A stretch of DNA of 64,000 nt from a virus (IMGVR_UViG_3300035498_000732:62689-126688), one strand, 5' to 3'. Positions 1-64,000 are shown, numbered from the stretch's first letter. Made by a program: numbers and translations. The notes: generated by a model not told the origin, from the letters alone.

Positions 1-2
1 AA

Positions 3-284
3 GATAATGTAAAAGCTAAAGGAATATCCAAGGATACCATCTCTATTATTAAGAATTACTATGATAATGTATTTGGTATGACTAAGGATTTTGTGTCTAC
101 TCGTCTTACTGTAGCAGAATCTGCTTACCGTGACTATATGAAATTATTCAGATGGCATGTTGGTGAGTATAAGGGTACCAAGGATAAGCAAGATTCCTCT
201 GGTGATGTTGTTCAGCCTACCAATAATGGTGGTAAAAACAAAAACGAAGAGGATAATACAATTCCAGTTGAAGATGAGACGTAA
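3..284 (+). CDS. 3' end of a hypothetical protein (truncated by window start)
   Basis: Frame of the 78..284 ORF is open back to position 3; followed by a terminator hairpin. Confidence 0.7.
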   Translation, partial: DNVKAKGISKDTISIIKNYYDNVFGMTKDFVSTRLTVAESAYRDYMKLFRWHVGEYKGTKDKQDSSGDVVQPTNNGGKNKNEEDNTIPVEDET

Positions 285-288
285 TATT

Positions 289-320
289 AAGTCCTAGGGG
301 TGATCCCTAGGACTTTTTTC
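289..320. terminator. Bidirectional intrinsic terminator
   Basis: aagtcctagggg-tgat-ccctaggactt hairpin plus T-tract between convergent genes. Confidence 0.8.
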
Positions 321-323
321 TTT

Positions 324-1508
324 TTATAGATTCTTGAAATCCACCATTAATCTTAGATATAAAGAAACTGTTGGTACAAAGTCTCCATCTTGTACTTGAT
401 ATACTACTTGTTTTCTACTTAATACATATCTTCCGTCATATGCACTATTAGCCTTATAATTGCTAATCATGTATATCTTATTTGGAGTAAAATATCTTCC
501 ATTTACCAGATTTTTGGTTACAGATACAGTAGTATTATACTTCATCATTTTGAATTTAATTCTACTTGTCGAATCTTTAGTACGTACATATGATGTTCTT
601 CCCGTATCACTACTCAAAGTTACATCTACAGTATTACCTTTCTTATCTACTCCAACTACATCAGAGGTTTGCTTTGTCAATTTCTTATCTTTATCAAATG
701 TACTATAATCTGCATCGCAATGCATAATATACATTCCACTACTACCATCAATATATAGTCCAGGAGTTGCAGTATCTGCATCAGTAGTATTATCTATATT
801 AATCTTTACAGTAGAATAATCTCCACTACCATCAGGAACGTACACATCTTTCTCATTCAAAAAATAAGTGCAATTGAAATCATTAAAGAATCTATATCCA
901 TATAGATATATTGGATATAATTCATCTACATATTTTAAGTATTGAGATACTGTAGTAAGCGGAGGCATTATTGTGACTGGTAATTTTCTGGCAGCTATCT
1001 TATTTATACATAACTTGCTAAAGTGTTTTAATCCCAAATATACAAGAGTACTCTTATTTATTTCAGAGTATATATTGTCTTTGAAATTCTTTCTATTCTT
1101 ATTCAATATACCATCATATACTAATCCTATTGTAACCCTGTTATATGCAGATTCACTACCATTACTTTCTGAGGCATCAGCAATCAAATCTTCATCAAAA
1201 TCTACAGAGTTAGGCATAAAGTAAGTAAACTGTTGCTTTATATCTACTACACCACTAGGATTACTTTCATTCATATTATAATTCTTTATCTCAAGATATA
1301 ATTTAGAATTACTATCTTCTGCATGCTTGATCATATTATTATATACGCTAGTCCTAAGATTTGCTGTAAGATATATCAATGGCATATTATTATTGTCATA
1401 ATCATAGTCTAATAAGACATTAGATATAGACTCTGTTTCTATATCTGTTTCACTTCCTTCATATACCCATTTACATGCAATCTTTGCTTTATACTGTACA
1501 TTAACCAT
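324..1508 (-). CDS. Putative virion structural protein (possibly baseplate hub-like)
   Basis: 394 aa with strong RBS (ggaggag); beta-rich; C-terminal FTPNKIY...YDGRYVL resembles hub-type proteins; function inferred. Confidence 0.4.
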   Translation of the reverse strand: MVNVQYKAKIACKWVYEGSETDIETESISNVLLDYDYDNNNMPLIYLTANLRTSVYNNMIKHAEDSNSKLYLEIKNYNMNESNPSGVVDIKQQFTYFMPNSVDFDEDLIADASESNGSESAYNRVTIGLVYDGILNKNRKNFKDNIYSEINKSTLVYLGLKHFSKLCINKIAARKLPVTIMPPLTTVSQYLKYVDELYPIYLYGYRFFNDFNCTYFLNEKDVYVPDGSGDYSTVKINIDNTTDADTATPGLYIDGSSGMYIMHCDADYSTFDKDKKLTKQTSDVVGVDKKGNTVDVTLSSDTGRTSYVRTKDSTSRIKFKMMKYNTTVSVTKNLVNGRYFTPNKIYMISNYKANSAYDGRYVLSRKQVVYQVQDGDFVPTVSLYLRLMVDFKNL

Positions 1509-1562
1509 ATATGCTCCTCCTCTAAATTTTACAAAAAAGAAAGAGGCGCATAGCCTCTCTCT

Positions 1563-2567
1563 TTATCTTAACAGATCATCCAGCATCAAAGGATTGCCAG
1601 AGAAATAATAATTATTGATATGTTTCAGACCCTCAATATCGTACTTCTTAGGAGAAGGATTTTTATTCTCAGCATATTCTGAAGAATTTAAATATAAAGT
1701 CCCTTGCCTAATCAAATCTAATACCATAGATCTTATACTCACTTTATTTCTTTCGACTTCTGATAATGATATATGCTCTCCCAAATTATATGCATGAATA
1801 AATTTCCTATAAGACAAGATCTGAGGTATAGATCTTGCAGGAAATTTAGTATATGCAAATAACTCAGTTGGACCTAATCTGGGACTTGGCCTCTCGAAAT
1901 TTCCAGATGCCAGTCCGCATTCTACTATCAGATTATCCATTATATTAGAACTATTACATATGAAACTACTATCAGTACCTTTGTACTTTCTAGGTCTTAA
2001 CCATGTCACCCTGCATGTTGGATAATTGTATACAGTCATTCCACACATAGGATCCTTTGATAATATTATAGATGGTTTATTACTAAGTGTACAAATAGTG
2101 TCAATTATTGCAACAGCCTCAAATGCTGTATTATAGTAATAAATGTCATCAAAGTATTCAACTAATGACTCCAGTATAGTGAGATTTTCATCAATCCACT
2201 CTGTATTTCCAGAAGCCATTTTGATAACAAAATCACTATTATATTCTGGATAAAATGTTTTATTATCCACAGGTACATTATTAGAATTTACTATATAGAA
2301 AGTAGCATGCACTCCTATATTTCTAAAGTAATTCTTATAAAATGCCACCATGTCCAAAATCAGTGAGCATAATTCATACTCCTGTGGAATAACAAAGTTT
2401 TTGCCTAAGAGACTATTCTTAATAGAGTATAAGTCTATAAAGAAATTAATCTCTGTAGCATTAGAGCCTGCATATGCTTGATGAATCAACTCAGATAATC
2501 TAGTAAGCTTTATAAAATACTTACCTACTATCTGAGACACTTGTGGGTATTCATATTCTTTTCTCAT
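1563..2567 (-). CDS. Putative FEN/PIN-like (T4 RNase H-like) 5'-3' nuclease
   Basis: FFIDLYS, FEAVAII and ILSKD acidic motifs; start moved to MRKEYE just after the upstream stop codon. Confidence 0.45.
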   Translation of the reverse strand: MRKEYEYPQVSQIVGKYFIKLTRLSELIHQAYAGSNATEINFFIDLYSIKNSLLGKNFVIPQEYELCSLILDMVAFYKNYFRNIGVHATFYIVNSNNVPVDNKTFYPEYNSDFVIKMASGNTEWIDENLTILESLVEYFDDIYYYNTAFEAVAIIDTICTLSNKPSIILSKDPMCGMTVYNYPTCRVTWLRPRKYKGTDSSFICNSSNIMDNLIVECGLASGNFERPSPRLGPTELFAYTKFPARSIPQILSYRKFIHAYNLGEHISLSEVERNKVSIRSMVLDLIRQGTLYLNSSEYAENKNPSPKKYDIEGLKHINNYYFSGNPLMLDDLLR

Positions 2568-2568
2568 A

Positions 2569-2970
2569 CTAGTCTCCCAGCAGGATAGATCTAGGATCAA
2601 AGTAATCTCCAGATGGATTATCATCATCAAAGAGAGTACTTACTGAGTCCTTAAAATCATCCCTATCTTTAATTATATTTAATACATCCTTTGTGTTACC
2701 ATATCCTTCCTCTAATAAAACTTTAGTAAGTTCATGAGGACCTTCTTCTGTTAAGAAGCTAAAGCCTTTATCAGCTTGCTCCTTATTATCTCTAATATGC
2801 CATCTACGAAGTTCAAGCTTAGTTTTCCCTTCTTCAGGTTCTTCATCTTGTGGCACACCCCAAGCTACTCTTCTCATAGCCAGGAACGTAGAACCCTTTT
2901 CATCAAATACTTTATCACTGCCTTCTAAAACATGATATTCAAATTTCTTATCAGGATCGAATTTACCCAT
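2569..2970 (-). CDS. PC4/YdbC-like ssDNA-binding protein
   Basis: RRVAWG...KLELRRW...KGFSFLTEE matches the YdbC/PC4 pattern; RBS gaggagg before MGKF. Confidence 0.6.
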   Translation of the reverse strand: MGKFDPDKKFEYHVLEGSDKVFDEKGSTFLAMRRVAWGVPQDEEPEEGKTKLELRRWHIRDNKEQADKGFSFLTEEGPHELTKVLLEEGYGNTKDVLNIIKDRDDFKDSVSTLFDDDNPSGDYFDPRSILLGD

Positions 2971-2983
2971 TATCTTTACCTCC

Positions 2984-3253
2984 TCATACATCTTTACTTT
3001 TTCTTCTATTTACTTTAACAAACTTTTTACGTTCTTTCCTAAACTTAGGAGAATACTTTAACAATATGTCATATACTGCTTCTGTATTCACCTGCTCAGT
3101 GCATACTGGATCGCTTACATAATAATCCTCTCCAAGTAAATAATCCATTAGCATATTTACTGCAACTTGTCCATTCATCGGTGGGCAAAATATATTATTT
3201 GGATCATCATTCTTAATTAACCAATCATAAAATTTGCCTATAGGTGTATCCAT
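2984..3253 (-). CDS. Hypothetical protein
   Basis: 89 aa ORF with RBS aaggag. Confidence 0.7.
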   Translation of the reverse strand: MDTPIGKFYDWLIKNDDPNNIFCPPMNGQVAVNMLMDYLLGEDYYVSDPVCTEQVNTEAVYDILLKYSPKFRKERKKFVKVNRRKSKDV

Positions 3254-3327
3254 ATTATAACTCCTTTTCTTTCATGTTTCAGCGAAATAAAAAAGAGAGG
3301 GCTTACACCCTCTCTTATTTTTTTTTC

Positions 3328-4041
3328 TTATGCCTGAACGCAGTTATACTGGCCAAGACTTACATAACCAACCTCATTGCACAATTCCTGCACAGATGCA
3401 TCGGTCATCATCTCTAACTGAAGAGTCCAGTTGTTCGGTCTAACCATCTGGGTATTTACTACTGGCTGCATAATGATTCCATTATAATAGATCTTAGATC
3501 CATCATCATTCTTAGCTCCGAAGATCAACTCCATGCACTTATTGAAGTCAACTCCATAAATCACACAGTGACCTTCCTGGAACATCCCATTACGCTCATA
3601 CACTTCGCTAGTAACTTTATCCCACTGGATCTTCTTTGTGTCACGTACCTGGAACAGATTCTCGAATACATCAATTGCATCCTGACTGATCTGCCATTTA
3701 CGTCCATTGTTTAATTCAGAATAGATATTCTGAACCCTTTCAGCAATACTGCCAGATCCACGCTTGGATTCAACTGAGTCAAATCCATATGCTACATCTT
3801 CATCATCAGAATGTGGAACCTGATTAAATGAAAATGTTACTGCTAAGCCCTGTCCATTCGGCATAGGCTCAATGTAGCATCCGCGATAATCTGCGAATGC
3901 AGGCTTGATGCGCTCATTCAACATCTTAGCCAAATTGTGTGTTGTGACAACACGGATTGTCTTTGTACCATTGAATGGCTCAAATTCTGTTACATCCAAT
4001 GAATACTTCTCTCTTGTTTCTTTCTTTTCTTTCTCGCTCAT
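3328..4041 (-). CDS. Hypothetical protein (putative early gene)
   Basis: RBS aaggagg before MSEKE; TATATTAT motif upstream; terminator hairpin at 3293-3316. Confidence 0.75.
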   Translation of the reverse strand: MSEKEKKETREKYSLDVTEFEPFNGTKTIRVVTTHNLAKMLNERIKPAFADYRGCYIEPMPNGQGLAVTFSFNQVPHSDDEDVAYGFDSVESKRGSGSIAERVQNIYSELNNGRKWQISQDAIDVFENLFQVRDTKKIQWDKVTSEVYERNGMFQEGHCVIYGVDFNKCMELIFGAKNDDGSKIYYNGIIMQPVVNTQMVRPNNWTLQLEMMTDASVQELCNEVGYVSLGQYNCVQA

Positions 4042-4116
4042 TTTTGGCGCCTCCTTAAATGAATAATTTTTGTATAATAACTGATTCATGTACACTCGTC
4101 AGCTATCATCAAGATT

Positions 4117-4124
4117 ATAATATA
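4117..4124 (-). promoter_or_regulatory. Putative early promoter motif TATATTAT
   Basis: Same octamer in the sense orientation at 5527(-), 19069(+), 27741(-), 42584(-); variants near 31750, 41910 and 58968. Confidence 0.6.
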
Positions 4125-4142
4125 TGCCTATATTTATTTTTG

Positions 4143-5144
4143 CTAGGCATATTTTGATGTATCATGAGCAAGCGCTACACCATTCATTTGATTCATCATC
4201 TTAGCAGCATCTTCACTCTCTACAAATTCTCCCTCTTTCAAATATCCAATAATATACATCTTATTTGATGGAGTTTTCACGATCATATAATCAGATTTAA
4301 TAGAATCTAAATCTATATCTTTCCCATATGGTACTACAATTGTATCAGTTATATTCTCTCTAATTATCATCATAATTGCTAAAGCACAATCTCTATCCAA
4401 TTTAGTCTGCTCTTTATCTGCATATGATAATTCTATAGATAATGGGAATATATTAAAGCACACATTGAAATCGTACATGAAATTATTCTGTACTAATAAT
4501 GTCTTTACATCTGGGCAATATCCAAAGATTAATTTATGGTTAGGATCGTTAATTCTTTTCAATTCTGTTTGCCCTAATCCAAATAAAGCATTATCAAATC
4601 TCTTCAGTTTAGCCATGCTCAATATTGTGTCAAGATCATCATCCATATATACATTTACACCAGTAGAATATTGAACTCCATTACATGCAGTCATTATAGA
4701 GTAATCCATACCTTCAATAATAGTATCAATGGATACACAACATCCAGCATATAATTGCGTTGGATAGGGATTATTATACTCATAAAATATATCATTTACA
4801 TTCTGCCTGCATACACAATATGGAACATTATTACCATTTTCCAAATCAGATCGTCTATGCAATGTAACTATCACATCATCCATAAGAGATCCAGCACCAT
4901 TATCTACAGATACTAATGAGAATATTACTAACCCATCAGCTCTAAGCATTCTATAATTATCAAGAATGTAATTTGGATTTACTTTATCTTCTCTTCCATC
5001 ATCATATTTAATTTTAACGGTCTCTATATTTTGTACTCCTGTGATTCTAATAAGCTCCAATTTATCATCATCAATATATCTATAGAATTTACATCCTATA
5101 AGAGATAATACATCTTTATTTGTTAATGCCTTCTTCATAACCAT
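4143..5144 (-). CDS. Hypothetical protein
   Basis: 333 aa ORF with RBS aggagg. Confidence 0.75.
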   Translation of the reverse strand: MVMKKALTNKDVLSLIGCKFYRYIDDDKLELIRITGVQNIETVKIKYDDGREDKVNPNYILDNYRMLRADGLVIFSLVSVDNGAGSLMDDVIVTLHRRSDLENGNNVPYCVCRQNVNDIFYEYNNPYPTQLYAGCCVSIDTIIEGMDYSIMTACNGVQYSTGVNVYMDDDLDTILSMAKLKRFDNALFGLGQTELKRINDPNHKLIFGYCPDVKTLLVQNNFMYDFNVCFNIFPLSIELSYADKEQTKLDRDCALAIMMIIRENITDTIVVPYGKDIDLDSIKSDYMIVKTPSNKMYIIGYLKEGEFVESEDAAKMMNQMNGVALAHDTSKYA

Positions 5145-5442
5145 TTACCTCCTTTATTAGACTAACTATCTTTTCCCTTATTGCAACGTCTAAATCTTCC
5201 TCGGAAATATCATGTAAAGTTACTATAGTACATATTCCAAGTAATGAATCTGCTATATACTCTATCAGTATCTCCGGAGAATATTCTGTAGTAACTCCAG
5301 AATATCCATTAGCTATTTCTCCAGCTAATCTTGTTAATATATTCATTGCATTCAATACAATTTCTTTTTCTGTTTTATTTTTATCTCTTTCTTTTATAAT
5401 ACCTTTAATCTCTTCAATACTATAATATTTAAATACGTCCAT
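5116..5442 (-). CDS. Hypothetical protein, possibly degenerate MazG-like fold
   Basis: EYIADSLL...ISEEDLDVAIREKI resembles the MazG-like C-terminal helices; catalytic EExxE not evident. Confidence 0.35.
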   Translation of the reverse strand: MDVFKYYSIEEIKGIIKERDKNKTEKEIVLNAMNILTRLAGEIANGYSGVTTEYSPEILIEYIADSLLGICTIVTLHDISEEDLDVAIREKIVSLIKEVNGYEEGINK

Positions 5443-5549
5443 AAAATCATTCTCCTTTCATCTATCTCTCAGTTCCTTTATTAGTGAAAAACTATGAGAG
5501 GCTTGCTCTAAGCCTCCCATACTTGTATAATATACGACCACAAAAAATA

Positions 5550-7166
5550 TTACAAAGCAATTTGCTTTATCAGGCTGCCTAATCCCTTAAGGGTAGACCT
5601 TTTTATTGTTGTAGAGCCATCATAATATTCTGATTCTTTATAGTATTTAGAGAAATTAAAATCAGGATCTGATTTCTGTACCTTCTTCATATACTTAGAG
5701 AAATCATTTAATACTCTAGATCTAAGCTTATAATATTTATCTTTTACTTCTTTAGTATCCTTTTTCTTACAAGCTTGAATCTTATGCTCCAACTTACAAT
5801 TTATCCACCATAGCTTACACAATTCATCTTTAATAGCATCATCATTATCTAAGCTTTTTAATAGAGTATGAATCTCTTGGTATTTAACCTCATAATTCTT
5901 ATATACTTTAATTGTGAGATCGCCATTATCATCAATCTCTATTGGAACAGTATCTTCATGACAAATACTAGAAGCTTTTAATGATTTATCTATTACTTCA
6001 TATATAGCTAATACTACAGGATCATTATACTTCTTCAAAGCAGCTTCATATACAGTAGATGTTGCAGGGATAGCATTCTTCTGTAATCTGTTTACCATAG
6101 CTTGAATCTTCTTTGGTTTATAATCTTTTGCTAATCCTTCATATACTTTATATACTGTAGGATTCTTAACCTGAGATATATTAGCTGGAGTAACAAGATT
6201 ACTAGGCTTATTGGTTATATCAATATTGATAAACTTCAGCATTGAATCTACAAATTGAGAGCAAATCATACTTAAGTCATGATTATTATTTCTTGTTCTA
6301 TTTGCCACTACATTGAATAAATTGCTTACAGAGTAAGTAGCATTTTTCCAATTTGCAATATACCAATCCAGATTACCCCTGAGCTTATCATATTGTCTCT
6401 TTGGTAAGAATACAACTTGTACAAAGATCTTTGCTGCTGGAGAATCTTTTAAGTAACCGGTGATGGATTCAAATGATAATCCACCTCTTGCTTTTGCATT
6501 CATATTATAAGAATATAATCTCTCTAAGCTAGCATCAAATCCAATAGCACTATGAGAATATTCAGATGAAGTTACACTAGTAATCAATTTTCCAAATGTA
6601 GTATAAGTGAATGTGCAAATTAAATATACAGGTTGGAGTAATTCACCTGATTCATTTACTATGCTAATATTCTCTTCACGTATATTAGCAGTAGTCTCAG
6701 TAAGATCAATCATATTGCATGAATGCTCACGCACATAGCTCCAAAGATTTTCTCTAGCAGCTACAAATGATTCTGTAGTTGGCTCTATTCCAGCAGGCCA
6801 TCCTATTTTAAGTAAAGCTTTTTTATTTTCATCAGATTCATTTGCTATATACTTAGCATATGTTTCTCTGACTAATCTTCCATATGAATCTCCAGCACCA
6901 ATCATACAAGTTCTGCTATAATTATCAAGCCATTCTTTCTCATTATCATTCATGTCATCTACTACACCAGTCTGATATATTTCATCTGGATTAAATAATG
7001 GCACATGATTAGGGAGTTCATCTTTAGTCATCGTTATATCATTCTTGACAGCATCTAAGGAAGATTTAAAAACCTCTTCAGCATTTACACTTTCAAGAAT
7101 TGTATTGGAATCTAAATTGCTCTGATATATCTTGAGCAGATTAGACATTGATTTTATTGTATCCAT
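5550..7166 (-). CDS. Protein with permuted papain-like NlpC/P60 (YiiX/YaeF, C92) domain
   Basis: SEYSHSAI (His) precedes MICSQFV (Cys) and VTPANI, the permuted order typical of this family. Confidence 0.7.
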   Translation of the reverse strand: MDTIKSMSNLLKIYQSNLDSNTILESVNAEEVFKSSLDAVKNDITMTKDELPNHVPLFNPDEIYQTGVVDDMNDNEKEWLDNYSRTCMIGAGDSYGRLVRETYAKYIANESDENKKALLKIGWPAGIEPTTESFVAARENLWSYVREHSCNMIDLTETTANIREENISIVNESGELLQPVYLICTFTYTTFGKLITSVTSSEYSHSAIGFDASLERLYSYNMNAKARGGLSFESITGYLKDSPAAKIFVQVVFLPKRQYDKLRGNLDWYIANWKNATYSVSNLFNVVANRTRNNNHDLSMICSQFVDSMLKFINIDITNKPSNLVTPANISQVKNPTVYKVYEGLAKDYKPKKIQAMVNRLQKNAIPATSTVYEAALKKYNDPVVLAIYEVIDKSLKASSICHEDTVPIEIDDNGDLTIKVYKNYEVKYQEIHTLLKSLDNDDAIKDELCKLWWINCKLEHKIQACKKKDTKEVKDKYYKLRSRVLNDFSKYMKKVQKSDPDFNFSKYYKESEYYDGSTTIKRSTLKGLGSLIKQIAL

Positions 7167-7172
7167 TGTCTA

Positions 7173-7373
7173 TCAAGCTCCTTTATTTTTATCTTCATAA
7201 TCCTCTGCATTCTTTCGAATTTGATGGATTATCCAAGCTAAATCTACTAATAGATTTAATCCATATATAGCACCATATATTAATACAAATAATTTGATCA
7301 ATGGTGTTACATATGTAAATACGAGTTCAAATGCTGCAATATATCTTTCAGTAAAGGTCTCCAAAAGTATCAT
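7173..7373 (-). CDS. Small membrane protein
   Basis: 66 aa with one hydrophobic segment; RBS aggagg. Confidence 0.6.
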   Translation of the reverse strand: MILLETFTERYIAAFELVFTYVTPLIKLFVLIYGAIYGLNLLVDLAWIIHQIRKNAEDYEDKNKGA

Positions 7374-7376
7374 ATA

Positions 7377-8615
7377 CTACACCTCCTTTAAGAGATCTAA
7401 TTGCTCTTGTAATTTATCAAGAGTATTCATCTGGTCACCTAACAGCTCTGACTTTACCTCCTTATCTGTTTTATCCATCTCTCCCCATATATCTGTAGCA
7501 GCAGATAATTTAGGATCTACTGCTAATTGAGAGAAACTAACGAAATCATTACCAGTAAATGCTTTATATATTGATTCATTATCAAATATTCCATTGGAGA
7601 ATAATGATTTATCCACACAATTCTTAGATGGATAATATAATGAATAATTGCAATCTTTTAATAAGTCTGAACCATTCTCTACTCCACATTCTGTATAGAT
7701 ATCTTGTAATAAGATATCTTTAGCCACATATAATCTTTCTTCTAAGGTTATATTATTCTGACAATGCACTAGTACTGGTTTATCTTCACAACTTATCGGC
7801 ATCATAGTCTCATTCACCCTGAAAATCTTATTTCCTTTCTCATAAGTATCATCGACTAATTGCATCTTTAACTCAGCAAGTACTTCTAATAATTGGTCGA
7901 ATTGATTATTAGTTACTCTTACATAATTAAATTCGCCATCTTCTTTTATTCTATTTTCTTTAGCAATCTGTTTCTCTCTGTATGATTCCATTGGTCGGTT
8001 ATTTGGGTTATTACCACCATCTTTAATCTCAATAATAAGATTATATGGAATAATCATCATGTCACTTATATAGTGCAAAGTTTGCCCATTATATTCATAT
8101 GGAATAATTGGACCAGGGCACATAATATCATTAGGAGAATAGCCCATTACTCTATCAAGAAACTCTAATATATTTCTCTCGTACTTTCCTGTATAAGTAT
8201 ATCTATGTCCTTTGAAGTTATATGTGCCAGAGATACTTCTATTTGCCAGCATCTTCTCTTGAAATTCTGGATCTGCTGCCAAATTCCAAGTGCCATACTT
8301 AGCCTCTTTTCTAGAGTTTACCATTTCAATATATCTTTCTTTGCACTTAGGATCTTTTGTAAGTCTATCATACCTGCAGGTCTTCTCATTCCAATCAGTT
8401 TCTCTTCCACAACCACATACACAGGTTCCATGGTCTTTCTTATTGATATAATTAAATAATACTCTTGCTGCAGAGTATCCTTGAGGAATCATATCTTGAT
8501 GGTATTTATCAATATGAGCTACAAGATTATCCTTAGTATCATGATTGCCACAATATGGACATTTATACCTTTTCTTGCTTTTAGAAACAGCCTCGTTAAG
8601 AATATATTTTGACAT
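7377..8615 (-). CDS. Zn-finger plus PD-(D/E)xK (TnsA-like) endonuclease
   Basis: CPYC-x12-H-x4-H, CVCGCG and YISD...IIEIKDGG motifs. Confidence 0.65.
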   Translation of the reverse strand: MSKYILNEAVSKSKKRYKCPYCGNHDTKDNLVAHIDKYHQDMIPQGYSAARVLFNYINKKDHGTCVCGCGRETDWNEKTCRYDRLTKDPKCKERYIEMVNSRKEAKYGTWNLAADPEFQEKMLANRSISGTYNFKGHRYTYTGKYERNILEFLDRVMGYSPNDIMCPGPIIPYEYNGQTLHYISDMMIIPYNLIIEIKDGGNNPNNRPMESYREKQIAKENRIKEDGEFNYVRVTNNQFDQLLEVLAELKMQLVDDTYEKGNKIFRVNETMMPISCEDKPVLVHCQNNITLEERLYVAKDILLQDIYTECGVENGSDLLKDCNYSLYYPSKNCVDKSLFSNGIFDNESIYKAFTGNDFVSFSQLAVDPKLSAATDIWGEMDKTDKEVKSELLGDQMNTLDKLQEQLDLLKEV

Positions 8616-8635
8616 ATTTCAGTACCCCCTATAGA

Positions 8636-8649
8636 ATTATCTATAAGTT
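8636..8649 (-). promoter_or_regulatory. Putative late promoter AACT-N6-TAAT
   Basis: aact-tataga-taat; a divergent copy aaca-atccta-taat lies at 8661-8674 (+). Confidence 0.65.
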
Positions 8650-8750
8650 CACTCAGGGTAAACAATCCTATAATTAACACAGGTTTCAGGTAATTACGAA
8701 TATTTTTCTAATAAGCGAAACAAATAATATAATTTAGGAGGGTAAGTACT

Positions 8751-9116
8751 ATGACAGAGTATTTATTATCTACTAATGATTTCGGTGAACCGAAGAAATT
8801 AATTGACAATGCTGCAAGAGGTATTGACATATTAAGATTACTCATTTTAACCCCAGGGCATAATCCATTATTCCCTAAAATGGGATGTGATCTTATTAAA
8901 TATCGTCATATAATGTCAGATGAATTACCTACATTAAAAAGCATTGTAACAAAGCAGATTGATACTTATTTGCCTGAATGCTTAATGGATTCGGTTGAGC
9001 TCGAAATAGTTCAGAACAAGTATATCAATATCATTATCCAATGTAGAGATGGAGTTATATACACATATGACTCTACAGATGATATATCACCAGTGTCATT
9101 GGAAGTGGTATATTAA
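8751..9116 (+). CDS. Baseplate wedge protein, gp25/GPW-like
   Basis: 121 aa; LILTPGHNPLFPKMGCDL matches the gp25-family TxPGxxxxxPxxG motif. Confidence 0.7.
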   Translation: MTEYLLSTNDFGEPKKLIDNAARGIDILRLLILTPGHNPLFPKMGCDLIKYRHIMSDELPTLKSIVTKQIDTYLPECLMDSVELEIVQNKYINIIIQCRDGVIYTYDSTDDISPVSLEVVY

Positions 9117-9133
9117 AGAAGGAGGATTTTATA

Positions 9134-11104
9134 ATGGCAAACATTAATGATCTCAAGACAGGACCAGCAGCCACCAATGCCCCTATTCAGATTACAGATC
9201 CTAATCTTATGGCTAAGAGAAAACCTATTAAGGTGAATTTATCTAGTCTTACAGATGATGAGTCTAATACAGAATCCACAAATACAGTGGCAAAAGAGCC
9301 TACTAGAAGAGAAAGGGTTAATGGAGCTGTAGATCTTGTAGCAGCAAATACAGTATCTGAAGTTACTAGTGATGGCACCAAGATTTTTAAGCCTACAGAT
9401 ATTCCAAAGATCAAAGATCCATATGAGAAAGAACCTGAAGTAATGGAAACACAGGTTAAAAATGAATTGCATGATGTGATTACTCGTAAGCAGGCAGAGG
9501 CTAAAGCTGAACTTGAAGCTCTTATGGCAGAGAGTGAAGTTAATGAGAAGATCGTTAAAGAAAAAGGTATTACATTTGATGAAGATGGTAATGCTATTGC
9601 TGCTGATGGAAAGGCAGCTGAGTTATCAGATGAAGATAATTTAGAGGCTGCATTAGATATTGAACTTGCTCAGATGGGAGTTTCCCATATGAATCCACCT
9701 CATGAGGATGATCATGAATATGAGACTATAGATGATGATGAGTTCAATAATCTTATGAATGATTTTGATCAGGAAAATCCTGGAGAAGAGATCAGCAGAG
9801 CACAAGCTCCAGAGCCAGTAGCTCAGGAAATTCCTCAGAATATAGTAGAGTATCATTACTATCAGGAAGGTGAACTTGAGGCAGAAGATGAGGAAGATTT
9901 GTATGATCCTGCAGAATCAGAATCTCCACAGGAAGATGAGCCGGATGAAATTGAAGATGATGTAGATGGTCTTCTTAAAGAACTTGAAGAAGCTAATAGT
10001 GATGAAGATGATGAAGATCTGGATGAGGAGGAACAGCAGAAAGAGTTTGAGGAGTTTACGCAAGAAGCTTCTAAGATTATGAACTTAGCTCCTCGTAGAT
10101 TAGATATCTCTGGATTTAAAGTAGCAGGCAAGGTATCTGCTACATCAGTATTATCATCTCTTACTTCTGGCAAAGCAATTGATAGTAGTGATTGGGCTTT
10201 GTCCAATTCCAAATTACCAATTACCATGAGCAAATTCAATGGTATTGATTTAAAGAATTTGTCTAATTTTTCTTCTGGTAGAAGAAATAGACAGAATACT
10301 GCAATGGAAAGATATAAGCTACTTTATGATCATGATCTGAATCCATATAAGCCGGATACTGTAGAGGGATGGGCTAAGACTATCTCTTCAGAAGATGAGG
10401 ATGATCTCTTCTTTGCTGTATATGATGCTACATTCCATAATGCAAATCATATTCCATATACTTGCCCAAATGAGAAATGTAATCATGCATGGATATCTGA
10501 GCATATTCCTACATCATCTATGTATAGATTCGTAGATCCTGAATTTGAGAAAGAATTTATGGCTATTAGAGATAAAGGACCAGTGAAAGGACAGCAGAGA
10601 AATATAACAACTAAGATTGTTCCTATTACTGATTCTATTGCTGTAGGAGTAAAGAATCCTGATATCTATGATAGAAGATTTGTATATGGACTTGTAGGCG
10701 GAGAATTCTACACTAAATACAGTGATGTATTGGATATTTACCCATTCATTGACCAGTTCTATAAGATTGATTCTGTAAATCAGAGACTTGAGCAGATTAT
10801 TACAGCTCCTAAGGGTAAAGAAGGAGAGCTTCTTAAGAATATTAAGAATAGAGTAATCATCTATAACCGTATTATCAAGTCATTTGATACAGATGAATAC
10901 AATCTTCTTATTGCAGTATTAGGACAGAGAGATGAGAATGAAGATAAGAAGCGCGTTGAATACTTTATTCCTGCAGCAACTTGTCCTAAATGTGGTAGAG
11001 CAGTTCCAGAACAGATCTTATCTGAGGCTAATGGAACCACTATTGAAACACAGCTTTTTACACGGCGGCCTTTGGCACTCATAGCCAATACATCGACAAC
11101 CTAG
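9134..11104 (+). CDS. Baseplate hub assembly / tail assembly chaperone (T4 gp26-like) with acidic N-terminal extension
   Basis: CPNEKC and CPKC Zn-ribbon motifs; follows the gp25-like gene; long D/E-rich linker. Confidence 0.55.
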   Translation: MANINDLKTGPAATNAPIQITDPNLMAKRKPIKVNLSSLTDDESNTESTNTVAKEPTRRERVNGAVDLVAANTVSEVTSDGTKIFKPTDIPKIKDPYEKEPEVMETQVKNELHDVITRKQAEAKAELEALMAESEVNEKIVKEKGITFDEDGNAIAADGKAAELSDEDNLEAALDIELAQMGVSHMNPPHEDDHEYETIDDDEFNNLMNDFDQENPGEEISRAQAPEPVAQEIPQNIVEYHYYQEGELEAEDEEDLYDPAESESPQEDEPDEIEDDVDGLLKELEEANSDEDDEDLDEEEQQKEFEEFTQEASKIMNLAPRRLDISGFKVAGKVSATSVLSSLTSGKAIDSSDWALSNSKLPITMSKFNGIDLKNLSNFSSGRRNRQNTAMERYKLLYDHDLNPYKPDTVEGWAKTISSEDEDDLFFAVYDATFHNANHIPYTCPNEKCNHAWISEHIPTSSMYRFVDPEFEKEFMAIRDKGPVKGQQRNITTKIVPITDSIAVGVKNPDIYDRRFVYGLVGGEFYTKYSDVLDIYPFIDQFYKIDSVNQRLEQIITAPKGKEGELLKNIKNRVIIYNRIIKSFDTDEYNLLIAVLGQRDENEDKKRVEYFIPAATCPKCGRAVPEQILSEANGTTIETQLFTRRPLALIANTSTT

Positions 11105-11370
11105 TACGTGTAGGTAAATATTGTAAGGGATTTGCTTCGATAGATCAACTTCAACAGATGCCATATGAGGATTTTCATGAGTTGTTCTATCAAGCATATG
11201 TCCAAGCAACGACTGACGAAGGCCAGAAACAAAGAGAGGCAGAAGAAATAGAAGAGCAATTTGAAGAAATGGTACCTCAGCAGTACTACGGATCGACTGA
11301 CATGGGAATAGCTATTAAGAATGCCGTAGAAGCAGAAAAGAATAAACCTAAGAAACCGCCTAGGAAATAA
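11047..11370 (+). CDS. Probable -1 frameshift extension of 9134..11104
   Basis: -1 frame opens after TGA at 11044, 7 nt before CTTTTTA, and stays open to 11370; the ATG at 11158 has no RBS. Confidence 0.55.
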   Translation, partial: NTAFYTAAFGTHSQYIDNLVRVGKYCKGFASIDQLQQMPYEDFHELFYQAYVQATTDEGQKQREAEEIEEQFEEMVPQQYYGSTDMGIAIKNAVEAEKNKPKKPPRK

Positions 11371-11389
11371 AAGGAGAATATAAGAATAG

Positions 11390-11725
11390 ATGAATGATAG
11401 AATTTCATATATTAATTCCATTAATTTCCATGGTCAGCATGATAATATGGCCCCAACAATCATCAGATACTTTGATGAAACCATGGGGTTATATGGTATA
11501 ATAGGAAATAATACGATATCCATAGACGTTACTAATACAGATGGATCTCTTATTTTTGGTATCAATTTGAGAACTGTTTCTGATGCTGACACATTGGAAT
11601 CTACTTTAGAACAATGCAGTAGTCCAATAAGTATATATGGAAGATCTTTTTCAATTTCATATACTAGACATAATGATTTGGAAATACATATTACAGTGAG
11701 TCCAGTAAGTGCATCTCCTCTTTGA
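11390..11725 (+). CDS. Hypothetical protein
   Basis: 111 aa; RBS aaggag; terminator hairpin at 11710-11740. Confidence 0.7.
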   Translation: MNDRISYINSINFHGQHDNMAPTIIRYFDETMGLYGIIGNNTISIDVTNTDGSLIFGINLRTVSDADTLESTLEQCSSPISIYGRSFSISYTRHNDLEIHITVSPVSASPL

Positions 11726-11771
11726 GGGGATGCATTTTTTGCACATATTATTAATTTAAAGGAGGTGCTGT

Positions 11772-13577
11772 ATGGAAATATATGATAGAAATTTTCTATT
11801 AACAGAAGCTAATGGATTACGATTCTATATGAAAGATGCATCAAATAGTCTTGAAATAAAATTTCTTGGATTGAATGATAATTATGATAATCCTTTACTA
11901 GAGGAGTATGATAAAAAGAGTCAACTAAGATTCACTGCAGAGATATTAGATCAACAGAAATTCATTAAAAGAAATGAATTACAGAAGATAACGAATCCTA
12001 TATTCTTTGAACGTGCTGGAGTTCCTACATCTGATGGATTATTATCTAATGAAATCTTTGGTATTACCATGGAAGAGAGATCTGGTATATATGCTTATAT
12101 AGATCTTAATGGAACTTATATAGATCCATCAATATATAAAGCTATGATTAAAGTCAATCCAGATGTCAAGAAAGTAGTACATGGAATTGGTAGTTGGAAG
12201 ATTACAGATGATGGTAATCTAGTAGAAGATGAAAAGGGAGATAGTGGTATAGCATTTATTAAATCCAATATAGATAAAATTAAGTTTAAAAAGAATGATT
12301 CTATGAGTAGAAATCTCAAGATTGATTATATTGAGAAAAATATCAAGAAAGCATTTATAAAATATTGGATTGTAATTCCTGCATACTATAGAGACGTAAA
12401 TACATCTGGATCTAATGTAGGAGTGGGATTCATCAATAAGATGTATTCTAATCTTATATCATTTGCTAACCAGAGTTATGAAGAGAATTATTATGGGCTC
12501 TCTAAAACCCATGCTACGTCTGGGCGTATTCAAGAGACTATTCTTGCTATATATGATTACTTCAGTGGAAATACCAATTCTATGATTGGAGATAAAGATC
12601 AAGGTGTAGGACTACAGGGTAAATTTGGTATAATTAGACGTTCTGTTACATCTAAGACTGCTGATTATTCTTGTCGTTTGGTTATCTCTGCTCCTAATGT
12701 AAAAGCAGAGAGAAGAAATGATATGATGGTAGATTTGGATCATGCTGCTGTACCATTATCTACAGCAATTACCATATTCTATCCATATATACTTTTCTTA
12801 GTAAGAAGATTCTTTGAGCAAGAATTTTCTAGTAATACCTTATATCCATGTGTAAATATAGATACAAAAGAAGTACATTATTATCATGCTAAAGATCCTC
12901 TTATTGAGTTTTCTGATGAGAGAATTACAGCAGAGATGAAGAGATTTATTCATGGTAATTCTAATCGTATTATTCCAATTGAGATACCAGTGGAAGAAGA
13001 TGATGGAAGAACCTATTATATGTACTTTAAAGGAATACTTGGAGAACCAGGCAATCCAGACTATAATCCAGAAGCAATTTTTCAGAGAAGACTTACATGG
13101 GTAGATGTATTCTATAGAGCTGCCGTAGAAGCATGTAAAGATAAAGTAGGATTGGTTACACGATATCCTATGGACTCTAGATATAATCAGTATCCTATCT
13201 CATTGAATGTATCATCTACAATAGAGACTGAGAATATGGTTGTTGATAATACTTTTTATAAATTCTATCCAAAGATTAGAGAAGAAGATATAGGGTCCGA
13301 TACAAGCTCTATGTTTATTGATACATTCGTAATGAGTAATCTATATCTTCCTGCTATTGGCGGAGATTATGATGGCGATACTGTTACTTTGAAGGGAGTA
13401 TATACTACCGAAGCTAATGATGAGCTTAAAGCATATATGAATACTAAAGCTAATTATGTAGACCTTGGTGGTAATATCATTAGAACTCCTACCAAAGAGG
13501 CAATCATATCAATGTATTCTTTGACAATGATGACAGATAATATAATTGAGGGTGTATTAACTAACCCAGAGTTCTGA
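11772..13577 (+). CDS. Phage multisubunit RNA polymerase beta-prime-like subunit (N-terminal/catalytic half), probably the virion RNAP
   Basis: DGLLSNEIFG, GKFGIIRR, TRYP and catalytic GGDYDGD; late-type motif caca-tattat-taat at 11742-11755. Confidence 0.92.
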   Translation: MEIYDRNFLLTEANGLRFYMKDASNSLEIKFLGLNDNYDNPLLEEYDKKSQLRFTAEILDQQKFIKRNELQKITNPIFFERAGVPTSDGLLSNEIFGITMEERSGIYAYIDLNGTYIDPSIYKAMIKVNPDVKKVVHGIGSWKITDDGNLVEDEKGDSGIAFIKSNIDKIKFKKNDSMSRNLKIDYIEKNIKKAFIKYWIVIPAYYRDVNTSGSNVGVGFINKMYSNLISFANQSYEENYYGLSKTHATSGRIQETILAIYDYFSGNTNSMIGDKDQGVGLQGKFGIIRRSVTSKTADYSCRLVISAPNVKAERRNDMMVDLDHAAVPLSTAITIFYPYILFLVRRFFEQEFSSNTLYPCVNIDTKEVHYYHAKDPLIEFSDERITAEMKRFIHGNSNRIIPIEIPVEEDDGRTYYMYFKGILGEPGNPDYNPEAIFQRRLTWVDVFYRAAVEACKDKVGLVTRYPMDSRYNQYPISLNVSSTIETENMVVDNTFYKFYPKIREEDIGSDTSSMFIDTFVMSNLYLPAIGGDYDGDTVTLKGVYTTEANDELKAYMNTKANYVDLGGNIIRTPTKEAIISMYSLTMMTDNIIEGVLTNPEF

Positions 13578-13631
13578 TTATTTATTATGATGAAAACTTT
13601 GTAGTATTATGTAATTATTCGGGGTGAGTAG

Positions 13632-13964
13632 ATGAATAGCAGTCAGATACCAACACTCAAGAAGTGGGTAGAACACAAGTATGCTACTGGTACCAGAATT
13701 GAAGAATCTAATAAGACAATCATACTAGACCGAAATATTATTACATTAGATGGAGTTAGATTATATACAGATGGTATACGAGAAACAAATGATGAATTCC
13801 AGACTATAAATATATCTGGGTTCAATTATGCTATGGTATGTTTTTATGGGCAACAATACAAAAGTTTTATCAATAGAATCATCATATATTGTAATCCTAA
13901 TTCCTCATGGGATCTTTTTAAGTATGCCAGGACTGTGAGGAATATATTAAAAACCTACCAATAG
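13632..13964 (+). CDS. Hypothetical protein
   Basis: 110 aa ORF with RBS ggggtg. Confidence 0.6.
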   Translation: MNSSQIPTLKKWVEHKYATGTRIEESNKTIILDRNIITLDGVRLYTDGIRETNDEFQTINISGFNYAMVCFYGQQYKSFINRIIIYCNPNSSWDLFKYARTVRNILKTYQ

Positions 13965-14053
13965 TGAAACAATGAAGTAATTCATTTAAACCAAGTTTCT
14001 AAGAGGCACTATTCTGTGCCTCTTAATTTTTATGATTAAAGGAGGAAAATACT

Positions 14054-14806
14054 ATGGCATTAGGAGATTCAAATCAGAATCAGAATAGGACATATGCTCC
14101 TACATATTGGAGCAGATGGAGTATCAAACAGAAGGATGGAAAGCTTAGATTATCTCCAAGATTTTCATCTGGATTATTAACACTTGAGATTAGTAAATCT
14201 ACATCAGATTTCAAGTGGGAGAATGTGGCTAGTATTACACTTAGCCCTATGAAAGCTTCCATCTTTGCAAGTGAAGTAAATAAATTCTTAAATGAATTTA
14301 GTTTAGGGGAGTTTTCTGGTAAGGCATATGGCGTTGACACTGGCATTAAAGAAGTAAGACCTATCATTGCAATCACTATGATTGACGATCAGCCTACTAT
14401 TGTAATTGGAAAGGTTACTCCAGATGGAGCATTTGAGTCACGTATTGATTATAAGCTCAATACAGAATATCACTATGCATTAGAGTGGAGAAATCTTGAT
14501 GAGATGGATGTAGAGAAGTCTTATTATAATACAGCTGAAATTGAGCAGATTATTGATCTTTGTAATGAATTTGCAAGAAGTGCATTTGGAGCAACTGCAG
14601 CTGCTACATGTGACATGATGAAATGGGATTATCAGATGCCTAAGAATATTGAGGCTATTGCTCTTAAGCTTGGAGTGGAGACTGGTAAGATGAGCAGTAA
14701 TAATTCTCGTAGTGTTGGGAATTCATTCTTTAACAAGGATGACAATAAAAACAGTGGAACCACTAGGAGAAGCACAATTGAAGAATTGGAGAATGAATTA
14801 GGATGA
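14054..14806 (+). CDS. Hypothetical protein, possibly ssDNA-binding
   Basis: Strong RBS; beta-rich core, low-complexity linker and acidic C-terminus; promoter motif aaca-atgaag-taat at 13968. Confidence 0.45.
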   Translation: MALGDSNQNQNRTYAPTYWSRWSIKQKDGKLRLSPRFSSGLLTLEISKSTSDFKWENVASITLSPMKASIFASEVNKFLNEFSLGEFSGKAYGVDTGIKEVRPIIAITMIDDQPTIVIGKVTPDGAFESRIDYKLNTEYHYALEWRNLDEMDVEKSYYNTAEIEQIIDLCNEFARSAFGATAAATCDMMKWDYQMPKNIEAIALKLGVETGKMSSNNSRSVGNSFFNKDDNKNSGTTRRSTIEELENELG

Positions 14807-15471
14807 TTGATCTGGCGCCAGATATACATCCATTATTTTCATTTGGGGCCATTTTCGATACAGATTTTGGCCTCATAAAATTACTGAAAGATCAATACAG
14901 AGCAGAGAGTACTTTTGATCTCTCTGTTCTGGATCTTCCAGATGATGATCTTAAGAAGATCTTAGTATCAAGAAAAGATATCAATCCATTATCTGTTTGC
15001 ATGCTGGACTATGAGAATAATAAAGAATTAGCAAATGATTACTATGATCAATTTATGGATAACGAAATAGTTAATATCTTAGATAGATCTGCATTTACTG
15101 CTATTGGAAGACTCTTTATTTTATGCCCAACTGCATCAGATGATATTTGCCCAGCTGTATCATTTAGAAATAAATATGAGGTAGAATTTCTTAGGAATCA
15201 GATATTAGGATCTGAATATAAGATTGACTATGATGAAGTAATGGAGACAAATTTGAATTGTAGTGGCTATGATCCTATAATTGTAAAAGATTGTATGGAA
15301 TTTGCCACTTATAGAAACTATGATGGGCATAATATATATTTACCTCGTTATGGTTTTAATATGATTCACCAAGATGGAAAAGAATTGGTAGAACCTACTA
15401 TAGCTATTGGCTTTTTGAGGCATCAGTGTATAGTAAGTTTTATTGATGTATATAAAAGAAAGGAAGGGTAA
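14803..15471 (+). CDS. Hypothetical protein
   Basis: 222 aa; ATGA overlap with the upstream gene. Confidence 0.7.
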   Translation: MIDLAPDIHPLFSFGAIFDTDFGLIKLLKDQYRAESTFDLSVLDLPDDDLKKILVSRKDINPLSVCMLDYENNKELANDYYDQFMDNEIVNILDRSAFTAIGRLFILCPTASDDICPAVSFRNKYEVEFLRNQILGSEYKIDYDEVMETNLNCSGYDPIIVKDCMEFATYRNYDGHNIYLPRYGFNMIHQDGKELVEPTIAIGFLRHQCIVSFIDVYKRKEG

Positions 15472-15472
15472 T

Positions 15473-17446
15473 ATGAGTGATACCGAAAAGGCCACAACAA
15501 TTGCTAATATTGAGACAGAAGAAGGCCCTGTAGAAGTAATGGATGAGGAGGATTATATTAGAGTAGCTGTAAGCAATGGCATGAATATTGATAAGCTTGA
15601 TAAAGCTATTCAGAAGATCAATCCAAAGAAGAAACCAGAAGATATTATTATCTCTAATATCGTAAAGAAGCCTTCTCTTAGAAGAGTTCAACTCAGAACC
15701 ATTAAAGATCTGGCAGAAAAGGTGATGGCTACATATGGTCCTATGGAATCCAATACCGCCATAATTAAAGGAAACTCCAAGGAAACTATGGTTACTAAGT
15801 ATTCTAAGGATGGGCATACAGTATTAAAAGGCAATACATACATTGATCCTATCGAGATGTCTATCCAGGCAGAAGCAGAGAATATTACTAGCCGTGTAGA
15901 GAGAGAAGTTGGAGATGGTACATCATCTGCTATTGAGATGGCTGCTCTTATCTTTGAAGAGCTATGCAATATTGAAGAGCAGGCAAAATATCGTCCTTAT
16001 GCTCTTATGAGATCTTTCCAGAAGGTAGTAGATATGATTAAAGATGAGATCAAATCATCTGCTAGTCCATTAGAGTTAGATGATATCTATAATATCTCTA
16101 TGATTTCTACTAATGGAAATACAGAAATTGCTACTCAGATGAGGCAGATTTATGAGACTTACGGCAATGATGTTTACATTGATGTCCGTCCTAATACAGG
16201 CAAAGAAGATATGATCAAAGTATATGACGGATTAACTATGGATGTGGGATATTCTGATGTAGCATATGTAAATGGTGCTGATGGAATGTCTACTATTAAG
16301 GATGCTAGAATATATTACTTCTTAGATCCTATTGATACTAGAGAAATGATCTCACTCTTTGAGAAGATTATCATTGAGAATATCATGATTCCAATGCAGA
16401 ATGAGATGCAATGTATTCCTACAGTAATTGTATCTCCAATCATGTCCAGAGATATGTCATCGTTGATGGAGCAGGTTGTGACCATGATGTATAAATACAA
16501 TGATGCAGGATTAATTTCTCAGAAGCCACCACTTTTGGTTATTACTAATCTTGGAGTATATACTGAGTATTTTAATGATATCTCAAGGCTCTGTGGATGT
16601 AAAGCTATCTGCAAATATAATGATGACGAAATTTATAAAGCAGATGTAGAAAAAGGATTAGCTCCTACATTAGATACTGTAGTAAATTTCTATGGAAAAT
16701 GTGATGAAGTATCTGCTGGTGTAGATAAGACCAAATTCATTGGGCCTCATCTCATTCATGCAAGAGATCCAGAGACAGATGAAGTATTAAGAGATGAGAA
16801 TGGCGATTTCATTCCATCATCTACATACAAGATTGTATTGTCATCTCTTGAGGGTGAGCTTATCAATGCTCAGAATAATAAAGCTGATGCAAATGTAATT
16901 GGTAATCTTAAGAGAAGAATTAATTCTTTAAAAGCCAATATGATTGATTTCTTTGTAGGTGGAATGTCTATTTCAGATAGAGATGCAAAGAGAGATCTTG
17001 TAGAAGACTGTGTACTTAGTTGCCGTTCTGCTGCTAAGAGTGGTGTTGGGTTTGCTGCTAACTTTGAAGGATATATGGCTTCTCTTTTTGTATGGAGAGA
17101 ACTTCGAGATGAAGCAATCAAGTCTGGTAATGAGGAGAGTATTTCAGATAATTGTGACATTTTAATGGCTCGCATCATCGTATCTGCTTACTACAATATG
17201 CAGGTTAAGTTGTACTCTACATATGAATCTGATTTAAAGAAGGTAAATGAGATTATCATGCAAGGAGCACAGAAGTATGGCAATCCATTTAATCTGGCTA
17301 CAGAGAAATATGATGGAAAGGTTATTACTTCCATTGATACAGATATTGTAATCTTAGATTCTATTGCTAAGATTATAACTCTGATGTTTACGGCTAATCA
17401 GGCTATGCTTCCTTCACCTGTAGGAAATAAATATTTGAACGATTAA
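15473..17446 (+). CDS. groEL: Phage chaperonin, GroEL/Cpn60-like
   Basis: TYGP, SKDGHTVLK, VGDGTSSA, ISTNG and RRINSL motifs; start moved to MSDTEK (RBS ggaaggg); no groES adjacent. Confidence 0.9.
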   Translation: MSDTEKATTIANIETEEGPVEVMDEEDYIRVAVSNGMNIDKLDKAIQKINPKKKPEDIIISNIVKKPSLRRVQLRTIKDLAEKVMATYGPMESNTAIIKGNSKETMVTKYSKDGHTVLKGNTYIDPIEMSIQAEAENITSRVEREVGDGTSSAIEMAALIFEELCNIEEQAKYRPYALMRSFQKVVDMIKDEIKSSASPLELDDIYNISMISTNGNTEIATQMRQIYETYGNDVYIDVRPNTGKEDMIKVYDGLTMDVGYSDVAYVNGADGMSTIKDARIYYFLDPIDTREMISLFEKIIIENIMIPMQNEMQCIPTVIVSPIMSRDMSSLMEQVVTMMYKYNDAGLISQKPPLLVITNLGVYTEYFNDISRLCGCKAICKYNDDEIYKADVEKGLAPTLDTVVNFYGKCDEVSAGVDKTKFIGPHLIHARDPETDEVLRDENGDFIPSSTYKIVLSSLEGELINAQNNKADANVIGNLKRRINSLKANMIDFFVGGMSISDRDAKRDLVEDCVLSCRSAAKSGVGFAANFEGYMASLFVWRELRDEAIKSGNEESISDNCDILMARIIVSAYYNMQVKLYSTYESDLKKVNEIIMQGAQKYGNPFNLATEKYDGKVITSIDTDIVILDSIAKIITLMFTANQAMLPSPVGNKYLND

Positions 17447-17454
17447 TTAATTTT

Positions 17455-17486
17455 GCAGGTAGGCTTTTAGTCTACCTGCTCTTTTT
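17455..17486 (+). terminator. Intrinsic terminator (GTAGGC hairpin family)
   Basis: gcaggtaggc-tttta-gtctacctgc plus T-tract; related hairpins at 27568, 42613 and 49544. Confidence 0.75.
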
Positions 17487-17502
17487 AAGGAGGATAAGAA
17501 AA

Positions 17503-17667
17503 ATGGATAATGCAAAAAGTATAGAAGTTAGAGTTACTGATATTAATAGCATGGATGTATTTATGACTTGTGTGGAAGCTGTCAAAGATGATAAAGGGCA
17601 GATTACTTATAATACAACCAATATCAAGATCTCCAGAGGAGATATACAGAGATTAAATAGGCTTTAA
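17503..17667 (+). CDS. Small hypothetical protein (54 aa, below ORF-track cutoff)
   Basis: RBS aaggagg; MDNAKSIEVRVTD...RLNRL. Confidence 0.65.
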   Translation: MDNAKSIEVRVTDINSMDVFMTCVEAVKDDKGQITYNTTNIKISRGDIQRLNRL

Positions 17668-17696
17668 TACCTATATACAGCTAAAGGAGAAACGTA

Positions 17697-18224
17697 ATGG
17701 AGCAATTTACTAGAATTAACAGTGAAATGATAAGTGATCATAGAACAAAGTGTAATGACGGAACGTTTAAATATCCATTAATCAATGGTGGAGCAAGGTT
17801 TGCTGGAACATATAAGGCTGATGATGAAGTTGGGCGAGAATATGCAGTATTCTATTCATTATCAAATGAATACTGTGGTGAAAGTTTTGACGATATGAGA
17901 GGAGTAGAAAGGACAACGATTATAGACATGGAATCTATTTCTAAATTAAGCAGGAAATTGAAGATTTATGATGTAAAAAAGAATGGAATTGTAAGACTTA
18001 TTGAAGAGTCTAAAAATAATGACTTGGTGAATAGAATTGTTATATCATACATTATTCATTCTAATAAACATGTGGTAGCTGCATCAAAGCATTTGTATTC
18101 ATTTAATAAAGATGAAATGTGTGATGATACATATCTTATGCTCTCAGATATCGTTAAAGATTATCCATGCATTGAGCATTCAGCTATTGAAGATGGAAAG
18201 TTATTTATAGATGTATGTGAATAA
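17697..18224 (+). CDS. Hypothetical protein
   Basis: 175 aa; RBS aaggag. Confidence 0.7.
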   Translation: MEQFTRINSEMISDHRTKCNDGTFKYPLINGGARFAGTYKADDEVGREYAVFYSLSNEYCGESFDDMRGVERTTIIDMESISKLSRKLKIYDVKKNGIVRLIEESKNNDLVNRIVISYIIHSNKHVVAASKHLYSFNKDEMCDDTYLMLSDIVKDYPCIEHSAIEDGKLFIDVCE

Positions 18225-18302
18225 GGTATATATTGTTAGTAATGTGGGAAATTATAATTAGATAAACTTTTAATTATATTTCTTTAAAGGGGGTGATGGT
18301 GT

Positions 18303-19064
18303 GTGGTAACAACTTTTGCGCAATATATTAATAATCCTGCAGGTATGAAAAATGCTGTTATCTCTCACAGAGAGATGTACAGACAATTGTATTCAGCTAA
18401 GCTGGATGCAATTTATATCCGCGAAAATGGTAATATAGACTATGTGGTCTATAAATCTAAAGATGATTATTATATTCATTTTAAGATTCCATCTGAAATG
18501 ATAGAAGATTTCTATTATGATGTGGTATTACAATTTTCGCCTGCAGGACTTGGCAAAGGATTATCCACTTCTATAAGTGACTATTCTATCAGATTCTTTT
18601 CTAATGATCCTTCTTTCATGTATACTTTTACCCATGCATTTTATAAGAATGATTTATTAATTAAAGATCTCATGCCAAGAATGTCTAAGACTGCTCTTAG
18701 AAAAAATGCTGATGAGAAAAATCCAGATAACCAGATAGGATATGTGAAGGTATTTTACTTCGCATATCTTATTATGGAGAATAAATCGTTATTTTCTAAG
18801 ATCAGATTAGATTCTATGTCTATTCCATATGACAAAAAGAAATTACTAGCCGATGTAGTTGATCAAGACACTAAGGTAACAGAACGACAAGAACAAAAAC
18901 CGAAAAAGCCTAAGAAAGACAAGTCCGCTGAATTGCCGGAAGAAGAGACTAGAAAACCTGGGAATGCAACGCCCAGAATTAAGAGAACCAGTGGAGTCAC
19001 TAAAACGCCAGTAACTAAGAGAACACCTAAAACTGGCAAAGTGAAACGAACAAAACGTATTTGA
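18303..19064 (+). CDS. Hypothetical protein with Lys/Arg/Thr-rich basic tail
   Basis: 253 aa; RBS ggggtg; C-terminal KRT/KT repeats. Confidence 0.7.
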   Translation: MVTTFAQYINNPAGMKNAVISHREMYRQLYSAKLDAIYIRENGNIDYVVYKSKDDYYIHFKIPSEMIEDFYYDVVLQFSPAGLGKGLSTSISDYSIRFFSNDPSFMYTFTHAFYKNDLLIKDLMPRMSKTALRKNADEKNPDNQIGYVKVFYFAYLIMENKSLFSKIRLDSMSIPYDKKKLLADVVDQDTKVTERQEQKPKKPKKDKSAELPEEETRKPGNATPRIKRTSGVTKTPVTKRTPKTGKVKRTKRI

Positions 19065-19111
19065 GATATATATTATATACGTGAGTTTCATTTAGGGAGG
19101 TTTAAAAAATT

Positions 19112-20029
19112 ATGGAAGAATGTGTTGATTTTAGAAACGGCCCACCATTTATAGCAGTCGATTCATGGATAATTGACAGAAAGGAGGACAATATTATTTG
19201 CTCCAGTAAAGGAGCACTTTTTGCACCTGTAACAAAGGTGCTTTATGGAGATGATGATCTAGACAATCCAGCAAATTGTTTCATCTTATCACCAAAGAAG
19301 TGTTATAACTCTGATGAGATGAGACCGCACATGTGTCTGTACATAAATTACTTTGAAAAGTTTTATGATACAGATAAAGAATATTTAACCGTGATGGCTA
19401 AGATTAAGTATTATATTGATTACCAGCCATCATATACGAAAGAGATGTTTATAAATGACATTATCAGATATATTCTGACATCAGATATATTTGGTAAAGT
19501 CGGTACAATGGTGATGGATAATTACTTTATTCATTTGAAGTATAAAAACCCAAAGAATCCAGCACTAGAATATACGGATGATCATGCTAGAATTTTAATG
19601 CATATGAGTATATTAATGAATCTATGTATTCCATTATTAACACATTTTGCTTATGTGAAGAAAGTGGAAAATGTAGATGAATTTTTACTAGAAGCGTTTG
19701 ATAAGATATTTGAATTATTTGGCGTAGATATGTTTTCTAAGTTATATGAAACTTCCATAACCAATATCAAGGAGAAGGCAAGAAATGATGAAGAGTTATG
19801 GAATATGCAAGACATCAGAGGCATTAATGTTATTACACATGCACAATCTGCTGTTAGAAATATAATTTTAAATCTAATGCCAAAATATGTATTCAGCGCT
19901 AATGTGGTTAGTCTTAACTTCGTGAGTATAAAAAATTGCACGAAATATACTATTGATATAGGATATGAATATAGTTTTATAAGTTTATCTTCATCAAGGA
20001 GGGATGAAGATAGTACCAGTGAGTTCGAT
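19112..20029 (+). CDS. Exon 1 of an intron-split gene (spliced product 521 aa)
   Basis: Ends at ...SEFD; joins in frame to KYEAQLVKQNES of exon 2. Confidence 0.8.
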
Positions 20030-20471
20030 TGGAGTACAGTCGCGCGTTGTCGTGAGGCAGCGTAGAAACCTCTCTTGGATATAGGAAATATATCCGTGCT
20101 GGGAAGTGCTAAAGCCTGATAGCCTATATGGAGACGAAAGTCAGAAACAAATATCGGGATGGTATATGAGGAAACTCTAAGTACTATAATAATGCGCAAT
20201 CAGCAATGAAGCATTACTATTATTAGTAATGAACGTTCAACGACTAGAAAAAGCTAAATATCTGCATTTGGAGAAATACCATAAATGGTGGTCAAGACTC
20301 AACCAATAAACCAGGCAGGTTGAAGATAAGCATATTCATTAGAGTATGTGAAGCGAGTATCGTTAGTGATTAAGTTCACGAAATGGGAGGCATCTCAGGT
20401 GTACGGTAACAGTATGCCTAAGATGAAGATATAGTCTCGTCATATAGGTAACACCTATAGTTAAGAAGACG
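20030..20471 (+). ncRNA. Group I self-splicing intron (IA-type), no homing endonuclease ORF
   Basis: P tgctgggaa (20097), Q aatcagca (20198), R gttcaacgactag (20235), S aagatatagtc (20426); P1 CGAU/GUCG with U.G at the 5' splice site; P3 cctctc/gggagg; P9 hairpin; terminal G at 20471. Confidence 0.9.
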
Positions 20472-21119
20472 AAGTACGAAGCGCAATTAGTTAAACAGAA
20501 CGAATCTATGTATATCCAGAATAAAGTAAATTCAGAGGCTACTATGCAATTGATAGAAACATTGTATGGACCCTTTGATCAAGATGAGATTGATTTCTAT
20601 TTCCATGAACTTGGAGATTATGATGCTGTTATAAATAGCTTCCAGAAGAAATTGATTTTCAACTTGTTTTACAAATATTTTGGAAATACTGTTTCTGCTA
20701 ATTCTATTAACAGAATAGATTATATTAAATTGATGATTGCAGCAAAAAGAATTCTGCAGTCTCAATGTTTAGTAATGCTACCTTATGTGATTAGCAGTAA
20801 GGTAGAAAAGTTAATCAGTCGTAAGTCTGTAAATCGTAAGGACCTTGTAAAGATTGAATCTTCTGAATTATTTCCACAAGTTTTACAGAAGTATCAAGAA
20901 CCTGTATTTGATCCTACAACACAAGATTCAGATAATGCTTTAGCATATAATGCTGAGAATAATAAAATCATTAAAGAGATTCTCAGTATGATAGCGACTG
21001 TATTAAGTAGTGACTTTAAGATCATTGATTATAATGATCCAAAAATTAATGGCAAAACAATAGAAATAATTCCAGATATTATTATAGAGGAATTTTTAAT
21101 CTATGTAATGCTGATATAA
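20472..21119 (+). CDS. Exon 2 of the intron-split gene
   Basis: Frame open from 20472 into the 20508..21119 ORF, whose ATG lacks an RBS. Confidence 0.8.
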   Translation, partial: KYEAQLVKQNESMYIQNKVNSEATMQLIETLYGPFDQDEIDFYFHELGDYDAVINSFQKKLIFNLFYKYFGNTVSANSINRIDYIKLMIAAKRILQSQCLVMLPYVISSKVEKLISRKSVNRKDLVKIESSELFPQVLQKYQEPVFDPTTQDSDNALAYNAENNKIIKEILSMIATVLSSDFKIIDYNDPKINGKTIEIIPDIIIEEFLIYVMLI

Positions 21120-21135
21120 GAAAGGAGTTGTATTT

Positions 21136-21831
21136 ATGAAATATGAGAAATATATAGCTCAAGATTTTAAGATGGAGTTCTTACCAGATAGAACTCCATA
21201 TGTATATACTAAGATTACACCTGAATGCCAAGAATATCTTGACCAGGTTACTGAATCTGGTATTATGATTTTCACTAATGCAATTAAAATGAGTGGATTA
21301 GATGATATAATCAATAGAATAGGAAGAGATAAAGATTATCTTACTATCGTAATGGGTAAAAAGGCTAGGCATAAATCTAATGATATTAGTGAAGAAATGA
21401 TCATTAATTCAGTAGATACTTTAATGGATATTGTGTGCGGTACAATGGATAAATATCCTGCAACGGGATATCTTTCTGATAATATTACACCTATCTATGT
21501 AACAGGCAGAGCTAATTATCCAGACAAGTTTACTGATATTATCAAAGATGCTGCGGTGTCATATGATGATAACAATGTATGCTATTCTGTTATGCTTGAT
21601 CCAAAAGCATATACATCATGTGTTGCACCATATAGCTCAGTATATACACAAGCAGAAATCTCTGTTATGAATGCAGTAGATGCTATTACATATGATGATG
21701 GCAATGCTGTCATTGTTACAGATGCTAATGATGGCTCTGGACCATCTATAGAGAGATGCCACAAGATTGCATGCTCTGTATTATTCAATGTAGTATCTAT
21801 AGCAAACACCATAAGTGTAATGACATCATAA
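21136..21831 (+). CDS. Hypothetical protein
   Basis: 231 aa; RBS aaggag. Confidence 0.7.
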   Translation: MKYEKYIAQDFKMEFLPDRTPYVYTKITPECQEYLDQVTESGIMIFTNAIKMSGLDDIINRIGRDKDYLTIVMGKKARHKSNDISEEMIINSVDTLMDIVCGTMDKYPATGYLSDNITPIYVTGRANYPDKFTDIIKDAAVSYDDNNVCYSVMLDPKAYTSCVAPYSSVYTQAEISVMNAVDAITYDDGNAVIVTDANDGSGPSIERCHKIACSVLFNVVSIANTISVMTS

Positions 21832-21857
21832 TTCATATATAAAGGAGATGTGTATTT

Positions 21858-22043
21858 ATGAAAACTACTGTCATAACCAATATTAGAGATGAAAGAGGAT
21901 GCCCTAAAACAAAGGCTGAAGTAATCTTAGAATTGGTGAAATCAACCGCAATGTCTGGATATAGATATCCTGATAGAGCAGAGGAATTATATAATTCTTT
22001 TGTCAATAAAGAGATCTTTATAGAAGGGGAGATGGAAGTATAG
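21858..22043 (+). CDS. Small hypothetical protein
   Basis: 61 aa; RBS aaggag; terminator at 22050-22082. Confidence 0.65.
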   Translation: MKTTVITNIRDERGCPKTKAEVILELVKSTAMSGYRYPDRAEELYNSFVNKEIFIEGEMEV

Positions 22044-22124
22044 ATTAAGCAGGGGTGCCTATTTGGTACCCCTGTTATTTTATCAAAGTATATGTAACTG
22101 ATTATAATGAGGAGGTGAAGTATT

Positions 22125-23162
22125 TTGGATTCATCTGGATATAGACAATTCTTATTAGATTCAATACCATCTGCTTCACCTGCATCAGGGGGCAGATTTA
22201 TTTTGTGCAGATGTTTTGAGTGTGGTGATTCTAAAGATCCTACACATGCACATCTTTATATTGCCATACCACAATCAGATGATGAAGTATCTTGGGCATA
22301 TTGCCAAAAATGCAAGATGCATACCATAATAACTCCAGATGTATTGGATAGATGGGGTTTATTCAATTCTGATGCTAATGCATATCTCTCTATACAGAAT
22401 AAGAGATCTTATAAGCATAATATCACTAAGAGACTTATGGGTAGAACTGTGTATAATATAAGAAATTCTTATGTGACGCAGTGTAGAGAATCTGAATTGA
22501 AATTGAAATATATCAATGATAGACTTGGTATCAATATAGATTATCAAGAAGCTTTAGATAAAAAGATAGTACTCAATTTAGGAGACTTATTGTATAGTAA
22601 TAGAATTGCTGAATATACAAGAGATTCTAATATTATAAGTCAATTAAATGATTTTTTTGTAGGATTTATAAGTTCCGACAATGCTTATGTGAATATGCGT
22701 AGAGTAGTATCTGAAGGAAAAGTATATCATAGTATAGATAAAAGATATATTAGATATAATATATTTGGCAAATATGATAATCTTGAAAGATTCTATACAA
22801 TACCAACTAGAATTAATTTAAATTCTCCAAATAGAATTAAGGTAAATATTGCAGAAGGTGAATTTGATATACTTTCTGTGTATTATAATCTTAGACAAGA
22901 TCCCAACCAAGTATATATGGCTATTGGTGGTTCTGGATATATTGGATTACTAAGACATATTCTGGTTAAATTGAAGCTATTCTATATAGAATTGCATCTT
23001 TATCCAGATAATGATTCTGTCGGATTGGAGGAAATAGATCAAGTATATCAATTAACCAGACCATATAGAATACCAGTAATCATTCATAGAAATACTATGA
23101 GTGGGGAGAAAGATTTTGGAGTTCCAGCAAATAGAATTATAGAGGCAGTATATGAAATGTAA
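22125..23162 (+). CDS. DNA primase (Zn ribbon plus TOPRIM)
   Basis: CFEC...H...CQKC, IAEGEFD and YPDND motifs; TTG start with RBS gaggaggtg. Confidence 0.8.
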   Translation: MDSSGYRQFLLDSIPSASPASGGRFILCRCFECGDSKDPTHAHLYIAIPQSDDEVSWAYCQKCKMHTIITPDVLDRWGLFNSDANAYLSIQNKRSYKHNITKRLMGRTVYNIRNSYVTQCRESELKLKYINDRLGINIDYQEALDKKIVLNLGDLLYSNRIAEYTRDSNIISQLNDFFVGFISSDNAYVNMRRVVSEGKVYHSIDKRYIRYNIFGKYDNLERFYTIPTRINLNSPNRIKVNIAEGEFDILSVYYNLRQDPNQVYMAIGGSGYIGLLRHILVKLKLFYIELHLYPDNDSVGLEEIDQVYQLTRPYRIPVIIHRNTMSGEKDFGVPANRIIEAVYEM

Positions 23163-23245
23163 AGGCTAGAGTCAATCTGGCCTTTATTTTTTAGCCTGAA
23201 CTTTATAATAAATAAATAAATCATTTTGTAAAGGAGGTAATTTAA

Positions 23246-24064
23246 ATGGCAAAATGTGAAGCTTCGACAGTTATTAAGACTGCCAAAAAATATGATGGTT
23301 ATTTGGAGAAAGCTAGTAATTCTAAACTTGATGACTTCACTGCAAATGCTGGAACCAACAATTATACCATGTTTGGAAGGGACTACGATAAACTCATGGG
23401 TACTAAGTTGAATGGACAATCGTGGTGTGCTATGTACTTGTGCATTATGTTTGTTTATGCATATGGGCTCAAAGCAGCTAAGAAGTTATTGGGTGGAAAT
23501 CTGTTTTCTTACACTCCTACAGGGTATACTAAAATGGGAGCCAAGAAAAAGACACCTAAGGCTGGTGATGTAGTATTTTTCTATAATGCTACATTAGGCC
23601 GTATAGCTCATGTAGGACTTGTAACAAAAGTAGATTCTAGCAAATTCTATACCATCGAAGGTAATACTTCATCTGATGCCGGAGTAGTACGTAATGGCGG
23701 ATCAGTGAATCAAAAATCTTATTCTTTATCTTTATCAACAGCATATTTCGCTACCCCATCATATTCTAGCGTAGATGTTGGTACAGACAACAAAGTTGGG
23801 ACATCATCGGTAAAAAGTACATCATCTGGCAGAAGCAATCCTTATACAGTTCCAACAGGTACACTTAAGAGAGGTTCTTCTGGAAGTACAGTAAAATGGC
23901 TGCAGTATGAGCTTAATCAGTGGAAGTCTACTCTCAAAGAAGATGGAGATTACGGTGCAAAGACAGAAGCACAAGTTAAAGCCTATCAGAAATCACATGG
24001 TCTTACAGCAGATGGAGTTGCTGGGACCAAAACCATTGCAAAATTAAAGAGTGATGGGGTGTAA
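23246..24064 (+). CDS. CHAP-domain endolysin with peptidoglycan-binding domain
   Basis: SWCAMY, HVGLV, TIEGNT; C-terminal DGDYGAKT and DGVAGTKT PG_binding_1 repeats; late motif at 23199. Confidence 0.85.
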   Translation: MAKCEASTVIKTAKKYDGYLEKASNSKLDDFTANAGTNNYTMFGRDYDKLMGTKLNGQSWCAMYLCIMFVYAYGLKAAKKLLGGNLFSYTPTGYTKMGAKKKTPKAGDVVFFYNATLGRIAHVGLVTKVDSSKFYTIEGNTSSDAGVVRNGGSVNQKSYSLSLSTAYFATPSYSSVDVGTDNKVGTSSVKSTSSGRSNPYTVPTGTLKRGSSGSTVKWLQYELNQWKSTLKEDGDYGAKTEAQVKAYQKSHGLTADGVAGTKTIAKLKSDGV

Positions 24065-24066
24065 TT

Positions 24067-24741
24067 ATGGTAATGGGAACAGAAGGTCTTAAACTCTTAA
24101 AGAGCTATGAGACATGCTCACTTAAGGCTTATATAAATTCTGGTGAAAAAAATTATACTATTGGATGGGGTCATAGCTCATCCGATATTAAAAAAGGCCA
24201 GACAATAACTCAAGCACAAGCAGATGCATATCTTAAAGAAGATTTAAAGAGTTTTGAGAAAATAGTAACTAATAATATTAAGCTTACTCTCAATCAGAAT
24301 CAATTCGATGCATTAGTGGATTATGCATATAACAGAGGATCTAAAGGATTAAAGCAGCTTGCTAATAATTCTAAGACTATTTCTGATTTATCTAAAAATA
24401 TTTTAGTATATTGGGGAACCAATGAATCTGCTAAAGCAGGCATCATGAAGAGACGTAAAGCGGAAAAAGCATTATTTGATAAAACATCAGGAGGTAGTTC
24501 AATGAATCCTTATTCAGTACCAGGTAACAAAGTAGTCCTTAAAGCAGGAATGGCAACTAGTTCATATGTGAAGTGGTTACAATTTGAATTAAATAAAGGA
24601 GGTGCAGGCTTAGTAGTAGATGGAGAATATGGCTCCAAGACTGCAGCTGCTGTAAAAGCATATCAGAAGGCTAATGGCCTTGTAGTTGATGGCATTGCCG
24701 GACCTAAGACAATTGCTAGTTTAAAGGATAATGCTGCATAA
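24067..24741 (+). CDS. GH24 lysozyme with peptidoglycan-binding domain
   Basis: LKSYE, YTIGWGH, NQNQFDALV, RRKAEKALF; DGIAGPKT. Confidence 0.85.
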   Translation: MVMGTEGLKLLKSYETCSLKAYINSGEKNYTIGWGHSSSDIKKGQTITQAQADAYLKEDLKSFEKIVTNNIKLTLNQNQFDALVDYAYNRGSKGLKQLANNSKTISDLSKNILVYWGTNESAKAGIMKRRKAEKALFDKTSGGSSMNPYSVPGNKVVLKAGMATSSYVKWLQFELNKGGAGLVVDGEYGSKTAAAVKAYQKANGLVVDGIAGPKTIASLKDNAA

Positions 24742-24757
24742 GCATATTTAAAATGGG

Positions 24758-24997
24758 GTGATTTTTATGACTGCTGATGAGTATAATACTAGTACAAAAT
24801 TCGGTATGTCTTATAGGGAAATTCTACCTATACAAAGAAGACTCATGTTTCTTGGATATCCATGTACAGATAATGGGCAATGGGATAAAGTTACTGAAGA
24901 TTCTATAAATAGATTCAAGATAAGGAATGGGCTGAAGGGAGATGGGATTCCTACAAGAGAAACACTTGAACTATTAGCACGAAGAGCCGGGGCTTAG
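24758..24997 (+). CDS. Stand-alone peptidoglycan-binding domain protein
   Basis: IQRRLMFLGY...NGQWDKVT...FKIRNGLKGDGI. Confidence 0.7.
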   Translation: MIFMTADEYNTSTKFGMSYREILPIQRRLMFLGYPCTDNGQWDKVTEDSINRFKIRNGLKGDGIPTRETLELLARRAGA

Positions 24998-25048
24998 TCC
25001 CCGGCTTTTTACCCTCTAGAACTTTTATGTAATTGGAGGTGATTTAAT

Positions 25049-26290
25049 TTGGGTAAATTTATAAATACAGAACACAAGCAGATGGTGGATACAATTACTA
25101 AAGGTGTCGTTAAAGACATGCTTAAGAATCCATATTATCTTTTTGAAAATACTAAAGCTACTCCGGTAATATTCTATGAATTAGACTCTACTCAAACTAC
25201 ATTAGATGATTCTACTAGAATGGAGTATGAACAGACTGGATCTAATTCTCCTCTTAGATTTAAGAGAATTAAAGATGTATATCTATATGGATTAGAAAGG
25301 ATAGAGATTCATTATTCTAATGGAGAGAATGGATTAGAGGCAGATCCTATTCAAGGAGATTGCACAGATCTTCCAAATACCATTAATCCAACTCCTGGTT
25401 GTTATTTTGAGATTCCATATCTTAATGGGGATCAGAGGCATTATCTATTCGTTATTACAGATGTAACAGATGATACTATGGATGATGGAAATAATATTCA
25501 TAAAATGTCATATGAATTGAGTGCTACAGATAGTGGAAATTGGGAAGCATTACAGAATCAGGTTGTAGAAGATTACAGATTTATTCCATCTAATATTGGT
25601 ACTAAGAAGAATGCAGTTGTATTATCTTCTAGATATGATCTAGCAGAGAGATTAGATGATATAGGTACTATTCTACGGCAATATTATAATGAGTTATTCT
25701 ATAATGATAGAGTACAGACATATACTTATCAATTAGTGACTAATTATAATATTAATGATTCTATGGTAATAGAATTTATAATTAGAAATAAGCTCATGGG
25801 TGGTAATGGAGCAGACTATATGTATGTATCTCATAAGAATCCAGTGCCAAAGACATTCTCTATTGATTATACGGATTCTTTATTTAGAGCTATTGAAGCA
25901 GGAGATAAAGATAAAGTTGCTGATGCTAAAGTAATGGGTACTTATCATCTTATTACAAATATGACCACTATATTCATGACCAGGCAAGAGCCATACTTTT
26001 ATATGAATTATGATAATTCATATGTTATGCAATCATCTGGTAATGTAGTACAAACATTTGATGTAGATTTTATAGATAGAATTATGTCTAATGAATTATA
26101 TGACTATGATGAGTATAATGCATATTTGAATATCGTAATTAAATATATGAATGGAATGATTTCTGTAAATGATTTGGATGTGCAAGCATTAGAAGATATA
26201 GAATATGTAGCTTCTCAGCAATTGTATTATACTATGCCTATAGTGATATATTGTGTTGAAACCTACATAAAGTCACTAATTTCAACATAG
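25049..26290 (+). CDS. Putative virion structural protein (neck/head completion-like)
   Basis: 413 aa; late motif aact-tttatg-taat at 25020; function inferred from context. Confidence 0.4.
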   Translation: MGKFINTEHKQMVDTITKGVVKDMLKNPYYLFENTKATPVIFYELDSTQTTLDDSTRMEYEQTGSNSPLRFKRIKDVYLYGLERIEIHYSNGENGLEADPIQGDCTDLPNTINPTPGCYFEIPYLNGDQRHYLFVITDVTDDTMDDGNNIHKMSYELSATDSGNWEALQNQVVEDYRFIPSNIGTKKNAVVLSSRYDLAERLDDIGTILRQYYNELFYNDRVQTYTYQLVTNYNINDSMVIEFIIRNKLMGGNGADYMYVSHKNPVPKTFSIDYTDSLFRAIEAGDKDKVADAKVMGTYHLITNMTTIFMTRQEPYFYMNYDNSYVMQSSGNVVQTFDVDFIDRIMSNELYDYDEYNAYLNIVIKYMNGMISVNDLDVQALEDIEYVASQQLYYTMPIVIYCVETYIKSLIST

Positions 26291-26332
26291 TAATAATTTA
26301 TGGCATATTTTCCAGAAAGGAGATCTATACAT

Positions 26333-26632
26333 ATGGAATATCAATCCATTGAATCTATCTTCAATGAGGCTGTTATTGAAGATATTGAAGAAGAAGCATT
26401 AGATGCATCAGAATATGGTGATATTATTGATCAGATGGCTGGGCTGTCTGATATTAATGATTCTCTGAGAACTGTACAAGATGGTACTCCATCTACTTTA
26501 GTAAATACACTTATTGGGGATAAAGAGGTAATTGAAAAGATTGACAGAATAGATACTGAATGTGATGAGTATCCAGATTTTGATCAAGAGGATTATTATG
26601 AAGATGAGGAGGATATTAGCGATGAGCAATAA
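26333..26632 (+). CDS. Acidic hypothetical protein (putative prohead core component)
   Basis: RBS aaggag before MEYQS; late motif at 26284. Confidence 0.6.
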   Translation: MEYQSIESIFNEAVIEDIEEEALDASEYGDIIDQMAGLSDINDSLRTVQDGTPSTLVNTLIGDKEVIEKIDRIDTECDEYPDFDQEDYYEDEEDISDEQ

Positions 26633-26975
26633 AGAGACTTTTATGGCTTTTGATCCATTAGATCCTGTAGATAATATGATCTTAACAGATCCTAACTGCG
26701 ATGATATGGTTGCAGAAGTGGAGAGTTATATTGACAACTGTGCTAAAGGCAATAACTCCATTATTACAGAATCTGCAGATGAAGATATTGATTATGCAGA
26801 TGATGTAGATTATTTCTCAGATGATGGAGATTTTGTAGATATGCCATCTGATATTGCATCAGAAGATGCAGAAGATTATGGCGCTGCTGAGATGGAATTA
26901 CTTGCAGGAGATTTTGCCAATAATGATGCTATTGATTCTATTGATGATATGGAGTTCATTGAAGGCGAAGATTAA
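26622..26975 (+). CDS. Acidic hypothetical protein
   Basis: RBS gaggagg before MSNKET; D/E-rich. Confidence 0.6.
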   Translation: MSNKETFMAFDPLDPVDNMILTDPNCDDMVAEVESYIDNCAKGNNSIITESADEDIDYADDVDYFSDDGDFVDMPSDIASEDAEDYGAAEMELLAGDFANNDAIDSIDDMEFIEGED

Positions 26976-26990
26976 TTAAGGAGGATCATC

Positions 26991-27554
26991 ATGAAATTAA
27001 AGGTTATTGTAGAACCAACTACACCAATTGTTGGTTTAGAGTCAAGACCTGTAAAAACAACAAAAAGGTTTGAACTTACAGAGATGCAGATTAAGCGTTG
27101 CTTAAATTCTAATGCTAAGGTATACGTTGAAGCTAGTGATGGAACGAAGCACCAAATTACTTATAATAATCTGAATTCTATTAAGAATATCTTATCAGAA
27201 GCAGATAAGAAAGTAGCAGATGAAGAAGCTGCTAAAAAAGAAGCTGAGAAAGCAGCACAGATTGCTGCAGCAGAAAAGGCTGCAGAACAGAAACGTGCTC
27301 GTGAAGCTGCAGAGAAAGCAAAAGAAGAAGCTGCTGCTAAGAGAAGAGCAGAAGAAGCAGCTGCAAAGAAGGCTGCTATTAGAAGGGCAGCAGAAGAAGA
27401 AGCTGAGCGTAAGCGTAAAGAGGCTGAGGAAGCTGCTAAAGCTGAGGCTGAACGTATTGCAAAAGAAGAAGCTGCTAAAAAAGAAGCAGAAGAACTTGCA
27501 GAGATCGAGAGAATGGTTGCTGCAGATGAAGCAAATAAAAAAGAGGATGAGTAA
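26991..27554 (+). CDS. Protein with A/E/K/R-rich charged helix
   Basis: About 110 aa of EEAAKK-type repeats after a small globular domain. Confidence 0.7.
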   Translation: MKLKVIVEPTTPIVGLESRPVKTTKRFELTEMQIKRCLNSNAKVYVEASDGTKHQITYNNLNSIKNILSEADKKVADEEAAKKEAEKAAQIAAAEKAAEQKRAREAAEKAKEEAAAKRRAEEAAAKKAAIRRAAEEEAERKRKEAEEAAKAEAERIAKEEAAKKEAEELAEIERMVAADEANKKEDE

Positions 27555-27809
27555 GAAACTTATGGAAGGAGTAGGCAGTAAATGCCTACTCCCTTTTCCG
27601 GACCAATGCCCCCATTAGCCCATTCCATAAGTTTCTGTTCCCATAGTATCCTCCCTCTCCAAATTCGGGTCCCGTCATGTTAGCAGACCCCCTTTACAAG
27701 TTACTACGAAGCATCTATAAACCCCTGATGCTTCAAGTATATAATATATCATTAAATAGCATAGAATTTACAAATAAAACTTTTATTTAATTTATATAGG
27801 AGGTGTAAT

Positions 27810-28091
27810 ATGTTATTTGGATTAGAATATAGTACAACAGAGCCTTTACCAGATTATGAATTTAAGTATAAACAAAAAGTTCACTTAGAAAAAACACCTG
27901 TATTCAAGAGTGCAGACACAGAGAATTTCTTTAAATTAGTTACTGGAGATTTCTATGTACAGAATACCAGACCTGTAAGAGGAATGATTAAACTAGTTGC
28001 TAGTGAGAGAGATTGTGATATTAGAATGGATACATTATGGTATGCTAGAGTAAAAGATCTAGTAAATATAATTAAAAAGAGGAGATCATAA
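27810..28091 (+). CDS. Hypothetical protein
   Basis: 93 aa; RBS aggaggtg; late motif at 27778. Confidence 0.7.
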   Translation: MLFGLEYSTTEPLPDYEFKYKQKVHLEKTPVFKSADTENFFKLVTGDFYVQNTRPVRGMIKLVASERDCDIRMDTLWYARVKDLVNIIKKRRS

Positions 28092-29095
28092 TGAGCAAAA
28101 TATATAATATATATCTTGATGCAGGACATGGTTTACATACTCCAAATAAGTGTAGCTTAGATGGTTCTGTTACTGAATGGGAATTGAATAATAAAGTATG
28201 TAAATTTATTGAAGCTAACTTGGCTAAGTATAATTGTGTAGTTTATAGATGTGATGATACTACAGGAGAAACTGATCCTGCTCCTACTACTAAGAGACTT
28301 ACTGTAGCAGAGATTGGAAATGCTGATGTATGTATATCTATTCATCATAATATCAGTATATCCAGTCCTAATGATGCTACTGGTGTAGAAGTATTTGTAC
28401 ATAATAGAGCTACACAAGATTCTATTAATCTTGGTACTGAAATTCTTCATGCATTATCTTCATCTACTAAGATGAAGAATAGAGGATTGAAAACTGGATT
28501 ATTGAGTATGTGTGCACCTAAGACATTTCCAACTGTACTGGTTGAAGGTGGATTCCTTACTAATAAGTCAGACTTAGAGTATATTACTTCAGATAAGGGA
28601 ATTAAAGCATATGCATCTGCTGTATCACATTCTCTTATATCTTTCTTTGGACTTACTAAGGATTATACTGAAAGTGTATCAGGGCATAAGCATACTTCCT
28701 CAGAGTATTATGTAAGTAGTGCTTGGGAGAATCTTACAAATAAAACAGGCCCATATACTGTATTAGCAACTGCTATTGCGGTATGCGATAAGAATGCTGG
28801 CTATAAAGTATTTGCTAATGATGGATGTATAATACATGAGTCTACTCTTAAATTAGAAACATCTGAAACTAAATATGTTAAAGTGGGGTCAAAAGGAGAT
28901 AGAACTATGTCCCATGGTCAAACTCTTAAGATGAGAGATAAGCCAAGTGGAAAGAATGGTTCTGTAATTACAGAGATTCCATACGGAACTACTCTTATTT
29001 TAAGGTCCAAGACTAATAGTTCCTATTGGTTATGCATGACTAGAGATGGAATATATACTGGATATTTATATAATGGATATTTAAATGAAATTTAA
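28091..29095 (+). CDS. N-acetylmuramoyl-L-alanine amidase (Amidase_3) with C-terminal SH3b-like domain
   Basis: LDAGHG, EWELN, ISIHHN, LVEGGF; LKMRDKPS...GYLYNGYL. Confidence 0.88.
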   Translation: MSKIYNIYLDAGHGLHTPNKCSLDGSVTEWELNNKVCKFIEANLAKYNCVVYRCDDTTGETDPAPTTKRLTVAEIGNADVCISIHHNISISSPNDATGVEVFVHNRATQDSINLGTEILHALSSSTKMKNRGLKTGLLSMCAPKTFPTVLVEGGFLTNKSDLEYITSDKGIKAYASAVSHSLISFFGLTKDYTESVSGHKHTSSEYYVSSAWENLTNKTGPYTVLATAIAVCDKNAGYKVFANDGCIIHESTLKLETSETKYVKVGSKGDRTMSHGQTLKMRDKPSGKNGSVITEIPYGTTLILRSKTNSSYWLCMTRDGIYTGYLYNGYLNEI

Positions 29096-29368
29096 CCAAC
29101 ATTAGTGTAATGCATACCTACCTGTAATAAAGCTTGCCTTTAAGTAAGATTGCATTTTTTGTGTTCCTTTCTGTTTTGGCCTTGGGAAGTTCCGTGTATG
29201 TCTGTTATCGACTGGAGCGGAACTCCTGGCCATTGTGCTATGGTTGTGTTGTTTTGGTTGTTGTTGTTTTTACTTTCATGATTTTTTTCTCTTTGCAATT
29301 AGAGTCTGGGTTCCGCGGCCCAGACTCTATTGTTTCAAAAACACTTTAATAAAATAAAGGAGGGATAA

Positions 29369-30331
29369 ATGTTTATGTTTGAAAGAGATAAATTTAAACA
29401 AGTTGATATTTTTGACATTGTTTTGATTATTACTCTTTCAATAGCCATCATACTTTATGGGATAGCAGCATGTGAATACATCGACGAAGTAAGGTTGTTA
29501 AACGAGTATAATCAACGCTGCATTGATGAAAGTTCTGATAATGCATACTCTATTATGTCAGGTTTGATTACATCATTATGCCTATCTGCAGAGGGAAGCA
29601 TACAGCTTAGCATATCAGATGCAGAAGATCAATTAACAGATGAAGATATAGAATATGTAAGCAAATTGCTTGATACTCATGGCAGAGATGATGAAATAGA
29701 AGATAAGTTTAATGATTTCTTTGATAAGAATTATTTCACTTATATAAGAAACTCTAATAATGATATTTTCATTTGCGATCAAGATTGTATCATTGCAAAT
29801 TATAGTAAGCGTGAAGATGAAATCTATGGATACTTATCATGGGATAAAGTTATTGGTTCAGATAATGCGCCACAGCTTGTAGGAGATGCATTAGCAGATT
29901 TATTAGACTCTAATACTAGAAACTATATAGCATATATCAATGATGGATCCGGTACAGTATTAGAGCAAGACGATATACGAGACATGTATGTGTCTGGTGG
30001 AATTGATGCTCTCAAGTATGTAAATGTAATTGTCCCTGTGTATATAACAGATGATCTTAGAGGGCATTATAGTAATGAATATTACAATGGAGAAAGAAAT
30101 TATAAAGTTATAATTGTACAAGAGTTTAATATTTATGATCAATTTCTTAAAGTTCAACCAGATATTCAAGATACATATCCTAGTGGATTTAGTGAAGATG
30201 AATTATCTAGTATTACTATAGTACTATATATCTTAGGACTGTGCTTATTAATTGGTATGGTTCTTTTTGCAGTCATCATTGTGTATATATACAATAAGCA
30301 TATCAGTAAATTAGTACAAAAAAAAAAATAA
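29369..30331 (+). CDS. Membrane protein with two TM helices flanking an extracytoplasmic domain
   Basis: Hydrophobic segments at both ends; late motif at 29340. Confidence 0.65.
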   Translation: MFMFERDKFKQVDIFDIVLIITLSIAIILYGIAACEYIDEVRLLNEYNQRCIDESSDNAYSIMSGLITSLCLSAEGSIQLSISDAEDQLTDEDIEYVSKLLDTHGRDDEIEDKFNDFFDKNYFTYIRNSNNDIFICDQDCIIANYSKREDEIYGYLSWDKVIGSDNAPQLVGDALADLLDSNTRNYIAYINDGSGTVLEQDDIRDMYVSGGIDALKYVNVIVPVYITDDLRGHYSNEYYNGERNYKVIIVQEFNIYDQFLKVQPDIQDTYPSGFSEDELSSITIVLYILGLCLLIGMVLFAVIIVYIYNKHISKLVQKKK

Positions 30332-30346
30332 CTAGGAGGTGATAAC

Positions 30347-31111
30347 TTGTTCAGCGTTGAGGAGTACTTCACTGTTACATCGTCTCAAATCAGCGCAGTT
30401 CTAGATTATTTATTCCAGTTTATATTAGTATATATATGCTGCTTTATCGGTGCAGCCATTAGAGACTTAACAACAGCATCTAAGTCTAAAACTAAAGTAG
30501 ATATAGGCAATGCATTTATATTTTCTACTCCATGTGCATTTATAATGACTACTGCATTTAATCTAATATCCAGCAAAGCTGGATTTAGAACATTGGTGCT
30601 AGCATGTGTATTTATGGGCATGTGGTCTAGAGAAGTAGCATCTCTACTATTGAATAACAAAGTTGCACTTGGAATTGTAAGGTACTTTGTCAAAAGCGTA
30701 ATACATGGTTTGTCTACTGATGATTTAAATACAGAGACAGACCGCTTATCTGATATATTTGAAGATGCTGTAGGAAACGGTAAGAAAACCGCTTCTGAGG
30801 AAAATAATAATGATGATAGTACACTTGCTAAGGATGATAGTCAAAATTGCGCCACAGCAAATGATGATCCTCCTAAGGATGCCACACCTGAGGAATCTGG
30901 TAAAGAAGAAACAAGTGAAAATAAAGATGAATCTACAGATTCTAAAACAAAAGAAGATACTAATAATGAGGAATCTAACACAGAGGAGAATACTACTACA
31001 GAAAATAATTCTGAATCTACTGATAAAAAAGAAGAGGATGACGATAGTAGTGAAGAACTTGGTGGAGATCCAGTAGGAGAATATAGTTGGACTAAGATAA
31101 TAGGGTACTAA
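30347..31111 (+). CDS. Multi-TM membrane protein with acidic tail (holin candidate)
   Basis: 3-4 hydrophobic helices then D/E/N/T-rich tail; near the amidase. Confidence 0.45.
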   Translation: MFSVEEYFTVTSSQISAVLDYLFQFILVYICCFIGAAIRDLTTASKSKTKVDIGNAFIFSTPCAFIMTTAFNLISSKAGFRTLVLACVFMGMWSREVASLLLNNKVALGIVRYFVKSVIHGLSTDDLNTETDRLSDIFEDAVGNGKKTASEENNNDDSTLAKDDSQNCATANDDPPKDATPEESGKEETSENKDESTDSKTKEDTNNEESNTEENTTTENNSESTDKKEEDDDSSEELGGDPVGEYSWTKIIGY

Positions 31112-31150
31112 AAAATAATGCGCTAGGAATATTCCTAGCGCACTTCTTTT

Positions 31151-31384
31151 CTAATATAATAATGTCTTTGTCATATGCAACTCTTTGCCATCCCAGAGCT
31201 GCAAATATGGTAAATACATCTCACCTGTATGATAGATGTAGATATATTTATAAGGCTCATCATTCTCTATCTCATCGATAGATCTGATGGTCTTCAAATC
31301 TGATGGATTATAATAGATTCCTCTGTTAAATCCAGGAAGAGATTCAACTGATTTATCTAATTTAATAGTATGCTTTCCAATCAT
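31151..31384 (-). CDS. Hypothetical protein (paralog of 31430..31684)
   Basis: Shares the Y...D.K.IR...PY.Y.YI pattern with its neighbour. Confidence 0.6.
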   Translation of the reverse strand: MIGKHTIKLDKSVESLPGFNRGIYYNPSDLKTIRSIDEIENDEPYKYIYIYHTGEMYLPYLQLWDGKELHMTKTLLY

Positions 31385-31429
31385 TAATTATTCCTCCTTA
31401 CTTAGTAGAATTATATTAATGTTCAGCTA

Positions 31430-31684
31430 CTATTTAAGGTAGTCATTTATCATAGTCTTATCCACAGCACAATCCGTAGGACATAGTTCACCATCACTAA
31501 AGATTAGCAGCTTAGGATAGACTATCCCGATTGACTTACTATATATGGTACCCCTAAGGTCTAATATGTAGAGATACTCATATGGTCCATCAGCGATATC
31601 ATAATCCCTTATCACCTTGATATCCTTCTCAGTATACTTTAAATTAGGCATACTGTGTATCGGTTTTAACACTCTGTTTGCCAT
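31430..31684 (-). CDS. Hypothetical protein
   Basis: RBS gggagg before MANR. Confidence 0.6.
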   Translation of the reverse strand: MANRVLKPIHSMPNLKYTEKDIKVIRDYDIADGPYEYLYILDLRGTIYSKSIGIVYPKLLIFSDGELCPTDCAVDKTMINDYLK

Positions 31685-32308
31685 CTCTCTTTCCTCCCTA
31701 AAAAATATGAAAACAATAGTTGGTATATATACCATTCTATTACATGGTAATAGTATATAACTACTAAAAAATACTTTTACAAAAATTTATAACCCTGCTA
31801 TTTCTAGCAGGGCTATGTTTTTCTTCAGCACGCCCACGCTAGGAGCAAGCATGAAGGAACATAGAAAAGTTTTCACTTTCTTATAAAAAATATTCGTTAA
31901 TAAAAGTAATAAAAATATATCTACCATAGCTACCTAGCATAACTATGGCAGATATTTCAGGAGAAGTATAAATACCAAGATATCTATACGATGTACATTC
32001 TATGGAAAAATATACATTATCTATATGTATTTATAATAAAAAAAAAAAATAGCACAAGCCCTCCAGGAGACTTGTGCTTGGAACATAGTGTAGTGCTTAG
32101 AAAGGCACAGGCATCCTGGAATGCCCATAACAAGAGAGACTGCACCGGGTTTTGGGAGATCGATGCAGCCAATATTGAATTATGCAAAGATAGTTATTAT
32201 CTTTACATGGTTATAATATGCAATCACATAATTATGTTTTTACAAAAATAAAAATAAACCCTGCTAGGAATTAACCTAGCAGGGAATTATTCTTTCTAAG
32301 AAATCGAT

Positions 32309-34039
32309 TTACAGATCTTCCAATCCATTGTTCAACAGATGTACCTTACCCTGTACAGGCTGATACTCGAAGAACCTCCAGCGCTCGAATGCATGAATTG
32401 CAGGCAGTGCCGGGTTATTGATATTACGGATCTCATTAGATACATACATCTGATAATCATAGATACGATATACAATCCTCTGAGAGTTATGCGGGCAAAG
32501 GATAACAATAAGATCCTGACGTCCACGCATCTTATCAGAACCAATGAACTGATATGTTCTCTTGTCAGATGTAATGACACCCTTAGTATAGTCAAGCTCA
32601 ACCTGACCAATTGAATCAGGAGTCTTATATTCATATGTGGTCGGCCCAATACGACGGATAGTATCCGGATCACCGAATACAGTAACAGTCATGTTCGGAT
32701 CATTAAGAACCTGAAGCATCTTAGATACAAGACGATCGAGCTTATCCATAAATGTTTTATGTCTCCACTCGATGTGATCCAGAGCGTAGTCCTGACGCGG
32801 CTCGAAGTCATAAGTGATCTCAGCTTTGCTACGTGCAGGCATAGTATTCCATGACTTCTCAAGATTCTGCTTAATCTTATCATCCTTGTAGTTAGCAAGA
32901 GTGGTCTTGAATAAGCTCATATACTTTGTAAGCTGGTTTACATCATACAGTACAGCAATATCCTTAATCTCTTCCGGAGAGATAGTTGTATTAATCGGGA
33001 TGGATGTACCGATCTCGATTAACTGAGAAATTGCTTTCCAAGATGTAGAGCAGGTAGTACTCATAGCATTGGATGTATCAAGACGAGCCTGCAGTCTAAC
33101 AGTATTGATTGCACCATACATATCAGCGATCTCAATTACATTATGATCAAGAGATGCAGAGATGCAGCCCTTAAGCTCAGCAGTAGTGCCATCAGCATCA
33201 GTCTTATATGTGATAGAGATAGGCTGAATTACAGCACGCTCCTTACCACCAAAGTTCGGCTCCATACGGATAGCTGTACGATACCATACATCATATGTAC
33301 CAGCTGTATCAGCTGTAGCGATCTCACCCTCAAGATATCCATCGTCATTCGGAAGAACTTCACCTTCTGCAATGTAAACACCCTCAACCTTGACAGCGTT
33401 AATGTATGTCTCAACGATATCCAAAGAATCCTGCTGTCCACCACCAAGAGCTGCTACATAATCAGTAGCACCAATATTCGGCAATTTAACATCAAAATTC
33501 ACGATCGGAACTGTAGCATCAATAGCTGCGGTCATCTCATTCTGCTCCAGGAACATATCGATCTCACGACCATCCGGAGTAATAAGCAATCTGATTTCCA
33601 TAGTCTCTGTGAACTTCGGAGATACAGCTGTAGTCTTCTGAATAGCACCCTTATCAAATACCATATTCATAAGAATATTCTTGTGGATCGGTAATGTCAT
33701 TCCGATAGCCGGGTTATAATCAGCCGGAGCTGCATGCTCATTCATAGCCTCAACATCATTCTCAAACTGCTCGTTCATTGACTGCAAATGATCCTGCAGT
33801 GCAGACGGACTCTGCATCATCGGATCAGCAGGGTCATATGAATTTTCTACGAAAAAGTTTCTTAAGGCCTCCTTTGTACCTTCCATACGGTATGCTTTAC
33901 GAGGCTCATCATATACATCAATAGCACTTTCTGCCAAGATGTTTCTCTGACAATTAGCGAAAGCCTGAGCGTATCCATACATAGGATCCATCTCATAATT
34001 GCCACCAACTCGCTTCTGTCTTGTTCCAGCGATAGGCAT
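32309..34039 (-). CDS. Probable major capsid protein
   Basis: 576 aa; distinct high-expression codon usage; own late motif (34158-34171) and strong terminator (32259-32284); N-terminal xxE cleavage-like sites; clustered with the prohead protease. Confidence 0.7.
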   Translation of the reverse strand: MPIAGTRQKRVGGNYEMDPMYGYAQAFANCQRNILAESAIDVYDEPRKAYRMEGTKEALRNFFVENSYDPADPMMQSPSALQDHLQSMNEQFENDVEAMNEHAAPADYNPAIGMTLPIHKNILMNMVFDKGAIQKTTAVSPKFTETMEIRLLITPDGREIDMFLEQNEMTAAIDATVPIVNFDVKLPNIGATDYVAALGGGQQDSLDIVETYINAVKVEGVYIAEGEVLPNDDGYLEGEIATADTAGTYDVWYRTAIRMEPNFGGKERAVIQPISITYKTDADGTTAELKGCISASLDHNVIEIADMYGAINTVRLQARLDTSNAMSTTCSTSWKAISQLIEIGTSIPINTTISPEEIKDIAVLYDVNQLTKYMSLFKTTLANYKDDKIKQNLEKSWNTMPARSKAEITYDFEPRQDYALDHIEWRHKTFMDKLDRLVSKMLQVLNDPNMTVTVFGDPDTIRRIGPTTYEYKTPDSIGQVELDYTKGVITSDKRTYQFIGSDKMRGRQDLIVILCPHNSQRIVYRIYDYQMYVSNEIRNINNPALPAIHAFERWRFFEYQPVQGKVHLLNNGLEDL

Positions 34040-34275
34040 ATATATCTACCTCCTTAAATATTTTAAAAAATAATACATAAATATATTTACATATTATCGG
34101 CAGACCTTCTTTGAGAATCTCATTATCTCAATATGGTCATTAAGCCAAATAAATGTATTTAAATTATTGTTTGACCCAAACCTTTAAAAATGAGGTAGAT
34201 TATTAGCTTGTATCCTTTGTTTATAAGGCATTTAGGGAATAAAGACACCCCAGATAGTTCTGGGGTGTCATTTCA

Positions 34276-35502
34276 TTATAATACAGATCTAAATGCTTCT
34301 ATTACAGATTCTTCTAATTTATTTTCTTTTGAATCCCCTTCACATGTATCACTTAAAACAGATCTAATTCCATTTAATATAGTAAGATACTTCTGGAAGT
34401 TTACTACATTATCTATGTATGATCTATTATTGAAAGTATTAGTAAGATAGAACTCAATATACTTTTTAAGATCATTTGCCATAGATATTACTCTTCTAAG
34501 TATCTCTGATACTTCATTATACTTAGTAATAGTACCTGCTTTAGTAATAATGTCATCACATGCTGTATACATCTGCTGATAATTCTGTTTCAATTCCAAG
34601 TTCTTAATAGCTTTAGTAGCATCGTCATCATCAGTGAGATTTATATCTGAAGGATCTTGCTCACTGCTATCACCAGTAGCTCCATCGCCACTGCCATCGT
34701 CACTGTCACCACTATCGCCAGACCCAGCTTCTGAATTATCTCCATCGGTTTCTCCGTCATCGCTAGTATAATCAGGATTACCGCCATCACTATCCCCGCC
34801 ATTGCCAGTATCGCCGCCACCAGTATCATTACCAGCAGTATAGTCGGGATTGCTTTCGCTGTCAGCATCTGAATCACCTCCACCTGTATCATCATCTGAG
34901 GTATAATCTGGATTTTCATCATCCCCATTATCACTCATATCCAATGTGTCACTAGTATCGTCACCATTGTCACCATTGTCCATATCCCCATCGTCCACAC
35001 TTCCATCGCCGCTATCTTCTCCACCTTCCGCCTCTCCACCTTCATCGTCGGTAGCGCCACTGCTAGTGCTATCGCCGCTATCTCCAGTATCACCCCCATC
35101 GCCAGCATTATCGTCACCAGCATCTGTTTCATCAGTGTCACCCCCATCATCTGTAGTATAATCGGGATTATCATCGTCGTCCTGAAGGTTTAATGTTCCA
35201 CCATCATCGCCACCAGCATCACCAGTGTCACCGTCAGTACCACCACTATTATCTGTCTCGTCTTCTCCCGTGTCGTCATCGTCGACTGTATAATCCGGAT
35301 TATCTCCATCACCTCCATCGTCATTACCGCTATCACCAGTATCCCCAGCATCAGTGTTATCATTTGCATCTCCTCCATCATCAGCAGTATAATCTGGATT
35401 ATCATCATCGTCATCATCTACTCCAGGAATATTTAATTCATGAAGCAGCTGTGATAACCTTGCATCTCTTGCATCTTTATTATAGATATCTCCGTAAATC
35501 AA
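34276..35502 (-). CDS. Asp/Gly-rich low-complexity protein with six NPDYT repeats (scaffold/core candidate)
   Basis: About 270 aa D/G/S/T tract followed by a helical C-terminal domain; directly upstream of the capsid gene. Confidence 0.6.
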   Translation of the reverse strand: MIYGDIYNKDARDARLSQLLHELNIPGVDDDDDDNPDYTADDGGDANDNTDAGDTGDSGNDDGGDGDNPDYTVDDDDTGEDETDNSGGTDGDTGDAGGDDGGTLNLQDDDDNPDYTTDDGGDTDETDAGDDNAGDGGDTGDSGDSTSSGATDDEGGEAEGGEDSGDGSVDDGDMDNGDNGDDTSDTLDMSDNGDDENPDYTSDDDTGGGDSDADSESNPDYTAGNDTGGGDTGNGGDSDGGNPDYTSDDGETDGDNSEAGSGDSGDSDDGSGDGATGDSSEQDPSDINLTDDDDATKAIKNLELKQNYQQMYTACDDIITKAGTITKYNEVSEILRRVISMANDLKKYIEFYLTNTFNNRSYIDNVVNFQKYLTILNGIRSVLSDTCEGDSKENKLEESVIEAFRSVL

Positions 35503-38204
35503 TCGTCGTCCCCCCTATTGCTTTTTGTAATGTAATCCTTGCCCATCTTTCTAGACAGCTTATATCTAAGCTTAAAGTCTTCTTTTCTTAATTTCTTTTG
35601 ATATGTAAGAAGTTTTCTATATTTCTCCATATCATCATCTTGTTCAGCCTTTTGAATTTCTTTTTCTACCACTTTGAGTTCTACTTCTATCTCATCTAAT
35701 AGTAGCATGCGTTCTCTATTATTAAGATATCTAGAACCAGCAAGTGCACCTAATAAAGCAATACATGCAGTCGTAGGATCTGCAACTACAGCAATAGCTC
35801 CAGCACCCAAAGCAGTTTTAAGACACTTAGAGAATGAAGGTATAATAGATCCCTTAATGATTCCCTCTCTTCTATCAGATGTAAGAGCATTCTCTATACT
35901 ACGCATAAATCCATTAGCAGCAACATCAAGATCTCTAGATACTTCTTTCTCTTTAACTCCAAGATCTTTCACTTTAGACTTCATACCTTGTATAGCAACT
36001 TTAAGAGCAGAGAAATCTATACCCTTATCATCTTTCTTAGATTTACCCTGTGAATTACCTACTTTAACTTTTACTTTTATATTACCAACTTTACCAGTCT
36101 TTTCATTCTTCTTAATATCAGAATGAAAATCAATGAACTTCTCTTTCTTCTTATCATTAGGCTTATCCTTATTGAGAATTCCCTCATTAAGAATATCTCT
36201 CATAAGGCCACAAGCTTCTACTTGTACTTCAAATGGAATTTCTGATCCATCAAAGTTATATTGCAAATCATTAAGCAAAGTATTCTCTTCAATCTGATTT
36301 TGAGAATGATATTCCATTGAATCATGAGAGTATTTATCTACCAATTTATCCCATACATCATCTGCATTATTAATGCCAGAGAATTGTTGAAGCTCCATTA
36401 TAGCATGTGCTTCATTGAATCCTATATCTGATTCTAATAAATCAGTCATAATAGTCTCTGGAGAATAGCTTACATATTCTTCCAGTAGTCTACTTGTTAC
36501 AGCATATTCTTTAATAGTATCTATATCAGATTTATTGAAATATCCAATACATTCTTCTGCTTCATCAGATAAAAGAACAGGCTCTGGATCAGACATATGA
36601 ATTTCACAGAATGATTCACTAGTATTTGTATAGAATCTCATATTCTTATAATGATTCTGTAAATCCTCACATATTGCATTAGCAAATTCATATACTTCAT
36701 CCAAGCTACATTCTGTAATATCTAACGTAACCAGATTAGCATCAAATGCATATAGACCATTATATGTCTCAGTAAGATGAGATGTAATAAGCTTAAAAGT
36801 ATCCTTTAATGCTTTATCATTTATAGCAGGCTTCTTCTTAGCATTTCCATCTTTATCTACATCTTCATCTTTCTTAAATACTTTCTTTACTTTAGCTCTG
36901 ATTTTATCTACTCCTTTATTATATTGAGTCTGAATATAATCAGATGCTGTAGCAGCAAGATTAATAAGATTCTGAAACTTGAATACTTTAAATTCATCAA
37001 ATGCTGTAGGAGGATTACAAGCAGCTTCTGTCTCAACTTTATTTTGTTTAAGTATTTCCTCAGAAGTATATAAAGTATCTCTATACATCTCAATCTTATC
37101 TATAGCAGCATCTAATGAATCAGAATATTTCTGTAATTTCTCTCTAGATTCATCATCTGCTTTCTCTATAGATTTCTCCACTTGCTTCTTTTCATCCTTG
37201 AAGTTTCTCATAACTCTGTCACATTGCTTACGACTAATCTTCATCTGAATGAACTTATCTGCTAATATAACAGCAATTCCTACAAATACATTTACTCCAA
37301 GAGTACTAATAGCAGCTAATTGCCTAATCCAACCTAATACATTAGGAGTACCATCAACTATCTGCTCTGCACTATTAGAATATATACGATTAATAGCAGT
37401 CTTAAATGCTCCATCATTGAATTTTTCATCTACTTTACATTGATCAATTACACCTTTTACATCATCAGAAAGCATTTCAGTAAAGAGATATCTTACATCT
37501 TTTGTATCTTCTTCATCAATAAATTGGCATCGCTCTAATACAGTTCTAGCTTGCTTTCCAGATATTGCATTGCTAATTAAGAAGTATTCCATTACTCCTT
37601 GCACTACATTTTCTCTATTATGAGACATACCACCTTTAGCAAATGCATATAAGGTTTCTTCCAATGCAATAGCAGCCTTATCTTTTCCAGATATAGAATA
37701 GGTATCTATCCATTCACACATCTGATTTACACATTCTATCTCATCATTATAGAATTGATGATCTGCTACATATGCATTTACATTGAATCTCTTAGATATC
37801 TTATTATGATTATTAATAAGAGTATCAATAGCTACATCATCAGATACAGATTCTTTACAAATCTCTCTAATAGAATCATCTTCAATTCTATCTATTTCAG
37901 ATAAAGCAACATGAGTATTTTCAATCACAGGAGCAATGGTATTCTTAAATTGAACAGTCATAGCTCTGAGTGCTCTCTCATCTTTATTCTCATTGAAATA
38001 GTCCACTAATTTGGGTAAACTTTGTTCCACATTTTCTGTACTTCTGCACAATGAGAAGAATTGCTCAATAAGAGCAAATTTCTTTTCATCTGAATTTGCA
38101 GTATTTATCGCAGCCTCTACCATGGCTGCCATTTCAGTATTGGCACTACGTACACGTTGTTGCCTAAGTTGAATCTGCTGTAACCTGATAGGATTATCTC
38201 TCAT
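35499..38204 (-). CDS. Large helical internal-head protein (901 aa)
   Basis: Start moved to MRDNP (RBS ggaggg, promoter motif at 38226-38240); two hydrophobic-hairpin plus coiled-coil units. Confidence 0.6.
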   Translation of the reverse strand: MRDNPIRLQQIQLRQQRVRSANTEMAAMVEAAINTANSDEKKFALIEQFFSLCRSTENVEQSLPKLVDYFNENKDERALRAMTVQFKNTIAPVIENTHVALSEIDRIEDDSIREICKESVSDDVAIDTLINNHNKISKRFNVNAYVADHQFYNDEIECVNQMCEWIDTYSISGKDKAAIALEETLYAFAKGGMSHNRENVVQGVMEYFLISNAISGKQARTVLERCQFIDEEDTKDVRYLFTEMLSDDVKGVIDQCKVDEKFNDGAFKTAINRIYSNSAEQIVDGTPNVLGWIRQLAAISTLGVNVFVGIAVILADKFIQMKISRKQCDRVMRNFKDEKKQVEKSIEKADDESREKLQKYSDSLDAAIDKIEMYRDTLYTSEEILKQNKVETEAACNPPTAFDEFKVFKFQNLINLAATASDYIQTQYNKGVDKIRAKVKKVFKKDEDVDKDGNAKKKPAINDKALKDTFKLITSHLTETYNGLYAFDANLVTLDITECSLDEVYEFANAICEDLQNHYKNMRFYTNTSESFCEIHMSDPEPVLLSDEAEECIGYFNKSDIDTIKEYAVTSRLLEEYVSYSPETIMTDLLESDIGFNEAHAIMELQQFSGINNADDVWDKLVDKYSHDSMEYHSQNQIEENTLLNDLQYNFDGSEIPFEVQVEACGLMRDILNEGILNKDKPNDKKKEKFIDFHSDIKKNEKTGKVGNIKVKVKVGNSQGKSKKDDKGIDFSALKVAIQGMKSKVKDLGVKEKEVSRDLDVAANGFMRSIENALTSDRREGIIKGSIIPSFSKCLKTALGAGAIAVVADPTTACIALLGALAGSRYLNNRERMLLLDEIEVELKVVEKEIQKAEQDDDMEKYRKLLTYQKKLRKEDFKLRYKLSRKMGKDYITKSNRGDDD

Positions 38205-38225
38205 GGCTCTATCCCTCCATATTGT

Positions 38226-38287
38226 ATTAATTATATTGTTCAGCCTTTTAATAATGCTCAAATATAGCAGCTGAACAATATTATAAT
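38226..38287. promoter_or_regulatory. Divergent late promoters forming an inverted repeat (gctgaacaatat)
   Basis: aaca-atataat-taat on - and aaca-atatta-taat on +, driving head genes in both directions. Confidence 0.65.
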
Positions 38288-38316
38288 TGTAAATTATACG
38301 TAAGGAGGCAATAGAG

Positions 38317-39255
38317 ATGAGAGACATACTTGAATATTCCAAGTATACTAATAATATTGGCTATATTATTAATGAGGCTGCCCCGGAAGAGCCAACTAAA
38401 ACAGAATTAGTTAATGAAATCCAATGTGGAAGTCGTAAAAGAATAGTTGGAAAAGGAATACTTCAATCAGGAAATGAGAAGAATAGAAATGGACGTTACT
38501 ATGATACTGAGAAGGAATTATCTCCACAGGTAGTATGCCCACGTACATTAGAGCTTATTAAGCATGGTAGATTATTGGGTGAGAATGGACATCCATTATC
38601 TAAAGATCTTGCTCGTCAGCAGCAGATTATTGAGAGCTTATGCTCTGTACGATATCTTAAAGTCTGGATGGAAGGTAATGATGTATGGGCTTGGTATGTA
38701 GGCCATAATAATGCATTAGGAGATACATTTGATGATAATCTTCGTAGCGGCATTGATCCATCATTCTCTCTTAGAGCATTAGGATCTGTCAATAATACCA
38801 GTAAAGGTGCAGAGGTTGTTAATCTTAAGATCATTACTTGGGATGATGTAATTTATCCTTCTCATCCAGGAGCATATGGACAGGGATTAGTAGATGGTAC
38901 TGAGTTGACTAAAGCAGATAAAGAACTTAAAGCTCGTATGAATATTGAATCTGCTTTTACAGAAGCTTGTTCTATGGTAGATGATAGCCTTGTTGGAACA
39001 GATATCTCTAGAGATAAGATGAATGAGTCTGGTATGATTACTCCTATTACAAATAGAAATGTAATAGATTATATCCAGAGTGAGTCATTCAATTTCCATA
39101 TATTCAAAGAGAGTTTTGATCTTATCTACGATGACATTATGCTTAATGAATCTGGTAATCAGGTAAGACTTACAGATAAGAGTGGAAATATTTTATTTGT
39201 TAATTTGGAGAATTATGTCCATAATGGACTCATGAATTATTTCTATAATAAGTAA
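38317..39255 (+). CDS. Prohead core protease (T4 gp21-like)
   Basis: KNRNGRYY, GENGHP, FSLRALGS and WDDVIYPSHPGAY motifs. Confidence 0.9.
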   Translation: MRDILEYSKYTNNIGYIINEAAPEEPTKTELVNEIQCGSRKRIVGKGILQSGNEKNRNGRYYDTEKELSPQVVCPRTLELIKHGRLLGENGHPLSKDLARQQQIIESLCSVRYLKVWMEGNDVWAWYVGHNNALGDTFDDNLRSGIDPSFSLRALGSVNNTSKGAEVVNLKIITWDDVIYPSHPGAYGQGLVDGTELTKADKELKARMNIESAFTEACSMVDDSLVGTDISRDKMNESGMITPITNRNVIDYIQSESFNFHIFKESFDLIYDDIMLNESGNQVRLTDKSGNILFVNLENYVHNGLMNYFYNK

Positions 39256-39270
39256 AAAGGAGAATTGCCT

Positions 39271-39726
39271 ATGTCAAAATTGGCATTTAAACAACCAAAA
39301 GGTGGATCATATAGATTTTCCCATTTCTCTGGTGGTGGAGTAAGTGGAATGGGTGGAAGAAGTGAAGGTAATGATCCAGATGATTCTACATGGCATAAAG
39401 TAAATGAAGAATCAATCACAGAAGGTACTATTGGATGCATTAATGATATTAATTCCCAGATTACTGAGCTTACCAAAATGATGGAGAAACAGAAAGTCAA
39501 AATCAAAAAATTAATAGCAGAAGATCAAGGTAGACTATCTTCTACATCATGCTCAGGACATGTATCATGCAGTGTACCAGGAAGATTATCATCATATGCA
39601 TCTAAAGAAGTTACCGTATTACAAGGTGAGCTTGATTTATTAGATGCTAATATTACATTTCTTGGGTATCTCAAAACTTATTTGGGAATTATGAAAGCAA
39701 ATAATATGTACTATAGAGTTGAATAG
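39271..39726 (+). CDS. Hypothetical protein
   Basis: RBS aaggag; same operon as the protease. Confidence 0.65.
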   Translation: MSKLAFKQPKGGSYRFSHFSGGGVSGMGGRSEGNDPDDSTWHKVNEESITEGTIGCINDINSQITELTKMMEKQKVKIKKLIAEDQGRLSSTSCSGHVSCSVPGRLSSYASKEVTVLQGELDLLDANITFLGYLKTYLGIMKANNMYYRVE

Positions 39727-39738
39727 GAGGTGCTGAGA

Positions 39739-40518
39739 ATGGCTCATGCAAATAATATGACCAATCTCATTAATAAAATAGAGAGGCGTCTTGGATTGAT
39801 GCCTCTTACTCCTCATCTTCCAGAAAAATATGGTAAAGATGCATGGGCTGAAGTAATTAAAGATCAAACTTTAACTACATTCTCAAGATATTTTCCATGG
39901 AAAGTTCCATTTGTTGTAACACCAGATGTACCACAAAGAGATGGATGGTATATTATAGATGAGGAAAAATACTTTGGACAAACTGGAGTATTATTAGGAA
40001 TACAAGATATTGACTGGAGTGATTTCTCTAGCGATAATTTATCAGTTGCTCAGATTTCTGGTTATGGAAATTATATTGATTTCTATGGCGCTAATATATC
40101 ATTTGATGATTTATTATGTCATCAGATGAGAGCAGATGCAATGAGTCTTATTAATTATGGTATCTATATTAAATATAGAGAGCCTAACATGTTCAGACTT
40201 GAGGGACTCACAAATCAGATGATAGTTCAGATGAATAGATTTACTGTTACTGTACTACTTAAGCATCCCGATAGTTTACAGACTATATCACCTACCAAAA
40301 TGGAAACTTTTGAAGAATTAGCAAAAGCTGATGTAGCTGAATTCTTATCTAGTAATTTAAGATTCTGGGATCAAATGGATACCGTATTTGCTACAGTAGA
40401 TATGAAGCTTGGTGATATTGATCAAGCGGCACAAAAAAGAGATCAGATAATAGAGAGACTAGAGTCATCATATGTAACAGCAGCAAATGATTCTATACCA
40501 TTTCTAATTACAGTATAA
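39739..40518 (+). CDS. Putative head/neck structural protein
   Basis: RBS aggaggtg; INKIERRLG N-terminus reminiscent of neck adaptors; terminator at 40529-40553. Confidence 0.4.
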   Translation: MAHANNMTNLINKIERRLGLMPLTPHLPEKYGKDAWAEVIKDQTLTTFSRYFPWKVPFVVTPDVPQRDGWYIIDEEKYFGQTGVLLGIQDIDWSDFSSDNLSVAQISGYGNYIDFYGANISFDDLLCHQMRADAMSLINYGIYIKYREPNMFRLEGLTNQMIVQMNRFTVTVLLKHPDSLQTISPTKMETFEELAKADVAEFLSSNLRFWDQMDTVFATVDMKLGDIDQAAQKRDQIIERLESSYVTAANDSIPFLITV

Positions 40519-40566
40519 AAAAAAAATAAGGCTCGGAATCATCCGAGCCTTTTCTATATTCAGTTT

Positions 40567-40689
40567 TTAGAATTTGCTGTCGATCTTCTTATGAAGATCG
40601 ATCGCATAGTAGTACATTGCAACAGCATAGATGACTGTTGAGAATACTGTTGACATTGTTGCTATCATTTTTCTTGTGCTCTTTTTCAT
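40567..40689 (-). CDS. Small membrane peptide (40 aa, not in ORF track)
   Basis: RBS aaggag; MKKSTRKMIATMSTVFSTVIYAVAMYYYAIDLHKKIDSKF; N-terminus resembles that of 40715..41203. Confidence 0.6.
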   Translation of the reverse strand: MKKSTRKMIATMSTVFSTVIYAVAMYYYAIDLHKKIDSKF

Positions 40690-40714
40690 GGTTTTTCTCC
40701 TTTGTATGTCCTGC

Positions 40715-41203
40715 TTACCAGTCAATCTCATCTATAACGGTGATCTTGACTTTTGATGATTTACCGCTACTAATTGAAGTAGCGGTAATCGTTGCTTTCC
40801 CTTTCTTCAGAGCAGTAACCTTTCCGCTCGAAGTTACCTTCAAGACCTTTGGGTTGCTACTCTTCCACTTGACGCCCTTAAATTCCTTGCAATCAAGGTC
40901 GGGCGTCATGTTTTTCCAATTTGGGGTTATTTTTCCGGAGGCCCCAACCTCCACGACATCATCACATGACTGTGTGATGTCAGGTACAAGCTTCAATGCT
41001 TGAGTACAGAGATCTCTAATATAGATATTCTCTGTACCTGCAGCTGTACCCCACTTATTAAGGGCCGCAATTGCTTCCTTGCGGTCCTTGATAAGTTCCT
41101 TCTTTGTGACATAAGTTGTTTTTGCCGACACCATCGGTGCCATACAAACAACTACCAATGCCAAGATCAACATTGTTGCAATTGTTTTTGTACTTTTCTT
41201 CAT
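40715..41203 (-). CDS. Secreted protein with Ig-like (Big_2) domain
   Basis: Signal peptide ending VSA; VKWKSSNPKVLKVTSSGKVTALKKGKATITAT is a classic Big_2 motif. Confidence 0.85.
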   Translation of the reverse strand: MKKSTKTIATMLILALVVVCMAPMVSAKTTYVTKKELIKDRKEAIAALNKWGTAAGTENIYIRDLCTQALKLVPDITQSCDDVVEVGASGKITPNWKNMTPDLDCKEFKGVKWKSSNPKVLKVTSSGKVTALKKGKATITATSISSGKSSKVKITVIDEIDW

Positions 41204-41236
41204 TATAAGTATCTCCCTTCCTGATCTACATATACA

Positions 41237-41806
41237 TCATTGTGCTGTTTCTCTGAACTTGTCTGTCATGCAGATGTCATTAATTTTAACATGAATGACA
41301 TCATCCCGCTGCTCTGGCTTCACCTTAGCCCTATTCATTTTGCTAAGGCGTTTATCCAGCTGACGAGCAACCTCAGCAGCAACACGATGCTGGAATTGCT
41401 CCTCCTCCTGGGTTTTCCTTATTGCCTCCATGCGGCTTTCGTATCTAGAAAGATACTCATCTCGCATTTCTGCAATGGTGTCGACGATAAGATTCCACTC
41501 GTCTCTATTGTAGACTACAGACTGCAGGCCATTGTTGTTGATGTAGCATACCTGCATGTAAACCTTACCGTGTATAACCTTCTTGTGGAAGGTAAACCGG
41601 AACTTACCACATGTTCCAAAACCGTTGGTAGTTCCGTTAATAATCATCTCAATACCGCGCCCTGTAATGGGCTCGCCATCGATATGAATGTACTTGCTGT
41701 CTGCGCAAGTACGGTCTTTGAGCTCTCGCTCGATTTGGCCCAACAGGATCTTAGAAACCTGCTGTTTCCTACCAACTACTACTACAGCATTTGCATTTTT
41801 CTTCAT
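41237..41806 (-). CDS. Hypothetical early protein (paralog of 42041..42508)
   Basis: Shares F.F.K...V.Y....GL..V.Y...EW with its neighbour. Confidence 0.65.
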   Translation of the reverse strand: MKKNANAVVVVGRKQQVSKILLGQIERELKDRTCADSKYIHIDGEPITGRGIEMIINGTTNGFGTCGKFRFTFHKKVIHGKVYMQVCYINNNGLQSVVYNRDEWNLIVDTIAEMRDEYLSRYESRMEAIRKTQEEEQFQHRVAAEVARQLDKRLSKMNRAKVKPEQRDDVIHVKINDICMTDKFRETAQ

Positions 41807-42040
41807 AATGTCCTCCATTTCTCCAAGGGTGTTATTCGTTTAAGATCATTATGATCCCCCTGGTAAGCAAAACTTAGATAAGCATATTACTTATCCTGTA
41901 TTACCATGATATTATATAATTGAAAAATTGAACTTTTACATTTTTATATTCAATAAACATATAAAAAAGAAGACAAGCATATGCCTGTCTCTTTTTCCTT
42001 AGTCCTACAGTTCCACCTTCGATGGATCAGAACCTATCAG

Positions 42041-42508
42041 CTATCCTACCTTTGGCGGAGCAAAGCCTATCGGCTGTTTGATGGTAGTTCTAAGGATCAG
42101 AGGATCGTACTCCGTGCCATTATTCACTGACTCGGTGTACTTCTTCACTTCAGCGTCCAATCTTATTCTGTTGGCATCGCTGAGTGTCCTCACGTATTCC
42201 CGGATGGCATCCCATTCGGGTTGACTGTATGTCACCGTCACCAATCCAGTATCGGCGACATATGTAACATCTGTCTCCCCATTTTCGGTCTTTCTGAAGC
42301 TGAAATAATACTCGCCTTCGGCTACTAAAGCCTCGGCTTTGTCTTCTATCAGCTGTTGAACGGGGAGGCTTATGAAGATAGCACCATCATTTGGTTTGAA
42401 ATTGGTGGTACTATAATCCGAGGCCATATCGAGGGATTTCTTAACCTTGTCGATTAAGATTCTTGATATGGTCTCCTTAATTTTAATTAATTCAGTATTA
42501 TTATTCAT
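42041..42508 (-). CDS. Hypothetical early protein
   Basis: RBS aaggag; TATATTAT at 42584. Confidence 0.65.
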   Translation of the reverse strand: MNNNTELIKIKETISRILIDKVKKSLDMASDYSTTNFKPNDGAIFISLPVQQLIEDKAEALVAEGEYYFSFRKTENGETDVTYVADTGLVTVTYSQPEWDAIREYVRTLSDANRIRLDAEVKKYTESVNNGTEYDPLILRTTIKQPIGFAPPKVG

Positions 42509-42642
42509 ATAATACTCCTTTCCCTTAGGCTTGTCCTAAGAATAAAATTTTTGTGGGTATCATCAGTACCCTATACTATATGAATAATATATAATTAAAA
42601 TTAAGGAAAATTTCGGGTAGGCTTAAATGCCTACCCGACTTT

Positions 42643-43317
42643 TTATTCACCAGCTATTTTTTGTAATATAGGAAGTTCTTCTGAGCATTCACGCATAATA
42701 TATGGATTATCTAAGAATATAGCAGCTGTTTTCTTTCCTATTCCAGCTTTTCTAGCCTCTATCTCTTTTCTATGTAATTTAATCCATGCACATAAATCAC
42801 CTATAGAGATAATACTATTATTCTTCATGAATTTCTCTATAAATGGATAATCAAACATGTCAAACAAACATATCGCAAGATATAATTTATCTGGGCTATA
42901 TTCTGGCTCATTCCATATTCCATAATTATCATAGCATCCTAAGAATCTATTCTTCCGCAACTCATGTAATTGCATAGGATATGTCTTCTCAGATAGTATA
43001 TATGCTCTGGGACTCATCAATTCTCTTAAATGAGATTGAATATGATTCTTTACCTCTTGCTCAGGAATGTTTCTTTTCTTAGATATCTCTTCTATAGATA
43101 GATTATCTATATACATATCTCTCATTGAACACATTTGATCATGTGGAAGCCCCAAACCAGATCCAAATACATATATCCAATTTCTTGTGAAACGCTTCAT
43201 GGAACTGTCTACGCCAAGCATTACGTCATATACATTCAAGAACGAGTACCATGGCTTTTCCATTTTTGCCAGATCTTCGATTAGTCTATCCATAATTACT
43301 ACATTTTCATCTACCAT
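42643..43317 (-). CDS. Sigma70 region-4-like HTH protein with C-terminal alpha-CTD-like HhH
   Basis: YIDNLSIEEISKKRNIPEQEVKNHI; NSIISIGDL...GIGKKT. Confidence 0.55.
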   Translation of the reverse strand: MVDENVVIMDRLIEDLAKMEKPWYSFLNVYDVMLGVDSSMKRFTRNWIYVFGSGLGLPHDQMCSMRDMYIDNLSIEEISKKRNIPEQEVKNHIQSHLRELMSPRAYILSEKTYPMQLHELRKNRFLGCYDNYGIWNEPEYSPDKLYLAICLFDMFDYPFIEKFMKNNSIISIGDLCAWIKLHRKEIEARKAGIGKKTAAIFLDNPYIMRECSEELPILQKIAGE

Positions 43318-43332
43318 GATACGCCTCCTTAT

Positions 43333-44565
43333 TTATATTGGCTCATAGCTCTGCATCTGAGCAGGACTTAAGTCATTGTAGTTGTAATATAATCCATATT
43401 GAGATTTCTTCCAAATCTTTTTCTTAGAAAGTGCTTCTCTTAATTTGAAATATGCATTATATAATTGCAGATATTTCTTTCTTTCACCTTCTGAAATCTT
43501 TGGACTTGCAAGATAATTATCCAATGCAGACATTCTATTGTTAATCTCTCTCAATAATTGGAGAGCATCTAATTCATCTTCTACATTATTCAATCTCATC
43601 TGATATTCATAGAAGTCATTCTCGATACTCCTCAATCCAGTATTCTTAAGATTATTGAATAATTTATTCTCATGCAAGAATGATTCTGTAAGTACTGTCA
43701 TTTCTTTTAATTGAACATCAGAGATTGGATTCTGAATATCTCCTTTTACAGCTGCAATAGGAGCTACATATGTAAGTAATCTCTTCTTAAGATAATTCAT
43801 CTTATTCTTTTGTAATGTAGATCCTTCAAGCGAAATAGCTCTATCAAGAGTCTTTACAGCACCCACTCTTTTAATGTGTACTTCTTGATATACTCTGAGA
43901 GACCAATACAGCATAATAAATTTAGGTACATTAGATCCTTTAGCCATAGAATATGCATTAGAACCAATCTTTCTTAATGCAGTCTCTAATTCAGGTCCAT
44001 ACCCACATGCCACCACAAAGCTATCAGCTGCTACTTCTTCATCTCTATACCAAATAGATACAGCTTTAACCATAGCATCTTCAATACCAAAACGAATTAC
44101 ATCTGGGCAATACGATAATTGAGTGGCATCCATCTGTGTACGATTCTTCTTAAAATACACATCCATATTTCTCTGTACAATCTTAGCAGGAGAATCATCT
44201 ATTACAAGATGGCCTACCTCATGTAATAGAATAGCAGTAAGCTCTTTATCTGTCAATACTAATGAATCTAATAATTTAGAATCAATATCAATACTATACT
44301 GCTTTACTCTAAGTAAATCCTTATCATTGCCATCAGATAATGCAATTGCAGCAACTTGTTCATCTGTTAAGCTAGGACATACCGACATGCCAAAGAATAA
44401 TTTATCCTTATTATCAGAATAAAATACATTGTTACATGTAGCTTCTGGGAAGAATTTATTTAATTCAGATCTAATTCTATTAAGATTAGATTGACTTTTT
44501 GGATTCATTCTCAAAGAAGCCATAGCGCGCTCTATATTCTTTAGATCATAACCAAATTTAGGCAT
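43333..44565 (-). CDS. Zincin-like metallopeptidase (HExxH), probably virion-associated
   Basis: ILLHEVGH...EEVAADSFV..GYGPEL; late motif at 44597-44610. Confidence 0.75.
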   Translation of the reverse strand: MPKFGYDLKNIERAMASLRMNPKSQSNLNRIRSELNKFFPEATCNNVFYSDNKDKLFFGMSVCPSLTDEQVAAIALSDGNDKDLLRVKQYSIDIDSKLLDSLVLTDKELTAILLHEVGHLVIDDSPAKIVQRNMDVYFKKNRTQMDATQLSYCPDVIRFGIEDAMVKAVSIWYRDEEVAADSFVVACGYGPELETALRKIGSNAYSMAKGSNVPKFIMLYWSLRVYQEVHIKRVGAVKTLDRAISLEGSTLQKNKMNYLKKRLLTYVAPIAAVKGDIQNPISDVQLKEMTVLTESFLHENKLFNNLKNTGLRSIENDFYEYQMRLNNVEDELDALQLLREINNRMSALDNYLASPKISEGERKKYLQLYNAYFKLREALSKKKIWKKSQYGLYYNYNDLSPAQMQSYEPI

Positions 44566-44690
44566 TTCTATACCCTCCTTTTAAAATAATTACGTAATTA
44601 AGGATATGTTCCCCAGACCAAAATATAAGAAGGTAGCTTTCTAATTAACCCAGAACTGTAGAGTATAGAAAATATAAAGGAGGTTTAAAT

Positions 44691-44768
44691 ATGAGGGAGC
44701 TTGGCATAATATGTTTTGTTCTAGCTTTTATTTGTCATATTGTAGCAGAATATCTTGATAATAAATAA
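44691..44768 (+). CDS. Small hydrophobic peptide (25 aa)
   Basis: RBS aaggagg; MRELGIICFVLAFICHIVAEYLDNK. Confidence 0.5.
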   Translation: MRELGIICFVLAFICHIVAEYLDNK

Positions 44769-44779
44769 GGAGGGTTATA

Positions 44780-45187
44780 ATGAGATATTTAGTTTTATTA
44801 ATAGCAATGTATTTCTTTCATACATTAGCTGATTATAATTTACAAGGATGGCTTGCATCTGCAAAACAGAAAAAATGGTGGGAAGCGAATTGCCCAGATG
44901 AATTATATAAGGATGATTATGTAACCGCTTTATATACTCATGCATTTGTATGGACATGTTGTATATTTATTCCTCCATTAGTATATGCATGGTATTATGA
45001 ATATAATTTAGATAGGTATACAATTATAATTAATATAGTCTTTTTATTCAATATGCTTATACATAAATTTATTGATGATTTAAAGGCTAACAAAAAGAAA
45101 ATAAACTTAAAGCAAGATCAATTTTCTCATACAATTCAAATTTATATTACATATGCAATATTCTTAGTATTATTTGATTTATCATAA
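44780..45187 (+). CDS. DUF3307-like membrane protein
   Basis: HTLADYNLQ, H...IDDLK and DQFSH conserved His/Asp motifs. Confidence 0.7.
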   Translation: MRYLVLLIAMYFFHTLADYNLQGWLASAKQKKWWEANCPDELYKDDYVTALYTHAFVWTCCIFIPPLVYAWYYEYNLDRYTIIINIVFLFNMLIHKFIDDLKANKKKINLKQDQFSHTIQIYITYAIFLVLFDLS

Positions 45188-45196
45188 GGAGAAGTT

Positions 45197-47302
45197 ATGG
45201 ATAGCATTACAATGCAGAAATACAAAGATACTACAAAGCGTTTATTAAGATTATCTTTTCCAAATATGATGGAGAGCGATTTTGATGCAGCAATAGATTA
45301 TTCTATTCAAAAAAGATATACAGAATACCCAGCTCAAGTAGTAAATAATTATAAAAAGAATACAGTAAATCTTACATTATTGGAAGTGGCAGATTATATC
45401 TATACAAGAGAACCAATCTTAACAGGATATGGTGTAATGTTTAAGAAGCATGGCACGGTACCAAATCCATTAGCTAAAGTTATTCAATCATTTCTAGATA
45501 ATAGATCTATTCATAAGAAAGAAATGTTTAGACATGAGAAAGGTTCTGAGGATTATGAACATTGGAATCTGATTCAATCATTGGATAAGATCGATGCAAA
45601 TGGAATCTTTGGTATTCTTACAATGAATGCATCATTGGTATATAATCTTCATGTAGGAGCATCAATATTAGGGCAATCTAGATCTCAGATTTCATCTTTG
45701 TCAATGTTGTTTGAAATGTTTCTGGCAAATAACGTCAAGTTTGGATCTGTAGATGAGATAGTTATCTATATAGATAATATCTTAAATGAAAGAAGATCTA
45801 GAAAGTATAATGATAAAGATATCTTAGATGAAGATATTCCATTGCATCAAGTATTTGGGCATATCATTATGATGTGTGGATGGCTGTGGATACCATCAGA
45901 AGAAGAGATGCAAGTGATTTGGGATATATTACAGAATCTATCTCAAGAGGATTTGAATAGAATCTATTACAAGAATAATCTATATGAGTTTGTAGGAAAC
46001 TCATGTATGGTTACAGCTCTTAGAACTATTTTAGAGCAATTGAATGAGCCATATTTGAATCCAATGAAACCTCCAAAAGAGATAGAAGCAGAATTAGATG
46101 TATTTAGAGATTTAATTGTTGAGTATGTATATTATTCATATCAGATTCCAGATAGAGTAGATCGTAATGCAAATATGATTAAATCTATAATTATGATCTC
46201 TGATACAGATAGTTGTATTATATCATTAGATGCATGGTATAGATTTGGATTATTGGTTATTGGAGATGAGAGAATCAATATATCTAAGATGCAGATAGAT
46301 CCATTTAAGAAGATAGAATTAGATGATATTGGAGATGAGAATAATAGAGCATGGATCAAAGCAGCAGAATTTGATCATGAAGAAGATTATGACTTTTATA
46401 ATGATGAAGTTATAGAGAAAGAGCATTGGATAAATCCAGTAGTATTCTTACCACAGGATAATGTAAGGTATTCAATCATAAATATCATGTGTTATATCTT
46501 GGATTATGTAGTTAATGATTATATGATTAAATTCACTAAAGCTAATTTCTCATGGGCTGAAGGAAAAGAATGCAAGATAGTGGCAAAGAATGAGTTTCTA
46601 TTCAGAAGAGCATTATTATCAGATGGCAAGAAGAATTATGCATCTTATCAAGAGATCCAAGAGGGTAATTTTGTACCAAAGGATGAAGCATTAGATGTAA
46701 AAGGATTACAAGCTCTTACAAAATCATCATCTCCAGATTCTACTAAATCTGCATTAAAGAAAATTCTATTAGAGGATATTCTTACAGCAGATAATATAGA
46801 TCAAGTAAAGATTATTAAAGATCTTGCTATCTTAGAGCATAAGATAATTGAATCTATTAATAGTGGATCTAAAGAATATTATAAGCCAGTGAATATTAAA
46901 TCTATTGGAGCATATGATGATCCAATGAGAATTCAAGGAATTAAAGCATCTATAGCATGGAATGAATTAAGAACTGGAGATTTAGATGTAATAGATTTAG
47001 ATTCTCGTAATCATGTGGAAGTAGCAAAGGTAATTATAGATAAGAATACAGTAGAGAAATTAAGAGGATATCCAGAAGTATATGAAAAAGCATTAAAGTT
47101 ATTAGAAGAACCAGACTTCAAAAAGGATGGTAAAATAAAGGCAATAGCGATTCCTACAACAGAAGATGTTCCAGAATGGCTTATTGAAGTGGTAAACACT
47201 AATGAACTTGTCACAGATAACTTAAAAGGCTTTCCACTGGAATCTGTACGTATCAACAGGCTTAATGCAGCCGTTCCGGTAAGTAATATACTTCAGCTAT
47301 AA
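45197..47302 (+). CDS. Family B DNA polymerase, polymerase subunit (split, phiKZ-like)
   Basis: KIDANGIFG (motif B), SDTDS (motif C), KKNY and DVKG; no exonuclease motifs visible. Confidence 0.85.
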   Translation: MDSITMQKYKDTTKRLLRLSFPNMMESDFDAAIDYSIQKRYTEYPAQVVNNYKKNTVNLTLLEVADYIYTREPILTGYGVMFKKHGTVPNPLAKVIQSFLDNRSIHKKEMFRHEKGSEDYEHWNLIQSLDKIDANGIFGILTMNASLVYNLHVGASILGQSRSQISSLSMLFEMFLANNVKFGSVDEIVIYIDNILNERRSRKYNDKDILDEDIPLHQVFGHIIMMCGWLWIPSEEEMQVIWDILQNLSQEDLNRIYYKNNLYEFVGNSCMVTALRTILEQLNEPYLNPMKPPKEIEAELDVFRDLIVEYVYYSYQIPDRVDRNANMIKSIIMISDTDSCIISLDAWYRFGLLVIGDERINISKMQIDPFKKIELDDIGDENNRAWIKAAEFDHEEDYDFYNDEVIEKEHWINPVVFLPQDNVRYSIINIMCYILDYVVNDYMIKFTKANFSWAEGKECKIVAKNEFLFRRALLSDGKKNYASYQEIQEGNFVPKDEALDVKGLQALTKSSSPDSTKSALKKILLEDILTADNIDQVKIIKDLAILEHKIIESINSGSKEYYKPVNIKSIGAYDDPMRIQGIKASIAWNELRTGDLDVIDLDSRNHVEVAKVIIDKNTVEKLRGYPEVYEKALKLLEEPDFKKDGKIKAIAIPTTEDVPEWLIEVVNTNELVTDNLKGFPLESVRINRLNAAVPVSNILQL

Positions 47303-47511
47303 ACATATGGGTAAGAGCAAAACCTTGTTGTTTCGGTTCTTCATAAAAATACCTTCTTTCTTTGAATAATTTAAAGACAGTATTTCCCCTACGCCGATAA
47401 GAGCGTAGGGGTTATACTGACCAAATTCATTAGGAGAACTTTTTAAACAAGGCTCTTGCTTTAACCTATGGCAAAAGAGAAAAACAAGATATAGAAACAC
47501 CAATAATGGTA

Positions 47512-47937
47512 TTATCTATCATTTCCACCAGCACGCATAAAGGACAGAGGCATCTTCTTCTTAAGGTAGTTCTTTTGACCAACCTTAGCAACCTTCTCAG
47601 CCTTTGATCCGTACTTCTTTACAATAGCACCAATAAGCTTACGCTCCTGCACACGATTCTTTACAAGCTTTGTCCATAATGGATCCTTCTTAGAACGTGC
47701 AATGGAGAATGCTGCCATTGTGCGTCTACGAGATACATCATCTTTCTTAGACAGTCTAACGAGAGTTTTCTTTCTCATTACACCAGCCTCAACTAATGCT
47801 TCAGCCTCATCTGAATGACAAAATTCCTGAATCTGCTCATCAGATAAATGTGATACCTCGTCTACAATATAAGATTCTAAGAGTCCCTCAGGGATCTCTT
47901 CGCCAAAACTTTCAGCTACAATATTACCATAAACCAT
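47512..47937 (-). CDS. Putative internal head protein (acidic leader, basic C-half)
   Basis: VAES, LLES and LVEA sites followed by a K/R-rich region; late motif near 47972. Confidence 0.55.
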   Translation of the reverse strand: MVYGNIVAESFGEEIPEGLLESYIVDEVSHLSDEQIQEFCHSDEAEALVEAGVMRKKTLVRLSKKDDVSRRRTMAAFSIARSKKDPLWTKLVKNRVQERKLIGAIVKKYGSKAEKVAKVGQKNYLKKKMPLSFMRAGGNDR

Positions 47938-47986
47938 GAAGTAATTACCTCCTTATTTTACTAGAATATTCTATACTTATATGTTT

Positions 47987-49477
47987 CTAAGCGATATTTA
48001 CTACAGGATTTGATACGGTAAACGATGGATCGTCCTTAAATACATAGTATGCCTGCTCTTCAGCACATGTAGCCTCTTCAGGTGTTGTAACAGTATGGCC
48101 TGCAGCAATCATATTCGTAATATTTACAACCATCTTGGAGAAATCCATTCCATCTATATAAGCCTGGAAGAGAAGTCCTGACCACCACTTACCATTCTGA
48201 TAACCAAGTTCATAGTACTTACTACCATCTGATGTATCTACAGCAGTATATGTATTATTAGCAACATTAAGTGTACAAGCTGCACCACTTATATTACTGA
48301 ATCTGTAAGAATCACCATCGCCAAATGTATTATTATTTAATTCAACGGTGGCACCCTCTTCGAAGTCATACATACTGATTCCATTATGAGTACATGTACC
48401 TGCTGTAAATGAGCAATTAGATATAGTTGTACCATCTACAACTTTAATCTTAGTTCCCCACTCAATAGCATGGTAGCACTCATTATCTCCAAATGCTACA
48501 TTATCGATAACAATCTTACCATTACCAGCAATATTGATAATAGAATAGAAGTATTTCTCGCCTTCTATTGCTGCATCTTTGATAGTAACATTAGCATTTC
48601 CAGATATAATAATAGCACTTCCAGATGAATTTCTTTTTCCATTACCAGTACCAGCACTAGATTGAGCACCAGAGAATTTCACATTAGAGATAAGAGCATC
48701 TCCTTCTTCAGCACTAATATTTATATATCCAGATAATGTAGTATTATCTACTCCAGCACCAATAATACTAACTGCCTTATCAAGAACAATATTCTCATCA
48801 TATATTCCAGCAGGAATAGCAAGAATCTGACCTACTTCAAGTGCTGCTACTGCATCTGCAATGGTATCATAACCATCTTTTCCTAATGTGATATCAGCAA
48901 CAAACTCAGGTACATATTTCTTAATTTCTCCAGATTCAGGAACTGTATTCCTGATATCAAGATTATCAGAAGTCTCAGCTTCACCTTCAAAATCACAGAG
49001 AATATTGCAGCCACACATGTCTACAATAATATTCTTGGCATTATCACATGTTAATGGAGCAGTAATAGTCTGATCAGCAAGTAATGCAACTACATCACCA
49101 TCTTTTACTGTATTGATAGCAGCCTGAATACTTGTATCGGCATCGATAAAGTATACAGTAGTATCTTTATCAAGATTCTCACTCTCTACTTCATGATGCT
49201 TTAAGCAATGCTTGCTAAATTTAATATTGTCTGTAAATGTAACTTTTCTTTTTCCCTCTGTAGAAGTACCGCCAACGATAATAGTATCTTCATCCATTGT
49301 GTCCAAATCATAAGTGCTAATATACTTATTATCGCTTAATAAAGATGACTTGAATACAGAGCTAATGCTCTTGTAATCATCAAGATCTGTAACCTCAACT
49401 GGATGCTTACATCCACTAGGCGTACCATAAGGGCCAACTTCTTTTGGTTTTCTAAAAACCATCATATATTGAGCCAA
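47987..49477 (-). CDS. Parallel beta-helix (pectin lyase-like) protein
   Basis: YDTIADAVAAL...IPAGIYDENIVLDKAVSIIGAG then Asn/Ile beta-helix repeats; TTG start; late motif at 49520. Confidence 0.7.
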   Translation of the reverse strand: MAQYMMVFRKPKEVGPYGTPSGCKHPVEVTDLDDYKSISSVFKSSLLSDNKYISTYDLDTMDEDTIIVGGTSTEGKRKVTFTDNIKFSKHCLKHHEVESENLDKDTTVYFIDADTSIQAAINTVKDGDVVALLADQTITAPLTCDNAKNIIVDMCGCNILCDFEGEAETSDNLDIRNTVPESGEIKKYVPEFVADITLGKDGYDTIADAVAALEVGQILAIPAGIYDENIVLDKAVSIIGAGVDNTTLSGYINISAEEGDALISNVKFSGAQSSAGTGNGKRNSSGSAIIISGNANVTIKDAAIEGEKYFYSIINIAGNGKIVIDNVAFGDNECYHAIEWGTKIKVVDGTTISNCSFTAGTCTHNGISMYDFEEGATVELNNNTFGDGDSYRFSNISGAACTLNVANNTYTAVDTSDGSKYYELGYQNGKWWSGLLFQAYIDGMDFSKMVVNITNMIAAGHTVTTPEEATCAEEQAYYVFKDDPSFTVSNPVVNIA

Positions 49478-49573
49478 TTTTATATTCCTCCTTTATTTAA
49501 TTTAATTTACAATGGATAAATTATTAATAAGTTTAGGAAAAATTGGGGTAGGCATTTAGCCTACCCCATCATT

Positions 49574-52500
49574 TTAAGCTTTAGTATCATCAAATGGAAT
49601 ACCTAATTTCTCTTTACAAGTACGATCTAATTCAACCATTAGCTTATTTAGAGCACCCACTACAGCAATAGAACATACCATTCGTCCATTTACAGAAGTA
49701 TTTGTAATGAAACCATCAATAACTTCATTAGGCCTAAGATCTGTATATGGTTCTTCACCTAATGGGAATAATCCTTTATTTACTCCCTTATTAGCAGAAT
49801 ACCATACAATCTTATCTCCAATAGCAGGTACATCTCTATATTGTTGGCAGAACTCAATCATTATCCCATCTTCTACATTCTTTAATTTACCAGTAGCAGG
49901 TAATTTATAAGTTGCAGGAAGTTCATATGTATCCAAACCATTCTGCTCAAGTACTCTCTTCTTGGCTTTAATTGGTTTCTCATATGCAGTAACTAGTTTC
50001 TTCAATGATGGAGATAATTCATCCAGCTCACAAGTTCTATAGATAATTACATCTACCAATTCTCCAGTACATTCTGCTCTAATTGGAACTCTACCAAGTG
50101 AAGATAATTGCTCTTCATCACCTGCTAAGTTTCTTTGTAGAATCTCTAAGTCTTCACTCTCATATGGAGTTTGGAAAGCCATTAATTGATCTCCTTCTTC
50201 AATATGAGTACCTTTAGATAATACATTATACACATTAGTATTCTTTGGAAGAAGTACTTGCTTAACCTTAATTACATCACAGGCCATTGCATCAGATAAT
50301 CTATGAGACATAATAGAAGAATCCTCAAATCCTTCATCTGTATTTAACATAGCTACTTTAGCAAGAGTACCTACTTTATAAGCCATATTATCATTCTCAC
50401 CGACTGTATTACCAATAGATAATTTATCATATGCTAATATCTCATCAGTTTTGAACTTAGATCCTACTCTAAGATCTGTATCCAACTTCAATGGAATATG
50501 AAATCCTCCATCAGAGTTCTTTTGTACTGTAGTAGAGAGATTAATATAATCCTTACTACCATTCTTATATTGCACAATCATATAATCATCTGGTACTAAT
50601 TCTATAACCTCTCCTGGGGCCTTAGCCTTAAATGCAAAGATATCAGAAGCAATATATGGCAATGCTTCATCAGCTCCATTGGTTACTAATAGTGGATCTG
50701 CATTAATACATCTCATACCATGCTTAGACTTTTGTACGAATGTCATTGCTGTACGGAATGGGTCATCATGTGTAGCACCCATTGGAGTAAGTGCTTCTGT
50801 AGCCTCCATTGTCTTTACATCATTGAGCTGAGTAGTATCATTATCAATAGTTTTTACATATCCACGCTTACCTTCTACATTCATATCTAATGTGGCCTGA
50901 CGGGTAATACCAACATTACCAGCAAATCCAGTAGACATTCCAATTACATTAAGCATAGAATCATCATATGTACGTTTATCCAAGCTATATGCTCTTTCAC
51001 TATTCAGACCAGTAAGTCCTTTGGTAGATATAGCATTTACAGATTCTACATCTGTAAGCATATTATTGGTAGAGTAGTCTTTCTCTGTAGGATCTAAAAG
51101 TATTCTATCAATAACAGCAGACTGTTTCATAGACATAGAAGCACCTGTTCTTGTATGCTTAGCCTGAATAGTATATACAGAATATGCATCTGTAATAGCT
51201 TTATATACATATCCAGCAATAAGCTCAGCTCTTCTGATACGTCTAGCTCTCATATCTGTATGCTTATAGTACTCATTATCTACTAATAGAGTATTAGCAT
51301 ACAATAAGCATTCTACAAAGTCTGTAGGAAGATTATAATGATTTAATACATCCTTAGTGATTGGATCTATCATACAATCATAGAATACATCAAGACCGTC
51401 TGTCTTAATCTTGCTGCAGAATTGAGTAACAAAATCTGTATTCATAGCCTTAGAGTTTAGATCTGCCAATTTATAATCTTCTGTATTGCATTCCTTCAAT
51501 CCATTCATCAATAATGATACAGATTGATCTCCAGTCCATACAAGATATCCATCTTCAAACTTCACATAGTCTTTAGATTCATCTTTACGTACATCTGTAG
51601 GTAGCTTCTCCATAAGTTCATAATGTACACCGGCTTTATCAAATACTCTGGTTAAGCCCTCATAATATCCACAAAGAGCAATCAATGGAATATCTGAATT
51701 TAATATCCTTGCTCTAGAATAAGTATACTTGGTCTTCTTAGGAATAGATTTTGATATATCAGCAAATTCTTTATCCTGATCAAGTACACTGAGAATCGTA
51801 CTAGTTATACTATAGCTATCATTATTAGATAGATATATAATATCCCATTTAGATTGATCTTTTCCATTTTTATGTACTCCAAATGGAATACCCCTAGAAT
51901 CATCTATGCTGTACTTCTGTCTAATTTCATCTTGATCAAAGTAATAGATAAGATCATTGTATTCTATCTTACTATATACTTGTGCAAGATCAATATAATC
52001 TATTGGTAATGAATATTTAGAACAGATCCTACTATTATCACCATAGTATATCTTAATATTATTCCCTTTATACTTCTTAAGAGATCTTACTAAAATATCT
52101 GATGATCTATTAGATTTACCAGGAGCTGTATTGAATCTTCTTATAAAGATCTTATTATAATTAGATACAATCTGTGCATCTCCTTCATCTGTTTTCAATA
52201 TAGGCATTAAGAATAACTGAGTCTCAATTGTCTTTCTATTACCTCTAAGCATCATATATCGATTCTCATTCATGAATTTTGGCACATCAAATTTTAAAGT
52301 AAATCTTTTACCAAATGAATCTTCACAATGTACTGTCCACAGATCCACATAATCTAATGCAGTAGAATTATCTTTTACATCAAGATCTCTAACCACAATT
52401 GGATAAGTCCAATCTGCCATAGAATTAAGAATTGCTACTATATCTGAATTTACATTATAAGTCTTATCAAAATTAGCATAAGTCAATTCATTCCATTCTT

Positions 52501-55021
52501 CATTAATAGAATCAATCTTAATCTGCTTAGTTGGAATCTCATGGGATACATCTTTATTATTAGGCTCAGTGATTAATTCTTTTACAGTCTTTCCACCAAC
52601 AGATTTCTTATAGAAATCATTCCTAACTTTATCCATACGAGCTGCTCTAGCTTTATTGATTTGCCCAGAATCATTTTCATCTGCAGCTAATGCAGCAATG
52701 AGCTTAGCAACTCTTTCTTCTTCCATCTTATCTATAGCTTCATCTGTAGAAGTAGATGAAGAAGCTGCTGTATTTATTACATCAACTAATTCATCCTTAT
52801 TTGCATCAGTAGTATTATCTCTGATCTCTTTCTTAGTAGATGCCTTTTTTGTAGGTTCTGGCTCAGGAGTTACTGCTATTTTTTCTTTTTCCGCCTCAAT
52901 CTCCTTTTTTGTTTTAGCTTGTGCAATACTATCCTGCTGCTTTGCAGGCTTTTTGACATCTGTAGGAGTCTTCTTCAAAGGATCACCAACAAGATTCTTC
53001 TTTACTGGTACCATAGAATCAATCTTAATATTCTGATTAGTATTCAATCTATCAATAATATCAAGAGTAATTGCTTTTGGAGAATCACCCATCGGAGTAT
53101 CATCTTCAGGATCAGGTTCTACAAATCCACCTTCGCCAGCAGCAATGATTTTCTTAATAAGACTTACAAACTTTGTTTTTATATCTCCTTTATGCTCTTT
53201 AGAGAAATTAATCTTAAAATAACTATGAGCACCAAGAAATACTACATCCTTATCTTGGAAAATATCTTTTAAAGATGCAGACTTTAATTGCATAAGTCTA
53301 TAGATGATTGATATAGGATTTATACTTTCTTTGTATAACCACATCTTTACAGAAGGATCATCTTCCCAACCTAATATTGGAATAAATATAGTCTGCTTAG
53401 AATATCCATAATCAATAAATCTCTGATCCTGTATTAATCTCTTAAGCATTTCTGCATAAAGATCTACTGTTTTCTCTCTATTATAATTATTATTGGTAAA
53501 GAAAGATTTATTGTAGTAATAAGTATCTATAATAAGATTGAACTTATATCTTCTTGGATCAGAGTATGCATACTTAATCCATGGAAGATCCATCTTTATA
53601 GCATCATATACTCTAAAGACATCCTTTACTCTTCTCATACGATCTGCATAGAGATTAGTATACAGCATCTTATTATATTTCCTATTAGGATTTACAGCCT
53701 CTCCAAGCATAATATAACTATTTCCATTGTAGAAGTAATTTATATCAGGATCGTTAAGGAAATCACTAGGATTTATTGCAGATTCGATGTGAGCAGATTT
53801 ATCTCCTCCAGAACCCCCACTAGTGGCACCTCCAGGAGTGGGTTTCTTAATCATTGAATTAATTTTCTCGGAAGATGGTATTACATTTGCTCCATGAACT
53901 TGCTGTTTCCTTTCTTCCGATTCTACTTCCCCATCTTTATCTAAGTCTATATCTGGATTAGGCTGATTAATATCCCATATAGCTTCTACATCTCTATTTA
54001 CAGAATTAGCACCATGAACAGCAGTACGGTTCTTCATCTTAATACGACGAGTAAGTTTAGCAATACCATCTACAGACCAGTCATGATCATCTTTATTCTT
54101 AGCCTCATTAATAGCATCCTCTCTATAAAAATAATCAATAGTGCCTTTGGCATCTTTCTTTATATCTGCATAGTATTGCTTACCAATAGCCTTAATAGCT
54201 TTCTTACCAGAAGAATCTTTAACCATCTTTACGAATAACTCATTACCACCTTGCTGGTAGAGCTTATCAATTACATCTCTATCAGCCCAAATAGATCTAT
54301 CTAATCCTTCTAATTTGTAATCATCAAATAAACCAGAATGATATTTAGCTATGTCAAATACTAATGCTTTATTAGCGTCTGGAAATTCATGAATATAAAG
54401 ATAAGCAATCATGTTACAAGTAAGATAGTTATCGTATCCACCATCATATAGATCATTGAAGGTTCCTCTATCCATTACTCTAATAGCTGCAGGAGATACA
54501 CATGGCAAAGTATCTGAGCGAGATACTATAACATGTACTTTATCATCTTCCCCATTGCAATATATAGATAATCCCAAAGTCTGGCACCAGCTATTCAGAC
54601 TAGCTTCATTGATCTTTCTTTTTACATCAAGTATATCCTGTTTAAGCCCACTATATACCACTTTATGCTCATGCTTATGGAATACCTCAGCCTCATTTAC
54701 TGATGAGAATCTCTCTGGTCTTCCAATAATTATACCATGTAATTCATCATATGATTTACCTTCTGGTAGCATACATGGATCTGCATTTTCATCATATGCA
54801 TAAATCATACCATTCTCTAAACAGTAATGATATTCTATACCATCCATATCGGAAAAAATATATCCAAGGCTTTTATCCTTGAAATAATTATAAGCCTCTA
54901 AAGCACCCTGATCTTTTAGATCAAACATAAAACCATTATCTTGTGTTACTTCAGCAATCTTTCTGAAATCTTCATCAGAGTGCTCATTAAAAGCATCTAC
55001 AAGTAGTGCATCATTATACAT
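49574..55021 (-). CDS. Phage multisubunit RNA polymerase beta-like subunit with large N-terminal extension
   Basis: GNVGITRQ, HDDPFRTAM...Q, GFEDSSIMS, GDKIV...NKGV, NGRM; start moved to MYNDA (RBS gaggaggtg; late motif at 55043-55056). Confidence 0.92.
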   Translation of the reverse strand: MYNDALLVDAFNEHSDEDFRKIAEVTQDNGFMFDLKDQGALEAYNYFKDKSLGYIFSDMDGIEYHYCLENGMIYAYDENADPCMLPEGKSYDELHGIIIGRPERFSSVNEAEVFHKHEHKVVYSGLKQDILDVKRKINEASLNSWCQTLGLSIYCNGEDDKVHVIVSRSDTLPCVSPAAIRVMDRGTFNDLYDGGYDNYLTCNMIAYLYIHEFPDANKALVFDIAKYHSGLFDDYKLEGLDRSIWADRDVIDKLYQQGGNELFVKMVKDSSGKKAIKAIGKQYYADIKKDAKGTIDYFYREDAINEAKNKDDHDWSVDGIAKLTRRIKMKNRTAVHGANSVNRDVEAIWDINQPNPDIDLDKDGEVESEERKQQVHGANVIPSSEKINSMIKKPTPGGATSGGSGGDKSAHIESAINPSDFLNDPDINYFYNGNSYIMLGEAVNPNRKYNKMLYTNLYADRMRRVKDVFRVYDAIKMDLPWIKYAYSDPRRYKFNLIIDTYYYNKSFFTNNNYNREKTVDLYAEMLKRLIQDQRFIDYGYSKQTIFIPILGWEDDPSVKMWLYKESINPISIIYRLMQLKSASLKDIFQDKDVVFLGAHSYFKINFSKEHKGDIKTKFVSLIKKIIAAGEGGFVEPDPEDDTPMGDSPKAITLDIIDRLNTNQNIKIDSMVPVKKNLVGDPLKKTPTDVKKPAKQQDSIAQAKTKKEIEAEKEKIAVTPEPEPTKKASTKKEIRDNTTDANKDELVDVINTAASSSTSTDEAIDKMEEERVAKLIAALAADENDSGQINKARAARMDKVRNDFYKKSVGGKTVKELITEPNNKDVSHEIPTKQIKIDSINEEWNELTYANFDKTYNVNSDIVAILNSMADWTYPIVVRDLDVKDNSTALDYVDLWTVHCEDSFGKRFTLKFDVPKFMNENRYMMLRGNRKTIETQLFLMPILKTDEGDAQIVSNYNKIFIRRFNTAPGKSNRSSDILVRSLKKYKGNNIKIYYGDNSRICSKYSLPIDYIDLAQVYSKIEYNDLIYYFDQDEIRQKYSIDDSRGIPFGVHKNGKDQSKWDIIYLSNNDSYSITSTILSVLDQDKEFADISKSIPKKTKYTYSRARILNSDIPLIALCGYYEGLTRVFDKAGVHYELMEKLPTDVRKDESKDYVKFEDGYLVWTGDQSVSLLMNGLKECNTEDYKLADLNSKAMNTDFVTQFCSKIKTDGLDVFYDCMIDPITKDVLNHYNLPTDFVECLLYANTLLVDNEYYKHTDMRARRIRRAELIAGYVYKAITDAYSVYTIQAKHTRTGASMSMKQSAVIDRILLDPTEKDYSTNNMLTDVESVNAISTKGLTGLNSERAYSLDKRTYDDSMLNVIGMSTGFAGNVGITRQATLDMNVEGKRGYVKTIDNDTTQLNDVKTMEATEALTPMGATHDDPFRTAMTFVQKSKHGMRCINADPLLVTNGADEALPYIASDIFAFKAKAPGEVIELVPDDYMIVQYKNGSKDYINLSTTVQKNSDGGFHIPLKLDTDLRVGSKFKTDEILAYDKLSIGNTVGENDNMAYKVGTLAKVAMLNTDEGFEDSSIMSHRLSDAMACDVIKVKQVLLPKNTNVYNVLSKGTHIEEGDQLMAFQTPYESEDLEILQRNLAGDEEQLSSLGRVPIRAECTGELVDVIIYRTCELDELSPSLKKLVTAYEKPIKAKKRVLEQNGLDTYELPATYKLPATGKLKNVEDGIMIEFCQQYRDVPAIGDKIVWYSANKGVNKGLFPLGEEPYTDLRPNEVIDGFITNTSVNGRMVCSIAVVGALNKLMVELDRTCKEKLGIPFDDTKA

Positions 55022-55116
55022 GGCACACCTCCTCATGAAATAATTATATATTTGTTCCACTAGTCCAAAATGGCAAAAAAAGAATGGACTAATATTAGTC
55101 CATTCTATTTTTTCTA

Positions 55117-55569
55117 TTATACATGTGCAATAAATATATGATCTAATATTGTTGGAGCATCCATCTTCACTTCATATGTGCATACTGGCGCCTCAGTTTT
55201 TGCATATAATTCTATCTCAAGAGCTAATTCTGGAGATCTTTTTCTAATGCAATTCATTACATTATAATCATTATTTCTTCTCCTATTCATTCCCTTAAGA
55301 GTATAGTATGCTTCTCTAGATAATTTGGCGCTATCATATAACTTTCTAAGTGTATATTGCTTATACTTCATTACATCATATTCTGATGGAAGTTTATTAC
55401 TAATATTAAAACGTACATCATCATATACAATTTTTATAGGTTCTGGCTTTTTATAAGCAATCATAATGCCCCAGAACTTAAATCTATTTTTAATATCTTG
55501 TACACACTTTTTCGCTTTTCTACATTTAATTTTAGAATGCTTCTTTTTAATTCTTTCTTTCTTATTCAT
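55117..55569 (-). CDS. Basic hypothetical protein
   Basis: MNKKERIKKKH; paralogous to the upstream gene. Confidence 0.6.
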   Translation of the reverse strand: MNKKERIKKKHSKIKCRKAKKCVQDIKNRFKFWGIMIAYKKPEPIKIVYDDVRFNISNKLPSEYDVMKYKQYTLRKLYDSAKLSREAYYTLKGMNRRRNNDYNVMNCIRKRSPELALEIELYAKTEAPVCTYEVKMDAPTILDHIFIAHV

Positions 55570-55814
55570 TATATCCTCCACTTTATATTATAGCAATCAC
55601 CATTAAATCGTATATCTTCATATTTCTTCCCTGGTACAGGTTTGCATTTATATAGATGGCTCATAGCTTTACTCATATCAGTCATTATATCCTTAAAAGC
55701 ATTTTTACGATATCTAATGAATTTAAAATTAGCATCTATATTTTTCATCTCCTTTAGATACCTTCTATTTTCTATTGAATTGTGCTTCTTAATACGTCTT
55801 ACTTTCTTATTCAT
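55569..55814 (-). CDS. Basic hypothetical protein
   Basis: MNKKVRRIKKH; RBS aaggag. Confidence 0.6.
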   Translation of the reverse strand: MNKKVRRIKKHNSIENRRYLKEMKNIDANFKFIRYRKNAFKDIMTDMSKAMSHLYKCKPVPGKKYEDIRFNGDCYNIKWRI

Positions 55815-55826
55815 ATTATTCTCCTT

Positions 55827-56567
55827 TCACATATCATCTAATTTATCAAAGAATGAATTACTTTTCTTTTCTGGTTTTACTTTATGGCCTTTAATAGATG
55901 CATCGCATCTATTATCATCTGAAAAGTCTTCATCATATTTATACGTCGCTAAATCATATACGTTCTCTCCTAAGTCTGGTTTAATGAAATTAACCATTCC
56001 AATAGCACATCCATACATATCCATACTACTAATTAAGTATACCCATTCCATGAACTTATCTACATCTATATCTGCATATTGTCCACCATTTAATATAACT
56101 CTAACCCCCTCTACTTGATTATCATTATCATAAGTAATTACAACCGGTTCTAATTCCAAATACTTTCCAGATAAATTATATATTTTTATAGATTTTGGTT
56201 TCCCAATAATATGAAGTTTCTTTTTCTTATCCTTGCCAAATACTCCATCAGAAAACCATTTACTAGCCAGCTTTAATTGAGTCTTCATGTTTATCATATC
56301 CTTTGCTTTAATCAATACACTAGATTCATATTCATATCTTACATCTATAGAGAGATAATAATCAAAGTGCCTACGTACTGTAAGCACTTTGCCATAATCA
56401 TTATATCTAGAATCATATTTGACTTCATTTAAATAATGTCTTCTTCCGCCAGATGCAGTCTTAGATGATAATCTTACATTAAATCGTAAAACTATTTCTT
56501 TTGAGAACCATATAAGATCATCAGTGATCTTATCATAGTCTAAAAAACTAACACACTTCTCTGCCAT
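55827..56567 (-). CDS. Hypothetical protein
   Basis: 246 aa; motif taca-tattag-taat upstream. Confidence 0.7.
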   Translation of the reverse strand: MAEKCVSFLDYDKITDDLIWFSKEIVLRFNVRLSSKTASGGRRHYLNEVKYDSRYNDYGKVLTVRRHFDYYLSIDVRYEYESSVLIKAKDMINMKTQLKLASKWFSDGVFGKDKKKKLHIIGKPKSIKIYNLSGKYLELEPVVITYDNDNQVEGVRVILNGGQYADIDVDKFMEWVYLISSMDMYGCAIGMVNFIKPDLGENVYDLATYKYDEDFSDDNRCDASIKGHKVKPEKKSNSFFDKLDDM

Positions 56568-56608
56568 TACTGCACTTCCCCTACTCTATTATTACTAATA
56601 TGTAGATC

Positions 56609-56869
56609 TTAGTGTATTTTACCACTCCAGTCTAACTTAGCACCACATTCATGACAGAATTTATCTGATTCAGTGACTCCTTTTTGGCATCTAGGGCAAA
56701 CACCACAAGTAATTCCACCAAGTACTTCATATGTATTCACCGGAATTACAGGTTCTAAATTTTTATGTTGCTCTTGTGCATATTCTAACTCCTTTTGTAG
56801 CCACTCTAAATTATCATCACTAATCACATCTCCACCTGCAAATGCATTTACAATACTAGAAATATCCAT
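56609..56869 (-). CDS. Zinc-ribbon protein
   Basis: CPRC...FCHECGAKLDW; RBS ggagg; late motif at 56898. Confidence 0.7.
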   Translation of the reverse strand: MDISSIVNAFAGGDVISDDNLEWLQKELEYAQEQHKNLEPVIPVNTYEVLGGITCGVCPRCQKGVTESDKFCHECGAKLDWSGKIH

Positions 56870-56975
56870 ATCAATACCTCCAATTCGAACTTTTAAAATT
56901 ATTATATTGTTCCAGATTCTATCAAATACCAAAAAAAAAAAAAGGCTGGGAAATTTCCCAGCCTTTTTATGATGA

Positions 56976-58880
56976 TTAATCTACTAAACCAAGCTGCAAT
57001 CTCTCTGCATCATGTTTAGCAAATTCCTCATCAGAAACGTCCAGATCTATCACGTTAGACCTGCAGAACTTATTGATCCTTTCTGCAAATCTACGAGCAT
57101 TCGTTCCAGATGCCCTGAACAGATTAGCACCGGAACTACCGAATCTGACATCCAGAACCAGCCCATCATAGAACTTATTTGCTGAAGCAAAATATGACAG
57201 ACTTGTTTTCCCAGACGTCAGAGTGAAAGCCTCTGGTGATTCGTAGTTCGAAACCTTAAACCTGATATCACACATATTACTGTCTAATACATCAGTGAAA
57301 GGCTTCATCTTCCCTACTACGATAGGGAGATCATTCTTCGGAATTCCCTTGTAATCTACATGGGAGAAGAATGATCTATTTATGATCGTTTTATTATTGT
57401 CCCGATGCCAGTCTGTTTCACTGTACTGACCATGCTGGACAAGCCTATCCGCATTTTCAAATTCGCAGTATATATCATACAGCGGATTCAAATCAAAGTT
57501 TGATCCACTGCGTGGTATTACCACTGAAAAATACGGATTTATTTTTGCAGGATCAATATAAAATACTCCTGCTGGTGCAGCATCATCTCTGTTGCTGACC
57601 TCGGCCACTACGAGGCCATGATAATTTCCAAAATTCACCTTCTGATCTTCTCGTAGTAGCTTTCGGAAACCATCAAGTTCTGGATATGACTTGAGTAGCC
57701 TCCTATTAGTCACGCTAGCACTATCTGGCACTAACGCGTGAGGATTGTTAGCCCTGGTTCGCTCCTCAATCCTCTCATCTTGGGTGATCTTATCGGCATC
57801 ACCCTTTGCACGACCGATAGTAGCAACGATATTATCATCTGCCACCGCATCGCGCACTTTATTAATTAGTGCATCAACAGAATCCTTGTTGGCATTAAGA
57901 TAGGCAACAATGGATTTTGCTACATCTTTGCTAATGAGATTTTCAAAAATTGTAGCAATAAACTTAATATAATCATCTGATGTGATTTTATTAAGTATAG
58001 CACTGAAATCTTCAGTGCTGATATTGTTGATGCTTTCGCAGTCTACATTGCCAATATAATCATTCAGTACATGAATCATATTGACAAGTTCCGACACATC
58101 TTTTGATAATGCTGACTTAGTGTCATTATCAGCATATTTCTTAACAAGCCTTTTGTAGCTATTTATCATAAAGCCACCATGTATCTTCTGGCCTGTCAAG
58201 ATTGCCTCTGGAATCTGCTTTATAGAGTCTAGAAGCTTCCCAAACTCGTATGTTTTTAGAAGCTCATCAGCAGTTCCAGTGTAGCCAATATCAGCGGCTA
58301 CTACCTTCGCTATCTTATGTGCGAACGTATCGATCGACATATCTGATAGCAGAGTAACTACATACCCATTCTCAGAGTCTTCAGGATGCTGCTGTTCCGC
58401 AGCATCTATAATATTAGCATCTATAATATTATTATCAATGCTGGAAACAATCTCAACCGCTGGAAGCGCTCTGTCGAGTATATATTCCTCCAGTCCCATC
58501 TCAAGGCATACCTGATTATATATACCTTTTAATTCTGCCTTTTCCGGTGATCTGAAGAAAGGCATGTCATACCCAATAAATTTTCGGTACAACATGTCCT
58601 GAACAAAGAGCCTGTACTCATAGGCACTTCGTTCAATACCCTCTAGCTGGTATATGCTAGAGATCGGATAATAACCGATATTGATGGCTACTGAACCATC
58701 ATCGTTGGTTATATCCATGCGCCCTCTGTTACCAGGAATGCCATAATACTTACGGTCTTCCTTAGTAAGCTCGGACGCTTTCATGTTGGCAACCTGATAT
58801 GCCCTATATTGTTTTACAATATAATTGGCATCCTTAATACCCATTGCTTCTGCAAAATCTTTGTATTCTTTGTTATTCAT
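56976..58880 (-). CDS. Hypothetical protein (634 aa, putative early)
   Basis: RBS aaggagg; early-type AT-rich promoter near 58968. Confidence 0.75.
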   Translation of the reverse strand: MNNKEYKDFAEAMGIKDANYIVKQYRAYQVANMKASELTKEDRKYYGIPGNRGRMDITNDDGSVAINIGYYPISSIYQLEGIERSAYEYRLFVQDMLYRKFIGYDMPFFRSPEKAELKGIYNQVCLEMGLEEYILDRALPAVEIVSSIDNNIIDANIIDAAEQQHPEDSENGYVVTLLSDMSIDTFAHKIAKVVAADIGYTGTADELLKTYEFGKLLDSIKQIPEAILTGQKIHGGFMINSYKRLVKKYADNDTKSALSKDVSELVNMIHVLNDYIGNVDCESINNISTEDFSAILNKITSDDYIKFIATIFENLISKDVAKSIVAYLNANKDSVDALINKVRDAVADDNIVATIGRAKGDADKITQDERIEERTRANNPHALVPDSASVTNRRLLKSYPELDGFRKLLREDQKVNFGNYHGLVVAEVSNRDDAAPAGVFYIDPAKINPYFSVVIPRSGSNFDLNPLYDIYCEFENADRLVQHGQYSETDWHRDNNKTIINRSFFSHVDYKGIPKNDLPIVVGKMKPFTDVLDSNMCDIRFKVSNYESPEAFTLTSGKTSLSYFASANKFYDGLVLDVRFGSSGANLFRASGTNARRFAERINKFCRSNVIDLDVSDEEFAKHDAERLQLGLVD

Positions 58881-59017
58881 AATGATTTCCTCCTTATCAT
58901 TATAAAATAATCAGGTACTCAATGTTTCTTCTATTAGAGAACCCGATATCACTTTAGTTTCATGGGTATTATATATAATTGAAATAATTAAAAAATGCAA
59001 ATAAAAATATTGTATTT

Positions 59018-59141
59018 CCGTTTTTTTTTTTACATATTTATAATGTATCTATTATAAAATATTATATGGAGGTAATTTAAATATGATTGATATGAATCAA
59101 AGTATTGAGGCCATTATGCAAGAATGTGACTATATTGCTGA
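59018..59141 (+). repeat. Left arm of ~124-bp inverted repeat (promoter, RBS and first 20 codons)
   Basis: Reverse complement of 59901..60025 except for one synonymous change and T11 versus T12. Confidence 0.95.
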
Positions 59142-59481
59142 GCATAAAGAAGATATTAATGATCAGTATAATATGAACAGAGCTCATGAAAGAATGTCTG
59201 GCGACCATAGATATGCAAAAGCATATAGAGCCAATAAGCAAGATACAAGAGATGTACTTAGTCAAAAGATACCAAAGAGCTATGGGGATAAACCAGAATA
59301 TCATACTAGAAGTATGGCTGATAAGAGAAAGCTTGACAGCAATCCCACAGCAAGGGCCATGAGGGATGGTTATAAGAGAGCAGCTGAAGGGAAATTATCT
59401 AGAAAAGAGATGCACAGAAATCTAGATTCACTCGGATATAAAGAATCATCTATTTTTGATGATTTATTAGATCTAGTTTAA
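59083..59481 (+). CDS. Putative internal head protein A (constant leader, basic variable core, constant tail)
   Basis: MIDMNQSIEAIMQECDYIAE...ESSIFDDLLDLV. Confidence 0.7.
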   Translation: MIDMNQSIEAIMQECDYIAEHKEDINDQYNMNRAHERMSGDHRYAKAYRANKQDTRDVLSQKIPKSYGDKPEYHTRSMADKRKLDSNPTARAMRDGYKRAAEGKLSRKEMHRNLDSLGYKESSIFDDLLDLV

Positions 59482-59500
59482 TAAAAAAAAAAATACATAG

Positions 59501-59522
59501 GAGTGCTAATATATTAGCACTC
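59501..59522. terminator. Bidirectional terminator between convergent paralogs
   Basis: Perfect palindrome gagtgctaatatattagcactc flanked by A- and T-tracts. Confidence 0.8.
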
Positions 59523-59527
59523 TTATT

Positions 59528-59959
59528 TTATACTAAATCAAGTAAGTCATCAAAGATAGATGATTCATTAGCTGCTCTTCTAGCACGCTTTCTATCATTG
59601 CTGTTTCCAGATACTCCATGGAACTCCTGCTTTTTCCTTCTCCATTCTTCATGTTTATTATTTGATATATCCGCTTTATCTTTATTTTTCTTTAGAGCAC
59701 TTACAGTAGATCGATAATCTTCTGCAGTTTTCATTCCGCCAGTTTGCTTACGCTCCACTGCACGCGCTCTGCCACTTCTATACCCTTTTTCCAGATATCC
59801 AGCATCATTTCCATTCCATCTCAAACCATATTCGTGCTTATTAGTACCATATGACATATTTCTTCCAACACTATATCCTATCTCACTATCGCCTTTCACT
59901 TCAGCAATATAATCACATTCTTGCATAATGGCCTCAATACTTTGATTCATATCAATCAT
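59528..59959 (-). CDS. Putative internal head protein B
   Basis: Same 20-aa leader and 12-aa tail as 59083..59481; unrelated core. Confidence 0.7.
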   Translation of the reverse strand: MIDMNQSIEAIMQECDYIAEVKGDSEIGYSVGRNMSYGTNKHEYGLRWNGNDAGYLEKGYRSGRARAVERKQTGGMKTAEDYRSTVSALKKNKDKADISNNKHEEWRRKKQEFHGVSGNSNDRKRARRAANESSIFDDLLDLV

Positions 59960-60025
59960 ATTTAAATTACCTCCATATAATATTTTATAATAGATACATT
60001 ATAAATATGTAAAAAAAAAAAACGG
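59901..60025 (-). repeat. Right arm of ~124-bp inverted repeat
   Basis: See 59018..59141. Confidence 0.95.
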
Positions 60026-60048
60026 TAAAATGTAATATTTTATATATT

Positions 60049-60124
60049 CTGTATTTACGAGTTCTGGCACTTTCACAGTACCCAAGGGCGTTAAGAGCAT
60101 CGATGTCTTCTGTGTAGGTGGTGG
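60049..60124 (+). repeat. 76-bp cassette-head repeat, copy A
   Basis: ctgtatttacgagttctggcactttcacagt(a/g)cccaagggcgttaagagcatcgatgtcttctgtgtaggtggtgg. Confidence 0.97.
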
Positions 60125-60941
60125 AGGATCAGGAGGAAAAAGTTATTATAAGTATGGTTATGATGGTTATGGAACGTCATACTATTATTTTAGTGGCCAT
60201 GGTGGGGCAGGCGGAATTACTAAAACAGTGACTTCAACTGTTACACCTGGAGAAAAAATAAGTGTGTCTATTGGATCTGGTGGAAATGCAAGTAATGCAC
60301 CTGGTGGTGGTAAAATGGGTGGTGCATATGGATCTGATACACAAGTTAATCATGGCAGTGAATTTAATTCATCAAAGATTTCTGTAGCATATGGAGGTGG
60401 AACTGTTATGTATGATAGCAGTTCACAATCTCAAATATTTACTAGCAATAGGGATTACACCTTTACACGAAATGGTGGCAGTGGAGGGGGTGCAGGTGCA
60501 AATAAATATTACTACGGAGAACAAGGCTTTAGTAATTATGGATATCCAACATACGCTGGTTATGATGGAAAAGGTGATCGAAGTGATGCATATAGTACTT
60601 CATTTTATGGTAACACTGGCCAAGGAACCACTACACGATACTTTGGTGAGTCTAATGGTACACTCTATGCTAGTGGAGGTGGTGGCGGAGGATACAATTT
60701 TTGGAGTAATGGAACAAATTACACTTTTTTAGATTATCACTTTAATGCATATGGGGCAAATGGCGGCTACAAATACACAGGAATGTTTTCTTCTGCTAAT
60801 ATATATTACAGTGCCGATAGTGCAAATTCAAATACTGGCAATGGCGGTGGAGGAGCTGCTATGGGAGAATATGACTATATAGATGAATGTGGAGGATCAG
60901 GTGGATCTGGAATAGCCATTATACGTTGGGGAAAGAAATAA
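60051..60941 (+). other. Silent glycine-rich adhesin cassette A (no start codon or RBS)
   Basis: Frame open from VFTSSGTFTVPKG to AIIRWGKK; in-frame TAA at 60033 upstream. Confidence 0.85.
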
Positions 60942-61014
60942 AAAGAGAATATAATAGAGAGCACTATTAATAGTGCTCTCTTTATTTTTATTTACCCCAT
61001 CTTATTATTGCAAC
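60924..61014 (+). repeat. ~91-bp direct repeat (3' ends of cassettes plus palindromic terminator), second copy at 63002..63093
   Basis: cgttggggaaagaaataa...agagagcactattaatagtgctctct...ttattattgcaac; two differences between copies. Confidence 0.9.
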
Positions 61015-61778
61015 TCCACTACCACCATATTTTACTCCACTACTAGCACCATTTCCTGTTCCAGCAGACGGAGTACTGTAGCTTCCTCCAGAATAATTAT
61101 ACCCATCACCTCCGGTAGAGTAGAGTGTTCCATTACTCTCTCCGAAGTATCTTGTAGTGGTACCTTGGCCTTTGCAATATCTTAAACCGCTATAATATAT
61201 AGCATGATATAAATTGTCTCTACCATAATATTGGTAATAATCATAAGGTGTTGATGTACACCTTATATATCCATCTCCTCCATCTTTACCACCATACCCA
61301 GTAAATATTGTATAGCTAACTAAATATGGGGTACTACCTGCATTACTAAGAACCATACCGCATCCACCACTTCCTCCACTCCCTCCCATAATTGCTGTAC
61401 TATATATATATGCTGAAGGGTAATAGCATACATAGTAGCAAGATGTGCCATTACCATATCCATTTGATCCAGCACCACCTCCTTTAGCTGTGCAAAAAGA
61501 TCCAACAGATGTGTCACCACCATAGTTGGTACTTGACCACGAATCCGCTTTTCCGCCAGGAGCAATAGTCACCGCAATAGATTGGCCTGGAGTTACAGAT
61601 ATACCAGATTTAGTTGCAGTATAGCCTCCACCGCCACCACCAGATGGCTGATTTGAACTGGCATTAGGCCCATGGCCTTCCCACCCGCTACCCCCACCAC
61701 CTACACAGAAGACATCGATGCTCTTAACGCCCTTGGGCACTGTGAAAGTGCCAGAACTCGTAAATACAGTTTCCCCAG
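60988..61778 (-). other. Silent glycine-rich adhesin cassette B
   Basis: GETVFTSSGTFTVPKG...AIIRWGK; in-frame TAA at 61804-61806 upstream and no ATG/RBS. Confidence 0.85.
61694..61769 (-). repeat. 76-bp cassette-head repeat, copy B
   Basis: Identical to copy C; match to C extends 9 bp further (ctggggaaa). Confidence 0.97.
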
Positions 61779-62147
61779 TTTTCTTGAGTAAATATTGTTT
61801 TTCTTATATTGAACAGCTAATTAATAAGTCTAATATTTGTATATGGAGGTGAAATTTTTTAAGTTTCATAAAAAGAATCATTAGATATGCTACCTACTAG
61901 AATATGTGACATGATGATCATGCATATAAAATGACTCACCTGCACCGACTTTGCAGGTGGGCCTTATAGCCACAAAATACTATAAATAGGAGGTTTTATT
62001 ATATGGCTATTTATGTAGGTGTTAATGGAGTGCCTAAAGAGGTAACCGCTGTATATGTAGGTGTAAATGGTACTCCTAAAGAAGTAAATGAAATTTATGC
62101 AGGGAAAAGCAATAGCCCTGCACAAGTGTATAGTGCCGCTGCTGCGC
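61779..62147 (+). promoter_or_regulatory. Putative invertible expression segment: promoter motifs, RBS and constant 5' coding region
   Basis: aaca-gctaat-taat (61812), hairpin at 61935-61961, caca-aaatac-tata (61971), RBS aggagg, ATG at 62003; bracketed by inverted copies B and C. Confidence 0.75.
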
Positions 62148-63019
62148 CTGGGGAAACTGTATTTACGAGTTCTGGCACTTTCACAGTGCCCAAGGGCGTT
62201 AAGAGCATCGATGTCTTCTGTGTAGGTGGTGGAGGAGGTGGAACTCCACATTGCTATAGTGGAGGTGGCGGAGGGTACACTACTACTACAAAAGCGGCGT
62301 CGGTGACTCCTGGACAGTCTATTGCGGTGACTATAGGAACATGCAGTTATTTTAGTAGAAATTATGGAGGCCCCTACGAATACTATGCAAATGGAACAAG
62401 TACCAGTGTGGGAAGCATATGCACTGCAAAAGGTGGATATGGATCTAACCATGGATATTATCAATATGATTATTCTTGTAGCGGAGGTTCTGCAGGTGGA
62501 GTTAGTATAACATCTAAATATCCTGCTTATAATACATCTAATTATGCATTAACAGTTGGTAATGATGGAGGCTCAAATGGCGGCTTTAGTAAAAATGATA
62601 TACAAGGATATTACACTGATGCTAAATCTTTTAATGCTTACTTTAATGTAGTTTCCTATCATGTATCTGAAGGCCAAGGTACCACTACAAGATATTTTGG
62701 TGAGTCTAATGGAACACTCTATGCAGGAGGTGGTGCTGGCGCTGGGATAAATTTTTCATCTGGCTCTGTTTATATAAGTATGGCTACTCCAGCAAGCGGA
62801 GCTGATACATACGTATATAAATATTATACCAGAAGAGTTGCATATGGCGGTGATGGAGGTGGTGGAAACGGACAGTTATATAGCGATTATTCTACTGTCG
62901 TATCATATGCAGTACCAGGCTCAGCAAATACTGGAGGTGGAGGCGGCGCTGTTGGTAGTGCAGATACATATTCAGTTGGTGGCTCTGGAATTGCTATTAT
63001 TCGTTGGGGAAAGAAATAA
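62003..63019 (+). CDS. Expressed glycine-rich adhesin / receptor-binding tip protein (constant N-terminus plus cassette C)
   Basis: Repeated YVGVNG N-terminus, then polyglycine motifs alternating with Tyr-rich variable loops. Confidence 0.75.
   Translation: MAIYVGVNGVPKEVTAVYVGVNGTPKEVNEIYAGKSNSPAQVYSAAAAPGETVFTSSGTFTVPKGVKSIDVFCVGGGGGGTPHCYSGGGGGYTTTTKAASVTPGQSIAVTIGTCSYFSRNYGGPYEYYANGTSTSVGSICTAKGGYGSNHGYYQYDYSCSGGSAGGVSITSKYPAYNTSNYALTVGNDGGSNGGFSKNDIQGYYTDAKSFNAYFNVVSYHVSEGQGTTTRYFGESNGTLYAGGGAGAGINFSSGSVYISMATPASGADTYVYKYYTRRVAYGGDGGGGNGQLYSDYSTVVSYAVPGSANTGGGGGAVGSADTYSVGGSGIAIIRWGKK
62157..62232 (+). repeat. 76-bp cassette-head repeat, copy C
   Basis: Lies inside the expressed gene at the constant/variable junction. 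Confidence 0.97.
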
Positions 63020-63066
63020 AATAGAGAATATAATAGAGAGCGCTATTAATAGTGCTCTCTTTATTT

Positions 63067-63831
63067 TTATTTACCCCATCTTATTATTGCAACACCACTA
63101 CCGCCATATACATAAACTTCTGATACTTTTGAATAGTAGAAAGAATTTGAAGGCCCACCACCAGCTCCACCACCAGTTGCATAACTTCCATTACAGCATG
63201 CATTACCTCCGCCTCCTGCTCCTCCACTAGCGCCTTCATATCCTTTAACTAAAGAGTCGCCAGCAAAAAAAGTATCGCAATAAAGTCTAGCAATACCGCC
63301 ACCGCCACCTGCATAAAGGGTACCATTACTCTCTCCGAAGTATCTTGTAGTGGTACCTTGGCCTTTGCCATTTGGACTTGGATTAATAAATGCTGTAGCA
63401 CTTTCATATGTTTTATATACATATGTACTTTTATAATCTTTCCCATCAGAACCATCGCTACCGCCATTACCAGGTATAGTACAATATAATACACTACTAT
63501 CTCTACAATATACACCACCTCCACCTCCAGAACCGCCAAATGATATTGGTGAAGTGCCACTACTGTAATAGGCATACGAGTATCCACCTTTTGCAGTGCA
63601 ATATGACCCCACTAAAGTCTCATTACCAGCAGCATATGAACCAGCCCCTACTGTAACTGATATTTTACTTTTAGGAGTTACAGATATATTTTTAACAGTT
63701 TTAGTATAGCCTCCACCACCTGCAGTACATGCATCATAGCATCCTCCTCCACCACCTACACAGAAGACATCGATGCTCTTAACGCCCTTGGGTACTGTGA
63801 AAGTGCCAGAACTCGTAAATACAGAATACAT
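63067..63831 (-). other. Glycine-rich adhesin cassette D (lacks the constant N-terminus; weak possible own ATG)
   Basis: MYS-VFTSSG...AIIRWGK; only aagga upstream as a possible RBS. Confidence 0.8.
63749..63824 (-). repeat. 76-bp cassette-head repeat, copy D
   Basis: Identical to copy A, including the A allele and upstream tatt. Confidence 0.97.
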
Positions 63832-63870
63832 TTCAATCTTCCTTATTAAAAGGTAAAATAAAAAATGGGA

Positions 63871-63910
63871 AGAAATGGCCGTACTTCTAACGCACGGCCA
63901 TTTCTTTTTA
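63871..63910. terminator. Intrinsic terminator hairpin
   Basis: agaaatggccgt-acttctaacgc-acggccatttct plus T-tract. Confidence 0.7.
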
Positions 63911-64000
63911 TATGTAATAAAATATATTCATTTCTTTTTTTGGGGTTGGAATAAAAATATACATAATTGGAAATAATTAATATATAAAGAAAAAAAGAAG

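Follow-up and report, generated by a model that had tools for sequence, protein, structure and literature searches.

The locus considered here raises the question of whether a phage can carry several alternative heads for one tail-fibre protein and bring them, by recombination, to a single place of expression. The window, a stretch of 64,000 nt from a viral contig, holds an array that reads A(+) B(-) C(+) D(-) from left to right, with four heads that are each a complete Gly_rich_2 (PF21722). The original prediction had read these cassettes as a shufflon; all four were found where it had placed them, and their bodies diverge as strongly as it had said, amino-acid identity between cassettes being 45-57% with the shared box counted in. 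The array is composed as follows.

60051..60941, plus strand: cassette A, silent in the present arrangement; 296 codons, complete Gly_rich_2 head, no start codon, stop codon 60939-60941
60956..60981, unstranded: hairpin terminator common to convergent A and B, able to act both ways
60988..61767, minus strand: cassette B, silent; 259 codons, complete Gly_rich_2 head, no start codon, box from 61767, stop codon 60988-60990
61779..62147, plus strand: expression segment of 369 nt, bounded by the boxes of B and C
62003..63019, plus strand: gene C, ATG 62003, box from 62159, stop codon 63017-63019; 338 aa, namely a 52-aa anchor and a Gly_rich_2 head
63035..63060, unstranded: hairpin terminator common to convergent C and D
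63067..63831, minus strand: cassette D, ATG 63831, box from 63822, stop codon 63067-63069; 254 aa, M-Y-S and then a Gly_rich_2 head
63870..63906, minus strand: strong hairpin terminator directly upstream of the D slot, the contig end lying 94 nt beyond

The C/D terminator, together with the adjoining 3' gene ends, is a 132-nt direct repeat of the A/B unit (94% identical). The contig stops 169 nt past D, so that whatever adjoins D on its right is unseen. The 634-aa neighbour gene had no family match in profile searches. Also adjoining the array is a small convergent gene pair (59018-60025) with a homogenised 5' inverted repeat of ~128 nt, each copy having its own promoter-like region and start.

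Gene content supports assignment of the virus to the phiKZ/AR9-type jumbo phages. Its contig (126,688 bp, CheckV completeness 52%) encodes a 1828-aa ORF matching phrog_3148 and phrog_14872 (RNAP beta, E 1e-131), as well as a divergent family B DNA polymerase and a major head protein. The jumbo-phage context proposed earlier thus agrees with the RNAP beta-type subunit and with a genome size of >200 kb, the latter being an estimate from 126,688 bp at 52% completeness. AGGAGG ribosome-binding sites, an AT-rich composition and the occurrence of Lachnospiraceae among annotated homologs of Gly_rich_2 suggest a host in the Firmicutes, perhaps one of the Lachnospiraceae. Gene C encodes the expressed tail-fibre, or receptor-binding, protein. 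Its AF2 model (pLDDT 80.6) finds as best Foldseek match in the PDB the cyanophage Pam3 fibre (7ypx_A, E 1.3e-6), ahead of the Bxb1 tail tip and chains of the ALK GRD, with modest TM-scores (0.35-0.46) and with S16 gp38 not among the matches listed. In BFVD, 250 matches were obtained at E <= 0.001, glycine-rich phage proteins making up most of the best 50 of the 250, and PHROG tail families also match the protein. A TNF-like/polyglycine receptor-binding fold is therefore supported for the head on the predicted model, and the polyglycine fold that had been proposed for structure prediction is supported by the matches to the Pam3 fibre and the ALK glycine-rich domain. In Pam3 gp24 and S16 gp38, an N-terminal docking part precedes a TNF-like/polyglycine head whose hypervariable distal loops bind the receptor (PMC9608196). 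The protein of this locus likewise has an N-terminal part followed by such a head; those two are, however, single genes and not a cassette array, and their N-terminal part is a helical bundle, whereas a short beta-hairpin repeat makes up the anchor here.

The cassettes differ in how they can be expressed. Only C has an AGGAGG (61987-61992, 10 nt ahead of its ATG at 62003), an ATG and the 52-aa N-terminal anchor, which consists of IYVGVNGxPKEV repeats. The expression segment contains a conserved hairpin (61937-61959), the AGGAGG, the ATG and nearly the whole anchor-coding sequence, the final codons of the anchor falling in the box extension. Of the fusion previously ascribed to C, the ribosome-binding site and the N-terminus stand, the latter with 52 aa; the promoter is not supported by a sigma-70 scan, whose best match (11/12) points leftward from 62025. 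A and B have no ATG, GTG or TTG with a Shine-Dalgarno sequence ahead of the box, and in-frame stops lie 6 codons (A) and 13 codons (B) before it, as expected from the original prediction. The start of D had been overlooked: this cassette has its own ATG (63831, M-Y-S-box) preceded by a weak AAGGAAG ribosome-binding site, carries no anchor and is not silent, and its protein, P0051, occurs as an exact copy on three contigs. Where D has its ATG, A has ATA.

Despite their missing starts, the silent cassettes are maintained as coding sequence. They contain 0 in-frame stops vs 5-32 in the other five frames, and 0/20,000 shuffles remained open. All four cassettes cover positions 1-225 of the 226 in the PF21722 profile and score 48.5-57.3 bits (gathering cut-off 24.3), matches which recurred in a six-frame search and were as good for A and B as for C and D. 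By codon position, the values are 0.53/0.55/0.39 for A vs B and 0.57/0.54/0.46 for C vs D; divergence is greater at third positions than at the other two, and the silent pair shows the same pattern as the expressed one.

What joins the four cassettes is a box of 76 nt, read in the same frame in each (VFTSSGTFTVPKGVKSIDVFCVGG) with one A/G SNP, so that the common start described earlier is present in 4/4. In the protein it corresponds to the conserved beta-strands with which the head begins, and the tract shared reaches 87 nt in the mirror pair A/D and 88 nt in B/C. The four slots are given below.

60042..60128, plus strand: box slot 1 (cassette A), 76-nt core from 60051, with a 9-nt extension ATA-TAT-TCT
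61691..61778, minus strand: box slot 2 (cassette B), 88-nt inverted repeat with the C box, extension GGGGAAACT included
62148..62235, plus strand: box slot 3 (cassette C), anchor/head junction
63745..63831, minus strand: box slot 4 (cassette D), 87-nt inverted repeat with the A box

The extension in A equals the flank of D except for one codon, ATA in A and ATG in D. Such sharing is far beyond chance; self-BLAST of the 126-kb contig revealed no other repeats of >=76 nt at >=97% identity.

A related phage contig of 36 kb, from a separate assembly of another sample, made a comparison possible. With an RNAP beta subunit 83% identical to the one here, it carries six cassettes of the same type, four silent and two at anchor sites, with both flanks of the array visible (about 5 and 24 kb). 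The sequence of silent cassette, orthologous expression segment and expressed cassette is kept, the ortholog of the 369-nt segment lying between r4 and r5, and the D-side terminator (63870..63906) is conserved beside cassette r2. A comparison of cassette order among related genomes, which had been proposed at the outset, hence favours the predicted architecture, though not in every respect, as there are two anchor sites in the relative. Given these two sites and the start that D owns, some members of the family are expressed without any switching. Over both phages, starts are absent in 6/10 cassettes, whose frames are open and which keep all family motifs at 35-57% mutual identity. Searches of viral, metagenome and genome contigs with the box and a cassette-A word, in which entries close to the window appear to be masked, matched only this relative; the INPHARED phage collection gave no match for the locus, and two distant relatives reached via a flanking 246-aa gene (L008, L009) contain no Gly_rich_2 array.

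In their first 20 codons, the four copies here are 98-100% identical in DNA and the relative's six copies 100%, while between the two genomes identity is only 76.7%; outside the box, cassettes show 35-60% nucleotide identity within and between genomes alike. On this evidence, the box evolves in concert. Ordinary tandem Gly_rich_2 paralogs on other phage contigs do not have homogenised boxes. At its 5' side the box has a sharp edge, which is the same in 10/10 copies of both phages. At this locus A agrees with D, and B with C, in the 5' flank and the SNP, whereas in their bodies and 3' ends A goes with C and B with D; the SNP pattern was considered as the footprint of one particular past inversion and rejected, as it fixes no crossover interval.

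Exchange of heads at the box is indicated by database proteins with recombinant junctions, which come from short contigs (993-1406 bp, among them those of 1309 and 1353 bp) and are known here as proteins alone. P0121 (993-bp contig) carries the M-Y-S start of the D slot on cassette A (298/298 identical), and P0006 (1309-bp contig) joins VKPGET, the end of the anchor, to a body identical over 280/280 residues to that of r2, a silent cassette in the relative. In a third phage, P0126 and P0009 have the same body (247/247 identical, counted from where the box begins), which is joined to the anchor in one of them and not in the other, and in a fourth group P0128 and P0130 have bodies 95% identical, one fused to the anchor and one not. 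In each case the junction falls exactly at the box, and a single anchor occurs on at least five different bodies. Among 5.8 billion proteins, no anchor+A or anchor+B chimera was found; the body of P0007 occurs in a single copy, and a complete third genome, sought via P0028 in GTDB genomes and IMG/VR, was not found in them. Since the bodies are 100% identical in three junction variants, these exchanges would be very recent. Some variants could be strain SNPs, the ATA to ATG change of P0121 taking one transition, and some could be mis-oriented joins over inverted repeats in de Bruijn assemblies. Taken together, the sequences support heads that are exchangeable modules joined at the box to one anchor-bearing expression site.

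The locus would thus work as a recombinational head-switch of a receptor-binding tail-fibre protein, with one expression site and four heads. Because the boxes are mutually inverted and in the same frame, recombination between them would invert the intervening DNA and produce in-frame fusions. Crossing B with C would flip the 369-nt expression segment onto B, and crossing C with D would load D; A could be loaded in two steps, A x B and then B x C, and A x D would flip the whole 3.6-kb array, so that A came to follow the second ATG site, the one without an anchor on the right flank. To head switching by recombination, whatever its catalyst, a probability of roughly 0.75-0.8 is assigned. Of the earlier claim that one locus gives several proteins, head exchange at the box is sustained by the junction proteins, and the reciprocal inversion is not directly seen in them; we infer the latter, as well as a useful rate in phage populations, the catalyst and differing receptor specificities of the heads. 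Both long contigs were assembled through every box and show one arrangement each, with no alternative full-length isomer seen, so that minority isomers are not abundant. Given the swapped junctions among database fragments, the virus can probably change the bacteria to which it attaches.

Regarding the catalyst, general homologous recombination with gene conversion, by host or phage machinery, would be the most likely candidate, ahead of a dedicated invertase, and as a specific claim it stands at about even odds. The homogenised tract of 69-88 nt fits a homology-driven process, as it is longer than typical invertase sites. Of eight enzyme families sought in the 126-kb contig, which makes up roughly 52% of the genome, not one was found: Resolvase (PF00239), Phage_integrase (PF00589), IS110 DEDD (PF01548), large serine Recombinase (PF07508), RecA, Rad51, RecT and ERF; in this available half of the genome no phage-encoded homologous-recombination enzyme was therefore identified. 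The relative's 36 kb gave no match to PF00239 or PF00589. With tyrosine and serine recombinases absent from both contigs searched, the membership in the shufflon or Gin/Cin families that had been proposed is unsupported. A true site-specific shufflon, in which a dedicated invertase (serine Gin/Hin, tyrosine Rci/Xer or of a new kind) cuts a core within the box, is accordingly judged unlikely. Its enzyme could lie in the remaining 48% of the genome or in an unrecognised ORF, for which the unseen right-hand neighbour of D and a 217-aa ORF without family match inside the relative's array leave room, and the sharp edge identical in 10/10 boxes would suit it. Every phage and plasmid system of this type that is well studied (Mu, P1, p15B, R64), and likewise the Mycoplasma vsa/vpma loci, does employ a dedicated recombinase, and vpma sites, at 72 nt, come near the box in length (PMC2268961, PMC9881135). 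Invertase genes, however, normally adjoin their segment, and none of the four families appears in 126 kb, nor PF00239 or PF00589 in the relative with both array flanks visible. Moreover, the dyad GCCC-AA-GGGC in the box here corresponds at the same codons to TCCG-AA-AGGC in the relative, and CCAAGG to CCGAAAGG, so that the two phages have no conserved dyad-symmetric core in common; a fixed-point crossover also fails to explain homogenisation over 69-88 nt, synonymous sites included.

A static family is considered somewhat more improbable still: only C and D (r3 and r5 in the relative) would work, and A and B would be young relics or an archive that occasionally donates by gene conversion over evolutionary time, with no switching, either programmed or in populations. 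One arrangement per long contig and the start of D agree with it, strain-level differences could explain anchor-fused vs silent orthologs, and the 59018-60025 pair, homogenised though both copies have starts, indicates that homogenisation occurs in this genome without a switch. On the contrary, six of ten cassettes without starts that are nonetheless open, with motifs and a coding-type pattern, would be hard to maintain unexpressed, and the three junction variants with identical bodies speak for very recent exchanges. An assembly artefact, with alleles of several strains stitched via the shared box and the palindromic terminators, might be suspected in a metagenome-derived contig that ends near the array and has repeats of 76-88 nt. 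It is regarded as highly improbable, for the same architecture with different sequences occurs in an independent assembly from another sample, the upstream flank of B is not the reversed anchor expected of a turn-around path, the terminator palindrome has only 26 nt, and the flanks are unique sequence. The preferred reading is, then, that the locus probably operates by nested inversion through general homologous recombination, shufflon-like in its working.

The bacterial locus closest to this reading is sap of Campylobacter fetus, in which, reportedly (Dworkin and Blaser, 1996-1997), an expression element lies between opposed cassettes sharing a conserved 5' coding region. Inversion of the element, alone or with neighbouring cassettes, is said to select the full-length surface protein, by homologous recombination and with no dedicated invertase. 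Differences from sap, an S-layer locus and not a phage one, concern the conserved 5' regions (hundreds of bp vs 76-88 nt here) and the invertible element, which carries a promoter only, whereas the segment here also includes a ribosome-binding site, an ATG and the 52-aa anchor. In Mycoplasma vsa, an inversion that brings in promoter, ribosome-binding site and 5' coding part switches on silent genes with no 5' end of their own, and vpma recombination sites, of 72 nt, are nearly identical across copies (PMC2268961). The trait of such single-expression-site switches is present here: one site with the 5' part, intact silent cassettes and a shared junction repeat. M. pulmonis vsa, M. agalactiae vpma and M. 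bovis vsp, however, need an adjacent tyrosine recombinase (HvsR, Xer1 and Mbr), of which none was found here, and concern bacterial lipoproteins instead of a phage receptor-binding protein. A central, flippable constant segment, which the original prediction did not recognise as described, thus has its logic in common with vsa/vpma and with sap, although no phage example was found.

Among phage and plasmid systems, the Mu G segment (Gin), the P1 C segment (Cin) and p15B (Min), the last with six crossover sites and many isomers, resemble the locus in that inversion selects alternative C-terminal parts of a fibre. They differ in having the constant part outside the invertible DNA, and not inside the array as here, in their 26-34 bp sites, which are dyad-symmetric about a conserved central dinucleotide, and adjacent serine invertase gene (no PF00239 or PF07508 was found in the contig here), in belonging to temperate phages or plasmids, and in their fibre folds. 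The R64/IncI shufflon (Rci, pilV) likewise gives one N-terminus alternative C-termini through inverted cassettes, yet its asymmetric sfx sites, the sole sequence that its cassettes share, have 19 bp vs 76-88 nt of shared coding DNA here, the tyrosine recombinase Rci is adjacent (no PF00589 in the 126-kb contig or the relative's 36 kb), its constant region is not part of the shufflon, and the protein made is an adhesin of the pilus tip.

What a phage can infect, and how far it can serve in therapy, is limited chiefly by its host range, and examples of programmed switching of tail fibres come from a few temperate phages and plasmids with an adjacent invertase. With the present locus, such switching would also take in the phiKZ/AR9-type jumbo phages and the widespread Gly_rich_2 polyglycine head, and probably a mechanism without dedicated recombinase. 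That a lytic jumbo phage lineage has an invertase-free, homology-driven nested-inversion switch, setting four to six silent heads against a flippable segment and an anchor-less start, is put forward tentatively, as rather doubtful in this full form. If it were so, each burst would hold minority virions of other host specificities, a free, unanchored head might have a separate role, and the locus would be to phages what sap, vsa and similar antigenic-variation loci are to bacteria, as well as a third route to tail-fibre diversity beside Gin/Cin-type inversion and diversity-generating retroelements. The box in itself is a natural in-frame anchor/head joint that accepts unrelated heads, useful for seeing how such fibres are built in modules, and cassette r4 of the relative retains the box alone.

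The cassette locus has the following position and layout:

60042-63831, both strands, four-cassette array, A(+) B(-) C(+) D(-)

Inspection of this array upheld the four-cassette arrangement described in the original prediction, with the same order, a common in-frame opening of 76 nt, and an N-terminal anchor on C only. The Gly_rich_2 (PF21722) head domain is complete in all four cassettes (profile positions 1-225 of 226), and a single A/G SNP is the sole difference among their first 76 nt. This opening box reaches 87 nt in the mirror pair A/D, including a 9-nt extension, with ATA in A versus ATG in D, and 88 nt in the mirror pair B/C, including GGGGAAACT; apart from its copies, no repeat in the 126-kb contig is 76 nt or longer with an identity of at least 97%. 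Among the four cassettes, only C carries AGGAGG, an ATG (62003) and the 52-aa anchor, which consists of two IYVGVNGxPKEV repeats. As predicted, A and B lack a usable start, in-frame stops lying 6 and 13 codons ahead of their respective boxes, but the prediction had overlooked that D possesses its own ATG at 63831, reading M-Y-S and then the box, with a weak AAGGAAG ahead and a strong terminator hairpin directly upstream of the start. Each convergent pair, A/B and C/D, contains one hairpin terminator, and the 3' ends and terminators of both pairs form a 132-nt direct repeat of 94% identity. The best sigma-70-like match of the region (61998-62025, minus strand; TTAACA, 16 nt, TATAAT; 11/12) overlaps the C start codon and faces leftward to the conserved hairpin at 61937-61959 and cassette B.

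A relative of the window phage, IMGVR_UViG_3300035498_000640 (L005; RNAP beta 83% identical, flanking 246-aa gene 73% identical), bears six cassettes, r1-r6, at the syntenic site, two with anchors and four without a start. Its r4|r5 layout (silent cassette, 325-nt segment, expressed cassette) is that of B|C, with an orthologous 5' leader and a conserved hairpin, the box being the sole part of the cassette family retained in r4. When all ten cassettes are aligned by codon, DNA identity over the first 20 codons is 98-100% within the window genome and 100% within L005, but only 76.7% between the two genomes, nearly all of these latter differences being synonymous. The rest of the cassette shows 35-60% identity, equal within and between genomes, even including the strongly conserved GQGTTTRYFGES motif. 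Judged from this alignment, the box shows concerted evolution. The cassettes are moreover mosaic: judged by 5' flank and SNP the pairs are A/D and B/C, judged by bodies and 3' ends they are A/C and B/D. The first beta-strands of the head, which are also the best predicted, are encoded by the box. Protein constraint alone was rejected as the cause of box identity, because boxes of the tandem Gly_rich_2 paralogs examined as controls in four other phage contigs (L015, L018, L019, L071), which have their own long N-termini and lie on one strand, differ at many synonymous sites. Concerted evolution, mosaic pattern and control speak for the box as a substrate of recombination.

The strongest evidence comes from junction variants in public data, sought inside 90% protein clusters, coming from short contigs and known here as protein sequences. 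P0121, on a 993-bp JGI contig, reads M-Y-S followed by cassette A (298/298 residues identical); as M-Y-S is the start of the D slot, this is the junction that A x D recombination would give. The codon at its Met position is ATA in the window's cassette A, with a stop ahead, and P0121 could reflect a single A-to-G change; the exact D protein is present on three contigs. P0006, truncated by the edge of its 1309-bp contig, reads VKPGE, T and the r2 body (280/280 residues identical). In L005, r2 is preceded by the silent flank ...KSIL-T, and, VKPGET being the anchor end, the P0006 junction is as expected from a flip of the segment between r2 and r3. In a third phage, P0126 (with anchor) and P0009 (with a flank unrelated to it) share one body from box residue 1 (247/247 residues identical). 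In a fourth group, five or more different bodies carry a single anchor, and there is a body that is anchor-fused on a 113-kb contig and anchor-less elsewhere (95% identity). The breakpoint falls at the box in every variant, though assemblers can mis-orient joins of this kind across inverted repeats.

The six start-less cassettes of both phages contain zero in-frame stops, versus 5-32 in each other frame, and none of 20,000 shuffles remained open. Third positions are more diverged in the silent pair A/B (0.53/0.55/0.39 by codon position), and the expressed pair C/D displays the same excess (0.57/0.54/0.46). Open frames and codon-position pattern are, at sequence level, evidence for use of the silent cassettes. 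Regarding the switch originally proposed, in which inversions would present each cassette in turn, support is partial: cassette exchange at the box is well supported by comparison, but that the exchange proceeds by inversion, at what rate and through which catalyst, is inferred.

Concerning that catalyst, the 126-kb contig yielded no match to eight families (Resolvase, Phage_integrase, IS110-type, large serine recombinase, RecA, Rad51, RecT and ERF), the 36 kb of L005, with both array sides visible, contain no serine or tyrosine recombinase, and no dyad is conserved between the boxes of the two phages. The homogenised tract covers the whole 69-88 nt, and this favours heteroduplex-based (homologous) recombination over an enzyme acting at a fixed point; with half of the genome unseen, a dedicated invertase may still act here. 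The locus is functionally akin to the shufflon and Gin/Cin as a tail-fibre switch, as had been suggested, but their defining recombinases and short sites were looked for in the available sequence and not found, so it is not filed as a member of either. An expression segment (the DNA between the B and C boxes) placed between inverted cassettes, with putative nested inversions, follows the logic of Campylobacter fetus sap. The same logic operates in Mycoplasma vsa/vpma (PMC2268961), and phage tail genes are frequent targets in a survey of gene-altering inversions (PMC9881135). No jumbo-phage or Gly_rich_2 case was found in the literature searched.

An AlphaFold model of C (alignment of 38 sequences; pLDDT 80.6) has the cyanophage Pam3 fibre as its closest solved structure (E 1.3e-6); Bxb1 tail-tip chains and the ALK glycine-rich domain come next, and there are weak PHROG tail-family matches too. 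Single-copy anchor-plus-head genes are common in other phage contigs, and therefore the design is ordinary and the array the special part. The proposed phiKZ/AR9-type jumbo-phage setting agrees with a 1828-aa ORF resembling phage RNA polymerase beta families (E 1e-131), a divergent family B DNA polymerase and a major head protein. The window is the final 64 kb of a 126,688-bp IMG/VR contig (completeness 52%, CheckV) that ends 169 nt beyond the array.

Several further features were recorded in the two phages. Two convergent small genes (132 and 143 aa; 59018-60025), without Pfam or PHROG match, share a near-identical ~128-nt inverted repeat comprising upstream region, GGAGG ribosome-binding site and first 20 codons, as well as the C-terminal tail ESSIFDDLLDLV, their basic middles being unrelated; both have their own start, so homogenisation occurs here without any switch function. 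More paralogs lie upstream, ~28 kb before the window begins. A 634-aa ORF (56976-58880, minus strand) between a zinc-ribbon gene and the array has no family match and a poor Atlas model (pLDDT 0.40), and is missing from the same position in L005. Within the L005 array, a 217-aa ORF (L005:11074-11727, between r5 and r6) without Pfam or PHROG match, or homolog in the window's 126-kb contig, is placed in clusters of viral hypothetical proteins and gives a faint RAMP-like signal (0.76). Between r2 and the r3 expression site (L005:7344-7855), a perfect 173-nt inverted repeat surrounds a 166-nt AT-rich spacer; the final ~50 nt of the window (63953-63998) weakly resemble its arms (23/25 nt, E 0.002), so the window's contig may break inside the equivalent element. 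A dispersed repeat of ~140 nt occurs in four copies (84-91% identity, both orientations), at 41789-41942 of the window and at ~10.8, 11.3 and 31.4 kb of G000.
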